A program made the position numbers and the translations under genes. Of a DNA stretch of 64,000 bases, positions 1 through 64,000 are shown piece by piece. The stretch covers positions 3,279 to 67,278 of the forward strand of contig CAZUDO010000063.1 of NCBI GenBank assembly GCA_964618895.1. Reading direction: 5' to 3'. The stretch comes from an uncultured Candidatus Binatia bacterium. Lineage in GTDB: Bacteria; Desulfobacterota; Binatia; DP-6. The notes beneath the pieces were generated by a model. It was not told where the DNA came from and did no database searches. It was given only the letters and a program-made list of their open reading frames with translations. The first letter of the stretch is position 1; every line of letters starts with the position of its first letter.

Positions 1-891
1 CCTCTCGGCTCACGACATAGTCGGCATGCCGTTGCTCTACCAGGGCCACGTTTCGCGGGCGCTGCACCATTTCGAGCAGAGCATCCGATTGTACAATCCC
101 AGCGCGCACAGGATGACCATCGATCGTAACGTCTTCGCCCACTCGCATGCGGCCGAGTGTCACGTGTCCCGTGGCCATCCCGACCGGGCGCTGGCTGCGA
201 GCGAGGCGGCGGTAGCGTTGGCGAAGCGCGTGGAGCATCCGCTCACCTTGGCGCACGCGCTCACCATGGCCGGGGGTGTCCACGTCGATCGCGGCGAGTT
301 CGATCGGGGGCGGGAACGCGCCGAAGAAGTCGTGGGCCTCGCCGAGCAGCTCGGGTTTCCGGTATACCTGGAAATGGGAAGGCTTGTGCGAGGTTGGGCG
401 CGAGTCGAATTGGGAGAGGCCGAGGCGGGCCTCGCGGAGATGCAGCAGGCGCTTCTCGAGCTGGCTGCGATCGGGAGCGGGGGCGGAGCAACTGGGATCC
501 TCTGCATTCTCGCCCAGGGCCTCCGGAAGGTTGGGCGCCACGACGAGGCCCTGGGCACTCTCGGAGCCGGCATCGCGCAAGGCGAGCAACAGGGAGAGCA
601 CCACTACGACGCCGAGCTCCACCGGCTGCGGGCCGAGATTCTCCTCGACAGGGACGGCACTGCGGTCGAGGAGGCGGAGGCGCTCTTCGGCCAGTCCCTG
701 GAGATCGCCCGGCGGCAGGAGGCCAAGACGTTCGAGCTGCGCGCCGCCCCACCAGCCTGGCGCGGCTCTGGCAGCGCCAGGGCAAGCGCGCCGCCGCCCG
801 CGCCCTCCTCGCCCCGCTCTACGCCTGGTTCACCGAAGGCTTCACCACGCGCGATCTCAAAGACGCCAAGGCGCTGTTGGCGCAGATGTAG
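1..891 (+). pseudogene. 3' part of an adenylate/guanylate cyclase-AAA ATPase-TPR ('predicted ATPase') family gene, with a frameshift at 749-750
   Basis: The frame of ORF 26..919 gives TPR-like helices up to 'KTFELRAA'. Two extra C (749-750) then move the family tail '[43 protein letters not shown]' into the frame ending at 891. Open at the window start; may be a sequencing indel. Confidence 0.8.
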
Positions 892-1041
892 GCGCGTCCG
901 CCTGCGCGACCTGCGATAGAGATACGCCACACGGCGGCTTTCGCCACGGAGCTCAGCCGCAGCACTTCCGCTCGCGCGAGGTCAACTCGAGGCCGGCCGC
1001 CCCGGATGCGACGAGACGCCCTCGTTGAGACCTCGAAGATG

Positions 1042-1069
1042 GGGGCGCCACCGTGTATACGGTGGCCCC
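1042..1069. other. GC-rich hairpin (GGGGC GCCACCGT-gtat-ACGGTGGC CCC)
   Basis: Perfect 8-bp stem 1047-1054/1059-1066 with a 4-nt loop, extended by G/C runs. No U-tract. Confidence 0.55.
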
Positions 1070-1089
1070 GCCAGTTGAGGCTCACGAGA

Positions 1090-1221
1090 GGGCTGCTCGA
1101 CCACCAGGGCCACCGCGACGCGGCGCGCACGCTGCTCGCCGAGATCTACGGCTGGTTCACCGAGGGCGTCGACACGCGCGACCTGCAGGACGCCAAGGCG
1201 CTGCTCGACGACCTGGCGTAG
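1090..1221 (+). pseudogene. Orphan second copy of the cyclase-TPR C-terminal tail
   Basis: '[43 protein letters not shown]' parallels the tail ending at 891. No matching N-terminal part upstream. Confidence 0.7.
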
Positions 1222-1281
1222 ACGGTCGTCTTCCAACTGGCTCTCCCGCATACGCACGGGCTCCGCGCCCCAACCGCCCCC

Positions 1282-1995
1282 TCAGCTCGCCACCGCCCCC
1301 GCCAGCACGATCGGCCCCGTCGGCGCCGTCGACCCGCCCTCGGGCTCGATCGACACCGCGAACGCCGTGACCTCGCCGGGTCGCGGCACCGTGTCCGCGC
1401 GCGCCGCCACCGACGGCTCTGCGCCGCCGGGGAAGAGTCCCGCCGGCTCCGGCGGACGGTCGCCGCGGATGGCCCACAGCTCGTAGACCTTGCCGGCGGG
1501 CGCGGGGCCGAAGCCGGCGAGCACCACGGCGGTCTCGCCGCTGGCGGCGTCCACCAGGACACGGCCGCTGCCGCGCCCCTCGGCCGTCGGTGCCAGCGCT
1601 GCGGTGATCGTCCGCGGCCCGGAGAGGACGCGGACCACGTGCGCCTGCACTGCCAGCGCTTCGCGCAGGCCGGCGAGCGTGCGCTGCTGCTCCTCCAGGC
1701 GGACCACCAGTTGCTGACTCTGCTCCATCAGCGCGGCCAGCTCGGTTTCGCGGGTGCCCCCGCGCGTCACCTCGCGCGCCAGGAGCCCGCCCATGGCGAG
1801 CGCCACCGTCGCGGCGAGCGCGCCCGTGAGCCGCCAGCGCCGGACCGCGCCGCTACGGGCCCGCGCCGCGGCGTCGCGCCGCGCCTGCAGCAGGAGACGC
1901 GCGCGCAGCCCCGGCCGGGGCGACGTGGCGTACGCCTCGGCCAGCGCTTCCAGGGCCGCATCGTCGAGCGCACGCTCGTCGACGCCGATGGTCAC
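1282..1995 (-). CDS. rskA: Anti-sigma-K factor RskA family (short N-terminal domain, one TM helix, coiled coil, RskA C-terminal domain)
   Basis: 'GKVYELWAIRGDRPPEPAGLF' and 'FAVSIEPEGGSTAPTGPIVLAG' motifs; directly after the sigma gene. Start GTG 1995 (or 2007) is inferred. Confidence 0.85.
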   Translation of the reverse strand: MTIGVDERALDDAALEALAEAYATSPRPGLRARLLLQARRDAAARARSGAVRRWRLTGALAATVALAMGGLLAREVTRGGTRETELAALMEQSQQLVVRLEEQQRTLAGLREALAVQAHVVRVLSGPRTITAALAPTAEGRGSGRVLVDAASGETAVVLAGFGPAPAGKVYELWAIRGDRPPEPAGLFPGGAEPSVAARADTVPRPGEVTAFAVSIEPEGGSTAPTGPIVLAGAVAS

Positions 1996-1999
1996 GTCC

Positions 2000-2599
2000 T
2001 CACGCACGCGGGTCCTCTCCGGCGAACCACGCCCGCAAGCGCAGCACGCCGTCGCGAATTCTCGTCTTGACCGTCCCCAATGGCATCTGTTCCCGGGCCG
2101 CGATCTCGCTGTGCGACAGCCCCTCGAAGTACGCAATCTCGACCGCACGGCGCTGTTCGAGCGGCAGGGTCTCCAGCCCCTCCCGTACCCGCGCTGCGCG
2201 TCTCCTCTGGTCTACGGCGTCGTCGGGGGCCTCGGATGCGACCGCCGCGCTCACGTCCGTGGTGACAGTGGTTTCCGCCCGCCGGCGCGCGCCGCGCGCC
2301 CGCTGCTGGTCGAGGGTCACGTTGCGCACGATGCGGAGGAACCACGGCCGCACCGCGCCGCGGGCGGCGTCGTACCGGTCGGCGCGGTTCCACACCCGCA
2401 GGAACGCCTCCTGGACTGCGTCCTCGGCCGCCCCCGGGTCGCCGGCGATGCGGAGTGCCAGACCGTAGGCGAGCGCACCCAGGCGATCGTACAAGGCCGC
2501 GAGCGCCCCTTCGTCACCACCCGCGACGCGCGCCAGAAGCGCCGTCTCCGACTCCGCGCCCGCGACGCGCACCAGAAGCGCCGTCTCCGACTCCGCCAT
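2000..2599 (-). CDS. ECF RNA polymerase sigma factor (SigK-like) #1
   Basis: Region 2 '[13 protein letters not shown]...[15 protein letters not shown]'; region 4 '[12 protein letters not shown]...LGTVKTRIR'. Confidence 0.93.
2213..2237 (-). promoter_or_regulatory. ATCC-N16-CCGTA motif inside the sigma #1 CDS, oriented toward rskA
   Basis: Exact match to the motif at 7608-7632 and 7673-7697. It uses A-ending codons (GCA, GTA) in a GC3-rich gene. Confidence 0.4.
2521..2596. repeat. 39-bp-period tandem duplication (2 copies) in the sigma #1 N-terminus
   Basis: ccgcgacgcgc(g/a)ccagaagcgccgtctccgactccgc at 2521-2557 and 2560-2596; encodes AESETALL(V/A)RVAG twice. Confidence 0.95.
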
Positions 2600-2611
2600 C
2601 CCGGAGGCGAC

Positions 2612-3331
2612 CTACAGGACGGCGGCCTGCACCGTGATCTCCCACGCCAGCAGCACACCGACCACGACGCTCGCCACCGCCGCACAGGCGCGCACCGCCC
2701 CGTCGGCGCGCGTGAAGCGCTCGCCGATGAGCGCCAGCGGTGCTCCCAGAAGCACGCTCATGAGCGCCATGCCGCCGATGGAGCCGAGGCCGAACAGCGC
2801 CACGTAGGCGAGCGCCAGGGTGGGCGACGGAATGCTCGCCGCCACCACCAGCATGAGCCCGGCGCTGCCCGCAAGGCCGTGCACCAGGCCGATCAGAAAC
2901 GGCCGGCGCACGTGGTGGTGCCCGGTCGCCTCGTGCCGGCGGCCCGGGACGTGCACGTGCGGATGGACGTGCAGCCGCCCGCCGTGATCGTGCGTGTGGT
3001 AGTGCACCTGGCCGCCCCGCCACAGCGACCACAGCAGGTTGGTGCCGAGCCCGATCAGCATGGCCGCCACGCCGAGCTCCAGCGTCAGCGCCACACGCGC
3101 CGGAATCTGCGCGTGCAACGCAATCATCGCCACGGCCATCAGCAGGAGCGCGGTCGTGTGCCCGAGGCCCCACACCACCCCGACCAGCGACGAGCGCCAG
3201 AGCCCGCGCCGCTGACTCAAGATGGTCGAGATCGCGGCCAGGTGATCCGCATCGAGCGCGTGCCGGATACCCAGCACGAAGCCGAACCCGAGGAGCGCCA
3301 GCGGTGTGGTTGGCATCGTCGTACTCTCCAT
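2612..3331 (-). CDS. Ni/Co transporter, NiCoT/UreH(SodT)-like membrane protein
   Basis: 'GIRHALDADH' signature, 'HGLAGS' motif, His-rich loop HYHTHDH..HVHPHVH, about 6 TM helices. ATG 3331 overlaps the upstream TGA. Confidence 0.85.
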   Translation of the reverse strand: MESTTMPTTPLALLGFGFVLGIRHALDADHLAAISTILSQRRGLWRSSLVGVVWGLGHTTALLLMAVAMIALHAQIPARVALTLELGVAAMLIGLGTNLLWSLWRGGQVHYHTHDHGGRLHVHPHVHVPGRRHEATGHHHVRRPFLIGLVHGLAGSAGLMLVVAASIPSPTLALAYVALFGLGSIGGMALMSVLLGAPLALIGERFTRADGAVRACAAVASVVVGVLLAWEITVQAAVL

Positions 3332-4734
3332 CAAACGCCGATTTGTGCAAGCGCCTGCGCCACCATGGCGAGGCCCGCGACCGAGATGACCAGCGCGCTC
3401 GCCACCGGCACGTAGCGTGCGAAACGCCCGTCGAGCGGCAGGCGCTCGAAGAAGCGGCGCGCATAGACGAGCACCAGGCCGATCCCCGTCAGCACCGCCG
3501 CCAGGCCCGCGCTGAAGGCGACGATCAGGAGCAGGCCGAAGGCGACCCGTCCGAGCGCGATGGCGCCCAGCATCACCACCAGCGCCGACGGGCACGGCAG
3601 GAGCCCGCCCGACACCCCGAGCGCGACCAGGCCCCGCCAGCCGAGCGCCCCCTCGGGCGGCAGATGGGAATGGCCGTGGGGTCCATGGTCGTGTCCGTGG
3701 TGATGGTGATGGCCGTCGCCATGATCGTGTCCATGGCCCGCGCCCACGGCCCGCAGCCGGGACGACACCAGTGACGCCCCGATCGCCACCACCAGCATGC
3801 CGGACACGACGCCGAGCCACGGGAACAACCGCTCCGGCACCACGTAGTGCGACGCCATCAGGGTCACCAGGCCGAGCGCGTACACGCCGAGCGTGTGGGT
3901 GGCCGTGACCACCAGCCCGAGCACGAGCGCGTGCCGCGCCGTCCCGCGCGCCCCCACCAGGTAGGCGCCGACGACGGTCTTGCCATGCCCCGGACTGAGT
4001 CCGTGCAGGGCGCCCAGCGCCGCCGCGATGAGCAACGACGTGAGCACCACGCCCGCGCCGAGCGGCTCGCGTGTGGCGACGAGCTGGGTCAGTCGGTCGC
4101 TGAAGCGTTCGGCGCCCACGAGCGCCGCAGCCGGCGAGCGGGCGGGTGCGTCGCTCGCGCTGCCCGTCTCCACCCGGAGGCGCGCCTCGCGCACCTGCGG
4201 TGGATTCTGGAGCCGGTCGGCGGGGTACGCCCGCAGCGCCTGGCTCTGGTCCGTACGCGGCACGGTGGACTCCGCCAGCGCGACGCCCTCGCCACCGTCG
4301 GCCACCATCTCCTGCCATCCCGGCCGTCCGACGTAGTTCCGGTCCTGCAGCACGAGCGCGCCGGCGGCGCGTCCGGCCGCACGGTACGTCAGGTCGATGC
4401 GCAGCGTCGGCAGGCCTCCGGCACCGGCCACCTGCTCCATGACGCGGGTCACGGGCAGGAGTTCGACGCGCGTCCCGTCGACAGTGAGGACGAGATGGGT
4501 CGCCAGCTCGTCTGCAACCTGGGCGAGGTACGCCTCGCGCCCGCCCGCGGCGTCGACACGGCGCTGCTCCTGGTAGGCGGGTATCTCCGCCATGTCGACT
4601 ACGTATCGGACGCTGACCGTATCCGGCGCAACGCGCAACGCGGCGTAGCGATTGACAGTGAAGTTGCCGAGCGGGTGCGCTTCCACGGCCGCGGGCAACA
4701 CGAGCAGGCAGAGCGCCAGGACGCGGGCGATCAT
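3331..4734 (-). CDS. RcnA-like Ni/Co transporter with an N-terminal secreted 'HPLGNF' domain
   Basis: Signal peptide ending AVEA then HPLGNF; 'HGLSPGHGK' and 'GLLPCPSA' motifs; poly-His loop GHGHDHGDGHHHHHGHDHGPHGHSH; ATGA overlap at 4731-4734. Confidence 0.85.
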   Translation of the reverse strand: MIARVLALCLLVLPAAVEAHPLGNFTVNRYAALRVAPDTVSVRYVVDMAEIPAYQEQRRVDAAGGREAYLAQVADELATHLVLTVDGTRVELLPVTRVMEQVAGAGGLPTLRIDLTYRAAGRAAGALVLQDRNYVGRPGWQEMVADGGEGVALAESTVPRTDQSQALRAYPADRLQNPPQVREARLRVETGSASDAPARSPAAALVGAERFSDRLTQLVATREPLGAGVVLTSLLIAAALGALHGLSPGHGKTVVGAYLVGARGTARHALVLGLVVTATHTLGVYALGLVTLMASHYVVPERLFPWLGVVSGMLVVAIGASLVSSRLRAVGAGHGHDHGDGHHHHHGHDHGPHGHSHLPPEGALGWRGLVALGVSGGLLPCPSALVVMLGAIALGRVAFGLLLIVAFSAGLAAVLTGIGLVLVYARRFFERLPLDGRFARYVPVASALVISVAGLAMVAQALAQIGV

Positions 4735-6035
4735 CGGACCTCCTGTGCGAGCGCCAGACGAGGCTCGGGTGCGAGCGTCGCCAGCACAGTGCAGGCGACG
4801 GGCGCCTGGCGCAGGTCGAAGTACGGATTGATGGCGAGCGCGCGCGCCAGGTGCCGGGCGGCGCGCCGGTCGCGGCCGTGCCCCGCGGCGATCATGCCGG
4901 CGTGAAAGTGCAGCAGCGCGTCCTCGGTGCCGAGGCGAAGCGCCCGATGGGCCGCCCGCATGGCGGCGGCGTGCTGGCCGTTCTTGTAGAGCGCCCAGGC
5001 GAGCGCGTCGTCGGTGTAGATGTCGCCGCGGGTGGTCGCCTCCTGGCGGGCGAGGCGGAGCGCCTCGGGCAGGCGGCGGTCGTGGTCGGCGTAGAACAGC
5101 GCCAGCTGGCGGCCGTAGGTCGAGCCGGCGGCCTCGGCGACCCGGCCCATGTACTCGACCAGCGCGTACTGCGCTTCGGCGTCGGCCATCCGGCCGGCCG
5201 CGGCGTGCACGTCCCCCAGGGCCGCCACCATATCCGGAGCCGGCAGCTGCGCCACGGCGCGCGCGTACAGGGCCGCCGACTCGTCGAGCATGCCCTCGGC
5301 CGCACGCACACGCGCCAGGCCGGCCAGTGCCGGCGGATAGTCGGGGACGAGGTCGCGGGCGGCCGCGTACGCCTGCCCAGCCGGTGCGAGCGCGCCGGCG
5401 GCGAAGTGCTCGTGGCCGAGGTGGACGAGCGTCCAGGCGAGGCTCTCGGGATCGCGCGGGCTGCCGGCCCGGACGGCGGCCGCGAGCAGCTCGAGCGCCC
5501 CCTCGCGGTCGCCGAACAGCGAGCGCAGGAATGCGACCCGCGTGTACGCCGGCAGGCCCGGGCGCAGGTCGAGCAGACGCTGCGCCACGTCGACGGCGCG
5601 GTCGTAATCGCCGAGCTCGACGTAGGCGTCGGTGAGGGTGGCGTAGTTCCACCAATCGCGCGGCTCGCGCGCCCGCGCCGCCGCCGCCACCGCCTCTGCG
5701 CCGCGGAAGTCGTGCTGGCCGAGCAGCACCCACGCCCGCGTGCGCTCAGCCTCGTAGTGCGCCGGATCGAGCGCCAGCGCGTGCTCGACCGCCGCCATCG
5801 CCCGCCCGTAGTAGGCGGGATCCCCCGTTTCGCGCGCCTTCTGCATGAAGGCCGTGGCCAGGGTCACGTAGTGCTCGGGACGGTTCTCGCCCAGACGACG
5901 CTCGGCGGCCTCCAACGCCTGGTCGGCGCGCGACGGCGCCGCCGATGCGGGGGACCCGGGCACGAGGCCGGCGAGCGCCAGCACGAAGGCCAGCGCCCGG
6001 CCGGGTTTCCGTACGAGGTGCACGGACGCGGTCAC
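4731..6035 (-). CDS. Secreted tetratricopeptide repeat protein
   Basis: Signal peptide, 'KARETGDPAYYGRA', multiple TPR units; GTGA overlap with the DUF4331 stop. Confidence 0.85.
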   Translation of the reverse strand: MTASVHLVRKPGRALAFVLALAGLVPGSPASAAPSRADQALEAAERRLGENRPEHYVTLATAFMQKARETGDPAYYGRAMAAVEHALALDPAHYEAERTRAWVLLGQHDFRGAEAVAAAARAREPRDWWNYATLTDAYVELGDYDRAVDVAQRLLDLRPGLPAYTRVAFLRSLFGDREGALELLAAAVRAGSPRDPESLAWTLVHLGHEHFAAGALAPAGQAYAAARDLVPDYPPALAGLARVRAAEGMLDESAALYARAVAQLPAPDMVAALGDVHAAAGRMADAEAQYALVEYMGRVAEAAGSTYGRQLALFYADHDRRLPEALRLARQEATTRGDIYTDDALAWALYKNGQHAAAMRAAHRALRLGTEDALLHFHAGMIAAGHGRDRRAARHLARALAINPYFDLRQAPVACTVLATLAPEPRLALAQEVR

Positions 6036-7549
6036 TCGCCCGGATCTCGATGCCGGCGATCGCGCCCGTCGAACGGGGTGGGAAGGAACGGGAACTCGGC
6101 GGTGATGCCCTGCTCCTGAACACCGACACCGTCGCCGACGTAGTTCTGGAAATACGGCTCGCCGCCGGCGACGCGGACCACCAGGTCGGTCACGTCGTCG
6201 TTCGGCCGCCGGCCATTGGGGAAACCGGCCGGATCGGGGGTGGCGTTGCCGGCCGCATCGTGGGCGAAAGGCCCCAGGCGCTTGACGTTGGCGGCCAGAG
6301 TGGGTGGCGTCAGCAGGTTCAGGCGGAGCAGCTCGGAGTACCGCCCGTCGTTCACATCCTGATCCGCGTACTGGAGGAGCAGATGCACCACGTCGTTCCG
6401 GTCGCCCTTGGGGACCGGGACGCCGGACACCGCCTCGAGCGCGCCGGCCACGTCGAGGCGGCGGTAGAAGCGCAGGAACACGCTCTCGTCCTCCGGCTCG
6501 GTGGCGTTCCACAGGTCCTTGCTCCCGATCGCGATGATGAGCTCGTTCACCAACGGGTTCGCCATGCGCGACACCTGGATGAACTTCTTCTCGCCGCTCA
6601 GGAGCTCGCGCGGCGGCTTCCTCGGGTTGATCTTGGGCGCGCCGCGGCGGACGGTCTCCCGCTGTCGCATGGTGCTGGCGTACATGCCGATGGTGCCGGT
6701 GGCCTCGGTCGGCGCCTTGCCGTCGACGGTGAGGCGGGTCACCGGGATCTCGATCGCGATGGTGTTGATGTTGAAGCCACTGAAGTTGTTGACGCCGAAG
6801 GGGTTCGCGGTGTCGGCTGCGTCCTCGGCGGCGCTCTGCGCGGGCAGCCCGCGCCGGAGGTTCAGCGTATCGAAGACGGCGCCCAGGTCGATGGCGAAGG
6901 TCTCCGCGCGCTGGCCGGCGAAGACCCGGACGCCGGTCGCGTCGTCGGTGTAGATGCCCTGGCTGGCGAGTTGCGGGTAGTTCGGCATGGTGCGCGGGCC
7001 GATGTTGGAGGGGACGGTGAGCATCTTCTTGCCGCCGAACAGCTCGGTGCGGTCGCACTTCCGTCCGTCTTTCCGGCAGTTTCGGACTTCGGTCACGGTG
7101 AAGCGCTGCTTCCGGGCCAGGCCGGGGGCGTCGAGGCGGTCGATCGGCGGCAGCGGCCCGCCGCCGAGCGTGGCCAGGAACTGGTCGGGGTTCTCGGTCT
7201 CGGTCTGGAACGCGAACTCGTAGTTGATGTCGTCGGCCGCGCCGTCGCGGTTGTGGTCGACGTGGAGGACATAGAGGACGTGGTCGTCGAAGGCGAAGTA
7301 GTTGGGGCCGGAGCCCGGCTCCTGTCCGGGCACCACGTTCATGATGAAAGCTACGCGACGCTCGGCGAGCGGGCGCGCCACGTTGGCGGCGTCGTAGCTC
7401 ACGAAGGCGTACACGTCGGTGATGTCCGCGCCCGGGTCGAGGGTCATGAGGGGCGCTTCGCGATGACTGGCCGCGCCTGCCGGGGTCGTCCCGAGCGTGA
7501 GGGCCAGCCCGGCCGCGGCCAGGCCGCGGCAGAGTCTCGTCGTCTGCAT
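6032..7549 (-). CDS. DUF4331 family secreted protein
   Basis: 'ASHREAP', 'ADITDVYAF', 'QVSRMANPLVNE', 'GFPNGRRPNDDVTD'; SD AGGA upstream of ATG 7549. Confidence 0.9.
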   Translation of the reverse strand: MQTTRLCRGLAAAGLALTLGTTPAGAASHREAPLMTLDPGADITDVYAFVSYDAANVARPLAERRVAFIMNVVPGQEPGSGPNYFAFDDHVLYVLHVDHNRDGAADDINYEFAFQTETENPDQFLATLGGGPLPPIDRLDAPGLARKQRFTVTEVRNCRKDGRKCDRTELFGGKKMLTVPSNIGPRTMPNYPQLASQGIYTDDATGVRVFAGQRAETFAIDLGAVFDTLNLRRGLPAQSAAEDAADTANPFGVNNFSGFNINTIAIEIPVTRLTVDGKAPTEATGTIGMYASTMRQRETVRRGAPKINPRKPPRELLSGEKKFIQVSRMANPLVNELIIAIGSKDLWNATEPEDESVFLRFYRRLDVAGALEAVSGVPVPKGDRNDVVHLLLQYADQDVNDGRYSELLRLNLLTPPTLAANVKRLGPFAHDAAGNATPDPAGFPNGRRPNDDVTDLVVRVAGGEPYFQNYVGDGVGVQEQGITAEFPFLPTPFDGRDRRHRDPGE

Positions 7550-7607
7550 GGGTTCTCTTCCTTTCGTCCGTTGCCGGTTGCTGCGGGGCGCCCGCGTCAC
7601 AGGACCC

Positions 7608-7632
7608 TACGGAGGCAGAGGCGCCGGTGGAT
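7608..7632 (-). promoter_or_regulatory. Putative ECF promoter ATCC-N16-CCGTA for the DUF4331 operon
   Basis: Intergenic; reverse complement reads cATCCaccggcgcctctgcctCCGTAg. Confidence 0.65.
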
Positions 7633-7671
7633 GTCGCACCTGAGGGGGGTGCGTGCTACGAGCGCGCCAGA

Positions 7672-7697
7672 GATCCAGACGACGGGTCCCGCCCGTA
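7672..7697 (+). promoter_or_regulatory. Putative ECF promoter GATCC-N16-CCGTA for sigma #2
   Basis: gATCCagacgacgggtcccgcCCGTAc; followed by SD GAGGA (7708-7712) and GTG 7723. Confidence 0.65.
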
Positions 7698-7722
7698 CAT
7701 GCCTCCAGAGGAAGAGCATCCC

Positions 7723-8322
7723 GTGCCGTCGGCACACAGCCTGGCAGCCGTTCCACCCCGTCGGGAGGACCTCGGCGACCTGATCAGCCGCACGGCCCGG
7801 GGAGAGGAGTCCGCCCTGGCAGCCTTGTATGATCTCACCGCCGCACAGGTGAACGGCTTGGCGCTCCGCATCCTGAACGACCGGGGCGCGGCCGAGGAAG
7901 TGACCGGCGACGTGTACCTGCAGGTCTGGCGCCAGGCGGCACACTACGACGCCGACCGCGGCACGCCGCTCGCCTGGCTGCTCACGATCACGCGCAGCCG
8001 CGCCATCGACCGCCTGCGCAGTGGCGCCACGCAGCGCGCGCACACGGCACCGCTGCGGGCGGCCATCGCCTTGCCGTCGGCCGCGCCGGGGCCCGAGGAC
8101 GAGTCGCATCTCAGCCAGCGCCGGCGCTTCGTGCAGCAGGCGCTGGTGCAGCTGCCCGCCGAGCAGCGCCGCGCCATCGAGCTGGCCTACTTCGGCGGGC
8201 AGAGCCATAGTGAGATCGCGGCCACGCTCGGCGAGCCGCTCGGCACCGTGAAGACGCGCGTCCGCCTCGGCATGCGGCGGCTGCGCGACGCGCTCGGCGC
8301 CGCCGGGAAGGACGCCTTCTGA
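7723..8322 (+). CDS. ECF RNA polymerase sigma factor (SigK-like) #2
   Basis: 'AAEEVTGDVYLQVWRQAAHYDADRG..AWLLTITRSRAIDRLR', 'AYFGGQSHSEIA..LGTVKTRVR'. Start chosen from SD and promoter position; the ORF is open from 7627. Confidence 0.92.
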   Translation: MPSAHSLAAVPPRREDLGDLISRTARGEESALAALYDLTAAQVNGLALRILNDRGAAEEVTGDVYLQVWRQAAHYDADRGTPLAWLLTITRSRAIDRLRSGATQRAHTAPLRAAIALPSAAPGPEDESHLSQRRRFVQQALVQLPAEQRRAIELAYFGGQSHSEIAATLGEPLGTVKTRVRLGMRRLRDALGAAGKDAF

Positions 8323-8894
8323 TGCACACCACACTCACCGAACCCCTGCGCGAGCGCGCGGCCCTGTACGCCCTGGACGCCCTGGCGCCGGGCGAGCGTC
8401 ACGAATTCGAGCAGCATCTGGCCGGCGGGTGCGCGGTGTGTGCGTCCGAAGTGGACTCGCTCAGCGCGGTGGCGGGCAATCTCGCGCTGGCGGCCGAGCC
8501 GGTCGCACCCTCGCCCGCCGTGCGCGCCCGGGTGCTCGCCGAGGCCACGCGCCCGCAGCAGGCCACGGCCGATGCCTTCCCGCTCGTGCTGCAGGACGAG
8601 GGCACGTGGACCGAGATCGCCGCCGGCGCGCACCGCAAGATGCTCCTCGGCACGGAGACCCGGGGCGCCCTCAGCTACCTCATCCGCATGCAGCCGCGCG
8701 CGCGCGTGGGCCGGCACGTCCACGATTCGATCGAGCACTGCTACGTCGTCTCCGGCGACGCGTACATCAACGGGCGGCATCTGTTCGCCGGCGACTTCAC
8801 GGCGGCCCTCGTCGGCAGCACGCACGACGAGAGCACCACCGACGGCGGCTGCGTCCTCCTGCTCGTCGAGAGCCGGCCCGGGTTCTCGGCGTAG
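8322..8894 (+). CDS. Zinc-binding anti-sigma factor with a C-terminal ChrR-like cupin domain
   Basis: 'FEQHLAGGCAVC' ZAS-like motif; cupin 'HVHDSIEHCYVVSG' and 'GSTH'; TGATG coupling to sigma #2. Confidence 0.85.
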   Translation: MHTTLTEPLRERAALYALDALAPGERHEFEQHLAGGCAVCASEVDSLSAVAGNLALAAEPVAPSPAVRARVLAEATRPQQATADAFPLVLQDEGTWTEIAAGAHRKMLLGTETRGALSYLIRMQPRARVGRHVHDSIEHCYVVSGDAYINGRHLFAGDFTAALVGSTHDESTTDGGCVLLLVESRPGFSA

Positions 8895-8920
8895 GGGTTA
8901 CCGCCGCCGACTGCCGGCGA

Positions 8921-8945
8921 GATCCGGCGACGCCGGGCGTCCGTA
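8921..8945 (+). promoter_or_regulatory. Putative ECF promoter GATCC-N15-CCGTA for the ferritin-like gene
   Basis: Intergenic; ends 7 nt before GTG 8953, consistent with a leaderless transcript. Confidence 0.55.
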
Positions 8946-8952
8946 GTCGTCG

Positions 8953-9789
8953 GTGATGGACGGCTTCGATCTCGACAGCTACGTGGCGCGCTCCCGGGCA
9001 CTCGATCTGACCGGGATCCACTGGGAGGCGGTGCCGGACCATCCGCTGCCGCCGGAGGCACTGCGGACGCTCCGCTACATGCAGGACATCGAGAGCCACA
9101 CCGTCATCTACCTCCGTACGCTGCTGGCGACGCGCGCGGTGGACGATCCCGAGGTGGCGACGTTCTTCGCCTGCTGGCTGTACGAGGAGACTTCTCACGG
9201 CCGGGCGCTGGCGCGCTTCCTCGCCGCGGCGGGGGCGGCCATTGTCACGCGACCGCGGTCGCAGGTAAGCGTCGGGCAGCGGCTGGAAGCGGCCGCCACC
9301 GCGCTGCTCGCCAAGGCATGGCCCGACTTCGTGGCCGTGCACATGACCTGGGGCGCCATCAACGAGCTCACCACCTTGACCGGATACCGGAGGCTGGCCG
9401 CGGTGGCTGGCCATCCGGTGCTGACCGAGCTGCTGGGCCGCATCATGCGCGACGAGTCCCGGCATTTTCTCTTCTACTTCCACCAGGCCCGCGCCCGGCT
9501 GGCGCGGCCGCGCACCGCCCGGCTGGCGCGGCTGCTCGTCGATCGTTTCTGGGCGCCGGTCGGCAGTGGCGTGCAGCCGGCCGGGGAGACGCGCGCGCTG
9601 GCGCGCTACCTGTTCGACGGCACCGACGGCCGGGCGGCGGCGCGCAAGGTGGATGCGACCATTCGCGAGCTGCCGGGGTTCCAGGACGTACCGCTCCTCG
9701 ACGCCTGGATCGAGCGCGCGGTCCACGGCGGCCGCCCGCCGAGACCGCGGGCTCAGAACCGCCAGCTGAGCCCCGCCCGTACGCGATAG
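8953..9789 (+). CDS. Ferritin-like diiron-carboxylate protein (acyl-ACP desaturase-like)
   Basis: Four-helix ligand pattern: 'IESH', 'YEETSHG' (ExxH), 'INELTT', 'RDESRH' (ExxH). Confidence 0.8.
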   Translation: MMDGFDLDSYVARSRALDLTGIHWEAVPDHPLPPEALRTLRYMQDIESHTVIYLRTLLATRAVDDPEVATFFACWLYEETSHGRALARFLAAAGAAIVTRPRSQVSVGQRLEAAATALLAKAWPDFVAVHMTWGAINELTTLTGYRRLAAVAGHPVLTELLGRIMRDESRHFLFYFHQARARLARPRTARLARLLVDRFWAPVGSGVQPAGETRALARYLFDGTDGRAAARKVDATIRELPGFQDVPLLDAWIERAVHGGRPPRPRAQNRQLSPARTR

Positions 9790-10718
9790 TCCGGCATGAT
9801 CTGCAGCCCCGTGTCGTGCTGGAGCACGGGCAGATCCACCCCCGCCTCGGCGGCCAGGTTCGTTCGCCACGTGAACGCGATGCGCGGGCCGAGGAAGAGC
9901 GCCGTGATCGCCGTGTCGTCGAGCTGGCGGCCCTGCTGCTGGTCGTTGCCCTTGATTTCCCCGGAGAACACCGCCTGCAGACCGAGGGAGTACTCGTGCG
10001 TGGCGAGCGCGAACACGCCCGGCCCGGCGCTCCACATGAGGTCGTTGGCGTAACGGTAGTCGAAGGCGCCGACCGTCCGGATGGCGTACTGGCCGCTCGC
10101 CGTGACGTACAGCCGGTCCCAGCTCCAGAAGAGCTGCGCCCCCACGATGCCGTCGACGGATCCCGATCCGAGCGCCAGGTCGTGGCCGTGGACGCCACTG
10201 CCGCCGGACTCGGCGTGGTCGGCGTCCTCCTCCGCCAGCGGGCTCGGGTTCCCGCTCGGCAGCTCGAGGCCCCCGAGCACCGAGAAGCGGAACACGCTGT
10301 GCGCGGTCACGACGTGATGCACCAGGATCTGGCCGAGGAGCGACAGGTCCCCGAAGCCCGACACGGCGCCCTGGACGACACGGCCGCCCTCGAGCCGCCG
10401 GAAGTGCCGCGTGATCACCGGCAGATTCAGCTGTGCCGTCAGGCGCGGCGTGAAGGTGTAGCCGGCGACGAGCTGCGTGATCGAGCTGTTGATGCGCTCG
10501 CCGGCCGGATTGGGCACCTGGTCCCCGTCCCGTCGCAGGGTGCCGAAGTGCGTGAACTGCTCGGCCACGGCGACCCATGGCCCGGGCTGGCTCAGGCGCG
10601 CGTCGGTGGCGGTGTAGACGGCGCAGACGTCGCACGCAGATGCAGGCTCGCTCGCGGCCACGATGGCCGCCAGCATCAGGGCGATCCGGCGCCCCGACGC
10701 ACGATGTGGTCGTTCCAT
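9753..10718 (-). CDS. Outer-membrane beta-barrel 'transporter' (MetA-pathway/phenol degradation-like family) with N-terminal CxxC
   Basis: SD GGGGAG before ATG 10718; signal peptide then CDVC; 'GFGDLSL' motif; His loop DHAESGGSGVHGHD; C-terminal 'AGLSWRF'. Confidence 0.8.
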   Translation of the reverse strand: MERPHRASGRRIALMLAAIVAASEPASACDVCAVYTATDARLSQPGPWVAVAEQFTHFGTLRRDGDQVPNPAGERINSSITQLVAGYTFTPRLTAQLNLPVITRHFRRLEGGRVVQGAVSGFGDLSLLGQILVHHVVTAHSVFRFSVLGGLELPSGNPSPLAEEDADHAESGGSGVHGHDLALGSGSVDGIVGAQLFWSWDRLYVTASGQYAIRTVGAFDYRYANDLMWSAGPGVFALATHEYSLGLQAVFSGEIKGNDQQQGRQLDDTAITALFLGPRIAFTWRTNLAAEAGVDLPVLQHDTGLQIMPDYRVRAGLSWRF

Positions 10719-10740
10719 GAAGACACGTCTCCCCTGTAGA

Positions 10741-10793
10741 TGGCAGGCGCCGGACGGACGTCGTCCCTCCGGCGCGTTCCGATCGTCGTGCCA
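10741..10793. promoter_or_regulatory. Extended hairpin between the leader ORF and the barrel gene (attenuator candidate)
   Basis: Nested pairs: TGGCA 10741-45/TGCCA 10789-93; GCGCCGGA 10747-54/TCCGGCGC 10768-75; GGAC 10756-59/GTCC 10763-66. Confidence 0.5.
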
Positions 10794-10796
10794 GGA

Positions 10797-11174
10797 TCAG
10801 CCGCGAACGACTCGGGGGGGATCGGTGGGCGGCTCGGCTGCCCCGCGCGTGGGGCGGTGCCCGGCGGCCGGCGCGCCGCACAACTGCGCGAGCGCGGGGG
10901 GCAGCATGCGCTGCTCCTCGAGCGTCACACCCAGCGTGACCGGCGCATCGGTGACCGCGTCGTGACCGCAGGCGCTGCGCAGGCAGACGGTGTCGCTCGG
11001 CGTCACCGGCGCGCGGTGGCAGCCGAGCTTGCGGGCGCCGGGGGCCTCGTCCGCGCGCCGGGCGTGCATCGGGCAGCCGGGCGGGCACTCGACGCAGCCG
11101 CGCGGGAAGCTCGGCGAAATGCTGGCGAGCAACGCCAGCATCATCACCAGCGCACAAAGCCGGCGCGGTCGCAT
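10797..11174 (-). CDS. DUF2946-like small Cys/His-rich protein with a Pro-rich C-terminus (leader ORF)
   Basis: Hydrophobic N-terminus, 'CVECPPGCPMH', 'GCH', 'CLRSACGH', ends 'EPPTDPPRVVRG'; lies upstream of the barrel gene. Confidence 0.6.
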   Translation of the reverse strand: MRPRRLCALVMMLALLASISPSFPRGCVECPPGCPMHARRADEAPGARKLGCHRAPVTPSDTVCLRSACGHDAVTDAPVTLGVTLEEQRMLPPALAQLCGAPAAGHRPTRGAAEPPTDPPRVVRG

Positions 11175-11255
11175 GCCGGCGGGTTGGGTACCATCCGGGC
11201 GCCGGGGGGCGCAAGGCGGGATTCCGGAACTTCTGTGATAGGCACGCCAACCGTC

Positions 11256-12128
11256 ATGACCAGACTTTTGGCGTCCCTCGCCGTCCTGACATGCTTCGCC
11301 TGCCGCGATCCGCAGCCGCCCGCGTCCCCGACCGCGTCGCCCCCGCTCGCCAAGCCCGGTCTGCGCATCTCCATGGCCGCGTTGCACGACGCCGGCGGCG
11401 TCCCGCCCGGCTGGAAGCTGACGCCGCCCCCGGGCGACCCGGACGCGGGCCAGCGCGCCTTCGTCGACCTCGGCTGCGACTCGTGTCACCTGGTGCGCGC
11501 GGACCTCGCCGCCGCACCGCCCGACACCGAGCAGAAAGGCCCGGAGCTGACCACCATGGGTGGCCACCATCCGCCGGAGTATTTTCTGGAGTCGATCCTC
11601 ACCCCGGACGCCGTGCTGATAGAGGGTCCCGGGTACATCGGCGACGACGGGCGCTCCACCATGCCGTCGTATCCCGACCTGACGGTGACGCAGCTCGCCG
11701 ATCTGGTCGCCTACCTGCAGACGCTCACCGGCCCCGGCGGCGGGTCGGCGAAACGGCGCGGACCGATCGGCCTCGCGCAACGCCCTACCCCACCCAAGAC
11801 GAGAGCGGGCGTGTTCTACGTCCAGACCTACGATGCCAAGCCGGGCCGGCTCGCCGACCTGGAGGCCTGGTTCCACGACCCGGGCCGGGCCGCATTCCTC
11901 GCCGTCCCGGGCCTGGTGTCAATCGACACCTACGTCGACAACACGCGTCCGGGGCCGGGCATGATCGCGATGTTCGGCTTCGCCGACGACGCGGCGCTGT
12001 CGCGCTTCATGCAGGACCCCGCCGCCACGGCGCTCAAGGACAAGGTCGACGAGTTCTCCGGGGCGCACGGGCACCAGATCTTCCGCACGCCGCCGGTGTA
12101 CCGGGTGGAGAGCCTGTCGACGCCCTAG
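11256..12128 (+). CDS. Exported monoheme cytochrome c fused to a dimeric alpha+beta barrel (ABM-like) domain
   Basis: Signal/lipobox-like 'LTCFAC'; CDSCH at 11475-11489; distal Met in 'STMPSY'; C-domain 'FYVQTYDAKPGRLADLEAWF...FGFADDAALSRF'. Confidence 0.8.
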   Translation: MTRLLASLAVLTCFACRDPQPPASPTASPPLAKPGLRISMAALHDAGGVPPGWKLTPPPGDPDAGQRAFVDLGCDSCHLVRADLAAAPPDTEQKGPELTTMGGHHPPEYFLESILTPDAVLIEGPGYIGDDGRSTMPSYPDLTVTQLADLVAYLQTLTGPGGGSAKRRGPIGLAQRPTPPKTRAGVFYVQTYDAKPGRLADLEAWFHDPGRAAFLAVPGLVSIDTYVDNTRPGPGMIAMFGFADDAALSRFMQDPAATALKDKVDEFSGAHGHQIFRTPPVYRVESLSTP

Positions 12129-12694
12129 CGGATCCAGGGCCAGCCGCCGCCCACGTCGCAGTCGCTCGGAATGCGCACGCGGCGGGACGACACGCTCTTC
12201 CGGGTCAGCTTCACGCCGTTGAAGAAGTCGTCGTCGCCGACGATGAGCGCCAGCGGCCGGCACACCGGGTCGTTCACGAACATCGCCGACAGGTCGATTC
12301 CCTGCAGCACGAACCGCACGCCCCAGCTGCCGTCGGTGTGCCGCATGAGCCGGAGCATGCGGATGCCCCGCTCCGGCGCGGGCTTGGCGACGTACGAGTA
12401 CACCCGCTGGTTGCGGGTGGTGAGCTTCCCCGCTGCCAGGCGGAAGTTCTCCTCTCCAATGGACAGCAGCAGCGGCTCCTGGTCGGGGAAGATGCCGTTG
12501 GTGTCGGGGTAGAGATCGAACTGCCAGCGGGACGCCTTGAGGATGCCGTTCCCGGTCTCGAGATCGAGCTTGCCGCGGCCCGGGTTGACGGTGAGGATGC
12601 CGTGGAAGATGGGCTCCGTGATCGAAACCTGCGCGCCGACGGTGGACGCCACGAGCACGCACACGGCAAGCACGAGTCCATGCATCGTCGCCAT
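12125..12694 (-). CDS. Secreted hypothetical protein (beta-rich domain)
   Basis: Signal peptide ending VGA; GC3-biased codons; last gene of the 14936-12125 run. Confidence 0.7.
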   Translation of the reverse strand: MATMHGLVLAVCVLVASTVGAQVSITEPIFHGILTVNPGRGKLDLETGNGILKASRWQFDLYPDTNGIFPDQEPLLLSIGEENFRLAAGKLTTRNQRVYSYVAKPAPERGIRMLRLMRHTDGSWGVRFVLQGIDLSAMFVNDPVCRPLALIVGDDDFFNGVKLTRKSVSSRRVRIPSDCDVGGGWPWIR

Positions 12695-12729
12695 CCTAGC
12701 GGGTTCGCATTTCCCAGACCAGCCCCGAC

Positions 12730-13737
12730 TCAGCGCACGCTCAGGATGGTGCCGCGACGCCGGGCACGCAGCGTCTGCGTGGTGCGCGTCACCAGCCCGC
12801 CCACGTCCATCGCGAGGTCCAGGGTGGTGCCGTCGGCGGGCAGCGGGTTGATCACCCCGGAGAGCCGGATCCTGAGCCGGTAGACGGCGACCGGCCTCCG
12901 CTTCACGCGCCGGATTTCGACCGCGTTCTGCCCGTTCGTGCTCTGGCCGACGAAGGCGCTCCGCCCGCGCGGCACGAGCCCGTCGAGCGACAGGCCGCGG
13001 CTTCCGAACGTCCCGCGCGCCAGCACGCGCGCCGGGCGTGCGAAGTCGGCGGCGGCGTCCCCGGAGACGAGCTTCGCACGCAGCGTCAGGCCGGAGGCGG
13101 TCACGGTGCCTTTGAGCCTCACGATGCGCGGGGCAAGCGCGAACTGATCCAGGTCGGGGGCCGGCGCCGCCACACACGTGAAGCGCATGAACGCGGGCGC
13201 ATCGGTGTACGGGAACGGCAGGCCCGTCAGGCGAGTCGCGCCCACGATCGCCAGGCTGCCGTCGGGCGCGATCGGCTGGCCCGGGGCGTCGGAGATATCC
13301 TCGCCGACCCCGGCCGGTCCGCTGGTGAGCGTGGTCGGCACGGCATACGCGGTGCCGCCGACGGTGAGGACGAGCGGCACGTCCGTCGCCACCAGCTCGC
13401 CACTCGCCAGCAGGCGTGCCGAGAACACCGCCGGGAACGTGAGCGACGCGCCCGGCCCGAGGCCGGCCAGCACGCGCGGCGGCGGCGCGGCGGCACACTT
13501 CCCGCGCGGGTCGGCGGCGTCGGCAGGACAGAGCTGCGCCGTGCTCGTCCCCGTGTCGTACAGGATGCGCAGCTGGTCCGTCGGCCCCGCGGGCGCCGCG
13601 ACGATGCGGAGACCGATCGACGGCAGGGTGATCTCGAGCGGCTCCGGCGAGCACGCGCTCGGCAACACCGGCGCGCTATGCGCGCGGGCGGTGGACGACA
13701 CGAGGAGCACGGATACGATCAGCAGGGGGGTCTTCAT
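12730..13737 (-). CDS. Secreted hypothetical protein
   Basis: Signal 'MKTPLLIVSVLLVSSTARA' then H; ATGA overlap with the upstream gene. Confidence 0.7.
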   Translation of the reverse strand: MKTPLLIVSVLLVSSTARAHSAPVLPSACSPEPLEITLPSIGLRIVAAPAGPTDQLRILYDTGTSTAQLCPADAADPRGKCAAAPPPRVLAGLGPGASLTFPAVFSARLLASGELVATDVPLVLTVGGTAYAVPTTLTSGPAGVGEDISDAPGQPIAPDGSLAIVGATRLTGLPFPYTDAPAFMRFTCVAAPAPDLDQFALAPRIVRLKGTVTASGLTLRAKLVSGDAAADFARPARVLARGTFGSRGLSLDGLVPRGRSAFVGQSTNGQNAVEIRRVKRRPVAVYRLRIRLSGVINPLPADGTTLDLAMDVGGLVTRTTQTLRARRRGTILSVR

Positions 13738-14936
13738 CGGATGGGACACTCCTGGCCGGCTGGGGCATCGACGACCGCGTCGAAAGCAGCGCCAACGAGC
13801 GCGCAGGCCTCGTCGTCCGGCGTCACGCCCGCCACCAGCGTGGCCGGGACGCAGGCGCCGGTGAACGTCCGCCCCGGATACGACGCATCCGTTCCCGGGC
13901 ACTCGGCAGCTGCCGGCCGGGTCCCGGCGCACGGCTTCGCGGGGACGCCCGCCGTCCCCGGCGTGACGCCGGCCATCTCCTCGCACCCGAGACGCACGGG
14001 GGTGGTGACGCCGTTGTCGGTCCAGCAGGCGTAGCGCAACGCCTCGCCCGGGCGCACCAGCAGGGGCGCGAGCACCCGGTCGAGCGTGCCCAGGTCGGTG
14101 TAGTCGGCCGCGCCGAACAGATGCCGGCGGCCGGGCTCGAAGGGATTCTCGATCCCGTCAGCAGGATCGCGGGCGACGCCACTGCCATCGAGCAGGTCCA
14201 CACCGAGGAAGCGCGCACGCTTGTGCATGTGTCCGGAAAGGAAGAGGACGCAGGCCGCGGCCGGCGGGGTCCACACGTCGCCCGGGGGGGTGCCGGTCGA
14301 CGCTTCGGTGGAGCGCACCGTCCCGGGCGCGACTGCCAGCGCCTGTTCGGCGGTACGAACCGCGAACGGCCGTGCGAGACGGCGCTCTTCCTTCGCCGGG
14401 GCGCGACGCAGGATCACCTTGGTGGAGGCGCGGCGCGTGCGCGTGCCGGTGTTGACCCACTCGCCCGACAACACGAAGCCGAGCCCGTCGGGCAATCCGC
14501 CGGGGGTCGCGGGTACGGGATCGAGCCGGAGGGCCACCCCCGGCGGCAGGACCCGTCGCGTCGGGGAGAATGTGCCGCTGGCAACCACCAGCCGCTGGTC
14601 GCGGTCGACGGGGCCGAGGTCGAGGCAGCCACGGCTGGCGACGATCCGCCCCGCGTCGGCGGCCAGCTCGCCCAGGCGCTCGCCGTGATACTGATAGACC
14701 AGGAAGTGCTGCGGCGCGAAGTCGACGCGCACGCCGCGGTGGCGGATCTCGTACGAAGCCAGGTCGAAGGGCGTCCGCATCGGGACGCGCACCAGCACGC
14801 ACAGCTCGCTGTCACCGCCGGGCGGCAGGGTGAAGGCGGGGAAGCGGAGCTTCACGGCGCGGGGCTCGCGCGCCGCCACCGGCGCCGCCAGCAGGAGCGT
14901 CACGGCGACGAGGGGTATCCAGGCCAGGCGAGGCAT
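13734..14936 (-). CDS. Copper type II ascorbate-dependent monooxygenase-like (PHM-fold) secreted protein
   Basis: 'FPAFTLPPGGDSELC', 'QHFLVY', 'SGHMHKRA' (HxH), 'LRYACWTDN', 'DDEAC'. Confidence 0.7.
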   Translation of the reverse strand: MPRLAWIPLVAVTLLLAAPVAAREPRAVKLRFPAFTLPPGGDSELCVLVRVPMRTPFDLASYEIRHRGVRVDFAPQHFLVYQYHGERLGELAADAGRIVASRGCLDLGPVDRDQRLVVASGTFSPTRRVLPPGVALRLDPVPATPGGLPDGLGFVLSGEWVNTGTRTRRASTKVILRRAPAKEERRLARPFAVRTAEQALAVAPGTVRSTEASTGTPPGDVWTPPAAACVLFLSGHMHKRARFLGVDLLDGSGVARDPADGIENPFEPGRRHLFGAADYTDLGTLDRVLAPLLVRPGEALRYACWTDNGVTTPVRLGCEEMAGVTPGTAGVPAKPCAGTRPAAAECPGTDASYPGRTFTGACVPATLVAGVTPDDEACALVGAAFDAVVDAPAGQECPIR

Positions 14937-14995
14937 CGGGAAGAGGTCGTGCCGTCATGAAACCACGAGCAGGTGTTTCGGTCGAGCGCCGGCCG

Positions 14996-15610
14996 TCAGT
15001 GCACGGGCGGCACGGTCACCCGCTCGACGCCGCATCGGTCACGCCCCCGCCCGGGACAGGTGGTGGGACGGAGACGCTTGTCCAGGCAGACGTGCACCTC
15101 CTCGAGGAACCGCCCGTCGCAGACGACCCGCACCGCCCCGGCCGGCATGCCCGTGTTCGTGCGCAGGAACTCGCGCCGGACGTCGTGCACACGCACCACA
15201 CGGGCCGTCCGGGGACGTACGAACGTCGTGGGGATCGTGACCGCGTCGTAGGCCGCCCGCACCTGCGCGAAGTACGCCCGCGCCTCGAGCCCGCTGCAGG
15301 TGCCGTGCTTCTCCCATTCGTGCGTGATGAGCCGGTCGCTCGGCATGATGTCCCGCATCCGCGTGCGCACGTCGTCGGGGATGCGCTCGCCCGCCCCGCA
15401 CGAGACCGGCCCGGGCCCGCCGGCCCGGTCCGGCCAGAGGCCGTGGACGACGAACCCGTGGCGCGCCGCGCGCCCGCACTGCGGGCGGTCGCCAGGGTGG
15501 ACGGTGCAGTGCTGCGGGGACCAGGACAGGCTCAGGGTGTAGGAGTCGAACTCGGCCGCCGGCGTGCTGCCGATCCGCACGGCAAGGACGACCAGCGCGG
15601 CGAACACCAT
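14996..15610 (-). CDS. Secreted ribonuclease T2 family protein
   Basis: CAS I 'FVVHGLWPD' and CAS II 'HEWEKHGTCSG'; N-terminal signal. Confidence 0.93.
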   Translation of the reverse strand: MVFAALVVLAVRIGSTPAAEFDSYTLSLSWSPQHCTVHPGDRPQCGRAARHGFVVHGLWPDRAGGPGPVSCGAGERIPDDVRTRMRDIMPSDRLITHEWEKHGTCSGLEARAYFAQVRAAYDAVTIPTTFVRPRTARVVRVHDVRREFLRTNTGMPAGAVRVVCDGRFLEEVHVCLDKRLRPTTCPGRGRDRCGVERVTVPPVH

Positions 15611-15637
15611 GCGCGCTCACGAACCACCCTCGCGGGC

Positions 15638-16163
15638 GTGGCGCAAGAGGCGGCCACAATCAGGTCTTCCCTGATCCTACTCGTCGTCGCCGTGAGTCCG
15701 GCGTCGGCCGGGGCGGGGCGGATCTCGCCCAACGGCCGGCCGCTCGGTCACAGCCTGGTTCAGTGGCAGCGGATGTACCTCGACTGCCTCGCGACGTCTT
15801 CGACGAACCCGCTTTTCACGGGTGCCTGCGGTGAGATCGTGGCGGGGGCGTACTTCTTTTCCGCCTCCACGGGCCCGGACGTACGACTCGAGTGCGACGT
15901 CCCTGTCGGGGTGCCCGTGGTCGTCGTGCCGTCCGGCGTGCTCTCGGAGATCCCGTCGTTATGGTGCGAACGACGCGGCGGTGCTGGCGGACGCCCGGTC
16001 CAGCTACGACCAGCTGCTCTCGTCGTCCGTCACGGTCGACGGCGCGGACGTTTCGCTTGACGGCATCTTCCGTGAGGCGGGGGTCTACGACGTCGGCCCG
16101 GTCGAGACCGGGAGCTTCTACGACGTGATCTGTCTCCAACCCCTCGCGATGGTTGCCGCCTGA
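15638..16163 (+). pseudogene. Frameshifted secreted hypothetical protein
   Basis: '...VLSEIPS' continues as 'YGANDAAVLADARSSYDQLL...' only if the extra T at 15959 is removed; appears 3'-truncated. Confidence 0.6.
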
Positions 16164-16272
16164 CCGAGAGTATTCGGCGGGAAGGTAGTTCGGGGGCTGG
16201 TCGGCCGCACCGGCTTCCCGTATGAGCGACGCGTATGAAAGTCGGCCTGGCCCATGGTCGGACGACGTTGTC

Positions 16273-16290
16273 TTAGTCCACCCATTAGTC
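16273..16290 (+). promoter_or_regulatory. TTAGTC direct repeat upstream of the TA pair (autoregulatory operator candidate)
   Basis: TTAGTC at 16273-16278 and 16285-16290, ending 13 nt before GTG 16304. Confidence 0.4.
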
Positions 16291-16303
16291 TACTCTGGGG
16301 GGC

Positions 16304-16546
16304 GTGAAATCGGTCAACGTGCACGAGGCGAAGACACACTTCTCGCGGCTCCTGGCCCGGGTGGAGCGGGGTCACGAGGTGCTGATCTCGCGCGCGGGGA
16401 AGCCGGTGGCACGCCTGGTCCCCCATCAGCCCAAACTGCGCGCGCCGGTGTTCGGCGCCGATCGCGGCAAGTTCGTGGTGCCAGATGATTTCGACGCGCC
16501 CCTGCCCGACGAAGTGCTTGCGGCCTTCGAGGGCGGGGGCCGGTGA
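16304..16546 (+). CDS. Phd/YefM family antitoxin
   Basis: 'VNVHEAKTHFSRLLARVERGHEVLISRAGKPVARLVP'. Confidence 0.93.
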   Translation: MKSVNVHEAKTHFSRLLARVERGHEVLISRAGKPVARLVPHQPKLRAPVFGADRGKFVVPDDFDAPLPDEVLAAFEGGGR

Positions 16547-16932
16547 AGATTCTCATCGACACCCAGTGTTGGCTGTGGCTGTGCGCGAGCCCGGAGCGAT
16601 TCTCCGCGGCCACCCTTGCTCGGCTCGCGGATCCCCGCACGGAGAGATTGCTGTCGTCCGCGAGCGTGTGGGAGATGGTGATCAAACACCAGCTCGGGAA
16701 GCTCCCTCTCCCGCTTCACCCGCGGGATTTCGTTCCGTCGCGGCTCGAGGCCACGCAGGCGCAGGTTCTGGAGATCTCCGCCGCGCACGCGTTGCGGATC
16801 GCGGACCTCCCCGCGCACCACCGCGATCCGTTCGACCGGATGATCGTCGCCCAGGCGCTGGTCGAAGGCGCGCCACTGCTCACGGCGGACCGAGCGCTCG
16901 GCCAGTACGCCGTCGAGCTGCTCAGCCCCTGA
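16543..16932 (+). CDS. vapC: PIN-domain VapC toxin
   Basis: 'ILIDTQ', 'SVWEM', 'HHRDPFDRMIVAQA', 'LLTAD'; GTGA overlap with the antitoxin. Confidence 0.93.
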   Translation: MKILIDTQCWLWLCASPERFSAATLARLADPRTERLLSSASVWEMVIKHQLGKLPLPLHPRDFVPSRLEATQAQVLEISAAHALRIADLPAHHRDPFDRMIVAQALVEGAPLLTADRALGQYAVELLSP

Positions 16933-17089
16933 GCCCGTAGGCGGCGTGGGCGACGAGGAGGATCAGCACGAGAGCGCGCGTGGCGCACCTACTGCCGGTA
17001 CCATACCGGCGCGTCGCAAACCGCGTCAACGGTAATTCCGGCCGACCGAATGCTTTCGTCGATGATCGGACGAGGGCGTCCCGGCGTGG

Positions 17090-17200
17090 ATGCGTCCGCG
17101 GGATCCCGCGCTCGTAGAGTGGTCGAAAGGTGGCCGCGAACGCCCGATCGCGCAGGACGTCGATGTATACGCTCGTGTCGACGACGACGCGTCCCGTCAC
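17090..17200 (-). pseudogene. N-terminal fragment of a second PIN/VapC toxin
   Basis: 'VVVDTSVYIDVLR' PIN beta1 motif; similarity is lost after about 37 aa; GTGA overlap with an upstream frame ending 'YGDPWGAA*'. Confidence 0.6.
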
Positions 17201-17238
17201 GCGGCGCCCCAGGGATCGCCGTAGTTCCGAGCCCTGCC

Positions 17239-17997
17239 TGCGGCCCGGTGGCCACCGGCACGCCGTGCTACGACGATCTGAACCCGTGCACGACCGACGC
17301 GTGCGACGCCGCCGGCATCTGTGCCCATCCGCCGGCGGGGGCCGGCCTGCCCTGCCTCGACGACGCCAACGCCTGTACCACCGACGTGTGCGACGCAGCG
17401 GGCGTCTGCACCCACCCGGCCCTGCCCGACGCCGACGGCGACGGCCTGTGCGACGCGCTCGACGAATGCCCGCAGGGCGTCGCGCTAACGTCCGCGCGCG
17501 TCAAGATCGGCCGCTTCAGCACCGGGCCGGGAGACGACCGCCTCGCCGTCCGCGGCCAGCTGACGCTGCCCGTGCCGATCACGCCGCCGATCGATCCCGT
17601 GAGTCACGGCGTACGCCTGCTGATCCGCGACGCCGCCGGCGGCTCGGCCGGTGGCGCCTTTCTCGACGTGACCGTGCCCGCGGGCGCCTATTCGGAGAGC
17701 ACCGGAACCGGATGGGCGGTGAAGGGCGGCAGCCGGTTCCTGTTCCGCTCGCCGCAACCGGTGGGCGGGGCGGTACGGGCGGTACGCCTGCAGCTCCCGC
17801 CGACGATTCCGGGACGGGTGCGGGTGGCGATCACCGGCACGGAGGGGAGCTTCGTCTCCGGGGTGTTCGCTCTGCCCCCACGGGTCACCGTGCTGCTCGA
17901 CCCCCCGGCGACGCCGTCGGTACAGTGCGCCGAAGCCACCTCCGCCGCAGCGCAGCGCATCTATCAGGCGGGCGCGACCACCATCGTCTGTCGGTAA
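17239..17997 (+). pseudogene. 5'-truncated secreted protein: Cys-rich 'DxNxCTxDxC' repeats, a DxDGDG Ca-binding motif and a C-terminal beta domain
   Basis: 'CYDDLNPCTTDACDAAGICAH' and 'CLDDANACTTDVCDAAGVCTH'; 'DADGDGLCDALDEC'; no start or signal peptide in frame. Confidence 0.7.
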
Positions 17998-17999
17998 CG

Positions 18000-18590
18000 T
18001 CAGCGGCCCTCTGCCGCACCGACGTACCAGAGCGCGTTCGAGCCGTACTCCCGCAGCGTCGGAGCCACGTCGTCCGGGAACTCCTCCGCCCGTAGCAACC
18101 GGCGCGGCACGTGCAGCACCAGCCGCCCATCGGCCGCGAGCCGGTCGTGCACCAGTGCGCGCAGCGCCGCGAACACGGCGACACGCGCGCGCGCGTCTTC
18201 GACCAGCGCGTACGGCGGGTCCACGAACACGAGGTCGTAGCGCGCGTCGCGACCGATCAACGCCCCGCCCTGCCAGCTCGCCGGCGCCAGCGCATCGCCG
18301 CACACCACCTCCGCCTGCTCGCCCACGCCGAGCGCCGCCACGTTGGCGCGGAGATGGGTCAGCGCCGCCGGCTCACGCTCCACCAGGCGCGCGGCGCGGG
18401 CGCCGCGGGACAGTGCCTCCAGGCCGAGCGATCCCGAGCCGGCGAACAGATCCAGCACCACCGCATCGGCCGTCCAGGGCGCGAGGGTCGCGAACAGCGC
18501 CTCGCGCACGCGGTCGAGCATCGGGCGGGTGGCACGACCCGCGGGCGCGCCGATGCGCCGCCCGCGGTGGCGGCCGGCGACGATGCGCAT
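18000..18590 (-). CDS. rsmD: 16S rRNA (guanine966-N2)-methyltransferase
   Basis: 'MRIVAGRHRGR', 'VLDLFAGSGSLGLEALSRGA', 'VFVDPPY'. Confidence 0.93.
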   Translation of the reverse strand: MRIVAGRHRGRRIGAPAGRATRPMLDRVREALFATLAPWTADAVVLDLFAGSGSLGLEALSRGARAARLVEREPAALTHLRANVAALGVGEQAEVVCGDALAPASWQGGALIGRDARYDLVFVDPPYALVEDARARVAVFAALRALVHDRLAADGRLVLHVPRRLLRAEEFPDDVAPTLREYGSNALWYVGAAEGR

Positions 18591-18594
18591 CGAC

Positions 18595-19860
18595 TCAGCC
18601 GGCCTGCAGCTTCGCGAGCACGTCGGCCGACGCCTTCACCCGGAACACCGCGGCGTCGGCCTCGGCGCGCTCCTCGAGCACCTGGCAGGCGGCGAAGATG
18701 GCGCCGCGCAGCTGCTGGCGGTCCCAGGGCACGCGCAGCTCGGTCTCCACCAGGTCGCGCGTGAAGAACGCCGCCAGCGCCGTGTGCAGGCGCGCCACGT
18801 CGGCCGGGCGCTTGGCCGAGACCACCAGCGCATCCGGCCACTCGGCCCGCAGGCGCGCCGTGACCTCCGCCTGCGCGGCCTCGTCGCCGACGCGGTCGAT
18901 CTTGTTGAACACCAGCAGCCGCGGCACGTCGCCGGCGCCGATCTCGTCGAGCACCTCGGCGGTGACCGCCAGTTGGCGCGCGAAGCCGGGGTCGGAGGCG
19001 TCCACGAGGTGCGCCAGCAGCGACGCTTCCAGCGCCTCGGCCAGCGTGCTCTTGAACGACGTCACCAGGCCGTGCGGCAGCTTCTTGATGAAGCCGACGG
19101 TGTCCGACACCAGGATGCGCGGCCGCGTCTCGGGCACCAGCGTCCGCACCGTGGTCTCGAGCGTAGCGAAGAGCTTGTCGGCGACGTACACGTCGCTGCC
19201 GGTCAGGGCGCGCATGAGCGTCGACTTGCCAGCGTTGGTGTAGCCCACGAGCGCCACCCGGGCGAGTTCCTGGCGGCGCGCGCGCTGCGTGCGACGGTCG
19301 TCTTCCAGGGTCGCCAGCTCGGCGGTCAGCTCGGCGATGCGGTCGCGGATCTTCCGCCGGTCGAGCTCGACACCCGACTCGCCGGCGCCCTTGCCGCCGA
19401 TGCCGCCGCGCTGGCGGTCGCGGCCCTTGCCCTGCTCGCGGAGCCGCGGCGCCATGTACTGCAGGCGGACGATCTCTACCTGCACCCGGGCCGCGCGCGA
19501 GCGGGCGTGGCGGTGGAAGATCTCCAGGATGACGGCGGTGCGGTCCATCACCACCGCGCCGGTCTCGCGCTCGAGGTTCCGGGCCTGCGAGGGGGTGATC
19601 TCGTGGTCGACCAGGATGGTGTCCACCGTGCCCCCGGCGACCAGCGCCTTCAGCTCCCCGACCTTGCCCGAGCCGAGGTACGTGCCCGGGTCGAACGCCT
19701 GGCGTCGTTGGGTGTGCGTGCCGGCGACGGCGAGGCCGAGCGTCTTCGCCAGCCGGCGCAGCTCGGCCAGTGACTCGGCAAACTCGGCGTCGTCGACCTC
19801 GGGCCGCTGGACGGCGACCAGCACGGCGCTGTGGATGGGGGTGGGTTCGACGTCGTGCAT
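18595..19860 (-). CDS. hflX: GTPase HflX
   Basis: G1 'GYTNAGKS', 'DKLFATL', G3 'DTVG', G4 'NKID'. Confidence 0.95.
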   Translation of the reverse strand: MHDVEPTPIHSAVLVAVQRPEVDDAEFAESLAELRRLAKTLGLAVAGTHTQRRQAFDPGTYLGSGKVGELKALVAGGTVDTILVDHEITPSQARNLERETGAVVMDRTAVILEIFHRHARSRAARVQVEIVRLQYMAPRLREQGKGRDRQRGGIGGKGAGESGVELDRRKIRDRIAELTAELATLEDDRRTQRARRQELARVALVGYTNAGKSTLMRALTGSDVYVADKLFATLETTVRTLVPETRPRILVSDTVGFIKKLPHGLVTSFKSTLAEALEASLLAHLVDASDPGFARQLAVTAEVLDEIGAGDVPRLLVFNKIDRVGDEAAQAEVTARLRAEWPDALVVSAKRPADVARLHTALAAFFTRDLVETELRVPWDRQQLRGAIFAACQVLEERAEADAAVFRVKASADVLAKLQAG

Positions 19861-19935
19861 GGGCAACCGCGCTCCTGCGGGCCGGCACTATACTGGACCG
19901 TGCCGGGGAACGCTCACGGGGTGCTACAAGGGCAC

Positions 19936-20439
19936 GTGCACGATTGGCGACTGCCGCGCCAGCTCGAGGCCGACGCCCGCGCCGGTGCCATCCGGGCCGT
20001 CCTGGCGGAGCGCACGCGGACGCTCTGGCCGGGCGGCACCCTCCAGGTCCCCGTGCTGGCGCTGTCCGCACCGCTCGTGGCCGCGCTCCGCGCCGCTATG
20101 GGGCGCAGCCGGCTCCATCGTGGCCTCGAGGCGGCCGTCGCCGCCCTCGACGCCGAGCGCCGGGGACTCGCCGTCACGGCCCGGCGGTCGGGGCGCGTCG
20201 CCGGCGAGCGCATCTCGCGCCTCTGCCTGGTCGCCGACGACGGCGCGGAGCGCTTCTACCGGCAGGTGGAGCGCTGCCTCGCCGACAACGCCCCGCGGAT
20301 CGCGGGCTGCCTGCTCACGGTCGACAGCACCACGCTCGGGACCACGCTCTACGGCCGGGACGCGGCGGTGAAGCTGGTGCTCGTCGACCACAAGGACGCG
20401 GTGGTGGACGTGCTGCGGTCGCTGGCGGACACGGGGTGA
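19936..20439 (+). CDS. Hypothetical protein with a probable L7Ae/L30e-like RNA-binding fold
   Basis: 'GLEAAVAAL...RLCLVADDG.ERF...VDSTTLG..LYGRDAAVKLVLVDH'; TATACT at 19889-19894 upstream. Start uncertain (19900 or 19936). Confidence 0.65.
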   Translation: MHDWRLPRQLEADARAGAIRAVLAERTRTLWPGGTLQVPVLALSAPLVAALRAAMGRSRLHRGLEAAVAALDAERRGLAVTARRSGRVAGERISRLCLVADDGAERFYRQVERCLADNAPRIAGCLLTVDSTTLGTTLYGRDAAVKLVLVDHKDAVVDVLRSLADTG

Positions 20440-22348
20440 CCCGGCCCGCCGGGGCGCGTCGCAACGGCGCTCTGGCGCGCAGCGCGTCGAGGCGGCTGCG
20501 CAACGCGTCCTGGACGCCGGCCGTGGTCGGGTCGCTCGCCCGGTTGTCGAGTTCGTAGGGGTCGTTCACCAGATCGTAGAGCTCGACCACGCCGGCGGTG
20601 TTCGGGTACGTGATGTACTTCCACTGCTCGGTCCGCACGCCCGCGTAGCTGGTCACGTCGGGATAGGTGTGTTCGAGCAGCAGATCGGTCCGCCACGCGA
20701 CCGGCTCGTCCTGCAGGAGCGGCACCAGGCTGCGCCCCTGCACGGAGGTCGGGATGGGGAGCCCGGCCAGCTGGGCGATGGTGGGCGCCAGGTCGATGTT
20801 CATGGCGAGGGCCGGCTCGTCCCGTACCGTGCGCACGACCCGTGGCCAGCGCACGACGAGCGGGATGCGAATGCTCTCTTCGTAGGCGGGCCCCTTGCTC
20901 CAGAAGTACCGGTGCTCGCCCCAGAAGTGACCGTTGTCCGACAGGAAGATGACCACCGTGTCGTCGCTCACGCCGCTCACCTCGAGCGCCGACATGATGC
21001 TGTCGACCGCCTCGTCCACGGCCAGGAGGGTCGTGATCTGGCGGGTGCCGATGACGTCGGACCAGCCACCATAGGTGAGGAACCCCTGCAACACATCCCA
21101 CGCGCGCGGAAGCTCCTGGATCCAGGTGGGCTTGTCCGCCACGTCCGCCTCGTTCCAGCTGGGCGCCCGCACGGCCGGGGGTGGTCCCACCGCCGCCAGG
21201 TGACGGGGCGCCGGGATCGGCGGCCCACCGCCTTCCTGGTGCGGGCCCTGCAGTCCGACGAGCAGGAAGAACGGCTGGCCGCGAGCGGCCAAAATGAAGT
21301 CCACCGCCTTCGCAGCGAGCACGTCCGTCGAATAGTCCGTCGCCGCGGTGCCGTAGCTGACCAGCGTCCCCTGCTCGACCAGCTGGTAATCGTAGTAGCG
21401 GGGAAGGACGAAGCCGTGCCACTCGTCCCACCCGGGGGGTACGTAGCAGCCCGTGCCGGTCGGCGGGCACTGCGGCAGGTAGTGGTTGCCGTACTTGCCG
21501 TACATGCCGGTCCGGTATCCCGCGGCCCGCAACCCGGTGGCGAGCGTCGGCCGGGATCCCGCCACGAACGGGATGCCGCCGCCGTTCGGCAGGTTGTTCA
21601 GCACGCGGTGCCGGTGCGCGTACTGCCCGGTCAAGATGCTCGCCCGCGCCGGCGCGCACGTCGGCGTGGGCGCGAAGGCGTTCGAGAAGGTCACGCCCTG
21701 CGCGCCGAGCCGGTCGAGCACGTGCGGCATGCCGGACAACGTGTCCCAGCGTTGGTCGTCGCTCAGGATGATGACGACGTTCGGACGCCCGCTGTCCCGA
21801 CACGCCAACGCCACGAAAGGACTCGGCCGGCACTCGCTGATCACGTCGACCAACGCTCGCGTCGCCACCGTGAGCTGGACGGTCACCGGACCCTCCGGCG
21901 GGCCGTCGTCCGTCGCCGGAAACTCCAGCCGCCGCATCCGCACGCGCAGCCGGGCCGCCCCGGAGGCGCCGGCGGGGGCGAGCACGGCGAGCACGGTGCG
22001 CGCCGGATTCGCGCACACGATGCGGAGCCCGTTCCGAACGCAGCCCTCGAGCACGGCCTGCGCGCGGAACACCCCGGCATCGCGCACCTGGAGCGATACG
22101 CTACCCGCCAGCAGCGCCTGCTCCGCCCCGACCACCTCGTCGGCCCGCACCGTGGTGCTGAGCGAGACGTACCCCGTCGCAACGGCGGTGACGCCTGCCG
22201 GGCGCAGCAGGACGCGTATCACGTCGAACGGTCGGGCGGCCCCCGCGGGGGAGCCCGTCGCCCAGACGATCACGCCGGCGAGGGCCGGAAGCCCCCGCAC
22301 GACGCGCCAGCCCGCGCCGCGCGTCAGACCCCTGGCAATCGACGGCAT
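20315..22348 (-). CDS. Secreted formylglycine-dependent sulfatase with an extra N-terminal beta domain
   Basis: 'PNVVIILSDDQR', 'CAPARAS' (CxPxR), 'GMYGKY', 'FLSDNG', 'YEESIRIP', 'ELYDL..DPYE'. Confidence 0.9.
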   Translation of the reverse strand: MPSIARGLTRGAGWRVVRGLPALAGVIVWATGSPAGAARPFDVIRVLLRPAGVTAVATGYVSLSTTVRADEVVGAEQALLAGSVSLQVRDAGVFRAQAVLEGCVRNGLRIVCANPARTVLAVLAPAGASGAARLRVRMRRLEFPATDDGPPEGPVTVQLTVATRALVDVISECRPSPFVALACRDSGRPNVVIILSDDQRWDTLSGMPHVLDRLGAQGVTFSNAFAPTPTCAPARASILTGQYAHRHRVLNNLPNGGGIPFVAGSRPTLATGLRAAGYRTGMYGKYGNHYLPQCPPTGTGCYVPPGWDEWHGFVLPRYYDYQLVEQGTLVSYGTAATDYSTDVLAAKAVDFILAARGQPFFLLVGLQGPHQEGGGPPIPAPRHLAAVGPPPAVRAPSWNEADVADKPTWIQELPRAWDVLQGFLTYGGWSDVIGTRQITTLLAVDEAVDSIMSALEVSGVSDDTVVIFLSDNGHFWGEHRYFWSKGPAYEESIRIPLVVRWPRVVRTVRDEPALAMNIDLAPTIAQLAGLPIPTSVQGRSLVPLLQDEPVAWRTDLLLEHTYPDVTSYAGVRTEQWKYITYPNTAGVVELYDLVNDPYELDNRASDPTTAGVQDALRSRLDALRARAPLRRAPAGRVTPCPPATAARPPPRPCGRRAPASPPRPGRRAWSRAWCCRP

Positions 22349-22563
22349 CCCGCCTGTCCTGCGCGAGCACTATGCGAGAGGCGGGACCACGTCAAGTGCT
22401 TTCAAGCATGAGGGTGTAGAAAGCACACTTGTTTCCGCCGCGGCCCGCTAGCCGAGCACGCTCCGTACCAGCACGTCGCTCGACGTCCCCAGCGCCAGCG
22501 CCGCCCCGATGGGGCTTGCCTCCGGCCGCTCACCTCTGCCACAAGGCGCACGCACGCCTGCGG

Positions 22564-22659
22564 GGAGAAGGATGGGGCCCGGTGGCCCCACCGGTCTTCA
22601 AAACCGCGTTGTCCCTCCTTGCGGGGGACGGAAGGTTCGACTCCTTCCCTTCTCCGCCA
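22564..22659 (+). tRNA. selC: tRNA-Sec (UCA)
   Basis: 8-bp acceptor GGAGAAGG/CCTTCTCC, 6-bp D stem GGGGCC/GGCCCC, anticodon loop CTTCAAA, long variable arm, 5-bp T stem GAAGG/CCTTC with loop TTCGACT, encoded G-CCA. Confidence 0.97.
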
Positions 22660-22677
22660 AAACCCCATGTCCAGCCT

Positions 22678-22950
22678 GTGCAAGCATTTGACAGCCAGTT
22701 TCAGGCTGCGCTTGCGGATGGAACGTTCTCCTGGCTGGCTGACGATGTACGTACCGCGCTTGAGGAAGCCTGTATGGCGATGCGGAGAGGGAACGCTCTG
22801 CTGGACATAGTGCTGAACGCCCCCGACATTAACCAGCGACGCAGCGCCCAGCCGCGAGCCCACCAGGCGTTCAAAGAGGTCGGTGAGAAGATTCAGGCCG
22901 CACAGACCCTATTGCGAAGACTCCTTGATAGTGATGCGGCTCGCGGCTAG
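22678..22950 (+). CDS. Hypothetical helical protein
   Basis: Non-shadow amino-acid composition ('DDVRTALEEACMAMRRGNALLDIVL...EKIQAAQTLLRRLL'); start uncertain. Confidence 0.4.
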   Translation: MQAFDSQFQAALADGTFSWLADDVRTALEEACMAMRRGNALLDIVLNAPDINQRRSAQPRAHQAFKEVGEKIQAAQTLLRRLLDSDAARG

Positions 22951-22973
22951 CGGCTCCCCCGCGAAGGCCGTCA

Positions 22974-23105
22974 ATGCACGGGCATTGCCTACGGGGTGAC
23001 GGGTATTCTCCCCTCGCCGCCGAGGTCGAGGTGGACAGCATCCCTGAACTCCTGGATGAGATCGCGCGGCTGCGCGGCATGCTGATCGAGGCCGAGGCGC
23101 CTTGA
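22974..23105 (+). CDS. Small ORF or remnant with a phage-like 'IPELLDEIARLR' motif
   Basis: MHGHCLRGDGYSPLAAEVEVDSIPELLDEIARLRGMLIEAEAP*, translated by hand. Confidence 0.3.
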   Translation: MHGHCLRGDGYSPLAAEVEVDSIPELLDEIARLRGMLIEAEAP

Positions 23106-23157
23106 ACGACCTTCCCGGCGTGCGGTAGACGCCGTAGTACTCGTCGCGGATGGCTAC

Positions 23158-23790
23158 ATGAGTCCCATGCCGGAGCCTGAGACGATCCGGTTCAGCGGTG
23201 AAGTCCTGGCGGTCAAGGCGCGCATCCGCCTGATCCGCTCCTTCGATCAAGTCTCGCACCAGTATCAGGGCTACACCCTCGTCCTTCGAGACGACGAGGC
23301 GCCAGAGACCGTGCGGCGGATCGCCATCGGACCGGGCGCTCACGCGAAGCATCAGTTCCGCATCGGGGACCGGGTCTCGGGCAACGCGCATCGCGTGCCC
23401 GATCCCGCGACGGAGTGGGCCGAGTTCTATCGCGTCAGCGGGCTCCGACTGGAGCGACGGGGGCCGGAGGCTCAGCAGCGACCGCCCGACCCCGAGGGTG
23501 GAATCGCCGTACCCCTGGAGGTCTATCGCGCGAACGGGCATCGGCGCCTCGATGCCAAGACGTGCGCCGAGCAGTGTGCCCGGTGTCCGTGGGGGCTCAC
23601 GATGGCGACCGAGATCATCCTCGACCAGTGGAACCCGTCCAAGACGAAGTGGCGGTTCGAGACGCACTGCTACGGGCCACGCGGCTGTCCTCGCTACAAG
23701 GCCGGCCCACCCCGGAGAGTCCCAGGCCGGAAGCCAGGCATGGTCTGGATTGACGATGATGTCGAGCGCGAGGAGCGTGACTGCGGGTAG
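23158..23790 (+). CDS. Hypothetical protein (OB-like N-terminal half, Cys-motif C-terminal half)
   Basis: 'RIRLIRSFDQVSHQYQGY', 'HAKHQFRIGDRVSG', 'CARCPWG', 'CYGPRGC'. Confidence 0.75.
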   Translation: MSPMPEPETIRFSGEVLAVKARIRLIRSFDQVSHQYQGYTLVLRDDEAPETVRRIAIGPGAHAKHQFRIGDRVSGNAHRVPDPATEWAEFYRVSGLRLERRGPEAQQRPPDPEGGIAVPLEVYRANGHRRLDAKTCAEQCARCPWGLTMATEIILDQWNPSKTKWRFETHCYGPRGCPRYKAGPPRRVPGRKPGMVWIDDDVEREERDCG

Positions 23791-24064
23791 CGCTCGTCGC
23801 TCACCAGGCGACGGCTGACCGTCATGGCTTCTCCTAGCCTCGGTGCTTGCCTTCTGGGCTGTCCCCCGTCGCGCGCAGGTCGGCTCGGTGGACAAAGCCC
23901 GGCGGTCGCCAGCCGGCTGACAACACTCGGTGCAGGTCGGAATGCTCTTGCCGCAGTGGGCACACACCGTGCGGAGTACAGGATTACCTTCGGCTCGGAA
24001 CTTCGATCCCTTCTGGGCCATCGCCCTCACCAAGACTGGGCGCGGTCCAGCCAGTCGCTGTGAC

Positions 24065-24373
24065 CTACACCTCGACCTCTACGTCCGGTCCCTGCACGCG
24101 GACCGGGTAGCTCGCGACGCCGCGCGGCGCGGGTGCGCCCAGCACCGCGCCGGTCTTGATGTTGTAGACGGCCCCGTGCCACGGGCACGTGACCTCCTCG
24201 CCCGACACCTCGCCCTCAGAGAGCGGACCGCCACGGTGCGTGCAGGTGTCGTCGATGGCGTGGAAGCTCCCCTCCAGGTTGAAGAGGGCGATCTTTTTCC
24301 CCGCCACCTCGACGCACTTCGCCGCGCCTGGAGCGAGGTCGGCGGTGCTTGCGACCTTGATGAACTGCGCCAT
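24065..24373 (-). CDS. Rieske [2Fe-2S] ferredoxin (dioxygenase ferredoxin/NirD-like)
   Basis: 'CTH' and 'CPWH' ligands; SD GGAGG before ATG 24373. Confidence 0.93.
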   Translation of the reverse strand: MAQFIKVASTADLAPGAAKCVEVAGKKIALFNLEGSFHAIDDTCTHRGGPLSEGEVSGEEVTCPWHGAVYNIKTGAVLGAPAPRGVASYPVRVQGPDVEVEV

Positions 24374-24450
24374 GTGAACCTCCTCTGCGTACCGCGCGCG
24401 ATCTCTGGTACGCGACGTAAGCTCGCCCGTCCTCGCCCGGGAGCCCAGCC

Positions 24451-24804
24451 CTAGCCCGTCCAGCCCCACTTCTCCTTGTTCTGGCCGACCTGCTCCGCGC
24501 TCGGGTGCTCGATCTTCTTGTACGGGGGGACCTTGAAGTCGCTCATGTTCTCCATGACCTTGTAGTTGAGTGGCGTGTCGTCCTTGAACGCCTCGGGTAC
24601 GGCTATCTCCTCGAAGATCGCGCTCCACGGGCACTCGGGTTCGCAGGCACCGCAGTCGATGCATTCGTCGGGGTGGATGTAGAGCTGGTTCGGCCACTGG
24701 GCGCGGTCCGAACCCGTGTACTCGTAGATGCAATCCACCGGGCACACCGCCACGCAGCCCGTGTCCACGCAGTCTCTGCAGAGTCGCGTGATGATGTACG
24801 CCAT
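24451..24804 (-). CDS. fdxA: 7Fe ([3Fe-4S]/[4Fe-4S]) FdxA-type ferredoxin
   Basis: '[18 protein letters not shown]' and '[12 protein letters not shown]'. Confidence 0.9.
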
Positions 24805-24943
24805 GTCCCGATCCTACCCCCACCCCTCGGCGTCGCAACAGCCGTGCTCGCCGCACGCTCGGGCCCCATACCTTTGCGTTTGACTGCGTCGCGGCTACGG
24901 CAGGAGAATTGAAGCATCGTCCCAGCCGGGGCATGTCGCCTCT

Positions 24944-24969
24944 CTCCTCGGGCGCATCTCCCCGAGGAG
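24944..24969. other. 9-bp hairpin in the ferredoxin upstream region, with an alternative pairing partner
   Basis: CTCCTCGGG 24944-52/CCCGAGGAG 24961-69; GGGCGCATC 24950-58 can instead pair with GATGGCGCCC beginning about 24975. Confidence 0.4.
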
Positions 24970-25084
24970 GTTCGATGGCGCCCATCCCGTTCGGTCCGTC
25001 AGCCGGCCGGCGCCCGCGAGTTCGACCCCGTGCTGGCGGGCGGCAAGCGCGTGTTCGTCAATTGCCTCGGAAGGAGTAGAGGTC

Positions 25085-25312
25085 ATGGCAGCGCAACGCT
25101 ACAAGATCAAAATCACCACGACCTCGGGCTTGGTCGTCTACTGGGTCAAACGGGGTTGCGTCCATACCTTGAGCCGCGAACCGGCTGACATCTGGATCAA
25201 GAACTTCAAACCGGCGATTTTCCAGGTGACAAAGACCGGGGAACTTACGCCGCCGTCGCCGGGCGTGGAGACCTTCCCCATTGCGAGCGTGGAGATGGAG
25301 TCCGATACCTGA
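25085..25312 (+). CDS. Small hypothetical protein
   Basis: SD GGAG/GAGG before ATG; non-shadow composition. Confidence 0.55.
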   Translation: MAAQRYKIKITTTSGLVVYWVKRGCVHTLSREPADIWIKNFKPAIFQVTKTGELTPPSPGVETFPIASVEMESDT

Positions 25313-25359
25313 GGGCGATGCCGGCCGCGCTCTCGACGCGACGGGTCAGGAGGGAAGCG

Positions 25360-25602
25360 ATGACCACAGACATCGACGCAGCCCGACAGGGCTTGCTGAA
25401 ATTCATAGCCAAGAAGGGCGGCTCGATCCCGATGCGAGACCTCCACACCCATAGCCTGGTCTTTTACCAGGCTGGACATCAGGCGTTCTCGCAACTCATG
25501 GAAGGGCTCGTGGCGGACGAATACGTCACCGTCGACGACGGTGCCGGAGCGTTTCAGCTCACAGACAAGGGGCGCGCGTTTCTGGACAACCAAGGGTCCT
25601 AA
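25360..25602 (+). CDS. Small winged helix-turn-helix protein
   Basis: 'LLKFIAKKGG...FSQLMEGLVADEYV...FQLTDKGRAFL' wing motif; SD GGAGG. Confidence 0.7.
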   Translation: MTTDIDAARQGLLKFIAKKGGSIPMRDLHTHSLVFYQAGHQAFSQLMEGLVADEYVTVDDGAGAFQLTDKGRAFLDNQGS

Positions 25603-25678
25603 CCGCAGCGCGCCTCTCGGGCCGAACAGCTTCACGACCGGCAGCCGCCGTTGGTAGGCCCACTGGTAGAGGGCGGCC

Positions 25679-25716
25679 AACACCGATTGACACTCGGTGT
25701 TCTCCGCCCGTATCGT
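25679..25716 (+). promoter_or_regulatory. Sigma70 promoter TTGACA-N18-TATCGT with an 8-bp inverted repeat around the -35 box (operator candidate)
   Basis: AACACCGA (25679-86) ttgacac TCGGTGTT (25694-701); TTGACA 25687-92; TATCGT 25711-16. Confidence 0.7.
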
Positions 25717-25723
25717 TCCTGCT

Positions 25724-26122
25724 GTGACAAGGCGCAGTTCCCTTCCCGTCCTTGGCGAACTCGAGCGCGCGGTGATGGACTGTCTCTGGACGAACGGTCC
25801 AGCCGACGCGAAGGCCCTCTACCGTACGATCGGGCGGCCGCGACGGATCACGCTCAACACCGTGCAGTCCACAGTGGAGCGGCTGTACCGGAAGGGTCTG
25901 CTGGCGCGCGACAAGGTGAGCCACGCGTACGTCTATGCGCCGCGGCTCACACGTGAGGCGTTTGGTGCGCAGGTCATGCACGGACTCGTCCGGGACCTGC
26001 TCGGGGGCACACTCGAGCCCGTCCTTGCCGCGTTCGTCGACCTGACAGCACGCACCGGCGACGACGAACTCGCCCGCCTTGAACGCCTGGTGGCAGCCCG
26101 TCGGGAGCGAAGCACGCGATGA
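25724..26122 (+). CDS. BlaI/MecI/CopY family repressor
   Basis: 'LGELERAVMDCLW', 'TLNTVQSTVERLYRKGLL.R.K.SHAYVY'. Start GTG 25724 is inferred from the promoter. Confidence 0.9.
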   Translation: MTRRSSLPVLGELERAVMDCLWTNGPADAKALYRTIGRPRRITLNTVQSTVERLYRKGLLARDKVSHAYVYAPRLTREAFGAQVMHGLVRDLLGGTLEPVLAAFVDLTARTGDDELARLERLVAARRERSTR

Positions 26123-27111
26123 CACCGGCGGTCGGACTGCTTCAGCTGTCGCTGCTTGCTCTGGTGACCCTGACACTCCTCAGTTCCGTGGCGTCGGGAG
26201 CCCTCTACGTCGCTCTTCGCCGCCGCCTCGGCCGCTTGGCGCCAGGACCGCGCACGACGGCGCTCCTTCTGTGGACGGCGACCCCGGCGCTCCTCGGGCT
26301 CGTGCTGACCAGTCTCTGCTTCATCCCCTCGCTGCTCACAATTCTCGCGGGTAGCGGCGGGGACCACTGTGTTACCCACCCGGATCACCACATTCATCTC
26401 TGCCTGCTTCACCCTCCCCACGACGCCGGGAGCGTCCTCGGCTGGGCTCTGCTGGCCGCGATCGCTTCCGTTGCCGCCCTGATCTTCGGGCGCCACGCGT
26501 CGCTGCTGCAACGCGCCCGTCGCGCCCTTCGACCTCTTCTCTCGGGTGCCGAGCTCGATGGCACACGCACGGTCGCGTGGGTTCGCTCGCCGGCGCCGCT
26601 CGCGCTCACGGTCGGGGTCTTGAGGCCGCGCGTCGTCGTCTCGGACACCCTTCGACAACGACTCCCGCAGCCGTTGCTGAGGGCAGTCCTGGAACACGAA
26701 GCGGCCCACCAGCGCCGAGGGGACGTCCTTCGCAAGGCTGTCGCTTCGGTCTTTGCACTTCTGCACTGGCCGACAGTCAGAAGGCGTCTTCTGGACGACC
26801 TGAGCCTGGCCTGTGAACAGGCGGCCGACGCTGAGGCAGCCGGAAGACTCCAAGACCCGCTTCTCGTCGCCGATGCGATCCTCGCCGTCGAGCGCCTCAC
26901 GGCGAGTCATGGCCCTGAGGCATTCAGGTTCGCCGCCGCCTTCGGTGGCCCCCACCTCACCGCCCGCGTCGAGGAACTCCTCCACCCGAGTGATCCCGTT
27001 GCCGCCATCAAGTTTCGCCGCTGGATCGCTGCGGCCGCCGGTGCAGCCTTCCTCCTCGCCGAGCCGATCCATCACGTCGTAGAGACGTTTCTCACGCCGC
27101 TCGCGCGATAG
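26119..27111 (+). CDS. M56 family (BlaR1-like) membrane metallopeptidase sensor
   Basis: 'HEAAH' (HExxH), 'CEQAAD'; His/Cys loop DHCVTHPDHHIHLCLLHPPH. Confidence 0.9.
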   Translation: MTPAVGLLQLSLLALVTLTLLSSVASGALYVALRRRLGRLAPGPRTTALLLWTATPALLGLVLTSLCFIPSLLTILAGSGGDHCVTHPDHHIHLCLLHPPHDAGSVLGWALLAAIASVAALIFGRHASLLQRARRALRPLLSGAELDGTRTVAWVRSPAPLALTVGVLRPRVVVSDTLRQRLPQPLLRAVLEHEAAHQRRGDVLRKAVASVFALLHWPTVRRRLLDDLSLACEQAADAEAAGRLQDPLLVADAILAVERLTASHGPEAFRFAAAFGGPHLTARVEELLHPSDPVAAIKFRRWIAAAAGAAFLLAEPIHHVVETFLTPLAR

Positions 27112-27123
27112 GAGACCCCGGTC

Positions 27124-28410
27124 ATGCACCCGCAGCATGCTAGCATCCGGCCCGAAACACCGACCCGCTGTCGGTGTTTTGTCCTGATCGCCTCACTTGC
27201 ATGCGCCGTCCTGGCGCTATCCGTCACGGCCCGCGCAGAGGCACCGCGCCTGACCGAGGCGGCCGCGGTCGCGCGGGCGCTCTCCCGGCCGGCCCTTGCC
27301 GACGTCACGGAGGGCCGCACCGCCTTGGCGACTGCCGAGCGAGAGCGCATCCGTCGATGGCCGAACCCCGTCGCCTCCTTTCAGCACGAAGCGACCGATG
27401 GCCGGGCGGGCTCGACGGAGGACTACGCGTGGCTCTCCCAAACGTTCGACCTCGCTGGCCGTCGCTACACCCGGGCGAAAGCCGCCCAGCACCGGGTAGC
27501 CGCCGCACGTGCTGAAGGGGAGCGGATGCTCGTAAGCCGGCGCGCGGCGGTCCGGGAGCGCTTCTATGAGGCCCTCCTTGCGCAGGAGCGCGCGGCCGCG
27601 TTCGCGGCATGGCTCGCGCAGGGGACGCGCGTCGCGGGCATCATCGCGAAGCGGGCACACGCCGGGGAGGCGTCCGGATACGACCGTCGCCGCTTCCAAC
27701 GAGAAGAGACGACGGTTCGCGCCCGGTCCGCTACCGCTGACGCGGAACTCGGTCGTGCGCGATCCCAGCTCGCCGGCCTCATTGGTGAGCGCGACGCTTC
27801 CGGCGAGCCCTGGACGCGGCTTGCCGGAGCCCTTCGCCCGAGCACCGACGTGCCGCCGCTCGCCGAGTTCCTCGCGCGCCTCCCCGACCGCGCCGATCTG
27901 CAGGTCCTGTCGGAGGCGCAGCGGGCAGCGGAGCTCGACCGTGGCGCGGCGGGCCGATGGTGGCTTCCCGACCTCACCGTCGGAGCAGGGGTGAAGACCG
28001 TGGAGGCTGGCCGCGACCGGCTCACCGGCCCCTTCATCACCGCCTCGCTCCCACTTCCGCTTCTCAACCAGGACCAGGGCGACGCCGGGGAGGCCACGGC
28101 GCGTCTTCGCGTGAGCCGCGGCGAGTACACCCTCGCTCTCGAAGCGGCGGAAGCGGACGTTCGTGGACTCTGGAGCCAGACCGCCGCCCTCACCCGGGCC
28201 GCCGCAGAGTTTCGCACCGACGCCGTGCAGCCATCGACGGCCCTCGTGCGTACCGCGGAGCAGGCCTACCAGGCCGGCGAGATGGAGCTCCTGGGACTCA
28301 TCGACGCGCATCGTGGTGCCCTCGACGCCGAGCTGCAGGCACTCGAGCTCGAGATGAACGCCCGACGGACCTGGATCGAGCTCGCTCGCACTACGGGAGG
28401 AGACCGATGA
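27124..28410 (+). CDS. TolC/CzcC-like outer-membrane efflux protein
   Basis: Signal peptide; 'PNP', 'PLPLLNQDQG', 'YQAGEMELLGLIDA'. Confidence 0.9.
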   Translation: MHPQHASIRPETPTRCRCFVLIASLACAVLALSVTARAEAPRLTEAAAVARALSRPALADVTEGRTALATAERERIRRWPNPVASFQHEATDGRAGSTEDYAWLSQTFDLAGRRYTRAKAAQHRVAAARAEGERMLVSRRAAVRERFYEALLAQERAAAFAAWLAQGTRVAGIIAKRAHAGEASGYDRRRFQREETTVRARSATADAELGRARSQLAGLIGERDASGEPWTRLAGALRPSTDVPPLAEFLARLPDRADLQVLSEAQRAAELDRGAAGRWWLPDLTVGAGVKTVEAGRDRLTGPFITASLPLPLLNQDQGDAGEATARLRVSRGEYTLALEAAEADVRGLWSQTAALTRAAAEFRTDAVQPSTALVRTAEQAYQAGEMELLGLIDAHRGALDAELQALELEMNARRTWIELARTTGGDR

Positions 28411-29957
28411 GCAGCACAGTTCGAGCAGGCCTGGCGGCCTTCCTCCTCCTCGTTCTCGGCTGCCACCGCGACGACGGTGCGGCCGAAGATTCGCGCCCCG
28501 CGGAGAGTGTGACCCATTTCGCCGAGCACACCGAGCTCTTCGCCGAGTTCCGGGCACTCGTCGTGAGCCGCGAGTCCCCCGTTGCCGCACATGTCACCCG
28601 GCTCGATACCTTCAAGCCGCTCAGCGCCGGGCGGGTGACGGTGGTGCTCTCCGGCGGGGGAGGGCCCGAGGAGCGCTTTACGACCGATGCCCCGAGCGTC
28701 CCGGGCATCTTTCGGCCGGTGGCAGTTCCAGAGCAGGCGGGCCGACGTGACATCGCCGTCCTTGTCGACGGCGAGGGTCTGAGCGACCGCCACGAGCTCG
28801 GACGCTTCCAGGTCTTTCCAGACCTCGCGGCGGCAGCGGCGGCCAAGGGCGAGGGGCAACCTGAAGCGCCCGCCATCACCTTCTTGAAGGAGCAGCAGTG
28901 GCGCATCCCGTTTGCCACCGCGGCGGTCGCCGAACGGTCACTGCGCCCATCCTTTCGGGCGCACGGCGTGCTGCGCGCCCGCGCAGATGGCGAAGCCCGT
29001 CTCGCCGCCCCGGTCACTGGACGGCTGGTCACGGACCCGGCGGCGGGACCAACCATAGGCATGACGGTGACGCCCGAGACCGTGCTCGCAACGATCGCCC
29101 CGCGGCTGTCCGCGGACGCGGACCCTGCGGAGCTCGATCGCGCCGTGTCGCGCGCCCGACGCGACCTCGATCTCGCGCGCAAGGAACGCGCGCGGCTCGA
29201 GGAACTCTACCGAGGCGAGGCCGTCCCCGAGCGGCGTCTCCTCGAAACGCGCCACGCCGAGAAGGACGCCGAGGCTGACCTCGAGACGGCGCTCCACCGC
29301 CAGCAGCAATACCAAGGCGTCCATCGCACGGGCGGCAGTGAGCCGGCGGGGCGCATCACCCTGCGCTCCCCGATCCCGGGCACGCTGGTGCAGGTACGCG
29401 TCGCGCCGGGGGAATTCGTGGCGGAAGGAAGGCCGCTCTTCGACGTCGTCGACCTCGACCGCTTGTGGCTCGAGGCACACATCCCCGAGGCAAGCGTCTC
29501 GCAGGCGCGCGCGGCCACGGGGGCCTGGTTCGAGGTGGATGGTTTCCCGACACCCTTTGAGATCGACCCGCAGCGCGGCGGGCGGGTCGTCTCCCGAGGC
29601 GGCGTGGTCGACCCCGACAGCCGGACCACCACCCTCATTCTCGAAGTCCCGAACGCCGACCATGCCCTGGCCGTCGGCATGTTCGCCCACGTACACGTCC
29701 TCACCGGCGAGCGCGTCACCGCGCCCGCGATTCCCACCTCGGCGCTCGTCGACGACGCCGGGCAGAGTGTGGCCTACGTCGAGCGCGGCGGGGAGAGCTT
29801 CGAACGCCGGCCGCTCACGCTCGGCATTCGCGACGGTGACCTCGTCCAGGTCCTCGAAGGCCTCGAGCCGGGCGAGCGCGTGGTGACGCGAGGCGCGTAC
29901 TACATCCGGCTCGCCTCCGCGTCGGGCGCCGTGCCGGCACACGGCCATGCCCACTAG
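28407..29957 (+). CDS. CzcB/CusB-like RND periplasmic adaptor lipoprotein
   Basis: Lipobox 'VLGC'; 'ITFLKEQQW'; 'LRSPIPG'; C-terminal 'HGHAH'; ATGA overlap. Confidence 0.9.
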   Translation: MSSTVRAGLAAFLLLVLGCHRDDGAAEDSRPAESVTHFAEHTELFAEFRALVVSRESPVAAHVTRLDTFKPLSAGRVTVVLSGGGGPEERFTTDAPSVPGIFRPVAVPEQAGRRDIAVLVDGEGLSDRHELGRFQVFPDLAAAAAAKGEGQPEAPAITFLKEQQWRIPFATAAVAERSLRPSFRAHGVLRARADGEARLAAPVTGRLVTDPAAGPTIGMTVTPETVLATIAPRLSADADPAELDRAVSRARRDLDLARKERARLEELYRGEAVPERRLLETRHAEKDAEADLETALHRQQQYQGVHRTGGSEPAGRITLRSPIPGTLVQVRVAPGEFVAEGRPLFDVVDLDRLWLEAHIPEASVSQARAATGAWFEVDGFPTPFEIDPQRGGRVVSRGGVVDPDSRTTTLILEVPNADHALAVGMFAHVHVLTGERVTAPAIPTSALVDDAGQSVAYVERGGESFERRPLTLGIRDGDLVQVLEGLEPGERVVTRGAYYIRLASASGAVPAHGHAH

Positions 29958-29968
29958 GAGCGCCCGCG

Positions 29969-32900
29969 ATGATTGACCGCATCATTCAGTGGTCGCTGGC
30001 GAATCGCGCACTGGTACTCGCCGCTGCGGCGCTGCTGCTCGTCTGGGGAGGCTATGCGGCACTGCGGATGCCTGTCGATGTCTTCCCGGACCTCACGGCG
30101 CCGTCGGTGACGGTCATCGCGGAAGCGCACGGGATGGCCCCGCAGGAGGTGGAGTCGCTCGTGACCTTCCCCATCGAGACCGCGCTCAACGGCGCCGCCG
30201 GTGTGCGACGGATCCGCTCCGCCACCGGGGTGGGCATCGCGGTGGTCTGGGTCGAGTTTGCGTGGGGCACCGACATCTACCAGGCACGGCAGATCGTCGC
30301 CGAGAAGCTGCAGCTCGCCGAGGGCTCGCTCCCGCCCGACCTCGAGCGACCGGTCCTGGCGCCCGTCTCGTCCATTATGGGCGAGATCATGTTCATCGCG
30401 CTCACCTCCGACCACCACTCCTCGCTGGAGATCAAAACCACCGCCGATTGGGTCCTTCGGCGCCGCCTCCTTGCCGTCCCCGGCGTGTCGCAGGTCGTGC
30501 CCATCGGCGGCGACACGAAGCAGTATCAGGTGATCGCAGACCCGGAGCGCCTTGCTGCCTACCACCTCGGCGTCAACGACGTCGTCGACGCACTCCGTGC
30601 AACCAACGAGAACACCTCGGCCGGCTTCTATCAGGACGGCGGCCAGGAATACCTCATCCATGGCGTCGGCCGCGTCATCTCGCTGGACGACATCGCCGAC
30701 ACCTTCGTCGCCAGTCGAGGCGGCCAGTCCGTGCTCGTTCGTCACGTCGCCACCGTCGCGATCGGGCCCGCGCTCAAGCGCGGCGACGGCTCCCACAACG
30801 GCAAGCCTGCGGTCATCCTCGGCATCCAGAAGCAGCCCGGCGCCAACACGCTGGAGCTCACCGCACGCCTCGACGCCGTCCTCGACCAGCTTCAAGGGAC
30901 CCTGCCGGCCGGAATGACGATCAACCGCCACATCTTCCGCCAGGCAGACTTCATCGCCGTCGCGGTCCACAACGTCACGGCGGCCCTCCGCGACGGCGCC
31001 CTCCTGGTGGTCGTCGTCGTCTTCGCCTTCCTCGTCAGCTGGCGCGCGACCGCGATCACCGTACTCGCCATCCCCCTGTCGCTTCTGACCGCGGTCCTCG
31101 CGCTCGACGCGCTCGGCGCGACGGTCAACACGATGACGCTCGGCGGCATGGCCATCGCCGTCGGCGCACTCGTCGACGACGCGATCATCGACGTCGAGAA
31201 CGTCCTTCGCCGTTTGCGCGAGAATGCCGCCCTGCCCCCCGGGGCCAGGGCTGGACAGTTGAGCGTCGTATTCAAAGCGAGCAAGGAGATTCGGGGGTCG
31301 ATCGTCTTTGCCACCCTCATCATCCTGCTGGTGTTCCTGCCGCTCTTTTTTCTCGCGGGTGTCGAAGGTCGCCTCCTTCGGCCCCTTGGATTTGCCTACG
31401 TCGTCTCCCTCGCCGCCTCGCTGGCGGTCGCGCTCACTGTCACGCCGGCCCTCTGCGGCGTGCTCTTTCGCTCGACTGCTTCCTATGGACGCCACGAGGG
31501 GTCGCTCGTGCAGTGGCTGAAGACACGCTACGCGCCGATTCTCGCGTACACCCTCCCCCGCTGGCGCGCAGTGAGCGCGGTGGCGCTCGGCGGCCTCGCG
31601 GTCGCGGTCCTGGCCCTCACCACAGCCGGCCGCACATTTCTCCCGAACTTCAACGAAGGCACCCTCACCATCAGCGTCGTCACCCTCCCCGGCACGTCGC
31701 TGCGCGACTCGGGTACGCTGGGAAGGCTCGTCGAGGAGATACTTCTCGAGCACCCCGAGGTGGTGGCCACGGCACGCCGCACGGGACGCGCGGAGCTCGA
31801 CGAGCATGCGCAGGACGTGAACGCGTCCGAGATCGACGTCGGCCTGCAGATGAAGGAGCGCCCGAAGGAGGAGTTTCTGACCGCCCTCCGCCGTGCCCTC
31901 TCGGTCGTACCAGGGACGAACATCACGATCGGCCAGCCCATCTCCCACCGCATTGACCACATGCTCTCCGGCACCCGGGCCAACATCGCCGTAAAGGTGT
32001 TCGGCGAGCATCTCTTCGAGCTCAGGCGTCTGGCCGAGCAGGTGCGGCAAGCCATTCAGGGCGTCGCCGGCGTGGTCGACCTCTCGACCGAGCAACAGAC
32101 GGACATTCCGTTCCTCACCGTCACGTTCAACCGTCCCGCCATCGCACGACACGGGCTGCGCATCCGCGACGTCGCCGAAGCGATCGAAACCGCCTTTGCC
32201 GGCCAGGTGGTCTCCCGCGTTCGGGAAGGCGATGCCGCGTTCGACCTCATCGTTCGCTACCCGGAGAGCGCCCGCGGAAACCTCGAGAGCATCCGCGAGC
32301 TGCGCCTCACCACCCCGACCGGCGCGGAGCTCCCCCTGCACGCCCTGGCCGACGTACGCAAAGACCAGGGGCCCAACAGTGTCAGCCGCGAGAACGTGCA
32401 GCGGAAGATCGTGGTGATGTGTAACGTGGCCGGCCGGGACCTCGGGGGCGTCGTCGCCGACATCCAGACGGCCATCGGGCGCACCGTGACGCTCCCGCCC
32501 GGGTACCACATCGAGTACGGTGGCCAGTTCGAGAGCGCCGCCGAAGCCTCGCGCACGCTCCTCGTCCTGGGAGCCCTGGTCACGGTCGGCATCTTCGGTC
32601 TGCTGGTGCTGGCGCTCGGCTCGAGCCGGGACGCGGTCGTGGTCCTCGTGAATCTCCCCCTGGCGCTCATCGGGGGGGTCGTCGGCATCTTTCTCTCGGG
32701 CGGCATTCTCTCGGTTGCCTCGCTCATCGGCTTCATCACGCTCTTTGGCATCGCGACCCGAAACGGCCTCATGCTCGTCTCACACATCCGCCACCTGCTC
32801 CAAGTCGAGGAGGTCCGCGACTTCGCCGAGGCGGTCACGCGCGGAGCCCTCGAGCGCTTGGCACCAATTCTGATGACCGCGCTTGCCGCGGGCCTCGCCC

Positions 32901-33103
32901 TGGTACCGCTGGCCTTGGAGGCTGGCGAGCCGGGTAGCGAGATTCAGGCGCCGATGGCGATCGTCATTCTCTGCGGGCTACTGTCGTCGACGGCGCTCAA
33001 CATGCTCGTCGTCCCCGCGCTCTACTTCCGCTTTGGAGCGTTTGCGTCTCGAGCAATGGTTGCGCCTGAAGCCCCGCTTGCCAAGCACGTCGTGCCAGCC
33101 TGA
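29969..33103 (+). CDS. CusA/CzcA family heavy-metal efflux RND permease
   Basis: 'PVDVFPDL', TM4 'GALVDDAIIDVEN', 'RLAPILMTA'; 1044 aa. Confidence 0.95.
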   Translation: MIDRIIQWSLANRALVLAAAALLLVWGGYAALRMPVDVFPDLTAPSVTVIAEAHGMAPQEVESLVTFPIETALNGAAGVRRIRSATGVGIAVVWVEFAWGTDIYQARQIVAEKLQLAEGSLPPDLERPVLAPVSSIMGEIMFIALTSDHHSSLEIKTTADWVLRRRLLAVPGVSQVVPIGGDTKQYQVIADPERLAAYHLGVNDVVDALRATNENTSAGFYQDGGQEYLIHGVGRVISLDDIADTFVASRGGQSVLVRHVATVAIGPALKRGDGSHNGKPAVILGIQKQPGANTLELTARLDAVLDQLQGTLPAGMTINRHIFRQADFIAVAVHNVTAALRDGALLVVVVVFAFLVSWRATAITVLAIPLSLLTAVLALDALGATVNTMTLGGMAIAVGALVDDAIIDVENVLRRLRENAALPPGARAGQLSVVFKASKEIRGSIVFATLIILLVFLPLFFLAGVEGRLLRPLGFAYVVSLAASLAVALTVTPALCGVLFRSTASYGRHEGSLVQWLKTRYAPILAYTLPRWRAVSAVALGGLAVAVLALTTAGRTFLPNFNEGTLTISVVTLPGTSLRDSGTLGRLVEEILLEHPEVVATARRTGRAELDEHAQDVNASEIDVGLQMKERPKEEFLTALRRALSVVPGTNITIGQPISHRIDHMLSGTRANIAVKVFGEHLFELRRLAEQVRQAIQGVAGVVDLSTEQQTDIPFLTVTFNRPAIARHGLRIRDVAEAIETAFAGQVVSRVREGDAAFDLIVRYPESARGNLESIRELRLTTPTGAELPLHALADVRKDQGPNSVSRENVQRKIVVMCNVAGRDLGGVVADIQTAIGRTVTLPPGYHIEYGGQFESAAEASRTLLVLGALVTVGIFGLLVLALGSSRDAVVVLVNLPLALIGGVVGIFLSGGILSVASLIGFITLFGIATRNGLMLVSHIRHLLQVEEVRDFAEAVTRGALERLAPILMTALAAGLALVPLALEAGEPGSEIQAPMAIVILCGLLSSTALNMLVVPALYFRFGAFASRAMVAPEAPLAKHVVPA

Positions 33104-33616
33104 GCGCCGCGGGGCCTGGGTGACCGAAGCAGCTTGGAGCCGCGGTTCGCCGCGACACCCGCTGCAGCCACGATGCAGCTGTTCTAGTCTCCCGCCATGG
33201 GCGCGCCGCCGAGCAGTCTGTCATGAACAAAACAGGATCGCCCGGTCGTAGACGGCGATCTCGGTGACGCCCTGCTCGTGCCGGATGAGGACGTTAGTAG
33301 CGCGCGGGAATCCCACCCCCACGCTCTCCCGGAACCGTAACGGATCACGCCCATGACGGCGGGCTCGGCTCCTTCCGCGAATATCAGAGTGATCATCCGT
33401 CGAGACGTCCGCTTCGACCGCCGCCTGCCCTGCTCCAGCAGGAGAGGACCCGAAGGTGAAGGACATTCCTGACGGGCCATTCCACATCAGGAGCCTGTCG
33501 GCGTAGCGAAGCGCAAACGCCGCAACACGCCGCCTTTCCTACTCATGTATCACGATCGTGCAGCGTGCACTTTCAAACACTTGGCGATTACTCCGACAGG
33601 CTTTCTAGAGTCTAGC

Positions 33617-34111
33617 CTAGAGGTTCTCCTTCTGGATGAAGATACCCTTATCCACCTTCGAGAAAAAGTTCTGGTAGAAGGTCGGATCATCGATCTGCTT
33701 GACGTCGACGACCTCGCCCTTGTTGTTCATCACCTTTGCCTGGAAGTTCACGCGCACCCGGGTTTCTTTCCCAAACTCGCTGATGTTTCCCGAGCATTCG
33801 ACGATTGAGTTTTTGTTGTACCGTGCGTTCTCTCCGCCGAGCAACGTCAAGAGCACCGCGGCGCCCTTGTTCTCGACGTCGATCTCCTTAGTAGCAGTGA
33901 GAAGCCCTAAGTCGACGTTGGCATTTTTCACGATGTAGCCGTCGTCCTGCAGAACATTCAGCAGTGCCTTCATCACCATCTTGACGTCGTCGGTCTCGTA
34001 TGAACGGGTCTGGAATTCACGCACCTGCAGCTGCGTCTGCTGCGGCTGAACCCTCGGCGCGCAGCCGCCACAGAGGAGCAGAGACGCCAGGACGAGTCCT
34101 CTCTTCTTCAT
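33617..34111 (-). CDS. Lipoprotein with a probable helix-grip (BamC-like) fold
   Basis: Lipobox 'CGGC'; 'VMKALLNVLQDDGYIVKNANVDLGLLTA'; low GC. Confidence 0.8.
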   Translation of the reverse strand: MKKRGLVLASLLLCGGCAPRVQPQQTQLQVREFQTRSYETDDVKMVMKALLNVLQDDGYIVKNANVDLGLLTATKEIDVENKGAAVLLTLLGGENARYNKNSIVECSGNISEFGKETRVRVNFQAKVMNNKGEVVDVKQIDDPTFYQNFFSKVDKGIFIQKENL

Positions 34112-34122
34112 GATGGTCCTCC

Positions 34123-34533
34123 TTAGAATTTGCTAGTGTGGTACGTGAACGAGGCGACGTTATTGTTTGAGTCGAACTTGATGACGACAGTGAGCGTCTT
34201 TTGCGTGCTGGACGCCGCACCCGAGGCACTGGTCATGCCAAGAATTAAAATGCTGCCGTAGGTGCTGCTCGCCGAGTATGAAGCTTCACTGGCGATCTTG
34301 TCATAGATCCAAGTTTCCTTGCCCGTCCCATCCTTGGTGACGATGTTCGGGCTTCCGAGAGCTTCGGCCACGTCTGCCTGAGAAAGGCCAACACGGATTT
34401 CTTTTTGCACTGTACCGACGGTCATTTCCCGCTCGGCGGTGGAACCGAGGCTGCGCTGGTGTTGTGCGGCGGTGCAACCGGTGAGAGTGACTGTAACCAA
34501 TAGAGCACAGGCGAAACATCGCAGGTTCCTCAC
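34123..34533 (-). CDS. SmpA/OmlA (BamE-like) lipoprotein
   Basis: Lipobox 'LTGC'; 'IRVGLSQADVAEALGSPN...ETWIY'; low GC. Start GTG 34533 is inferred. Confidence 0.8.
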   Translation of the reverse strand: MRNLRCFACALLVTVTLTGCTAAQHQRSLGSTAEREMTVGTVQKEIRVGLSQADVAEALGSPNIVTKDGTGKETWIYDKIASEASYSASSTYGSILILGMTSASGAASSTQKTLTVVIKFDSNNNVASFTYHTSKF

Positions 34534-35036
34534 GGCTATCCCCCTTTTCTGTAACCGCGCCAAATAGGACACGAACCCGCTTTATCAAGTGATGTGCTGG
34601 TTTCCCAGAGGGCGCGTCGCGGCGTACGCACCGTCAACCCGAGCCGCCACTCACCCGAGGATCAACAGCGGGCGGGACATCACCCTTGACCGCCCCTCGT
34701 CACAGGGGTATCCGAAAGCACGCCGATCATTTAAAAGTTTCGTGGGCGCGTGAACAGCAAAGGGTAGGTACGCTCAAGCTGAAGCTCAACCGGGTCGGGA
34801 AGTGTCTACTGCGCGCCGCCTTCGAGAGAGGCAACGGACTGGAGGTGACGGTCCGAGCGGCGATTCGCCGGCCGAGAGAGCCCCCCCCCGCGGCTGCCGT
34901 TCCTCGTCCCGCTGGTGAAGAAGAATCGCGCGTAGGTGCGAGCGCGATGCTGAGGTGCTGTCACTGTCGGATCGGGCGGCGCGTCGCTACTATGTAGGCG
35001 TGTGGCGGCCGGTAGTCCGGATAACCCGCGAAAAGG

Positions 35037-36206
35037 ATGACGACGCCCCCAAACGCTGGATCGACCACGGCGCCCTACACGCTGCGACACCTCGTCGAGT
35101 ACTTCCTCCGACTCGGAACCACCGGGTTTGGCGGGCCCATCGCCCTGGTCGGCTACATGCAGCGCGACCTGGTCGAGGCGCGACGCTGGATCTCGCTCAA
35201 GGACTACAAGGAGGGGCTGGCGCTCGCGCAGCTCGCGCCCGGCCCCCTCGCGGCCCAGCTGGCGATCTACCTCGGCTGGCTCGACCACGGCGTGCTCGGC
35301 GCCACCCTGGTGGCCGTCGCCTTCGTGCTCCCCTCGTTTCTGATGGTCCTGGTGCTGGCCGCGTTCTACCTCGCCTACGGCGGGCTCTCCTGGATGCAGG
35401 GCGCCTTCTACGGCATCGGGGCGGCCGTCATCGCCATCATCGCGCGCAGCGCCTACAAGCTCACCAAGAGCACGCTCGGGACGGACCGACTCCTGTGGGC
35501 ACTCTTCCTGGTGAGCGCGCTGGTGACCGCGTGGACCGAGTCCGAGCTGGTGTGGCTCTTCGTCCTCTGTGGCGTGGTGGCGTTTCTTGCCAAGCGGAGC
35601 GCAGGCACGGCGTCCGCGCTCGCCGTCGTCCCGTGGCCCTGGCTCGTCACCGGCCTGCATGGCCCCGCATCGGATGCGACCCTCTGGCGCATCGGCACCT
35701 GCTTCGCGGAGGCTGGGGCCTTCGTCTTCGGCAGTGGCCTCGCCATCGTCCCGTTCCTGCACGGAGCCGTCGTGAACCAGCTGCAGTGGCTCACCGAGCG
35801 CCAGTTTCTCGACGCCGTCGCGGTCGCGATGATCACGCCCGGCCCGGTCGTCATCACGGTCGCCTTCATCGGCTACCTCGTCGCCGGCCCGCTCGGCGGC
35901 ACCGTGGCCGCGGTCGGCGTCTTCCTTCCGTGCTACCTGCTCGTGGTCATTCCCGCCCGGTACTTCCGGCGCTCCGTGCACGACCCACGCGTGAAAGCGT
36001 TCGTGGATGGCGTGACCGCCGCCGCCGCGGGCGCCATCGCCGGCGCGGCTGTCGTGCTCGGTCGGCGCGCGATCTTCGACATCCCGACCGCCATCATCGG
36101 CCTCGCCGCGCTCGCGGCGCTGACGCGGCTGAAGGGTGTCTCGGAGCCGGTGCTCATTCTCGCCGCCGGCGTCGTTGGCATCGTCGTGACCGCGATGGGT
36201 TCGTGA
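35037..36206 (+). CDS. chrA: Chromate efflux transporter (long-chain CHR)
   Basis: 'GFGGP', 'QLAPGP', 'FGSG', 'MITPGP'; two homologous halves. Confidence 0.93.
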   Translation: MTTPPNAGSTTAPYTLRHLVEYFLRLGTTGFGGPIALVGYMQRDLVEARRWISLKDYKEGLALAQLAPGPLAAQLAIYLGWLDHGVLGATLVAVAFVLPSFLMVLVLAAFYLAYGGLSWMQGAFYGIGAAVIAIIARSAYKLTKSTLGTDRLLWALFLVSALVTAWTESELVWLFVLCGVVAFLAKRSAGTASALAVVPWPWLVTGLHGPASDATLWRIGTCFAEAGAFVFGSGLAIVPFLHGAVVNQLQWLTERQFLDAVAVAMITPGPVVITVAFIGYLVAGPLGGTVAAVGVFLPCYLLVVIPARYFRRSVHDPRVKAFVDGVTAAAAGAIAGAAVVLGRRAIFDIPTAIIGLAALAALTRLKGVSEPVLILAAGVVGIVVTAMGS

Positions 36207-36218
36207 AGGGAGGCGGCA

Positions 36219-36977
36219 ATGCCCACATCGTACGACGGGCCCGTCCTCACACGCCGCGCGCTGCTTCGGCTCATCGGCGTCACGCCATTCGTCCCCATCG
36301 CACTCCAAGGAGGAACGACCATGGCAGCAGAACCATCAGGCCGGCCGCTCGCCTACCGCGGCGAGCACCAGGTGAAACCGCTTCCCTTCAACCCCGCGCA
36401 GCTCACCGGGCTCTCCGAGAAGCTCCTCACGTCGCACCACCAGAACAACTACACCGGAGCCGTGAAGCGGCTGAATCTCATCGAGCAGCAGCTCGGCGCG
36501 CTCCCGAAGGATGCCCTGCCCTACCAGATGGGCTCGCTCAAGCGCGAAGAACTCATCGCCACCAACTCGATGCTCCTGCACGAGGCCTACTTCGCGAACC
36601 TCGGCGGCAGCGGCGCCGCCGACGGCAGCTTCGCCGCGCTGGTCAAGACGGCCTACGGCTCGCTCGCCACCTGGGAACACGACTTCCGCCTGACCGGGAT
36701 GTCCCTCGCCGGCGGCTCCGGCTGGGTCGTCACGAGCTACGACCCCTACGCGCACGAGCTGCACAACTGGTGGGCGTTCGACCACACCCACGGCATCGCC
36801 GGCGGCACCCCCGTCCTGGTCATGGACATGTACGAACACAGCTACCACATGGACTACGGGGCCAACGCCAAGGGCTACATCGACGCCTTCTTCCAGAACG
36901 TCAACTGGGACGAGGTCAACCGACGCCTCGACGAGGCGCGGAAGGGAACGCGCACGACCTCGGGCACGACGCCATGA
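36219..36977 (+). CDS. Fe/Mn superoxide dismutase (ChrC-like) with a Tat-like N-terminal extension
   Basis: 'SHHQNNY', 'LLHEAYF', 'GGSGW', 'DMYEHSY'; 'TRRALLR'; second SD plus ATG at 36321. Confidence 0.88.
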   Translation: MPTSYDGPVLTRRALLRLIGVTPFVPIALQGGTTMAAEPSGRPLAYRGEHQVKPLPFNPAQLTGLSEKLLTSHHQNNYTGAVKRLNLIEQQLGALPKDALPYQMGSLKREELIATNSMLLHEAYFANLGGSGAADGSFAALVKTAYGSLATWEHDFRLTGMSLAGGSGWVVTSYDPYAHELHNWWAFDHTHGIAGGTPVLVMDMYEHSYHMDYGANAKGYIDAFFQNVNWDEVNRRLDEARKGTRTTSGTTP

Positions 36978-37645
36978 CACGCACGGCGCTCATTACGCTC
37001 GCCTCCGTGGTGCTCAGCGCAGAAGCATCCATGCCGCCAACACCGATCACGTTCGACGACGCGGAGGTGGGACACACGCCCGCGGGATTCACGACGGCGC
37101 TCACCGGGGCGGGCGGACCGGTCTCCTGGGTCGTCCAGGAAGACCCCACCGCGCCAAGCGGGACGAGAGTACTCGTGCAGACGAGCGCAGACACGACGGA
37201 CGCACGGTTCCCCCTGTGCATCTACGACGGGGTCTCGACCGCCGACGTGACCCTGAGCGTCAAGTTCAAAGCGGTGAGCGGCACGATCGACCAGGCGGCG
37301 GGGCTCGTCTGGCGCTACCAGAGCCCGGCCAACTACTACCTCGTACGCGCCAACGCCCTGGAAGGAAACGTCGTCCTCTACAAGGTCGAGAACGGCACAC
37401 GCTCGGACTTGAAACCCGTCGGCAGTGGCGGGTTCCTCACCTACGGCAAGAAGGTTCCCGTGGCGCAGGGCCGCTGGCAGACGCTCGCGGTGGACGTCCG
37501 CGGTCCGCGGTTCAGTGTCGCCCTGAACGGCGAACACCTCTTCGATGTCGAAGATGGAACGTTCAGCGCGCCGGGGAAGGTCGGGCTATGGACGAAGGCC
37601 GATAGTGTGACCGCCTTCGATGACCTCACCGTGGGGGTCCGGTGA
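36974..37645 (+). CDS. DUF1080/GH16-like lectin-fold exported protein
   Basis: 'AGLVWRYQSPANYYLVRANALE', 'GKVGLWTKADSVTAFDDL'; ATGA overlap. Confidence 0.8.
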   Translation: MTRTALITLASVVLSAEASMPPTPITFDDAEVGHTPAGFTTALTGAGGPVSWVVQEDPTAPSGTRVLVQTSADTTDARFPLCIYDGVSTADVTLSVKFKAVSGTIDQAAGLVWRYQSPANYYLVRANALEGNVVLYKVENGTRSDLKPVGSGGFLTYGKKVPVAQGRWQTLAVDVRGPRFSVALNGEHLFDVEDGTFSAPGKVGLWTKADSVTAFDDLTVGVR

Positions 37646-38673
37646 CCTCCCGCGCAGCGCTCCTCGTGTCCGCGTGCGTCGCCGCCCTCGGCGCCTGCCA
37701 CACGACGAGCGAAGTCGTGGTCTACACCTCCGTCGATGACGTCTTTGCGCGGCCCATCGCGGAGCAGTTTCAGCGCGAAACCGGCATCGCCGTCCGGCTC
37801 GTCCCCGATACGGAAGAGACCAAGAGTACCGGACTGGTCAATCGCCTGATCGCAGAGAAGGCCCGGCCACAGGCCGACGTGTTCTGGAGTGGAGATCCCG
37901 TCCGGGCCGCCATCTTGAAGACGCAGGGCGTCTCGGCGGCCTACCGTTCGCCGGCTGCGGTCGGTCTTCCCGCGCGGTTCTCCGACCCCGACGGGCACTG
38001 GACCGGCTTCTCTGCCCGGGCCCGTGTTCTCGTCTACAACACGACGCTGGTGACCCCCGAGCAGGCACCCACGTCGATCCTCCAACTCACAGAGGACCGC
38101 TTCCGTGGCCGGGCCTGTCTTGCGAACCCGCTCTTCGGCACCACGTCGATGCATGCGGCCGCGCTCTTTGCCGTCCTCGGGGACGAGAAGGCGCGCGTGT
38201 TCTTCCAGGCCTTCGCGCACAACGCCGGCCGCCTGGTGTCCTCGAACGGCGAGGTGCGCCGCCGCGTGGCCAGCGGCGACTGCGCCGTCGGTGTGACCGA
38301 CACGGACGACGCCGCCGTGGCCCGCCAGGAAGGAAAGCCGCTGGGCGTCGTCTACCCCGACGCCGACGGCATGGGCACCCTCATCGTGCCCAACTGCACC
38401 GTGCTCATCGCCGGCGCCCCTCATCCAGAGGCTGCGCGGCACTTCATCGACTACCTGTTGCGACCCGCCACCGAGCAGCGCCTGGCCGAAAGTGACGCGG
38501 CCCAGATGCCGCTCCGCCCCGGCGTCCCGGTGCCTCGCGGCGTCTGGCCCATCGTGCAGTTGAAGCCGCTCGCCGTCGACTACGCCACGCTCGGCGCAAG
38601 ACTCGAGGAACTGTCCCAAGGCTACTTGAGGACCTGGGTCGAGGCGCAGCTCACGGGACCGCACCCGACATGA
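37642..38673 (+). CDS. ABC transporter substrate-binding lipoprotein (Fe3+/thiamine-type)
   Basis: Lipobox 'LGAC'; 'VVVYTS', 'ADVFWS', 'ARHFIDYLL'. Confidence 0.9.
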   Translation: MTSRAALLVSACVAALGACHTTSEVVVYTSVDDVFARPIAEQFQRETGIAVRLVPDTEETKSTGLVNRLIAEKARPQADVFWSGDPVRAAILKTQGVSAAYRSPAAVGLPARFSDPDGHWTGFSARARVLVYNTTLVTPEQAPTSILQLTEDRFRGRACLANPLFGTTSMHAAALFAVLGDEKARVFFQAFAHNAGRLVSSNGEVRRRVASGDCAVGVTDTDDAAVARQEGKPLGVVYPDADGMGTLIVPNCTVLIAGAPHPEAARHFIDYLLRPATEQRLAESDAAQMPLRPGVPVPRGVWPIVQLKPLAVDYATLGARLEELSQGYLRTWVEAQLTGPHPT

Positions 38674-40208
38674 GGTCCGTCCTCTTCCTGGAGCAACCGG
38701 GCCGCTGGCGCACCGCAAGCGTCGCCGCGTTGCTGCTCCTCGGGGCCTTGCCCGTCTTCCCGCTCCTCTCGCGCGCGCTCCGACCCGACGCGCCGGCGCT
38801 GGGCGACGCGTTCTGCTCGAGCCTCCGACTGAGTGCCGTGGTCGCGGGTGGCGCGTCACTGCTCGGCGGCGTGGTCGGCCTGCCCCTCGGGATCCTCGCT
38901 GCTTTGTACGACTTCCCGGGTCGCAGAGCCCTCCTCGTGATCACAACCCTCCCGCTCGTTGTGCCGCCGTTTCTCTGGGCCATCGGCTGGTCGGCGCTTG
39001 CCATCCGGCTTCCGCCATCTCTCGGCTGCGTCGTCGTCTTTGCCGCCGCCACCACACCCTTGGTCCTGCTCGCGACCTACGCAGCGACACGCGAACTTTC
39101 CCGCTCCCAGGTAGAGGCTGCGCGCCTCGCGGGAGGAGAGGCGAGAGTCCTTTGTCGCGCCGCCCAGCATACACGTCTGCCGGCGCTCCTCGCCGCCGCG
39201 CTGGGCGGCGTCCTCACGCTTGCCGACCCGGGTACCGGACAGATTCTCGGGGCACACAGCGCCGCCGCGGAGGTGCTGACCAGCTTTGCCGCCCGTTACG
39301 ACGTCACGCTTGCCGCCCGGCAGGGGCTGGCGCTCGCCGCGCTGGTCCTTGCGCTGTCCGTACCACTGGCGGCGCTCGCCGGGCCACAGCTCGCGCATGC
39401 CGTGCTCGGTCGTCAAACGACACACGGCGTGACGAGACACCGGGGCGGGGCCACTGCGGCGACCATCGGCTTCGTCATCGTGACCGCCGTGAACGTCGGC
39501 CTTCCCCTCGGCGGCTTGCTCCTCCCACTCGTCTCCGGCCCCGACCAACACAACCATTTCGGGCTCGTCCTCTTTGCTGCCCTCGCGACGGCGGCCCGAA
39601 CCGCGACCAACACGCTGCTCTATTCAGGCGGGGCGGCGCTCGTGGCGACCACGCTGGGCTTTGCCGTCGCGCTCGCGGTCGGTCGGAGCGGGCGTCTCCG
39701 CAGCGTCGCCCTCGCGGTCGCACTCGCGCTGTTCGCGTGGCCACCAGCGGCGAGCGCGCTCGGCGTCGTCGCAACCGCCGCGGCGTCTCCGCCGTGGCTG
39801 GATCCGCTCCTTCGCAGTCGTCTCACCGTGTGCGTCGTGCTCGGCCTGCGTCTCTTCCCCATCAGCACCGTGCTGGCCCTCCGGGCCTGGGGAGCGATGT
39901 CGCCCTCCTGGGTTCACGCCGCGGCCCTCCACGGCGTTTCGCCCTGGACGTATCTCCGCCGTGTCGCCTGGCCAGCCCTTCGTCCGAGCGCCGCGGGCTC
40001 GCTCGCCCTGGTCAGCCTCCTCGCCTCTGCCGACGTCGGCACGGTGCTCATGCTGCATCCCCCGGGGCAGGACTCACTTCCCCTTGCGATCTTCACGGTG
40101 ATGGCGAATGCGCCGGAGAGCACTGTCAGCGGGCTCTGCCTCGTCTATCTCCTGGCCGCGTTCACGATGCTGTCGACGGCGTTCCGCTTCGCCCCGGAAG
40201 AGCCATGA
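38670..40208 (+). CDS. ABC transporter permease (duplicated, FbpB-like)
   Basis: Two EAA-like loops 'VEAARLAG' and 'VHAAALHG'; multiple TM helices. Confidence 0.85.
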   Translation: MRSVLFLEQPGRWRTASVAALLLLGALPVFPLLSRALRPDAPALGDAFCSSLRLSAVVAGGASLLGGVVGLPLGILAALYDFPGRRALLVITTLPLVVPPFLWAIGWSALAIRLPPSLGCVVVFAAATTPLVLLATYAATRELSRSQVEAARLAGGEARVLCRAAQHTRLPALLAAALGGVLTLADPGTGQILGAHSAAAEVLTSFAARYDVTLAARQGLALAALVLALSVPLAALAGPQLAHAVLGRQTTHGVTRHRGGATAATIGFVIVTAVNVGLPLGGLLLPLVSGPDQHNHFGLVLFAALATAARTATNTLLYSGGAALVATTLGFAVALAVGRSGRLRSVALAVALALFAWPPAASALGVVATAAASPPWLDPLLRSRLTVCVVLGLRLFPISTVLALRAWGAMSPSWVHAAALHGVSPWTYLRRVAWPALRPSAAGSLALVSLLASADVGTVLMLHPPGQDSLPLAIFTVMANAPESTVSGLCLVYLLAAFTMLSTAFRFAPEEP

Positions 40209-40957
40209 TCGGCCGCGCCTCACTCGAGCTGCGCGGTGTTTCCAAGCGCCACGGGACAGCGACGCTGCTCGCCGAGTGCGACTTGACCATCCGCGAAGGT
40301 GAGCACACGGCCATTCTCGGGCGCTCGGGGGCAGGCAAGTCCACGACACTGCGCCTCCTCGCGGGACTCGAGCCGCCGACGAGCGGGCAGGTTCTCGTAG
40401 ACACGACGCCGGCCTCAGGGCCGGGGCGTATCGCTCTTCCGGCACATCAACGTCGCGTCGCCATGGTGTTCCAGGACCTCGGGCTGTGGCCTTCGCTGAG
40501 CGTCGTCGACAACATCTTGCTGGGGACCGGGGCGACCACCCGTGGGCAGCGGCACCTGCGGGAACGGGCGCTCGCGGCGATGCGCCTCTGTCGCATCGAC
40601 ACGCTGGCTGACCGGCGTCCCGGCTCGCTCTCTGGCGGCGAGCAGCAGCGCGTGGCGCTTGCGAGGGCCGTCGCGGCCGAACCGCGCTTCCTGTTCCTCG
40701 ACGAGCCGTTTGCCGGGCTCGATCTGTGCACCAAACGGGAACTCCTCACGGACATCTCGCACCTCGCGGCCATGGCACGCACCACGCTCGTGCTCGTCAC
40801 CCACGACCCGACCGAGGCGCTCTCCCTCTGTAGCCGCGCCGTGGTGCTCGACGGCGGACGAGTGCAGGCGGACGGTCCCTGGGCAGAGCTGCTGCACGAA
40901 CCACGATCGGACGTGTTGCGTGCCTTCGGAGACCGTGGATTCAGATCGCGATCTTGA
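40205..40957 (+). CDS. ABC transporter ATP-binding protein
   Basis: 'GRSGAGKST', 'LSGGEQQRVALARA', 'FLDEPF', 'VTHD'. Confidence 0.92.
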   Translation: MIGRASLELRGVSKRHGTATLLAECDLTIREGEHTAILGRSGAGKSTTLRLLAGLEPPTSGQVLVDTTPASGPGRIALPAHQRRVAMVFQDLGLWPSLSVVDNILLGTGATTRGQRHLRERALAAMRLCRIDTLADRRPGSLSGGEQQRVALARAVAAEPRFLFLDEPFAGLDLCTKRELLTDISHLAAMARTTLVLVTHDPTEALSLCSRAVVLDGGRVQADGPWAELLHEPRSDVLRAFGDRGFRSRS

Positions 40958-41030
40958 GCGCGATCTGATCAAACATCGCCCTGGGGGCCTTCCGGTTACG
41001 TCCCGCCCTGCCACGGCCGCGCTCACCTAC

Positions 41031-41165
41031 CGAGAAGAAGACCTCGTCGCGCTGCCGGGGTCGCGGACGCGCGCCACCGGTCCGGGCCAGGGTACGAAAC
41101 GACTTTCGAAACGTCTCCATCGCCTCGGTGACGGGCTTGATCTTGATCGTCAGCACCTTGGTCAT
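41031..41165 (-). pseudogene. N-terminal fragment of an HVO_A0114-like predicted transcriptional regulator/antitoxin
   Basis: 'MTKVLTIKIKPVTEAMETFRKSF...DEVFFS'; the expected wHTH half is absent. Confidence 0.5.
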
Positions 41166-41223
41166 GGCTCTTCCGGATTTCGGGTGGGTCCGTCGCGTCG
41201 ACCGGCGGCCGACCGCGCGTCCG

Positions 41224-41898
41224 TCACGGACCGCTCGCAGCGCGTGCACCGCGAGGGGCCTCGTCGACCCGGAGCCGGCCGTGCCGGAGCCAGCCCACCC
41301 GCGCCAACCAGGTATGTGCGGCCCGGACCGGCGACGGGCCGGGCGGCCGCGCCAGGGGCGTCCGCCAGCCGAGGAACCACGCCGCGGACGAGCACGGATC
41401 CGTCCCGCGTACGCCGGGGCTGTGTTTCGCAAAGTTCTGGAGCACGTATACCAGCGCGGCCCGGACCTCGCGCGGCGACGCGAGCCGCCGTGCGTGATAG
41501 CGGTCGCCCCACACCTGGCCGTGGCGCCCGCACGTCCGGTTCACCGCCTTAGCGACGCGAATCATGAGGCCCTGCACGCCGCGGACGAAGCGCGCCGGCG
41601 CGTCGGCTTCCACCACGAGGTGGACGTGGTCCCGTTGTGCGCTGAACTGCAACACGCGAAACCGGGTGGACGAGGATGCGCCCAGGGCCGCCCGCAGCGC
41701 GCCAAATACCCGCGCGCCCCGGAGGGACGGCACGCCCGCGACCGCGCGCAGGGTGACGTGCACCGGGCAGTGCCGATCGTGCGGCGGGCGCATCCGATGG
41801 GGGACGCGACGCCGGCCGGGCGTGGGCGGGCGACCCGCGCCGCGGCGGGCGCCGCCCCAGGAGCGGAAGGTGAAGAGGGTTTGCATCGGGCGCGCCAT
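41224..41898 (-). mobile_element. REP-associated tyrosine (Y1 HUH) transposase, RAYT
   Basis: 'PVHVTLR', HUH 'DHVHLVVEA', 'WGDRYHAR', 'VYVLQN'. Confidence 0.88.
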
Positions 41899-41912
41899 CT
41901 TGAAACGGGCAC

Positions 41913-41941
41913 ATATTATAGCAAGCTTGCTCCCATGTCAA
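41913..41941 (-). promoter_or_regulatory. Near-consensus sigma70 promoter of the RAYT with a 12-bp palindrome in the spacer
   Basis: Minus strand: TTGACA (41941-36), 15 nt, TATAAT (41920-15), or TAATAT at 17 nt; AGCAAGCTTGCT at 41920-41931. Confidence 0.75.
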
Positions 41942-42212
41942 GCGCGGCACATCGTCACGGCGATCCATGCGGCCTCACCCCCGAGCGCCGCGCGGGGGCT
42001 CGCGTCGGCGCCGCATGCCCCGGCCCGAGTCGCCGTCGGCGGTCCACCTGGCCACGGGCGCTCGGCCACCCGCGCCCGGCGGTGGGCGCGTCCCTCCCGT
42101 CCACCGGCGCTCCCCGGCCACACAACCGGACCCGGAAGCGCCTTGGCCATTTGGGTCTCCAGTCACCCGCCGGACGTCGACAGTGAAGTCCGCCAGGAGA
42201 GGTTCAGACCCT

Positions 42213-42385
42213 TCAATGGAGCCGTTCGATGGCGACTACGTTGACAACGTGTTGATCCGGGATGAGGTCGAGGAAGACGAGGTAGTATTGCCGCCTATCG
42301 CATAGACCTCATGGCAGCAAAGAGCCGGTCAGCTTCGACGCGCGGGAACCTTGTGACGGCGACTTTGAGCGTGGGCCTCAGCCTC
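42213..42385 (-). pseudogene. Degraded RelE/ParE-like toxin
   Basis: 'PTLKVAVTRFPRVEADRLFAAMRSMR*' (TAG 42297-95), then in another frame 'YYLVFLDLIPDQHVVNVVAIERLH*'; no start codon, middle part missing. Confidence 0.5.
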
Positions 42386-42544
42386 CTCGAGCGTGACGTA
42401 GTCACCACGACGGATGGCGGCGCGCCCCGCCTCGATGGCACGCAGCTGCGCCGGAGTCAGGGACCGAGGTGTCCAAGGCACATCCTTGGAGGTCGCATGG
42501 ACTCGCTGGGGCATGGGGCGCGCCCTGCGGGGATTCGGCGGCAT
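42329..42544 (-). CDS. Small antitoxin-like protein
   Basis: 'LTPAQLRAIEAGRAAIRRGDYVTLEE'; upstream TTGACG (42586-81) and GATGG-N7-CCATC inverted repeat (42565-81). Confidence 0.55.
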   Translation of the reverse strand: MPPNPRRARPMPQRVHATSKDVPWTPRSLTPAQLRAIEAGRAAIRRGDYVTLEEAEAHAQSRRHKVPARRS

Positions 42545-42654
42545 GGCTCCGGACACATAGTGCCGATGGATGTAGACCATCGTCAAGCCGAGGCCTTCCG
42601 GACTGCGGCCGTGTTGCGGCCGATCCCCCCCGTTGCTACCTCTGCCCGCGGGTC

Positions 42655-43896
42655 ATGGTGTGGATCGTCGGCGTGGTGGTCGGGCTGGTCGTGCTGGGCT
42701 CCGTGCTGGCGGTGGCGGAATCGTCGATCAGCCGCATGACGCGGGTGCGGGCCGGGGCGCTCCGCCAGGAGGGCCGCCGGAACGCCGTGCTCCTCGAGCA
42801 CATCGAGCGCGACCCGCCGCCGTATCTGAACTCCGTCTACCTGGCGGTCATGTTCGCGCAGAACGGGTCGGCGATCCTGGTGGCGATCCTGGCCGCGCGC
42901 CACTTCGACGACCTGGGCATCACCCTCGTCTCCCTCGGCTTCACCCTCGCGTACTTCGTGGTCGTCGAGGCCATGGCGAAGACGTTCGGCATCCTGCACA
43001 GCGACCGGGCCGCGTTGGCGGTGGCGCCCGTCGTCTGGCTGCTCGGGCGCCTGCTCGCCGTGCCGGCGCGCGCCCTCATCGGCCTCGCCAACGTGCTGCT
43101 TCCCGGCAAGGGGCTGAAGCAGGGTCCGTTCGTCTCCGAGGAGGATATCCGCTCGATGGCGGACGTGGGACACCAGGAGGGCGTCATCGAGGAGTCGGAG
43201 AAGGACATGATCCACTCCCTCTTCCACTTCGGCGATCTACTCGTGCGCCAGCTCATGATCCCGCGACCCGACATCGTCGCCATCGACGTGGCGGGCTCGC
43301 TGCACGACGCCCACACGTTGATCGTGCAGCACGGGTTCACGCGCGTCCCCGCCTATCGCGACGACCTCGATCGGACCGAAGGGATCGTGCACGCCAAGGA
43401 CATCCTGCAGGCGCTGCTCGAGGGCCGGCAGGACACCCCGCTCGCGGCACTCCTCCGGCCCGTCCACTTCGCGCCGGAGTCGAAACGCGCCGCCGCGCTC
43501 CTGCGCGAGATGCAGCGCGAGCGGTTCCACCTCGCCATGGTGACCGACGAGTACGGCTCCGTCTCCGGTCTGGTCACGCTCGAGAACCTGCTCGAAGAGC
43601 TGGTCGGCGCGATCGGCGAGGAGCACGAGTGGGAGGCGCCCGACGTCGAGCCACTGGGCGACGGGCACTATCGCGTCGACGCGAGCCTCCCCGTCCGCGA
43701 GCTGAACGAGCTGCTCGGCACCGACCTGCCGCACGAGCAGTGGAACACCGTGGGCGGGCTCATGTTCGGGCTGCTCGGGACGATTCCCGTCCAGGGGCAG
43801 GCGGTGACGCTCAAGGGGTTCCAGTTCGTGGCCGAGAAGGTCCACGGCCGCCGCGTCGCGACCGTGCTCGTCACGCGGCAGCCGGTACCGGGTTGA
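42655..43896 (+). CDS. CNNM/DUF21-CBS-CorC (hemolysin C/TlyC family) membrane protein
   Basis: TM DUF21 region, 'HGFTRVPAY', 'VTDEYGSVSGLVTLENLLEELVG', CorC tail 'WNTVGGLM'. Confidence 0.93.
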   Translation: MVWIVGVVVGLVVLGSVLAVAESSISRMTRVRAGALRQEGRRNAVLLEHIERDPPPYLNSVYLAVMFAQNGSAILVAILAARHFDDLGITLVSLGFTLAYFVVVEAMAKTFGILHSDRAALAVAPVVWLLGRLLAVPARALIGLANVLLPGKGLKQGPFVSEEDIRSMADVGHQEGVIEESEKDMIHSLFHFGDLLVRQLMIPRPDIVAIDVAGSLHDAHTLIVQHGFTRVPAYRDDLDRTEGIVHAKDILQALLEGRQDTPLAALLRPVHFAPESKRAAALLREMQRERFHLAMVTDEYGSVSGLVTLENLLEELVGAIGEEHEWEAPDVEPLGDGHYRVDASLPVRELNELLGTDLPHEQWNTVGGLMFGLLGTIPVQGQAVTLKGFQFVAEKVHGRRVATVLVTRQPVPG

Positions 43897-45479
43897 TGCC
43901 TCCCATACGCCGCGTGGCGATCGTCATCCTACTGGCCGGGCTCGCAGCCCTCGCCCGCGCCGCCGACGCTCCCGAACACATCATTCAAGAGCAGGTCGAG
44001 CTGCTCCGCAGCGGCGGCATGGTGCAGATCGGCGACGCCACCATCGCCTCCGCCGTCGTCCTGCCGGCGTTCTACGAACACCGTGGCTTCCAGCCGGCGT
44101 GGACCGATGCCACCGCCGACGATCTCCTGCACGCCATCGGGGACAGCGCCCGGCACGGGCTCGATCCAGCCAACTACCATCTGGCCGCGCTCGAACGCCT
44201 GCGCGCCGCCGCGCCCGGCCCGGCGCAACGCGCCGAGCGCGACCTGCTCCAGACCGATGCCCTCATCCGCCTCGCCTATCATCTTCTGTTCGGCAAGGTG
44301 GACCCCGAGCGTCTCGACGCCAACTGGAACTTCACCCGCGACCTGGCGAACCTCGAGCCGGAGGCGACGCTCCAGCAGGCGCTGGTCGAAGGACACGTGT
44401 CCGACTGGCTGACCGGCCTCGCCCCCCACCATCCCTTCTACCGCTCGCTGATAGACGCGTTGGCCGAGCACCGCCGCCTCGAGGCCGCCGGCGGCTGGCC
44501 GGCGGTTCCCGAGGGCCCGACGCTCAAGCCCGGCATGACCGACCCGCGCGTGCCCGCGCTGCGGCGGCGGCTCGTGGTCACCAGGGACCTAGCCACCGAC
44601 GACGCCTCGCCGCTCTACGACGCCACCCTGGCCGCCGCCGTGCGCACGTTCCAGGAGCGCCACGGCCTCACTCCCGACGGGGTCGCCGGCGCCGCCACGG
44701 TGCAGGAGATGAACCTGCCGGTGGGGCACCGCATCGACCAGCTGCGCGCCACCCTGGAGCGCTGCCGCTGGGTGATGCGCGACCTCCCCGGCCGCTTCGT
44801 GCTGGTCAACGTCGCCGGCTTCCAGGTGTACTACATGAAGGACGGCGCGCCGGTCTGGGAATCACCGGTGGTGGTGGGGACCACCTTCAACCGCACGCCG
44901 ATATTCCGCGCCAACATGACGTACGTGGTCCTCAACCCCACCTGGACCGTGCCCCCCGGCATGCTGCGCAACGAGATCCTGCCGGCGATGCGCCGTGACC
45001 CCAAGTACCTCGAGCGTAAGGGCCTGCAGATGGTGGACGGCCGCGTCGTCCAGCCCCCCGGGCCCGGCAACGCGCTCGGGCGCATCAAGCTCATGTTCCC
45101 GAACCCGCACGCCGTCTACCTGCACGACACCCCGTCGCGCGCCGCCTTCCGCGAGACCAGTCGCACCTTCAGCCACGGCTGCGTGCGGGTCGAGAAGCCC
45201 TTCGAGCTGGCCGCCCTGGTGCTCGACGACCCGCAGTGGACCCTGCCGGCGCTGCACGCCGCGGTCGACACCGGGAAGACGCGCACGCTGCTCCTCGCCC
45301 AGCCCCTGCCCGTCCTCATCCTCTATTGGACGGCGGCGGTCGGCCGCGACGGGCGCACGTATTTCCTGCCCGACGTCTACGGGCGCGACCCGGCGATCGT
45401 GCGCGGGCTGGCGGGGCCGTTCGTGTTCTGGAAGCGCCCCGGCTCCGGCGCGGTCACATCGCCCGTGGACGCGCCGTGA
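43896..45479 (+). CDS. L,D-transpeptidase (YcbB/LdtD type) with a PG-binding domain
   Basis: 'FQERHGLTPDG', 'NPTWTVP', 'YLHDTP', 'SHGCVRV'; TGATG coupling. Confidence 0.93.
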   Translation: MPPIRRVAIVILLAGLAALARAADAPEHIIQEQVELLRSGGMVQIGDATIASAVVLPAFYEHRGFQPAWTDATADDLLHAIGDSARHGLDPANYHLAALERLRAAAPGPAQRAERDLLQTDALIRLAYHLLFGKVDPERLDANWNFTRDLANLEPEATLQQALVEGHVSDWLTGLAPHHPFYRSLIDALAEHRRLEAAGGWPAVPEGPTLKPGMTDPRVPALRRRLVVTRDLATDDASPLYDATLAAAVRTFQERHGLTPDGVAGAATVQEMNLPVGHRIDQLRATLERCRWVMRDLPGRFVLVNVAGFQVYYMKDGAPVWESPVVVGTTFNRTPIFRANMTYVVLNPTWTVPPGMLRNEILPAMRRDPKYLERKGLQMVDGRVVQPPGPGNALGRIKLMFPNPHAVYLHDTPSRAAFRETSRTFSHGCVRVEKPFELAALVLDDPQWTLPALHAAVDTGKTRTLLLAQPLPVLILYWTAAVGRDGRTYFLPDVYGRDPAIVRGLAGPFVFWKRPGSGAVTSPVDAP

Positions 45480-46653
45480 ACACGATCGGCAGCCGATCGG
45501 GGCCGTGGATGCCGACCGGGGGCTTCCACACCGCCCCCGCGGCCACCGTCGGGCAGCCGAGACGCGCCGTCAGCGCGGCCAGCGCCTCCTGCAGCTCGGC
45601 GCGCGCGAGCGCCGCCCCCAGGCAGAAGTGCGCCCCGTGCCCGAACGCCAGGTGCGGCACCTGTGCGTTCTCCTGCGGCGCGACCTGATCGGGACGGGGA
45701 TAGGCGCCCGGGTCGTGCGCGGCGCTCCACAGGGAGAGGAGCACCTGGGTGGCGGGCTCGATACGCTCGCCGCCGATCTCGATCGGCGCGACCGCGCGGC
45801 GCCCGACGGCCGTCACCGCCGAGCGATGCCGGAGCACCTCCTCGACCACGTCCGCCACCGCGAGCGCGCCGGTGGCGACGGCGTCCCACACATCGGGCCG
45901 CTCGGCCAGCACCGCCACCGTCCACCCGAGCTGGTTCTTGGTGGTTTCGTGACCAGCGAACACCAGGCCGGCGATGAACCCCCGCACCTGGAAGTCGTCC
46001 CAGCCGTCGGCCGCGGCCGCCTGCGCGATGCGACTGACGAGGTCGTCGCGCGGCGCCGCCCGGCGCGTGGCAGCCAGCTCGCCGGTGTAGGCGAGCAGCT
46101 GGGTGAGGGCGGCGTCGACCTCGCCGATGCGTGCGACCAGCGCGACCGGGCTGAAGCCGAGGCCGATGGTGTTGGCCCAGCCGCGGAAGCGATCGCGGTC
46201 CGCGCTCGGTACGCCGATCAGCTCGCACAAGCCGAGCGACGGATAGGCATCGGCGAACTCGTCCATGAACTCGCACTGCCCCCGCGCCGCGAAGGCGTCG
46301 ATCAGCTCGTGCGCTGCCGTGCGCAGGAAGGGCCGCAGGCGCTCGACGCTCCGCGGGGTGAAGGTGCGCGACATGAGCGCCCGGAAGCGCAGGTGCTCGC
46401 TGCCGTCGTGGTTCAGGGGCGAGATCGCCATCCAGTCGTAGAACGGCCCGGAGGTGATGCCGAACGTATGCAGGAACTCGGTGAAGTTGGCGTGCAGCCG
46501 GCCGTCGCTCAGGAGCTCGCGCACGCGCTCGTGGGTGAGGACGCACACCGGGCCGGCGTCGGTGTCGGCCAGCCAGCCCTGCTGGCGCGCCCGCCCGAGG
46601 GTGCCGAGCGGGTCGGTGAGCAGGGACGCGAAGTCGAGATGCGGTCTGGTCAT
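45454..46653 (-). CDS. Cytochrome P450
   Basis: 'AGHETT', 'EEVLRH' (ExxR), 'FGHGAHFCLG'. Confidence 0.95.
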   Translation of the reverse strand: MTRPHLDFASLLTDPLGTLGRARQQGWLADTDAGPVCVLTHERVRELLSDGRLHANFTEFLHTFGITSGPFYDWMAISPLNHDGSEHLRFRALMSRTFTPRSVERLRPFLRTAAHELIDAFAARGQCEFMDEFADAYPSLGLCELIGVPSADRDRFRGWANTIGLGFSPVALVARIGEVDAALTQLLAYTGELAATRRAAPRDDLVSRIAQAAAADGWDDFQVRGFIAGLVFAGHETTKNQLGWTVAVLAERPDVWDAVATGALAVADVVEEVLRHRSAVTAVGRRAVAPIEIGGERIEPATQVLLSLWSAAHDPGAYPRPDQVAPQENAQVPHLAFGHGAHFCLGAALARAELQEALAALTARLGCPTVAAGAVWKPPVGIHGPDRLPIVFTARPRAM

Positions 46654-46660
46654 GGCGATC

Positions 46661-47302
46661 CTATCGGGCGCCCGGAAAGAGCGGCGCGCCGTAGCGGTCG
46701 GCGAAGCACAGCTCGGCGAGCGGCCGCCGCGCCAGGCGCTTCGGGAACCCCTTGGCGGGATACCCGAGCGTCAGCAGGGCTGCCGTCGCCACCTCGTCGG
46801 GAATCTCGAGCAGCGCCTTCACCTGCGGCTCGACCGCGCACAGGAGCGTCGTGAGCGCCGTCCCGAGCCCCTCGGCGCGCGCCGCCAGCAACAGGTTCTG
46901 GACCGACGGGTACACCGACGCGCCGCCGACGATGCTCAGGCGACCCAGGTGACGGTCGGTGGCGAGCAGATCGCCGAGCTGGGCGCAGACCACGATCAGG
47001 ACCGGAACCTCGTCCAGGTGGCGCGCCATGTGGTCGGCGTTCTCGAGCAGCCGCGGCAGCGGCGCCTCCGGGCGCGCCCGCGCCCGACCGACGTACTGCT
47101 CCCACGGCGGCAGGTACCAGTCGCGCAGCTGCCGGCGCCGGGTCGGGTCGCGCACGACGACGAAGCGTACGCCCTGGCGGTTGCCCCCGGTGGGCGCGAA
47201 GCGCGCCCCGTCGAGCACGCGGGCGAGCACGGCGTCCGGAATCGGGTCGGGGCGATAGAAGCGGCACGTCCCGGTGGTCTCGAGCACCTCGCGGAAGTCC
47301 AT
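46661..47302 (-). CDS. Nitroreductase family protein
   Basis: 'APTGGNRQGVRFVVV', 'SVQNLLLAARAEGLGT', 'LTLGYP'. Confidence 0.92.
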   Translation of the reverse strand: MDFREVLETTGTCRFYRPDPIPDAVLARVLDGARFAPTGGNRQGVRFVVVRDPTRRRQLRDWYLPPWEQYVGRARARPEAPLPRLLENADHMARHLDEVPVLIVVCAQLGDLLATDRHLGRLSIVGGASVYPSVQNLLLAARAEGLGTALTTLLCAVEPQVKALLEIPDEVATAALLTLGYPAKGFPKRLARRPLAELCFADRYGAPLFPGAR

Positions 47303-47574
47303 GGCAGGTGTCGTACGCCGGGGTGGCGGCTCTTGCCAAGGGGGCGTCGTCGGGCCGGTCAGGGCCCGGAATGCAGCTCGGGCGCACGATAGTCGATCAA
47401 CCCGAGGAGCGCCGATAACGTGCGATGGTACGCCGCAACCAACGCAAGGGCGACGAGGAGTCTTCCCGCCATCAACGCGACCGACCCGAATCCCCGGTTC
47501 GGCGCCCGCATCGGCACGAGGTTTGACTCCCCGACCGTGGCTCAGGATGCTATCCGCGAGAGTCCCTCGCGACG

Positions 47575-50163
47575 TTGCGTACCACCTCCGGGCAGGCGAT
47601 CGACACCCGTCCCTTCGGGCTCGCGCTCGTGCTCGCGGCCGCGAGCGGCTGCGCGGCGCTTGCGCACGAGCTGCTGTGGACCCGGCGCCTGGTCGATCTG
47701 CTCGGTGCCAGCAGCGCGTCCAGCACCCGGGTGTTCGGCTGCTTCTTCCTCGGGCTGTCGTTGGGGGCGGCGTGGTCGGCGCGCATGGTGCCACGCCTGC
47801 GGCGCCCGTTCCGGGCGGTGGCGATGGCGGAGGCGGGCATCGCGCTCCTCACCGTGCCGATCTGGCTGTTGCCGCACTGGACCGGGTGGATCTGGCCGGC
47901 GCTCGGGCCGGAGCGACTCGCCGGGTGGCAGGGGGGTGCCGTCAAGCTCGTCCTGTCGATCGCGACAGTGACGGCGCCGGCGACCCTGATGGGCGCGGTC
48001 CTGCCGTTTCTCGGTGCCGCCGTGCTGCGGGACGCCCGTGGCCTCGCCCGTCACGGCGTGTGGCTGTACGCGGTCAACACGCTCGGCGGCGTGCTCGGCC
48101 TGGCCCTGGTGATCGGGGTCGCGCTCGACGCGCTCGGCGCCTCCGGCGCGATGGCCGGCGCCATCGCGCTGAACGCCGTCGTCGCCACGCTGGCCCTGCT
48201 GCTCGACCGGAAGACCGGCGCGGAGCCCGGCGAGGACGCGCCCGCGGCAGCGCCGCGACAGCGCGCGGGACGCACCACGACCCCGGAGCGCGCACGGCGC
48301 GTCCGGCGCGCCGCGTTGATCGTCAGCTTCGCGTCGGGGGCCGGAGTGCTGGCGCTGGAGGTGCTGGCGCTCGAAATGGTGATGCTGCGCACGCCGCTCT
48401 CCTTCCATGCCACCGCGGCGGTCCTTATCCCCGTGATCCTGCTGCTCGCCGTGGCGAGCCTGGTGGTCCCCGTGCTGACGCCGCGGCGGGCGCCGCCGCC
48501 CAGGCTGCTGATCGGCGCGCTGGCGTTGACCGCCATGGCGATCGTCGTCACGCCGCCGGCGTTCTGGTACGTCGCCATCGACCCGTCCTGGGACGCGCCG
48601 GCCCCGAGCGTGCTGCGCTTCGCGCTCCGGCTCACGGCGCTGGTCCTGTTCACGTTCGGTCCGGCGATGGTGCTGGCGGGCCTGGTGTTCCCCACGGCGC
48701 TCGCCTGGTCGGCGGCGGAAGGGAACGATCCGCACGGGCGGCGCTGGGGCGCGCTCCTCGCCGTCAACGGCGTCGGCGCCGTGGTCGGAGCCGAAGCAAC
48801 CTACCGGCTCCTCATGCCGGGGCTCGGCGTCGACCAGAGCGCCAGCGCGCTGGCGGTCGTCTACGCGCTGGTCGCGGTCTGGCTGCTGCTCGAGTCCCGG
48901 CGCATCGGGGCCGGACCGCCTGGCCGGCCGGTCGCCACGGTGCTCGTGGTGATGGCGATGCTGGCGGTCCTGGGTGGCTATCGCGTGCGTCCACGTGCGC
49001 AACCGGGGGTCCTCGACGAGCGCTCGGGCCGGGAGGGGACGGTGCGGGTGGTCGAGCATCCACGGTTCGGGCGCGCGCTCCTGGTGAACAACCACTACCT
49101 GCTCGGCACCACCGGTGGGCGGTGGGACGAGGAGCGGCAGACCCACCTGGCACTCGCCCTGCACCCGGCGCCGCGCACCGTGGCGCACGTCGGGTTCGGG
49201 ACCGGCATCACCCCGGGCGCCGCCCTGCACCACCCGGAGGTGGAGTCGGTGACCTCGCTCGAGCTGTCCGCGCTGGTGCGCGACGCCGCCGCCCGGCACT
49301 TCGCCGAGTTCAACCACCGCATCACCGACACGGCACGGGCGACGGTGGTGGTCGAGGACGGCCGGACCTACATCGCGTCGACGGTGAACGCCTTCGACGT
49401 CGTCATCGGGGACGTCTTCCTTCCCTGGGGACGCGGCGACGGCCGCCTGTACAGCCTCGAGCACTTCCGCGCCGTCCGCACGGCGCTCCGTCCCGGCGGC
49501 GTGTTCTGCCAGTGGCTGCCGATGCACCAACTGACGCGCGAGCAGTTCGCGCTCATCGCCGCCACCTTCGCGCGCGTGTTTCCGGACGTGCATCTGTTCC
49601 AGCTCACCTACTACCTGCGCGCCCCGGGGCTGGCCCTGATCGGGTTCCGGGACGCGGACCTCGACTGGCGGGTTGTCCGCGACCGCAGCGCGGCGGCGCG
49701 GGCCGACGGCATTCTCGACCCGGTCGCGCGCCATCGCGACGCGATCGCGATGCTCTACCTGGGGCGGTACCACCCGCCGGCCGACGGATCCGTCCCGGTG
49801 AACACGCTGAACAACGTCGCGCTCGAGCTGAGCGCCGCACGCGAGCGCGTCACCGGCGACATCCCGGCGAAGTACCTGCTCGGCCCGGCGTGGCTACAGT
49901 TCGTGCAGGGCACGGTCCTCGGGTCCGACGGCTTGCGGACGGCGCCGCCACGGGTCCGGCGTCTCGCCCGGCTCGGCGTCCTGGCCTCCGAGTATCACCA
50001 CGCCCGCGACGGTAAGGGCGCGCAGGCGGAACGCCTCGGGCGCGCGTTGCGGGCGCAGCTCCCGGCGGCACTCACCCGCGATCGTGGCGCCGACTGGAGC
50101 CGCTGGCCGGGGGACCGGGCGCTCTTCGCCGAGCCCGCGCCGAGCCCTCACAGGCTCCAGTAG
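47575..50163 (+). CDS. Fused MFS-like membrane/spermidine synthase-like SAM-binding protein
   Basis: Repeated 'LYAVNTLGG'/'LLAVNGVGA' TM units; 'VGFGTGIT', 'VVEDGRTY', 'FDVVIGD', 'QWLP'. Confidence 0.88.
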   Translation: MRTTSGQAIDTRPFGLALVLAAASGCAALAHELLWTRRLVDLLGASSASSTRVFGCFFLGLSLGAAWSARMVPRLRRPFRAVAMAEAGIALLTVPIWLLPHWTGWIWPALGPERLAGWQGGAVKLVLSIATVTAPATLMGAVLPFLGAAVLRDARGLARHGVWLYAVNTLGGVLGLALVIGVALDALGASGAMAGAIALNAVVATLALLLDRKTGAEPGEDAPAAAPRQRAGRTTTPERARRVRRAALIVSFASGAGVLALEVLALEMVMLRTPLSFHATAAVLIPVILLLAVASLVVPVLTPRRAPPPRLLIGALALTAMAIVVTPPAFWYVAIDPSWDAPAPSVLRFALRLTALVLFTFGPAMVLAGLVFPTALAWSAAEGNDPHGRRWGALLAVNGVGAVVGAEATYRLLMPGLGVDQSASALAVVYALVAVWLLLESRRIGAGPPGRPVATVLVVMAMLAVLGGYRVRPRAQPGVLDERSGREGTVRVVEHPRFGRALLVNNHYLLGTTGGRWDEERQTHLALALHPAPRTVAHVGFGTGITPGAALHHPEVESVTSLELSALVRDAAARHFAEFNHRITDTARATVVVEDGRTYIASTVNAFDVVIGDVFLPWGRGDGRLYSLEHFRAVRTALRPGGVFCQWLPMHQLTREQFALIAATFARVFPDVHLFQLTYYLRAPGLALIGFRDADLDWRVVRDRSAAARADGILDPVARHRDAIAMLYLGRYHPPADGSVPVNTLNNVALELSAARERVTGDIPAKYLLGPAWLQFVQGTVLGSDGLRTAPPRVRRLARLGVLASEYHHARDGKGAQAERLGRALRAQLPAALTRDRGADWSRWPGDRALFAEPAPSPHRLQ

Positions 50164-51425
50164 CGGATGCCGCGCTCCATCGCGGTCGCCTCGAACGCGC
50201 TCTTGACGTCGACGAACACCCCGCCGTCCTTCAGCGACGCGAGAATGCTCCGGGGGCCCATCTCGAGGTACTTCGTGTGGCTCACCGCGAAGATGAGCGC
50301 ATCGAGCGTCGCGAACTCCTCGAGCGGCGACAGCGTGATCCCGTATTCGTGGGCGGCCTCGGCGTTCGCAAGCGGATCGTGGATGAGGGCGTCGATGCCG
50401 AAGGTCTTGAGTTCGCCGAGGATATCCAGCACCTTGCTGTTCCGGAGATCGGCGCAGTCCTCCTTGAACGTCAGCCCGAGCACGCCCACCCGCGCGCCCT
50501 TGACGGGCATGCCGCCGTTGATGAGCAGTTTCACCGTCCGCTGCGCCACGTACGGGCCCATGTTGTTGTTGATGCGACGGCCGGCGAGGATGACCTCGGG
50601 CTGATACCCGAGCTGTTGCGCTTTCATCGTCAGATAGTACGGATCCACGCCGATGCAGTGGCCTCCGACGAGGCCCGGCTTGAATTTGAGAAAGTTCCAC
50701 TTCGTCCCTGCGGCGGCGAGTACGTCGGCCGTCCGAATGCCCAGCCGGTCGAAGATGATCGCCAGCTCGTTCATGAGCGCGATGTTGAGGTCGCGCTGTA
50801 CGTTCTCGATGACCTTCGCGGCCTCGGCCACCTTGATGCTCGAGGCCTTGTATATCCCCGCATCGATGATCCCCGCGTAGGCCGCGGCGACGCGCTCGAG
50901 TGTCGGCGCGTCCCCGCCCGAGACGACCTTCGTGATCTTCTCGAGCGCGTGCTCTTTGTCGCCCGGGTTGATGCGCTCGGGAGAGTACCCGAGCGTGAAG
51001 TCGACGCCTTGCGTGAGCCCACTGCCGGTGGCGAGGATGGGGCCGCAGATGTCTTCCGTGACGCCCGGGTAGACCGTCGACTCGTAGACCACGACACCGC
51101 CCGGTCTCAGGTGTCGGCTGACGGTTTCGGACGCTTTTACGACCGGCGTGAGGTCAGGCACGTTGTTGCGATCGACGGGCGTCGGGACCGCCACGACGAA
51201 GAAGGTGCAGCCGTCCAGATCGGCCTCGTCGTACGTCACCCTGAGCGACGTCGTCTGCAGGACCGATTCGGGCAGCTCGCGGTTGCGATCGTAGCCGCGC
51301 CCGAGCTCGCCGACCTTCTCCGTGTCGATGTCGAAGCCGACGGTGCCCGGATACTTCCGCGCGAACGCCAGCGCCACCGGCAAGCCGACGTACCCCAGGC
51401 CGATGCATGCAATCCGTTCAGTCAT
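50148..51425 (-). CDS. UDP-N-acetylhexosamine 6-dehydrogenase (TviB/WbpO/WecC family)
   Basis: 'GLGYVG', 'YESTVYPG', 'GGHCIGVDPYYL', 'TFKEDCADLRNS'. Confidence 0.93.
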   Translation of the reverse strand: MTERIACIGLGYVGLPVALAFARKYPGTVGFDIDTEKVGELGRGYDRNRELPESVLQTTSLRVTYDEADLDGCTFFVVAVPTPVDRNNVPDLTPVVKASETVSRHLRPGGVVVYESTVYPGVTEDICGPILATGSGLTQGVDFTLGYSPERINPGDKEHALEKITKVVSGGDAPTLERVAAAYAGIIDAGIYKASSIKVAEAAKVIENVQRDLNIALMNELAIIFDRLGIRTADVLAAAGTKWNFLKFKPGLVGGHCIGVDPYYLTMKAQQLGYQPEVILAGRRINNNMGPYVAQRTVKLLINGGMPVKGARVGVLGLTFKEDCADLRNSKVLDILGELKTFGIDALIHDPLANAEAAHEYGITLSPLEEFATLDALIFAVSHTKYLEMGPRSILASLKDGGVFVDVKSAFEATAMERGIRYWSL

Positions 51426-53322
51426 TACCCGCTCTGGCGACGATCCGTCCGCCGCCGGCGTCCGGCTCACCTCCCGCCACGTCGCTCGGGGTGTACTCCG
51501 GCACGACCGTACACAGCAAACGCAGGGCCTCGCGCACGTCGCCGTCACCGATGGCGCGTTCGAGACGCGCGTGCCAGCCCGCCGACCAGGCCGTCGTCCG
51601 CTCCGCGCGCACGATGCTCAGGCGATCGTGGTGTGTGGCCGCCTGGCGCTCGCGTTCGGTCATCAGCTCTTCGTACAGTTTCTCGCCCGGCCGGAGGCCG
51701 GTGAACGTGATCGCGATGTCCTCGTCGGGGCGAAGACCCGACAGCCGGATCATCTGCCGTGCCAGGTCGACGATGCGCACCGGCTCGCCCATGTCGAGGA
51801 TGAAGATCTCGCCGCCGCTGCCGAGCGCGGCCGCCTGCAGGATGAGCTGCGTAGCCTCGGGGATGGTCATGAAGTAGCGCGTCACGTCGGGGTGGGTCAC
51901 GGTGACCGGCCCGCCGCGCGCGATCTGCTCGCGGAAGAGCGGCACCACGCTGCCGCTCGAATCGAGCACATTGCCGAAGCGCACGGCGACGGCGCGGCAG
52001 CCACCGTCGCGCGCTTCCTGCACCAATAGCTCCGCTGCCCGTTTCGTCGCGCCCATGAGGCTGGTCGGAGCGACGGCCTTGTCCGTGGAGACGAGCACGA
52101 ACTCGCGCGCGCGGTGGGCGATCGCCGCCGCCAGCACGTTCCGGGTGCCGAGAATGTTGTTACGCACGGCTTCCAGCACGTTCCGCTCGGTGAGTGGCAC
52201 GTGCTTGTAGGCGGCGGCGTGGAAGACGATCTCGGGGCCGTGCGCGGTGAAGACCGCGCGCAGTTGATCGGGGAGGAGCACGTCGCCGAGCACCGGAATG
52301 ACCGTCAGCTCCGGGTGGCGTCGGCGGAGCTCCATCTCCAGGGTGTACACGCCGTTCTCGTAGCGATCGTACAGCACCAGAGTCGCCGGCCCGTGGAGCG
52401 CGATCTGCCGGCAGAGCTCCGAGCCGATCGAGCCGGCGGCGCCCGTGACCAGCACGGGCTTGCCGCCGAGCAGCGCGCGCACGCGCACCAGATCCAGGCG
52501 CACCGGCTCGCGGGCCAGGATGTCCTGCACGCGCACTTCACGCATCTGGCTGTACATGACCGTGCCCTCGATCAGCTCGGCGAGCGTCGGCAGCACGCGA
52601 TGCTTGACGCGCGCCTCCTCGCAGCGTTCGACGATGCGCCGCAGCCGCGCGCCCGAGGCCGAGGGGATCGCGATCAGCACTTCGCCCACGTCGTGGCGCG
52701 CGACCAGCGCGGGCAGGTCGTCCACGGTCCCGAGGACGGGCGTGCCGCACACGCGCAGGCCCACCTTGGCGCGGTCATCGTCGACGAAGCCCACCACGCC
52801 GAGCCGGACGCGCCGCCGAGCTTCGATCTCCTGCAGGAGCCCGATGCCCGCCGAGCCTGCGCCCACGATCAGGGCGACCGTTTCCACCCGGCGCACCCCC
52901 GTCCTGGCACGCCGCTCCTGCACCAGCCGCACGCCGAGGCGCGACCCGGTCATGGCCCCGGTGCACACCAGCAGGTCGAGCAGGAAGACCGAGCGCGGAA
53001 AGCCCCCCACCCCGTGCGCGAACACCACCGCCGCCAGGAAGAGCGTCGAGCCGAGCAGATTGCCGCGCACGATGTCTTCCAGGTCGCGCAGCGACACGTG
53101 ACTCCACGAGCCGCGCAGCGCGCCCGTGATCCAGAACGCGATCAGCTTGCAGGCGAGGAGCAGAGGCAGGAGCGCCAGCAGCACCGGGCGGTGCTTCGCC
53201 GGCAGCGCAAGATCGAACCGCAGCGCGTACGCCACCACGAACGCCACGCTTATGAGCGCGAGCGTGCCGGCGATCGTGACCGCGTCCCGATGCCGCACCC
53301 AGAACGAGAGCCGCTGCTTCAT
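51418..53322 (-). CDS. Membrane-anchored UDP-GlcNAc 4,6-dehydratase (PglF/CapD/WbpM family)
   Basis: N-terminal TM helices; 'GAAGSIGSEL', 'HAAAYKHVP', 'STDKAV', 'MGATKR'. Confidence 0.93.
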   Translation of the reverse strand: MKQRLSFWVRHRDAVTIAGTLALISVAFVVAYALRFDLALPAKHRPVLLALLPLLLACKLIAFWITGALRGSWSHVSLRDLEDIVRGNLLGSTLFLAAVVFAHGVGGFPRSVFLLDLLVCTGAMTGSRLGVRLVQERRARTGVRRVETVALIVGAGSAGIGLLQEIEARRRVRLGVVGFVDDDRAKVGLRVCGTPVLGTVDDLPALVARHDVGEVLIAIPSASGARLRRIVERCEEARVKHRVLPTLAELIEGTVMYSQMREVRVQDILAREPVRLDLVRVRALLGGKPVLVTGAAGSIGSELCRQIALHGPATLVLYDRYENGVYTLEMELRRRHPELTVIPVLGDVLLPDQLRAVFTAHGPEIVFHAAAYKHVPLTERNVLEAVRNNILGTRNVLAAAIAHRAREFVLVSTDKAVAPTSLMGATKRAAELLVQEARDGGCRAVAVRFGNVLDSSGSVVPLFREQIARGGPVTVTHPDVTRYFMTIPEATQLILQAAALGSGGEIFILDMGEPVRIVDLARQMIRLSGLRPDEDIAITFTGLRPGEKLYEELMTERERQAATHHDRLSIVRAERTTAWSAGWHARLERAIGDGDVREALRLLCTVVPEYTPSDVAGGEPDAGGGRIVARAGND

Positions 53323-54500
53323 GACCACGCCTCCACCTCCGGGGCTCCGTTCCGGCGGATCCCCGTCTCGTGCCGCATCTCGAGCAACACCTCGGCGAGC
53401 GCACCGCACACCGTGTCCACCTCGTCCTCGCCGAGCGTGCCGGCGAAGGGCAGTGCCAGGCACGACGCGCCCGCCGCTTCCGCGATCGGGAAGTCGCCCG
53501 GCTTGAAGCCGAACGTCTGGCGGTAGAACGGCTGCAGGTGGATGGGCGGGAAGTACGGCCGCGACGGCACGCCGCGGCGCTCGAGGTCGCGGATCACCCG
53601 GTCGCGGTCGAGCCCGGCGGCGAGCCGGACGACGTACACGAACCAGCTCGGCCGGGTCGTCCACGGCGCCTGCGCCGGACGCGTCACCCCGGGAAGACCG
53701 GCGAGGCGGGCGTCGTACCAGGCCGCCACGCGCGCACGCTTGGCGAGCAGCTCGGGCAGGCGTTGCACCTGCACCAGACCGAGCGCGGCGCTCAGCTCGT
53801 CGAGGCGGTAGTTGTAGCCGAGCCGGCTGTGGCTCAGCCAGCCGTCGAACACGTCCCGCCCTTGATTGCGCAGGCTGCGGAAGAGCGCATCCCATTCCGG
53901 GCGGTTGGTCACGATCATGCCGCCCTCGCCGGTGGTCATCTGCTTGTTCGGATAGAACGCGAACACGCCGGCGTCGCCGAGCGTGCCGGCCTGACGACCC
54001 TTGTACTCGGCCCCGATCGCCTCGCAGGCGTCCTCGATCACGGCCAGCCCGTGGTGCGCCGCCACCTCCAGGATCGGGTCCAGGTCGGCCGGCTGGCCGA
54101 AGACGTGCACCGGAAGCACCGCCTTCACGCGGCGACCGAACGCCCGCACGGCGTCGGCGACGCGTTCCGGGTCGATCGTCAGGGTGTGCGGCTCCACGTC
54201 GACGAACAGCGGGCGCGCGCGCTCGTAGAGGATGCAGTTGGCCGACGCCACGAAGCTGAACGGCGTGGTGACCACCAGGTCGCCGTCGCCGACGCCGGCC
54301 GCCAGCATGCAGAGATGGAGCCCCGCCGTGCCACTGCTCACGCCGGCGGCGTGCGCGGCGCCGATGGTGTCGGCGAACGTGTCCTCGAACCGCGTCAGAC
54401 GCGGCCCGAGGGCCAGGGTCGGCGACTCGAGCACCTCCAGCACCGCGGCCCGCTCCGCGGCCGTGATGTCGCATCCGGACATGGGGATCGTCATCTCCAT
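53319..54500 (-). CDS. DegT/DnrJ/EryC1/StrS sugar aminotransferase (PglE-like)
   Basis: 'SSGTAGLH', 'IEDACEA', 'FYPNKQMTTGEGG'. Confidence 0.93.
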   Translation of the reverse strand: MEMTIPMSGCDITAAERAAVLEVLESPTLALGPRLTRFEDTFADTIGAAHAAGVSSGTAGLHLCMLAAGVGDGDLVVTTPFSFVASANCILYERARPLFVDVEPHTLTIDPERVADAVRAFGRRVKAVLPVHVFGQPADLDPILEVAAHHGLAVIEDACEAIGAEYKGRQAGTLGDAGVFAFYPNKQMTTGEGGMIVTNRPEWDALFRSLRNQGRDVFDGWLSHSRLGYNYRLDELSAALGLVQVQRLPELLAKRARVAAWYDARLAGLPGVTRPAQAPWTTRPSWFVYVVRLAAGLDRDRVIRDLERRGVPSRPYFPPIHLQPFYRQTFGFKPGDFPIAEAAGASCLALPFAGTLGEDEVDTVCGALAEVLLEMRHETGIRRNGAPEVEAWS

Positions 54501-54630
54501 ACCTCCACCTTGCATTCGGTCTGTGCGTCGCTAGACATGCGGCGGTGTTCTCCCTGCTGCTCGGCGCCGTCCTGTGGCGCGCCCCCGAACCGATCACGCT
54601 CCCGGCGGGCAAGGCGCACGCCGTCGAGCG

Positions 54631-55290
54631 TCACGACGCCTCCTGACGGCGGCGCGGGCGCGCCGGCATGCCGACGTACGTCGCCGGGTGCGGCAGCGTG
54701 CGCACCACGACCGCACCGGCGCCGAGCACCGTCCCGGCCGGGACCGACAGGCCGGGAATGACGACGGCGCCGGTCCCCAGCTCGCACCGATCGCCGATGG
54801 TCACCGCGCCGGCGAGGTGCACGTCCGGATGCAGGGTGACGAAGTCACCGAGGACGTCGTCGTGCGCCACCTGACAGTGCATGTTGATGGTGGCGAAGCG
54901 GCCGATCCGGATGTTGACGGTGAGGACGGCACCCGCGCCGACGTAGCTGCCCGGGCCGATGTGCACGTTGGGGCCGACGGTGGCACGCGGGTGGACGACC
55001 GTCGTCCAGGGCAGCGCCACGTCGGCCAGCCGGCGGGCGACCGCCTCCTTGGTCGCGGGCAGACCGACGCCCATCACCAGCGCCGTGTCGTGGCTGGCGT
55101 GCGCGCGCACGTCGTCGAGGCCGCCCACCACCGCACCCAACCCGGACGCCACTGGGCCACGCGGCACCTGATCGTCGAAGAACAGGAGCCCGCCGGCTGC
55201 GCCCTGCGCGTCCAGCGCCTCGCGCAGCGACCAGGCAATCTCCTGCGCGTGGCCAGCCGCGCCGGCGACGAGGTAGCGCATGGCGCTCAT
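54631..55290 (-). CDS. Sugar O/N-acetyltransferase (PglD/NeuD family)
   Basis: 'GAAGHA', 'VVHPRA', hexapeptide repeats, 'HDDVLGDF', 'YVGMPAR'. Confidence 0.9.
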   Translation of the reverse strand: MSAMRYLVAGAAGHAQEIAWSLREALDAQGAAGGLLFFDDQVPRGPVASGLGAVVGGLDDVRAHASHDTALVMGVGLPATKEAVARRLADVALPWTTVVHPRATVGPNVHIGPGSYVGAGAVLTVNIRIGRFATINMHCQVAHDDVLGDFVTLHPDVHLAGAVTIGDRCELGTGAVVIPGLSVPAGTVLGAGAVVVRTLPHPATYVGMPARPRRRQEAS

Positions 55291-55871
55291 CCCAGGAACT
55301 CCGGCATGGTCGCCTGCCCCGGCGCACTCACGCCGCGGCCGGCCAGCACGCACCCGACCGTCTCCCAGAGGATGCGGAGATCGAGCGTCAGGGTGTGGGT
55401 GTCCACGTAGCGCACATCGAGCGCGAACTTCTCCTCCCAGCTGAGACCGTTGCGCCCGCGCACCTGAGCGAGCCCCGTGATCCCGGGGCGCACCAGGTGG
55501 CGGCGGGCCTGCTCGGCGCTGTAGCGCGGCAGGTACTCGGGCAGGAGCGGCCGCGGCCCGACCAGCGACATGTCGCCGCGGAGCACGTTCCAGAGCTGCG
55601 GCAGCTCGTCCAGGCTGGTGGCGCGGAGCCAGCGACCGAGGCCGGTGAGCCGCCCGGCGTCGCTCGCCAGTGTCTCACCGGCCGCCGCGGGGCGCATGGT
55701 GCGAAGCTTGAGCAGGGTAAACGTCCGCCCGGAGCGGCCGGCTCGCACCTGGCGATAGAGCACGGGCGATCCCATCGTGACGCCCACGAGCACGCCCAGA
55801 ACGAGCAGGACCGGCGCGGCCACGACCAGCAACGTACCGGCGCCGACACAATCGAAGAGCCGCTTCACCAT
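55287..55871 (-). CDS. Initiating phosphoglycosyl transferase (PglC-like)
   Basis: 'KLRTM', 'SLDELPQLWNVLRGDMSLVGPRP', 'PGITGLAQV'. Confidence 0.95.
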   Translation of the reverse strand: MVKRLFDCVGAGTLLVVAAPVLLVLGVLVGVTMGSPVLYRQVRAGRSGRTFTLLKLRTMRPAAAGETLASDAGRLTGLGRWLRATSLDELPQLWNVLRGDMSLVGPRPLLPEYLPRYSAEQARRHLVRPGITGLAQVRGRNGLSWEEKFALDVRYVDTHTLTLDLRILWETVGCVLAGRGVSAPGQATMPEFLG

Positions 55872-57046
55872 ACAACCGCACTCCGTGCGGCGGGCAGGGC
55901 CGCGGCACCTGCCGCCAGCACGCGCTGGTAGATGGTCGCCACCTCGGCACCCGTCCGGCGCACGTCGAACAGGTCACGCACCAGCTCGCGGCCGCGCAAG
56001 GCCCGCCGGCGTGCCTCGTCAGGATGTGTGAGGGCCTCGGTCACGGCGGCGGCGAGCGCCTGCGGATCGCGTGGCGGCACCAGCCAGCCTGTGTCGCCGT
56101 CGATCACGACGTCGGGAAGCCCACCCACAGCCGTGGCCACCGTCGGACAGCCGGCTGCCAGCGATTCGACCGCACCGCCGCAGTTCTCGGAGAGCGAGGG
56201 ATGGACGGCCACGTTCAGATCAGCATACACCGCCGGCACATCGTCGCGCCGGCCGAGGAGATGAATGACGCCACCGGACATGTCCGCGAGCCGCCGCAAC
56301 CGCTCCGCGTAGCGCTGCGCCCCACCCCACGCGCCTCCGACGATGACTCCCCGCGGGGCCGGTTGTCGTCCGCGCAGGCGTGCGACCGCAGCGATGAAGT
56401 CCTCATGTCCCTTCACCCCGCGGCGATGGCCGAGAAACCGTTTCGGGGCGTAGATCCAGGCCACCATGCCAACCAGCGGGGTATCGGCGTCCGCCCCGAG
56501 CACGTGCCGCAACCGCCCGGTCTGCGGCGCGCACAACCTAGAGAGGTCGGTCCCGTAGTACGAGAGAAAGAGGCGCGCCGGCGGAACACCGAGCTGCCGA
56601 TAGCAGTCGACCGTCCAGCGGCAACTGCCGATCCAGTGATCCGCCCCGCCGGCGGATGCCAGATCGAGACGGCGGAAGAACGGATGCTCCAAGTGGAGTG
56701 GCCCAGGTACCTGGAAGAATCGCGGGCGCGGATCGCGATGCCCTAGCGCGAGGCGAGCCACCAGCGTGGTGCTGACGAAATGGCTGTGGATCAGGTCGGG
56801 GTTCACCTGCGCGACGATCTCACGGCAGCGGCGCAGCGCCCGAATCAGGCGCCACGGCTCGGCGGGCGTGAAGTCGAGATCGGCGGCAATCACCTGCGCG
56901 CCAGCGGCCGCGTAGGCCGGCGCCAACCCGGCGGTCGTCGACGGGAGCACGACGGTCACGTCGACGCCGGATTGGCGCAGAACACCGACTTGGCGCAGGG
57001 CCCAGGTCGCGCCCTCGACCGTCTTGATCAGGTGCAGGGCCCTCAT
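55865..57046 (-). CDS. GT4 glycosyltransferase
   Basis: 'HPSLSENCGGAVESLAAGCPTVAT..GG..D'. Confidence 0.9.
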   Translation of the reverse strand: MRALHLIKTVEGATWALRQVGVLRQSGVDVTVVLPSTTAGLAPAYAAAGAQVIAADLDFTPAEPWRLIRALRRCREIVAQVNPDLIHSHFVSTTLVARLALGHRDPRPRFFQVPGPLHLEHPFFRRLDLASAGGADHWIGSCRWTVDCYRQLGVPPARLFLSYYGTDLSRLCAPQTGRLRHVLGADADTPLVGMVAWIYAPKRFLGHRRGVKGHEDFIAAVARLRGRQPAPRGVIVGGAWGGAQRYAERLRRLADMSGGVIHLLGRRDDVPAVYADLNVAVHPSLSENCGGAVESLAAGCPTVATAVGGLPDVVIDGDTGWLVPPRDPQALAAAVTEALTHPDEARRRALRGRELVRDLFDVRRTGAEVATIYQRVLAAGAAALPAARSAVVW

Positions 57047-57294
57047 GCCGCTCTCTCCGACGGCGCGAAGGCGCGCGGCACGGACCGCGGACACCGCACG
57101 GGCCGACGCACCCCGTGGACGCGCTCGATGAAAAACAAGACCGCGATACTCCACAGCGCGGAGTGGCCGACGTTGTGGAAGTCGTTGTGCACCGTAATGA
57201 CCAACGGAAACAAGGCGGCGACGACCACTGTGGCCAGTGTCACCTGCATTCCGAACGTCCGCATCGAGGCGGTGGCTGACTTCATTGGTAACAC
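57043..57294 (-). CDS. Small 2-TM ORF, possibly a wzy/polymerase C-terminal remnant
   Basis: Overlaps both neighbours (13 nt upstream, ATGA downstream); two hydrophobic stretches around 'VHNDFHNVGH'. Confidence 0.45.
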   Translation of the reverse strand: MLPMKSATASMRTFGMQVTLATVVVAALFPLVITVHNDFHNVGHSALWSIAVLFFIERVHGVRRPVRCPRSVPRAFAPSERAA

Positions 57295-58391
57295 CCCACG
57301 ACCTGCTCAAGGGCCCGCGCGATCGAGAAGGCATTCGGCAGGCCGATGGGGTGCTGCACGGCTCCTCCCTCCAACAGGGCGGCGATCTTTCCCGCGAACG
57401 CCTCGGCGTCTCCCGGGTCGGCGGTCGCTAGGGCAGCACCGTGTGCGGCGATTTCGGCGATTCCCGGGAGGGGGCTTGCCACTACGGGCAGCCCAGCGGC
57501 CAGCGCCTCGAGCACGGCCCCGGGGACACCCTCCCAGAGCGAGGGGAGAATGAACAGGTCCGATGCCCGCAACAGCCGCGGCACGTCGTCGCGCGCCCCG
57601 GCAAAACGGAAGACGTGCGTTAGCCCACGCGCGGCGACGGTGCGCTCGATCGTATCGCGCAGCGGGCCTTCCCCCACAAGCAGGAAGACCGCGTCGCGCC
57701 TACGTCCGACGAGAGCAGCAGCAATGTCAACCAGGCCGAGATGGTTCTTCTGGGGATCGAAGCGGGCCACATGGATCAAGAGTCGGGTCCCCGACGGGAG
57801 CCCGAACTCCTGCCGGACTGTGGTGAGCTCTGCGACCCCCGCGTCGCCCACGTCTACGCCGTCGTAGACGACCATCCGGCGTACGTCGGCACGCCACCCT
57901 GGGCCCCAGAACGCCTCCATCACGGCCCCAGCGTTGCCGATCACGCGCGTGGCGAAGCAGTCGATTGCGTGCCGCATCGTCCAGCGATAGGTCCGGCGCA
58001 GCCTCGACGACGGGCACCCGTCATTCGTGTTCCAGAGATGTGCGACCCGCACTGGGACACGAGCCAGTGCGCTCAGCGCGAGGATGACGCCCGAGAACTG
58101 GTGCACGTGGCTGTGAACCACGTCGTAGCGGCCGGCGTGCAGTAGTCGCAGGAAGTGCATCGGGAACACCGTCAGCGGGCGGAGTCCGCACGGCAGAACG
58201 TGCCCGCCTCGCGTTTCGATCACTCCTGCCAGCGGCCCCGGGCGTCCACTGAGGACGCATACGTCGACGGCATACCGGGCCGGGTCGAGCCGCCGCACGA
58301 TCTCAAGCGTCCGGCGTTCGGCCCCCCCCCGGGCGAGGGAGCCGAAGACGTGCAGAACGCGGCGCGGCGAATGCATCGTGACGTTCGTCAT
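57282..58391 (-). CDS. GT4 glycosyltransferase (EpsF-like)
   Basis: 'GGAERRT', 'VVHSH', 'QKNH', 'PSLWEGVPGAVLEALAAGLP'. Confidence 0.92.
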   Translation of the reverse strand: MTNVTMHSPRRVLHVFGSLARGGAERRTLEIVRRLDPARYAVDVCVLSGRPGPLAGVIETRGGHVLPCGLRPLTVFPMHFLRLLHAGRYDVVHSHVHQFSGVILALSALARVPVRVAHLWNTNDGCPSSRLRRTYRWTMRHAIDCFATRVIGNAGAVMEAFWGPGWRADVRRMVVYDGVDVGDAGVAELTTVRQEFGLPSGTRLLIHVARFDPQKNHLGLVDIAAALVGRRRDAVFLLVGEGPLRDTIERTVAARGLTHVFRFAGARDDVPRLLRASDLFILPSLWEGVPGAVLEALAAGLPVVASPLPGIAEIAAHGAALATADPGDAEAFAGKIAALLEGGAVQHPIGLPNAFSIARALEQVVGCYQ

Positions 58392-59686
58392 CGGGCACCG
58401 AGTTCGATCCGAACGCGCCCACCGGCCGGCAGCGAAGGGGCCCCCCAGGCCAGCGCTCCAACGTGTTGGACTCGCACGTAGACGAACGCCAACCCGATCA
58501 TGCGGGCCGCTTCGGTGGTGAGCACCGCCCAGGCAGCGCCGACGATCCCATAGAGTGGGACGAGAAGGGTCGCGCTCGCGAACGCCGCCCCGAGGGCCAA
58601 CACGGCCACCGCGAGCTGCCCGTGGAACCGACGGGCCGCCGTGATCGCGAACCCGAGCACGCTGGCAACGAAACCCACCGCACTCGCGAGTGCCATCCAC
58701 ACGAACGCGCCCGCGCTGACCGCATACTCGGGCGCGTACAGCGTGGCGAGGATGGTCGCCCCGAAGGTACTGACGCCGGCCAGCAGTACCAGCCCGAGCG
58801 CAATTGCCACCCCGAGGCAGCGGTGCACCAGGGCCCGATATGCATGCCTGTCAGCCGTGTATTCGCGTGCCAGGCGTGGCGTCGCAGCGGCCCCGAGCGC
58901 GATCACCACCTGGCTCGCGGCCGCCAAGAGATACCCCATCGCCGCGAAGTGCCCGAGCCCCGCGGGTCCAAGCGAGGTCTGCACGGCATAGCGCGGCACA
59001 TTGACCGTCAGGCTGGTGAGCGCCATGACCCCTCCGAGCGGAAGAGCGAGCCACGCGAGCCGGGGAGTTCGATGCCAATCGAGCCGCGGACGGACCGCGG
59101 TCAGCCCAGCTACTCCGGGCAGATCGATGGCCAGTAGCGTCCCCGCCCACACCACAGCCAATGCGAAGGACGCGGCCGCGACGCTGCCGGTAGCCCATAG
59201 AACCGCCCCGACGGCGGCTACGCTGCCAACCCCTTTTGCAAGCATCGAGAGCGCGATACGCCGCATGCGCTCGGCGTACTGAAGCCGGCCGAAGATCACG
59301 TCGCTCACCGCTTCGACGCCCTTGGCCAGGGCTAGCGCCAGGATCGTCCTGAGTCCGTTGCCATCGTATCCGAACGCGATCGCCGTCGCCGCGATAGCGG
59401 CAAACATTGCCGCGGTCGTGAGCAGCCGGAGTCCGAGATACACGCCGAACGGGAACGCTTCGGCAGCGTCGGTCGCCTGCACCGCGCGGAGGTGGAGATT
59501 TGCAAGCACCATCGCAGGTGCGGAGAAGGCTAGTCCGAAGGCAAACAGGCCGAGCGCCTCGGCACTGCCGACCTTCGCCATCACAGCGAGCAGGCCCCAC
59601 TGGCAGAACGCGTAGCCGGCATTGCCCGCAAAGGCCCATGCGACGTTGCGACCGATGCTGGCACCCACCGTCCCCGGCGACTTCAT
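58388..59686 (-). CDS. wzx: Wzx-type polysaccharide flippase
   Basis: About 12 TM helices; 'YGIVGAAWA'; ATGA overlaps on both sides. Confidence 0.85.
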   Translation of the reverse strand: MKSPGTVGASIGRNVAWAFAGNAGYAFCQWGLLAVMAKVGSAEALGLFAFGLAFSAPAMVLANLHLRAVQATDAAEAFPFGVYLGLRLLTTAAMFAAIAATAIAFGYDGNGLRTILALALAKGVEAVSDVIFGRLQYAERMRRIALSMLAKGVGSVAAVGAVLWATGSVAAASFALAVVWAGTLLAIDLPGVAGLTAVRPRLDWHRTPRLAWLALPLGGVMALTSLTVNVPRYAVQTSLGPAGLGHFAAMGYLLAAASQVVIALGAAATPRLAREYTADRHAYRALVHRCLGVAIALGLVLLAGVSTFGATILATLYAPEYAVSAGAFVWMALASAVGFVASVLGFAITAARRFHGQLAVAVLALGAAFASATLLVPLYGIVGAAWAVLTTEAARMIGLAFVYVRVQHVGALAWGAPSLPAGGRVRIELGAR

Positions 59687-60900
59687 GCCGACAGTCGCTC
59701 GAGCCCACGGCGATCGGCAGCTGCGGCCAGCCGCGCGTAACAGGCCAGTCGGCGCGGCGCGAGGACGCGCGCGTGATAGCCGCGGGCTACCACGAGGTCC
59801 CTGAGCCCGAGGGCACTCCGGTCGCACGCCGGGGCACAGAGCCGACCGATCGCCGCCGCCAACGCCGGCGCATTGCCCGGGGGCACGAGCCGGTCGCCGG
59901 GCAGCAGCTCCGGGATACCGCCCACACGGGTCCCCAAGGCGGGAACGCCACGAGCCATCGCCTCCATCATTGCCCGCGGCAGCCCTTCGGTTAGCGAGGG
60001 CAGCACGAAGAGATCGGCACCGTCCACGACGGCGCGAACGGCGGGCCCCGCGGCCACCTGGCCGTGCCAACGGATCGCTTCGGCAACACCTTTCGCGTGC
60101 GCACGCGCTTCCAGCGACGATCGGTAGACACCATCACCCACAACGGCGAGGGTGATGTCGAGTCCGTGCGCGCGGCACATGGCAAGCGCGTCGACGAGGA
60201 CCTCCTGGCCCTTGTAGAGCTGACTGAGTGTGCCGACGAACACGAGATTCGCGGTCGTCGCCGTGCGCGCCGTTGCCCGCCGCCGGACGACGGTTTCGTC
60301 GACGAACGCGTCGTCGTTCAGTTCGATGCTCGAGTACGACGTAGACCACCCACGCGCAGGATAGCGGGCCTGGAGCGCCGCCGCGGTCACGTACGCAACG
60401 GCATGTGCCTTCCGGCACATGACGCGTAGCTCGCGGGCCAGCATCCACCGGGCTGCCCGAGCCGCGCCGCCAGGAATCGTATTCAACGCATCGAGAGGAT
60501 CGCCGATCACTTCCACCGCCGCCGGCCGCCGCCCCCGCATCCGCCACGCGCCGCCCGCAATCGGCCCGGGTGCGCGCAGCACGAGCGCGTCCGCACGCGC
60601 GGTAGCGGCGGCTGTGCACCGCCATACGCGGCCACACTGGCGGACGTAGTCCGCGGAACCACGATAGTCCGGCAGGGGGACGACCTCGACGCCCGGCCCC
60701 TCGACCGTGTGTGCGCTCTGGGGCATGGGGCCCGCCGCGGTGCGCGCCAGCACGAGGACGTGCGCGAACGCCTCGAGGTAGCGGCGCCAGAAGGCATACC
60801 CATCCACCCCCGTCTGCGAGTAGAGACACCCGTCCGATGCACGCGTGAAGCGATTCTCGACCGCGACCAGCACGGTCGGGCCCGCGGAGCGTCGCGTCAC
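59683..60900 (-). CDS. GT4 glycosyltransferase
   Basis: 'KGQEVL', 'PSLTEGLPRAMMEAMARG...GGIPE'. Confidence 0.92.
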   Translation of the reverse strand: MTRRSAGPTVLVAVENRFTRASDGCLYSQTGVDGYAFWRRYLEAFAHVLVLARTAAGPMPQSAHTVEGPGVEVVPLPDYRGSADYVRQCGRVWRCTAAATARADALVLRAPGPIAGGAWRMRGRRPAAVEVIGDPLDALNTIPGGAARAARWMLARELRVMCRKAHAVAYVTAAALQARYPARGWSTSYSSIELNDDAFVDETVVRRRATARTATTANLVFVGTLSQLYKGQEVLVDALAMCRAHGLDITLAVVGDGVYRSSLEARAHAKGVAEAIRWHGQVAAGPAVRAVVDGADLFVLPSLTEGLPRAMMEAMARGVPALGTRVGGIPELLPGDRLVPPGNAPALAAAIGRLCAPACDRSALGLRDLVVARGYHARVLAPRRLACYARLAAAADRRGLERLSA

Positions 60901-63443
60901 GGCGCCGACCCCTCCGCCTGCGGTGCGACGGCGACCTGCGTCGTGTCACCCCGCAGCGCGGCTTCGCGCCGGCGCAGCACCTCGACGTGCCCGTCGTACA
61001 CCGGCAGGAGATCGGTCGCGTTGCGCTCACCCGCCACCAGCACCTCGGCCGCCATCGGAAAGTCCCCGCGCGCCGCGTAGATGTCGACCGCCAGGTCGCG
61101 GTAGAGCGCGCCGTCCTCGGGCTCGCGCACGACCGCGCCCAGCAACGCGGCCTCGGCGGCCGCGCCGTCGCCGGCCTTCAGGAAGTTCCGCGCCGCGCGC
61201 ACCAGGGTGCCGCCGTCATCCGGCTCGTGTTCGGCGGCTTCCTGCAGGACCGCGGCCGCATCCTGCCAGCGCCCGCGGGCCTCCAGCAGCGCGGCCTGGT
61301 CGTACACGATGGCGCGTCGTTCCTCGCCCGCCGCTGCGCCCTCGAGCGCGCGGTCGAGCCCGCGCTCGATCGCGCCCGCCACCGCCGGCTCGAGCGACGC
61401 GAGCCGTACCGCCAGCGGATCGCCCTCGGCGAGGGCGTGCACGATCTGCTTCGGGTCTTCGCTGTCGAGCGCGAGATCGGGGCTCAGATACGCGTGCGAG
61501 GTGAGTGCCGGCAGCCGGTACATCGATTCCTCGAGCTCGGCCGCGCCGGCCGCCGCATCGCCGCGCGCGAGCAGGGCCAGCGCCAGCCGATCGCGCAGCT
61601 CCGGCGACCACGGGTAGAGGACCAGGGCGCGCCGGAGCGCCTGCTCCCCCTCGGGGCCCGGACCGCTCGCATCGGCGAGGGCCTGGTGCGCTTCCACGCT
61701 GGCCGGCGAACGCTCGAGCGCACGCCGGACGAGCGCCAGGGCGACGGGACGTTCCACGTCGCCGCCTTCGGCGGTGGCCAGGTCGGCGGCCTCGAGACAG
61801 TCGCGGGGGGCGAGCGGCGGGGCGCCCACCACCGCCAGGACGCCGTTGGCGAGCTGCGGCAGGAGCGGCACGGCGAGGAGCACGGTCAGCACGGCGAGCG
61901 CGGGCACGCGTCGGACCGGGCCGAGCGGGCCGCTCAGCACGAGCAGCCCGATCACGAACAGGAGGAGCGTCGAGTTGCCCGGCAGGCGCAGGCTGAAGTC
62001 GACCGCGCTGTGTACCAGGATCGCGGCCACGCCACCCGCCAGCCCCCAGCGGACGCGCACGTCGCCCAGCGCCGCCGCCCAGTCCGCGGGGCGGAACAGT
62101 GCCGGGCGCTCGATCCGGAGATCGTTCGTGCCCTCGTCGTCCGCCCGACGGCGGAGCGCGCGCACGACGGCGAGCGCAAACAACGCCACCAGGAGGCACC
62201 CGACCAGCCCGGTCTCGGCCGCCAGCTCCAGGAAATCGTTGTGGGCATGGTCCCACACACCGCCCGGCACGGGCGGCTCGAGATACGGCCGGTAGGCGTG
62301 CAGCCACGTCCCGAGGCCGGTGCCGAGCACCGGGAAATCCCGCACGATGCGCCACCCGGTGGTGGCGAGCCCGACGCGGCTGGAGAGGCTGATGTCGACC
62401 CCGTCGAGCGCCGCGGCGTCGGTCGGCTCGCTCATCCCCGCCCAGCGCACGACGCTCGCCCCCGCCACCAGCAGGAAGGTCGCAGCGACGCCCAAGACCA
62501 GCACGGCCCGCACGCGGGTGGTGACGCGCCGGTGGCTGCTCTGCCAGAGCACGCCCGCGACCACCACGCCGAGCCCGACGCACAGGGCCGCCGTGCCGCC
62601 CCGCGAGCCGCTCGCCACATGTGCCGCCAGCATGACGAACACCGCCCCGGTGGCGACCAGCGGCGCCCACAGGGCCTGCTGGTGCGCCACCAACGCCGCC
62701 ACACGCGCGCGCCGGGCGCTCACCCCGATGCCGACGCCCGACGCGGCCGACGCCACCAGACGGCGTCCGACCCGCCGGCCGAGCGCGATGGCGTAGGCAA
62801 CGGCGACCGGCAGCAGCATCTCGAGCCAGGCCGCGAAGTGGTTCGGGTTGACGAATGGTCCGGCGGCGCGCCCGGTGCCCGGCGGCACGTCCGCGGGCGA
62901 GAAGAAGCGGCCATCGCCGATCCCCTGCGCGACCAGGGCGAGCGCCGCTACGACCACGCCCCCGCCGACGAGGGTCAGCACCAGGCGGCCAAAGACGCGC
63001 GCGCGCGCTTCCTCGTCCCCCCACGGGTAGCCGGCCACGACCGCGAACACGCCGAAGGCGATCGACAGGCGCGTCAGCTCGGTCCACACCGCGTACGGCT
63101 CGAGGGCGAGCGCGCGCCATGGGCTCCAGTCGCCGCCGCCCGGCCAGCCGGGCAACACGCTCGCGTACAGCCGATGCGCCGCCGGCGCGATCGCGTCGAG
63201 CAGTGCCGGCGGCACCGGCGCGGTGGTGGCGAGCGCGAGCCCCACGAACCCGACCAGCGCCAGCGCGCCCGGCACCGCCGGCCCGCCCAGCTCCCGGCGC
63301 GCGCGCAGCGTGACGGCGAGCAGTCCGAGCACCGCCACCGCGGCCAGGACGACGGCCGCACCCTGCCGGCCGCCGAGCGCGAGCGGCAGCCCGAGGACGA
63401 CCGCCTGCACGCCGAGCAGCACCCACCGATCGCGCCTCAGCAT
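60897..63443 (-). CDS. O-antigen ligase/polymerase family protein with a C-terminal TPR region
   Basis: 'GPFVNPNHFA', 'SGSRGG', 'GTGLGT', 'HAHNDFLE'; helical repeat tail. Confidence 0.88.
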   Translation of the reverse strand: MLRRDRWVLLGVQAVVLGLPLALGGRQGAAVVLAAVAVLGLLAVTLRARRELGGPAVPGALALVGFVGLALATTAPVPPALLDAIAPAAHRLYASVLPGWPGGGDWSPWRALALEPYAVWTELTRLSIAFGVFAVVAGYPWGDEEARARVFGRLVLTLVGGGVVVAALALVAQGIGDGRFFSPADVPPGTGRAAGPFVNPNHFAAWLEMLLPVAVAYAIALGRRVGRRLVASAASGVGIGVSARRARVAALVAHQQALWAPLVATGAVFVMLAAHVASGSRGGTAALCVGLGVVVAGVLWQSSHRRVTTRVRAVLVLGVAATFLLVAGASVVRWAGMSEPTDAAALDGVDISLSSRVGLATTGWRIVRDFPVLGTGLGTWLHAYRPYLEPPVPGGVWDHAHNDFLELAAETGLVGCLLVALFALAVVRALRRRADDEGTNDLRIERPALFRPADWAAALGDVRVRWGLAGGVAAILVHSAVDFSLRLPGNSTLLLFVIGLLVLSGPLGPVRRVPALAVLTVLLAVPLLPQLANGVLAVVGAPPLAPRDCLEAADLATAEGGDVERPVALALVRRALERSPASVEAHQALADASGPGPEGEQALRRALVLYPWSPELRDRLALALLARGDAAAGAAELEESMYRLPALTSHAYLSPDLALDSEDPKQIVHALAEGDPLAVRLASLEPAVAGAIERGLDRALEGAAAGEERRAIVYDQAALLEARGRWQDAAAVLQEAAEHEPDDGGTLVRAARNFLKAGDGAAAEAALLGAVVREPEDGALYRDLAVDIYAARGDFPMAAEVLVAGERNATDLLPVYDGHVEVLRRREAALRGDTTQVAVAPQAEGSAP

Positions 63444-63446
63444 GGC

Positions 63447-64000
63447 TTACGCCTCCTCGAGGGCGGCCGGCTCGCTCGGGCCGTAGCCGTAGTAGCGCCC
63501 GTAGAAGTAGTGGTCGCCCCAGCGCAGATCGACGTTGTTCACCACCGCGCCGAGGATGTGGACGTTGGCCTGCAGGAGCTGATCGCGCGCCCGGCGCACC
63601 AGCTCGCGCGGCGTCTCATGGCCACGCACGACCAGCACCACCCCGTCCGCCTCGCGCCCGAGGACGACGGCGTCGGTCACCGGCAGCACCGGCGGCGAAT
63701 CCAGGATCACGAAATCGTACTCGCCGCGCAGGCGCTCGAGGGTTTCCCGCATGCGCGTCGAGCCGACCATCTCGGCCGGGTTCGGCGGCGGCGGTCCGGC
63801 GGCCACGAACGACAGCCGGGGCGCGTCGAGCACCTGCACCACCGCGTCGAACTCCGCCTGCCCGGAGAGGAAGCTCGACAGGCCGCGCTCGTTGGCGAGG
63901 CCGAGGGTGCGGTGACACGCCGGACGGCGGAGGTCCAGGTCGAGCAGCAGGACACGCGCCCCCGACTCCGCCAGGCAGGCGGCCAGGTTTACGCTGCTCA
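63447..64000 (-). CDS. wzc: Wzc/CpsD-CapB tyrosine kinase domain (partial, 5' end outside the window)
   Basis: 'LLLDLDLRRP', 'PPPNPAEMVGS', 'VILDSPP', Tyr-rich tail 'HYFYGRYYGYG'. Confidence 0.9.
   Translation of the reverse strand, partial: SSVNLAACLAESGARVLLLDLDLRRPACHRTLGLANERGLSSFLSGQAEFDAVVQVLDAPRLSFVAAGPPPPNPAEMVGSTRMRETLERLRGEYDFVILDSPPVLPVTDAVVLGREADGVVLVVRGHETPRELVRRARDQLLQANVHILGAVVNNVDLRWGDHYFYGRYYGYGPSEPAALEEA

Follow-up and report, generated by a model that had tools for sequence, protein, structure and literature searches.

A candidate copper-sensing arrest leader, from an unannotated family of small exported proteins, upstream of an outer-membrane barrel gene in an uncultured Binatia bacterium

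A 125-aa ORF located directly upstream of an outer-membrane beta-barrel gene is likely to act as a cis-acting metal sensor of the CutF/CruR type, with copper as the likely metal, and comes from a family that is absent from current annotation. Both genes lie on the minus strand of the window, i.e. the 64,000-nucleotide stretch of DNA from an uncultured Candidatus Binatia bacterium that was analysed here (Table 1). The original prediction had drawn an analogy between this ORF and copper-sensing arrest leaders, which proved to be well founded because the proline tail is conserved, the spacing from the last Cys to the Pro-Pro pair is fixed, and the downstream genes are copper-related.

Table 1. 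Features of the window, with their positions, strand and the basis of each assignment.
Feature	Position	Strand	Basis
Small ORF, 125 aa, exported, Cys/His/Met-rich; proposed sensor and arrest leader	10797..11174	-	ORF and translation
Signal-peptide-like N-terminus, residues 1 to ~24: MRPRR + LCALVMMLALLASI + SPSFP	11103..11174	-	Read from sequence
Putative metal-binding cluster, residues 27-71: C27-x-x-C30-P-P-G-C34-P-M36-H37 ... C52-H53 ... R-S-A-C69-G-H71	10962..11096	-	Family conservation
Linker, residues 72-113, length fixed, sequence variable	10836..10961	-	98-member alignment
Proline motif E114-P-P-T-D-P-P-R121, proposed ribosome pause site	10812..10835	-	Family conservation
Four-codon tail VVRG and stop TGA	10797..10811	-	Read from sequence
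Hairpin H1, spanning the stop codon; 5' arm within the last small-ORF codons	10779..10815	-	MFE and centroid folds
Extended hairpin (H2 + UGGCA:UGCCA base), alternative to H1	10741..10793	-	-30.1 kcal/mol, z = -3.15
Hairpin H2 (GCGCCGGAGGGACGACGUCCGUCCGGCGC), 29-nt core of the extended hairpin	10747..10775	-	-24.5 kcal/mol, z = -4.78
Barrel Shine-Dalgarno (SD) GGGGAG	10729..10734	-	Read from sequence
Outer-membrane beta-barrel, 321 aa, N-terminal plug helix with CDVC, C-terminal WRF	9753..10718	-	AlphaFold, Foldseek
C29-D-V-C32 codons, predicted mature N-terminus of the barrel	10623..10634	-	36 homologs
Invariant HGHDLxLGSGSxD motif of the barrel, after a variable acidic/His-rich loop	10152..10190	-	36 homologs
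Divergent 81-nt region, small ORF to cytochrome c gene, presumed promoter region	11175..11255	.	ORF layout
Secreted proteins X1 (13734-14936) and X2 (12730-13722), function unassigned	12730..14936	-	tblastn in related loci

The small ORF is a genuine, conserved gene. It was found as originally described, as a secreted-type Cys/His ORF with a proline tail, and its GC3 (0.90) was comparable to that of the confident adjoining genes. We identified 28 close homologs and 59 loci, and a profile search yielded a family of 150 representative clusters. Neither the ORF nor its family matched any entry in Pfam, NCBIfam or the PDB. Moreover, HMM comparison did not place the protein in DUF2946: with PF11162, the window protein gave no match at E ≤ 1 and the sole match among 98 relatives was non-significant (E = 0.25). 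A profile search returned only proteins without a Pfam domain, and no sequence tie to DUF2946 was detected. The leader ORF is sometimes overlooked altogether by gene callers.

The N-terminus of the protein, MRPRRLCALVMMLALLAS, consists of a positively charged n-region followed by a hydrophobic core. In this putative signal peptide, the n-region MRPRR precedes a hydrophobic core of 14 residues; AlphaFold placed a helix at residues 2-18, and the family consensus at this end is RR.CALVVVLALL. The modelled protein was otherwise mostly coil (pTM 0.31).

The putative metal-binding cluster that follows comprises five Cys, two or three His and one Met. Among 98 family members, C30, C34, M36 and C69 were invariant, and C27, P35, H37, C52 and H53 were kept in at least 90%; in some members, His-rich stretches of about 100 aa are inserted as well. 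Between the cluster and the proline motif, it is the length of the linker that is conserved and not its sequence. All 98 members had 47-52 residues from C69 to P120, 76 of them 49-50, whereas the commonest residue in each linker column had a frequency of just 0.14-0.3. By contrast, the spacing from C34 to C69 ranged from 21 to 52 residues in the same members.

The C-terminus reads EPPTDPPRVVRG, followed by the stop codon. After the Cys/His cluster, this proline tail is the best-conserved part of the small protein, and it lies at a set distance from the stop: P115 and P116 were about 90% conserved, P119 97% and P120 100% in the 98 members, with exactly five residues after P120 in 67 of them. 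The pattern PEPPTxPP[R/K] followed by four residues was found in about 50 metagenomic loci. Codon usage in the motif was also biased. R121 is encoded in the window by the rare CGA (10812-10814), and the Arg codon immediately after Pro-Pro was AGA in 22 and CGA in 3 out of 44 unique ORFs, with AGA at none of the 558 other Arg codons of these ORFs (Fisher test for AGA + CGA, p = 2e-13). This rare codon (AGA or CGA) is a property of the subfamily to which the window protein belongs; in distant family members the signal was missing and CGC was used instead. Similarly, CCU accounted for 16% of the Pro codons in the motif versus 5% elsewhere.

The gene downstream encodes a beta-barrel that was modelled with confidence (pLDDT 90.1, pTM 0.83), with a helix at residues 28-43, and has at least 1737 homologs. 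The CDVC sequence expected at the mature N-terminus was recovered as part of an A-x-A/CDVC junction that was invariant as ACDxCAxY in 36 homologs (A28, C29, D30, C32, A33 and Y35). In the second invariant motif, H177, G178, H179, D180, L181, L183, G184, S185, G186, S187 and D189 were all retained. The best Foldseek matches were FapF (5o67; E = 1e-14) and a COG4313 channel (4rl8; E = 4e-12), and the protein has the small closed barrel and N-terminal helix that characterize the COG4313/FapF-type barrels (PF13557 clan). The window barrel itself gave no Pfam match; some of its homologs carry a precomputed PF13557 assignment. Compared with FapF and the COG4313 channel Pput2725 (PDB 5o65/5o67 and 4rl8; PF13557), the TM-score was 0.54-0.73, with an identity of just 11-16%, and the barrel differs from both in that its helix opens with the invariant CDxC and in its HGHDLxLGSGSxD motif and His/acidic loop. 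The motif and the loop suggest a metal substrate, and the barrel is probably a copper channel.

The genes located 3' of the small gene were copper-linked, including CxxC barrels, CopC/CopD, MbnP and redoxins. A CxxC barrel followed the small gene in eight loci as well as in the window. In one of the related loci, a divergent member sharing 27% identity with the window protein preceded a barrel that was 49% identical to that of the window, followed by MbnP. In 35 loci, the order was the small gene, an unrelated 294-aa protein, CopC (E = 2e-23) and CopD (E = 6e-16). Other genes after the small gene encoded a distant barrel, a redoxin and a two-component system, with a histidine kinase in one locus. 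The expected co-conservation of leader and barrel was only partial: genes of other kinds also follow the leader, which in many cases does not come first, and no leader could be detected within 3 kb of some barrel homologs.

In the window, the upstream neighbour is divergent and the small gene comes first; no sigma-70-like consensus was found in the 81-nt divergent region. In many related operons, the small gene is internal, with a same-strand gene 4-30 nt upstream. It follows two secreted-protein genes after a gap of about 30 nt in CopCD-type loci, and a ZIP transporter gene after a gap of 4-15 nt in other loci. By tblastn, X1 was found in 23 related loci and X2 in 28 (24 and 29 with the window), in the order X1, X2, a gap of about 30 nt and the small gene. 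Neither X1 nor X2 matched Pfam, and X1 had no sequence match in the PDB.

This arrangement could also be read in another way, which we regard as rather unlikely: the small protein would function in the periplasm as a copper-binding partner to the barrel, for example as a metallochaperone or plug-handling factor, and its proline C-terminus would be a polyproline-II docking element or spacer with no role in cis, the hairpin being an ordinary intercistronic structure. The elaborate cluster and the His-rich insertions would also suit such a protein, and the invariant Cys/His/Met set is richer than a plain CxxC. Moreover, the gene recurs beside outer-membrane proteins with metal-binding-looking mature N-termini (CDxC, ACACGC, HGVVGQ) and is often internal to a larger cluster (X1-X2-small-barrel-CopC-CopD), and the RNA features presented below (a small modelled change in SD accessibility and an undistinctive SD complementarity) fit as well. 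However, docking can hardly explain an unconserved, disordered linker fixed to within 1-2 residues, which is instead the signature of DUF2946 arrest leaders (PMC9426467), and the rare AGA or CGA after Pro-Pro indicates a constraint at the nucleotide level. A partner role also sits poorly with a protein for which no fold was predicted (pTM 0.31), with at least four unrelated kinds of downstream gene, a histidine kinase among them, and with a motif design nearly identical to the validated arrest motif of CutF.

The small ORF and the barrel ATG are separated by 78 nt, and by 44-240 nt in related loci. The stretch of this spacer originally singled out folds, as predicted, into a single extended hairpin, which begins 3 nt past the stop codon (10797-10799) and ends 6 nt ahead of the SD; the SD, 10 nt ahead of the barrel ATG (10718), is thus outside the hairpin. 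For the extended hairpin, 2 of 200 shuffled sequences folded equally well, and none of 200 did so for its H2 core. The whole spacer had a folding z of -2.11 and the 114-nt context of H1 a z of -2.0, and a wider frame of 131 nt was unexceptional (z = -0.89), so that the significance of the hairpin is local, for a segment picked post hoc. H1 and the extended hairpin compete for nucleotides 10779-10793. Hairpins enclosing the stop codon recurred in related loci whose spacers are not homologous. Segments combining the spacer with the ten preceding codons (in 2 loci, just the spacer) folded better than shuffled sequences in 16 of 17 loci, with a mean z of about -1.5. In the MFE structure, the SD pairs with the CCCCC of the Pro119/Pro120 codons, a pairing that is statistically undistinctive, as the complementarity between pause codons and SD had a median rank of 0.19, no better than other windows of the same ORF. 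With a ribosome placed at the motif, the predicted SD accessibility hardly changed (from 0.33 to 0.39).

The attenuator role originally assigned to this hairpin found no clear support. Of the elements of an intrinsic (Rho-independent) terminator or attenuator, the GC-rich stem is present but no U-tract follows it (the sequence after the hairpin is CUGCCAUCUACAGGGG); the SD lies outside the hairpin, and a search of the minus strand turned up no terminator-like site. Conservation of the tail and hairpin together was upheld in part: the PPxxPPR-type tail is kept in the family, but the hairpin sequence is not kept between loci with orthologous barrels, and the RNAalifold consensus structure was poor (7 pairs).

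Contigs from two sediment metatranscriptomes, assembled at low depth (2-4x), spanned positions 10725-11183, i.e. the leader and the spacer, and covered none of the barrel ORF; one of them ended at 11183, within the divergent region. The barrel was absent from all RNA runs in the searched index. Together with the strong local hairpin (H2 in Table 1) and the GC-rich stem-loops present in every related spacer, this pattern could point to control by the RNA itself, in which the hairpin would act as a U-tract-less ("I-shaped") terminator, a Rho or polymerase pause, or a 3'-end stabilizer, and the leader transcript would accumulate whatever the peptide senses. We consider this improbable: both a U-tract and a terminator-like site are absent, one RNA contig reads across the hairpin as far as 10725, 22 nt past its base, the hairpin sequence differs between orthologous-barrel loci, and the conserved peptide motifs, the fixed spacing and the codon bias would be left unexplained. 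It is very improbable that the ORF product is processed into a secreted Cys-rich peptide (a metallophore or RiPP-like product, for instance): it is a small Cys-rich exported-type peptide in a copper context, with MbnP, which is associated with methanobactin operons, nearby in one locus, but the loci examined had no adjoining maturation enzymes (MbnB/C-like, radical SAM or cyclodehydratase), the part beyond the signal peptide is about 100 aa long, its conserved positions are scattered over 45 residues with no short core, and the fixed spacing to the C-terminal Pro motif is not accounted for.

In the favoured reading, that of a metal-sensing arrest leader, the signal peptide would direct the nascent chain to export, and the C..CP..CPMH, CH and CGH cluster would leave the ribosome as translation reaches E-P-P-T-D-P-P-R. 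There, the two diprolyl units and the rare Arg codon, CGA in the window and AGA for the majority of close relatives, may slow bond formation and decoding, with the pause located five codons ahead of the stop. The 49-50-residue linker would set the last conserved Cys just beyond the exit tunnel at the pause, so that the emerged segment, by binding metal or through thiol chemistry, could lengthen or shorten it. The paused ribosome would sit on the 5' arm of the stop-spanning hairpin and remodel the 78-nt spacer (H1, H2 and SD) and/or protect the transcript, thereby setting the amount of outer-membrane barrel made. Stalling, its dependence on metal and its link to barrel expression are what we infer from the conserved features. 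As for the direction of the response, the CopC/CopD, MbnP and redoxin content resembles that of CruR-headed copper-acquisition operons, hence our guess, the weakest step of this scheme, that copper would lift the pause and switch off the barrel.

A broader proposal, which we put forward tentatively, is that the family is an independent metal-sensing arrest family, convergent or deeply diverged, whose pause combines a double diprolyl with a rare Arg codon and whose linker serves as a 49-50-residue ruler that ties this pause to the copper state of the envelope. Such a module would be portable, standing ahead of at least four kinds of copper genes in Binatia-like and other uncultured bacteria, would work internally in operons as well, and would control a new class of CxxC-plug copper channels.

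To our knowledge, CruR (2022) and CutF (2023-2025) are the sole post-transcriptional copper sensors of the arrest-leader type, and we know of such leaders so far only in connection with DUF2946, mostly in Pseudomonadota and Bacteroidota. If functional as proposed, the family described here would use the same design outside the reach of any current profile: a metal-binding segment that is exported, a length-constrained linker, and a pause at prolines a few codons ahead of the stop. Uncultured bacteria of soils and sediments carry the family widely, and this regulatory trick would then extend to them. The family also offers natural variants of the sensor cluster, the pause codon and the pause motif (PPxxPPR, PPDTPPPI, PPFHPPR), which could help reveal how metal binding across the membrane reaches the peptidyl-transferase centre. 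The barrels, with their invariant CDxC plug helix and HGH motif, form a large, uncharacterised family of candidate copper channels.

Among known systems, SecM and the RAPP peptides ApcA, ApdA and ApdP (PMC10951233, PMC10987492) share with the small ORF, in which arrest is inferred, the layout of an exported upstream ORF with a C-terminal motif; their arrest, tuned across the membrane, controls the downstream cistron via mRNA structure (PMC10951233, PMC10987492). Unlike the small protein, they monitor the secretion machinery and not metal, carry RAGP or RAPP motifs, and are not Cys/His-rich.

The resemblance to CruR (Bp2923, Bordetella pertussis; PMC9426467) is closer. In both small exported-type proteins, a Cys lies at a set distance before a proline-containing motif, the arrest motif of CruR and the proposed one here (45 residues in CruR, 49-50 here), the motif is 3-5 residues from the C-terminus, an outer-membrane transporter gene lies downstream, and the operon partners include CopC, MbnP-like and AhpC/TSA-type genes. 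CruR was reported to be poorly structured (PMC9426467), as is predicted for the small protein. In DUF2946 proteins, the Cys-to-motif spacing of 45 residues is kept within 1-2 residues, and adding five residues breaks regulation (PMC9426467). The small protein has no RAPP motif three residues from its end, its tail being EPPTDPPR plus four residues, and no CXXC about 45 residues before the motif, where a single Cys stands in C-G-H; its CxxC (C27/C30) lies about 90 residues upstream. Further differences are the PPxxPPR motif versus RAPP, at which CruR stalling is EF-P-independent, a spacer of 78 versus 162 nt, a small FapF/COG4313-like barrel versus a TonB-dependent transporter, and the position of the small gene, which is not consistently first in the operon.

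CutF (Rhodobacter capsulatus, cutFOG operon; PMC9973294) is likewise a small (<150 aa) Sec-exported-type protein with a Cys motif, encoded ahead of a copper-related gene after a short structured spacer (<100 nt). By the CutF-like rule of Ozturk et al. (PMC9973294), whose CutF-like proteins fall into 29 clusters reached from CutF by iterative sequence search, the small protein has 125 aa (<150), a signal-peptide-like N-terminus and PP at 115-116 and 119-120, within the last 15 residues, and its stop is 78 nt from the barrel ATG. Close to their stop codons, the two tails read PEPEGPPPRL in CutF and AEPPTDPPRVVRG in the small ORF, so that PPTDPPR, originally regarded as an arrest motif of a separate type, closely resembles the validated, EF-P-dependent P109EPEGPPPRL118 of CutF, in which changing PPP to PAP abolishes regulation (bioRxiv 10.1101/2025.02.05.636593). 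This likeness, compared by eye over the C-terminal decapeptide, may be convergent. The two systems differ in their metal cluster (CxxCPxxCPMH/CH/CGH versus CxxxC in CutF), in their proline motif (PP-x-x-PP-R versus PPP), in the CutF stem-loop, which encloses the SD whereas the window hairpin does not, in the regulated gene (an outer-membrane barrel, as proposed here, versus a multicopper oxidase), and in their hosts, which are uncultured Binatia-like bacteria for the window family and Pseudomonadota for CutF.

The original prediction of a 125-aa Cys/His-rich ORF, a hairpin in the spacer behind it and a downstream barrel with CDVC at its mature N-terminus was borne out at every position. The small ORF, which encodes MRPRRLCALVMMLALLAS...CVECPPGCPMH...GCH...RSACGH...AEPPTDPPRVVRG before its stop codon, had a GC3 of 0.90, like the confident surrounding genes. 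A word-indexed search returned 28 relatives of 91 to 133 aa, a DNA-pattern scan located the small gene at 2 loci in Binatia genomes and 57 in metagenomes, and a full profile search of 1.84 billion representatives yielded 150 clusters at E <= 1e-3. The relatives found by these searches carried no Pfam domain and no name other than "hypothetical protein", and the few named source organisms were Candidatus Binatia. Overall, the small ORF is a real, conserved gene of an unannotated family. The protein from the window had no Pfam or NCBIfam match at E <= 1, and the family profile had no match among PDB sequences; the AlphaFold model, based on a 98-sequence alignment, contained only the signal-peptide helix and one short helix (pTM 0.31).

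The database copy of this protein (P0001, 114 aa) begins at the internal Met12, placing the start at 11141 rather than 11174. The ATG at 11174 is the likelier start because the N-terminal MRxxRRxCAL is kept in homologs. No clear SD was seen ahead of this ATG, which, together with the end of an RNA contig at 11183, hints at a very short 5' leader. The gene finder of the source missed one further family member (L067:2560-2956, ...CGVCPVDCPMH...PAPPHRPPESLVV), which lies 44 nt ahead of a barrel homolog, and instead placed a 529-aa opposite-strand gene across it; protein databases therefore under-count the leaders of this family.

Family members were characterized, from the N- to the C-terminus, by a signal-peptide-like segment, a cluster, invariant or nearly so, of C27-x-x-C30-P-x-x-C34-P-M36-H37, C52-H53 and C69-(G)-(H), a linker, and the motif [P/A]-E-P-P-T-x-P-P-[R/K] with about four further residues. 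Distant members exhibited the variants D-P-P-D-T-P-P-P-I and D-P-P-F-H-P-P-R. No linker column was conserved above about 0.3, with the exception of a weak A-V-L-P patch. The stretch between C69 and P120 measured 47-52 residues throughout the 98 members, 76 of which had 49-50, and exactly five residues followed P120 in 67 out of the 98; by contrast, the C34-to-C69 spacing ranged from 21 to 52 and the distance from the N-terminus to C27 from 20 to 53 in these members. Such a linker, free in sequence, fixed in length and followed by a proline motif a few codons from the stop, matches the description of DUF2946 by Roy et al.; there, RAPP lies three residues from the end and five added residues abolish copper control (PMC9426467).

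Some members (P0189, P0194, P0198, P0201, P0205, P0213, P0218 and P0237) carried His/Asp/Gly-rich insertions of 30-100 aa between CPMH and CH; the distance from their last Cys to the proline motif was nonetheless fixed. The A-V-L-P patch (residues 83-86, with frequencies of 0.5-0.7 in alignment A4), about 35 residues before Pro-Pro, would be near the ribosomal tunnel exit at the proposed pause.

The codon that follows Pro-Pro was surveyed in 44 unique ORFs with Arg or Lys at this position, from the subfamily closest to the window. It was AGA in 22, CGA in 3 (window included), AAG/AAA in 14 and CGC/CGG in 5, the rare AGA and CGA making up 25 out of the 30 Arg cases. None of the 558 other Arg codons in these ORFs was AGA (p = 2e-13 for AGA+CGA by Fisher test); the ORFs are mutually related sequences, AGA being nonetheless present in several divergent subgroups. 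Among the 334 Arg codons of confident genes in the window, AGA and CGA occurred 8 and 19 times, respectively. Moreover, CCU accounted for 16% of Pro codons in the motif versus 5% elsewhere. The rare-codon signal was missing from more distant family members, in which the codon is CGC. The bias marks a constraint on decoding or RNA, not on protein, and agrees with a programmed pause.

The CxxC barrel was found after the small gene in eight loci as well as in the window. A divergent member with the tail EPPDTPPPILAA (27% identity with the window protein, alignment A4) was followed by a barrel 49% identical to that of the window and then by MbnP; at one locus, two secreted proteins lay between the small gene and the barrel. 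Another 35 loci showed the small gene followed by an unrelated 294-308-aa protein with no Pfam match (mature N-terminus HGVVGQRSF), whose N-terminal His could be a copper ligand, and then by CopC (E = 2e-23) and CopD (E = 6e-16). A further downstream set consisted of a distant barrel relative (N-terminus ACACGC), a redoxin and a two-component system. In addition, we observed a histidine kinase downstream of the small gene in one locus and a TlpA/redoxin-like protein after one barrel. The metal is most likely copper, since these partner families are those listed for DUF2946 operons, namely CopC, MbnPH-like and AhpC/TSA proteins (PMC9426467).

At CopCD-type loci, the small gene followed two secreted proteins, X1 and X2, after a gap of about 30 nt, the order being X1-X2-small-OMP-CopC-CopD; X1 was directly upstream in 23 related loci and X2 in 28 (L013, L016, L038, L040 and others). 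In the window, a 191-aa ORF and the opposite-strand cytochrome c gene lie between the X1/X2 set and the small gene. X1 and X2 had no Pfam match and X1 no PDB sequence match; two segments of X1, H-M-H (GHMHKRARF) and HFLVY, are possible hints of a copper site. ZIP-family genes, which end 4-15 nt before the small gene at two loci, are a further link to metal transport, the small gene there not being first. That the small gene always heads its operon was rejected, as X1/X2 or ZIP genes precede it in other loci.

Co-conservation of leader and barrel, which the original prediction called for, was only partial: for two out of the four sampled barrel homologs, no small ORF was detectable within 3 kb. 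This result and the frequent placement of the small gene at a position other than first in its operon count against a leader. The main rival explanation is that the small protein is a working periplasmic copper-binding partner protein; we hold this to be improbable, at roughly one chance in several, the codon bias after Pro-Pro pointing away from a constraint on protein.

The barrel has a signal peptide ending in ASA, followed by CDVCAVY, and ends in WRF. It had no match in Pfam or NCBIfam and at least 1737 homologs. Among 36 homologs, ACDxCAxY at the mature N-terminus and HGHDLxLGSGSxD were invariant; a variable loop is acidic and His-rich. The CxxC barrel showed no homology to the HGVVGQ-type 294-aa protein; with the ACACGC-type 331-aa protein, the match was weak but full-length (hhalign E = 1.6e-4, probability 50%). 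The AlphaFold model was confident (pLDDT 90.1, pTM 0.83) and placed CDVC at the start of an N-terminal helix (residues 28-43). The top structural match was FapF (E = 1e-14), followed by the COG4313 channel (E = 4e-12); in both, a helix plugs the barrel. It is reasonable to infer that the barrel may be a copper channel gated by a CxxC plug.

The spacer between the small ORF and the barrel is 78 nt long. The extended hairpin formed a single fold of -30.1 kcal/mol (z = -3.15) that ends 6 nt before the barrel SD; its core, H2, gave -24.5 kcal/mol (z = -4.78) and the whole spacer z = -2.11. In a longer context, an alternative hairpin, H1, forms across the stop codon; it and the base of the extended hairpin compete for the same nucleotides. 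The extended hairpin has no U-tract, which rules out an intrinsic terminator, and a scan of the minus strand found no terminator-like site; the attenuator named in the original prediction is putative.

Spacers of the related loci were unrelated in sequence, with one hairpin around the stop codon and a second, GC-rich hairpin ahead of the SD. Segments running from the tenth-last codon of the small ORF through the spacer to the start codon (in two loci, without the codons of the small ORF) folded better than shuffles in 16 out of 17 loci, with z from -2.9 to +0.3, a mean near -1.5 and -2.0 for the window. MFE structures often paired the SD with Pro codons or the tail, and the share of SD partners within the last ten codons reached 0.55 or more in about half the loci (0.60 in the window). 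Three controls weaken this pairing: other 30-nt windows of the same ORFs were nearly as complementary to the SD (median rank 0.19), placing a ribosome on the motif in the model opened the SD only slightly, and RNAalifold over 24 spacers, whose subgroups align poorly, gave only 7 pairs, little covariation and no convincing consensus. These controls leave the RNA half of the model plausible rather than established. A dedicated anti-SD role of the Pro codons was dropped as a claim, the complementarity not being distinctive and the modelled opening small, and is kept as a possibility.

The window sequence occurs in freshwater-sediment metagenomes, and two runs of this sample type with an RNA-Seq label (X3 and X4) were used as assembled contigs over positions 9300-12300. 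RNA contigs covered 10725-11035, 10790-10978 and 11022-11183, i.e. the leader plus the spacer as far as 7 nt short of the barrel ATG. Positions 9780-10724 were uncovered, and the barrel ORF was present in no RNA run of the index. Leader depth was low (2-4x), and rare molecules are lost from contigs. The region from 11827 onwards was covered up to 21x, and the 5' half of the cytochrome c gene was uncovered. Coverage of the leader without the barrel still fits leader RNA being more abundant than barrel RNA, as in attenuated or destabilised operons.

Among the surrounding genes, the cytochrome c is fused at its C-terminus to a domain of about 130 aa for which Pfam gave no match; the same divergent arrangement was observed at L047:2975-3732, where the small ORF lacks the proline tail. 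The di-iron protein gene is convergent with the barrel gene, and 37 nt at the 3' end of the latter are shared by the two. The DUF4331/ECF/ChrR set (6032-8894) may be an envelope or redox stress module near the copper genes.

Features of the window and of related loci (L-numbers)
Feature	Position	Strand	Remark
DUF4331 protein	6032-7600	minus	E = 8e-94
ECF sigma factor	7627-8322		adjoins DUF4331 gene
ChrR-type cupin anti-sigma factor	8322-8894		adjoins ECF sigma factor
Ferritin-like or acyl-ACP-desaturase-like di-iron protein	8953-9789	plus	PF03405, E = 2.7e-5
CxxC barrel	9753-10718	minus	321 aa
Barrel SD	10729-10734		GGGGAG
Extended hairpin	10741-10793
H2 core	10747-10775		29 nt
H1	10779-10815
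Small ORF	10797-11174	minus	125 aa
Rare Arg codon	10812-10814		CGA
A-V-L-P patch	about 10917-10928
Cytochrome c	11256-12128	plus	PF00034, E = 2.6e-8; divergent from small gene
X2, secreted	12730-13722	minus	about 330 aa
X1, secreted	13734-14936	minus	400 aa
Ribonuclease T2 family protein	14996-15610	minus	PF00445, E = 3.7e-16; directly upstream of X1
Rare Arg codon, equivalent position	L004, L007, L011-L030, L036, L037, L046, L055, L056, L059
294-308-aa protein	L043:623-1504 and about 35 other loci		predicted mature N-terminus HGVVGQRSFIEPF
ZIP-family metal transporter	L009:3116-3886		PF02535, E = 2e-38
ZIP-family metal transporter	L054:779-1681		PF02535, E = 9e-37

Overall, we consider it fairly probable that the small ORF is a cis-regulatory arrest leader. 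In the proposed mechanism, the ribosome would pause at P119-P120-R121(CGA), at which moment some 50 residues would separate C69 from the peptidyl-transferase centre, so that C69 has just left the tunnel and the CPMH/CH cluster is exposed beyond it. Metal bound by the exposed segment, or thiol chemistry there, would alter the pause, and a ribosome paused on the 5' arm of H1 would change how the spacer folds and/or what becomes of the transcript, thereby setting barrel expression. In both CutF and CruR, the downstream gene is "on" while the ribosome is stalled, and copper acts in a different direction in each. Because the partner genes here are of the acquisition type, our guess is that copper turns the barrel off.

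The original prediction had likened the small ORF to DUF2946 (PF11162) leaders such as CruR, an analogy that is right in substance and does not extend to family membership. When the 98 members were scanned singly against Pfam, the only DUF2946 match was a non-significant one at E = 0.25, with none for the window protein, and a 98-member profile search aimed at DUF2946 members returned unannotated relatives only. The small ORF has neither a match to the DUF2946 profile, nor CXXC at the fixed "ruler" distance before the arrest motif, nor RAPP. Its design nonetheless matches that of CruR, which combines CXXC, a fixed spacer and RAPP, and in which copper relieves the stall so that Rho terminates before the outer-membrane transporter (PMC9426467). 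It also matches CutF, compared by design rather than by sequence homology, and agrees with the rule-based CutF-like features other than the signal peptide and the SD-shielding stem-loop, both putative here. CutF has a Sec signal, CxxxC and a C-terminal P109EPEGPPPRL118; its stalling needs PPP and EF-P, and a stem-loop shields the cutO SD (PMC9973294; bioRxiv 10.1101/2025.02.05.636593). PPTDPPR, proposed as a different type of arrest motif, is hence of a kind already known from CutF. What we rate as new is an unannotated family of putative sensor leaders with its own metal cluster in uncultured Binatia-like bacteria, a double diprolyl motif with a candidate rare-codon pause site, and a new class of presumably regulated outer-membrane barrels.
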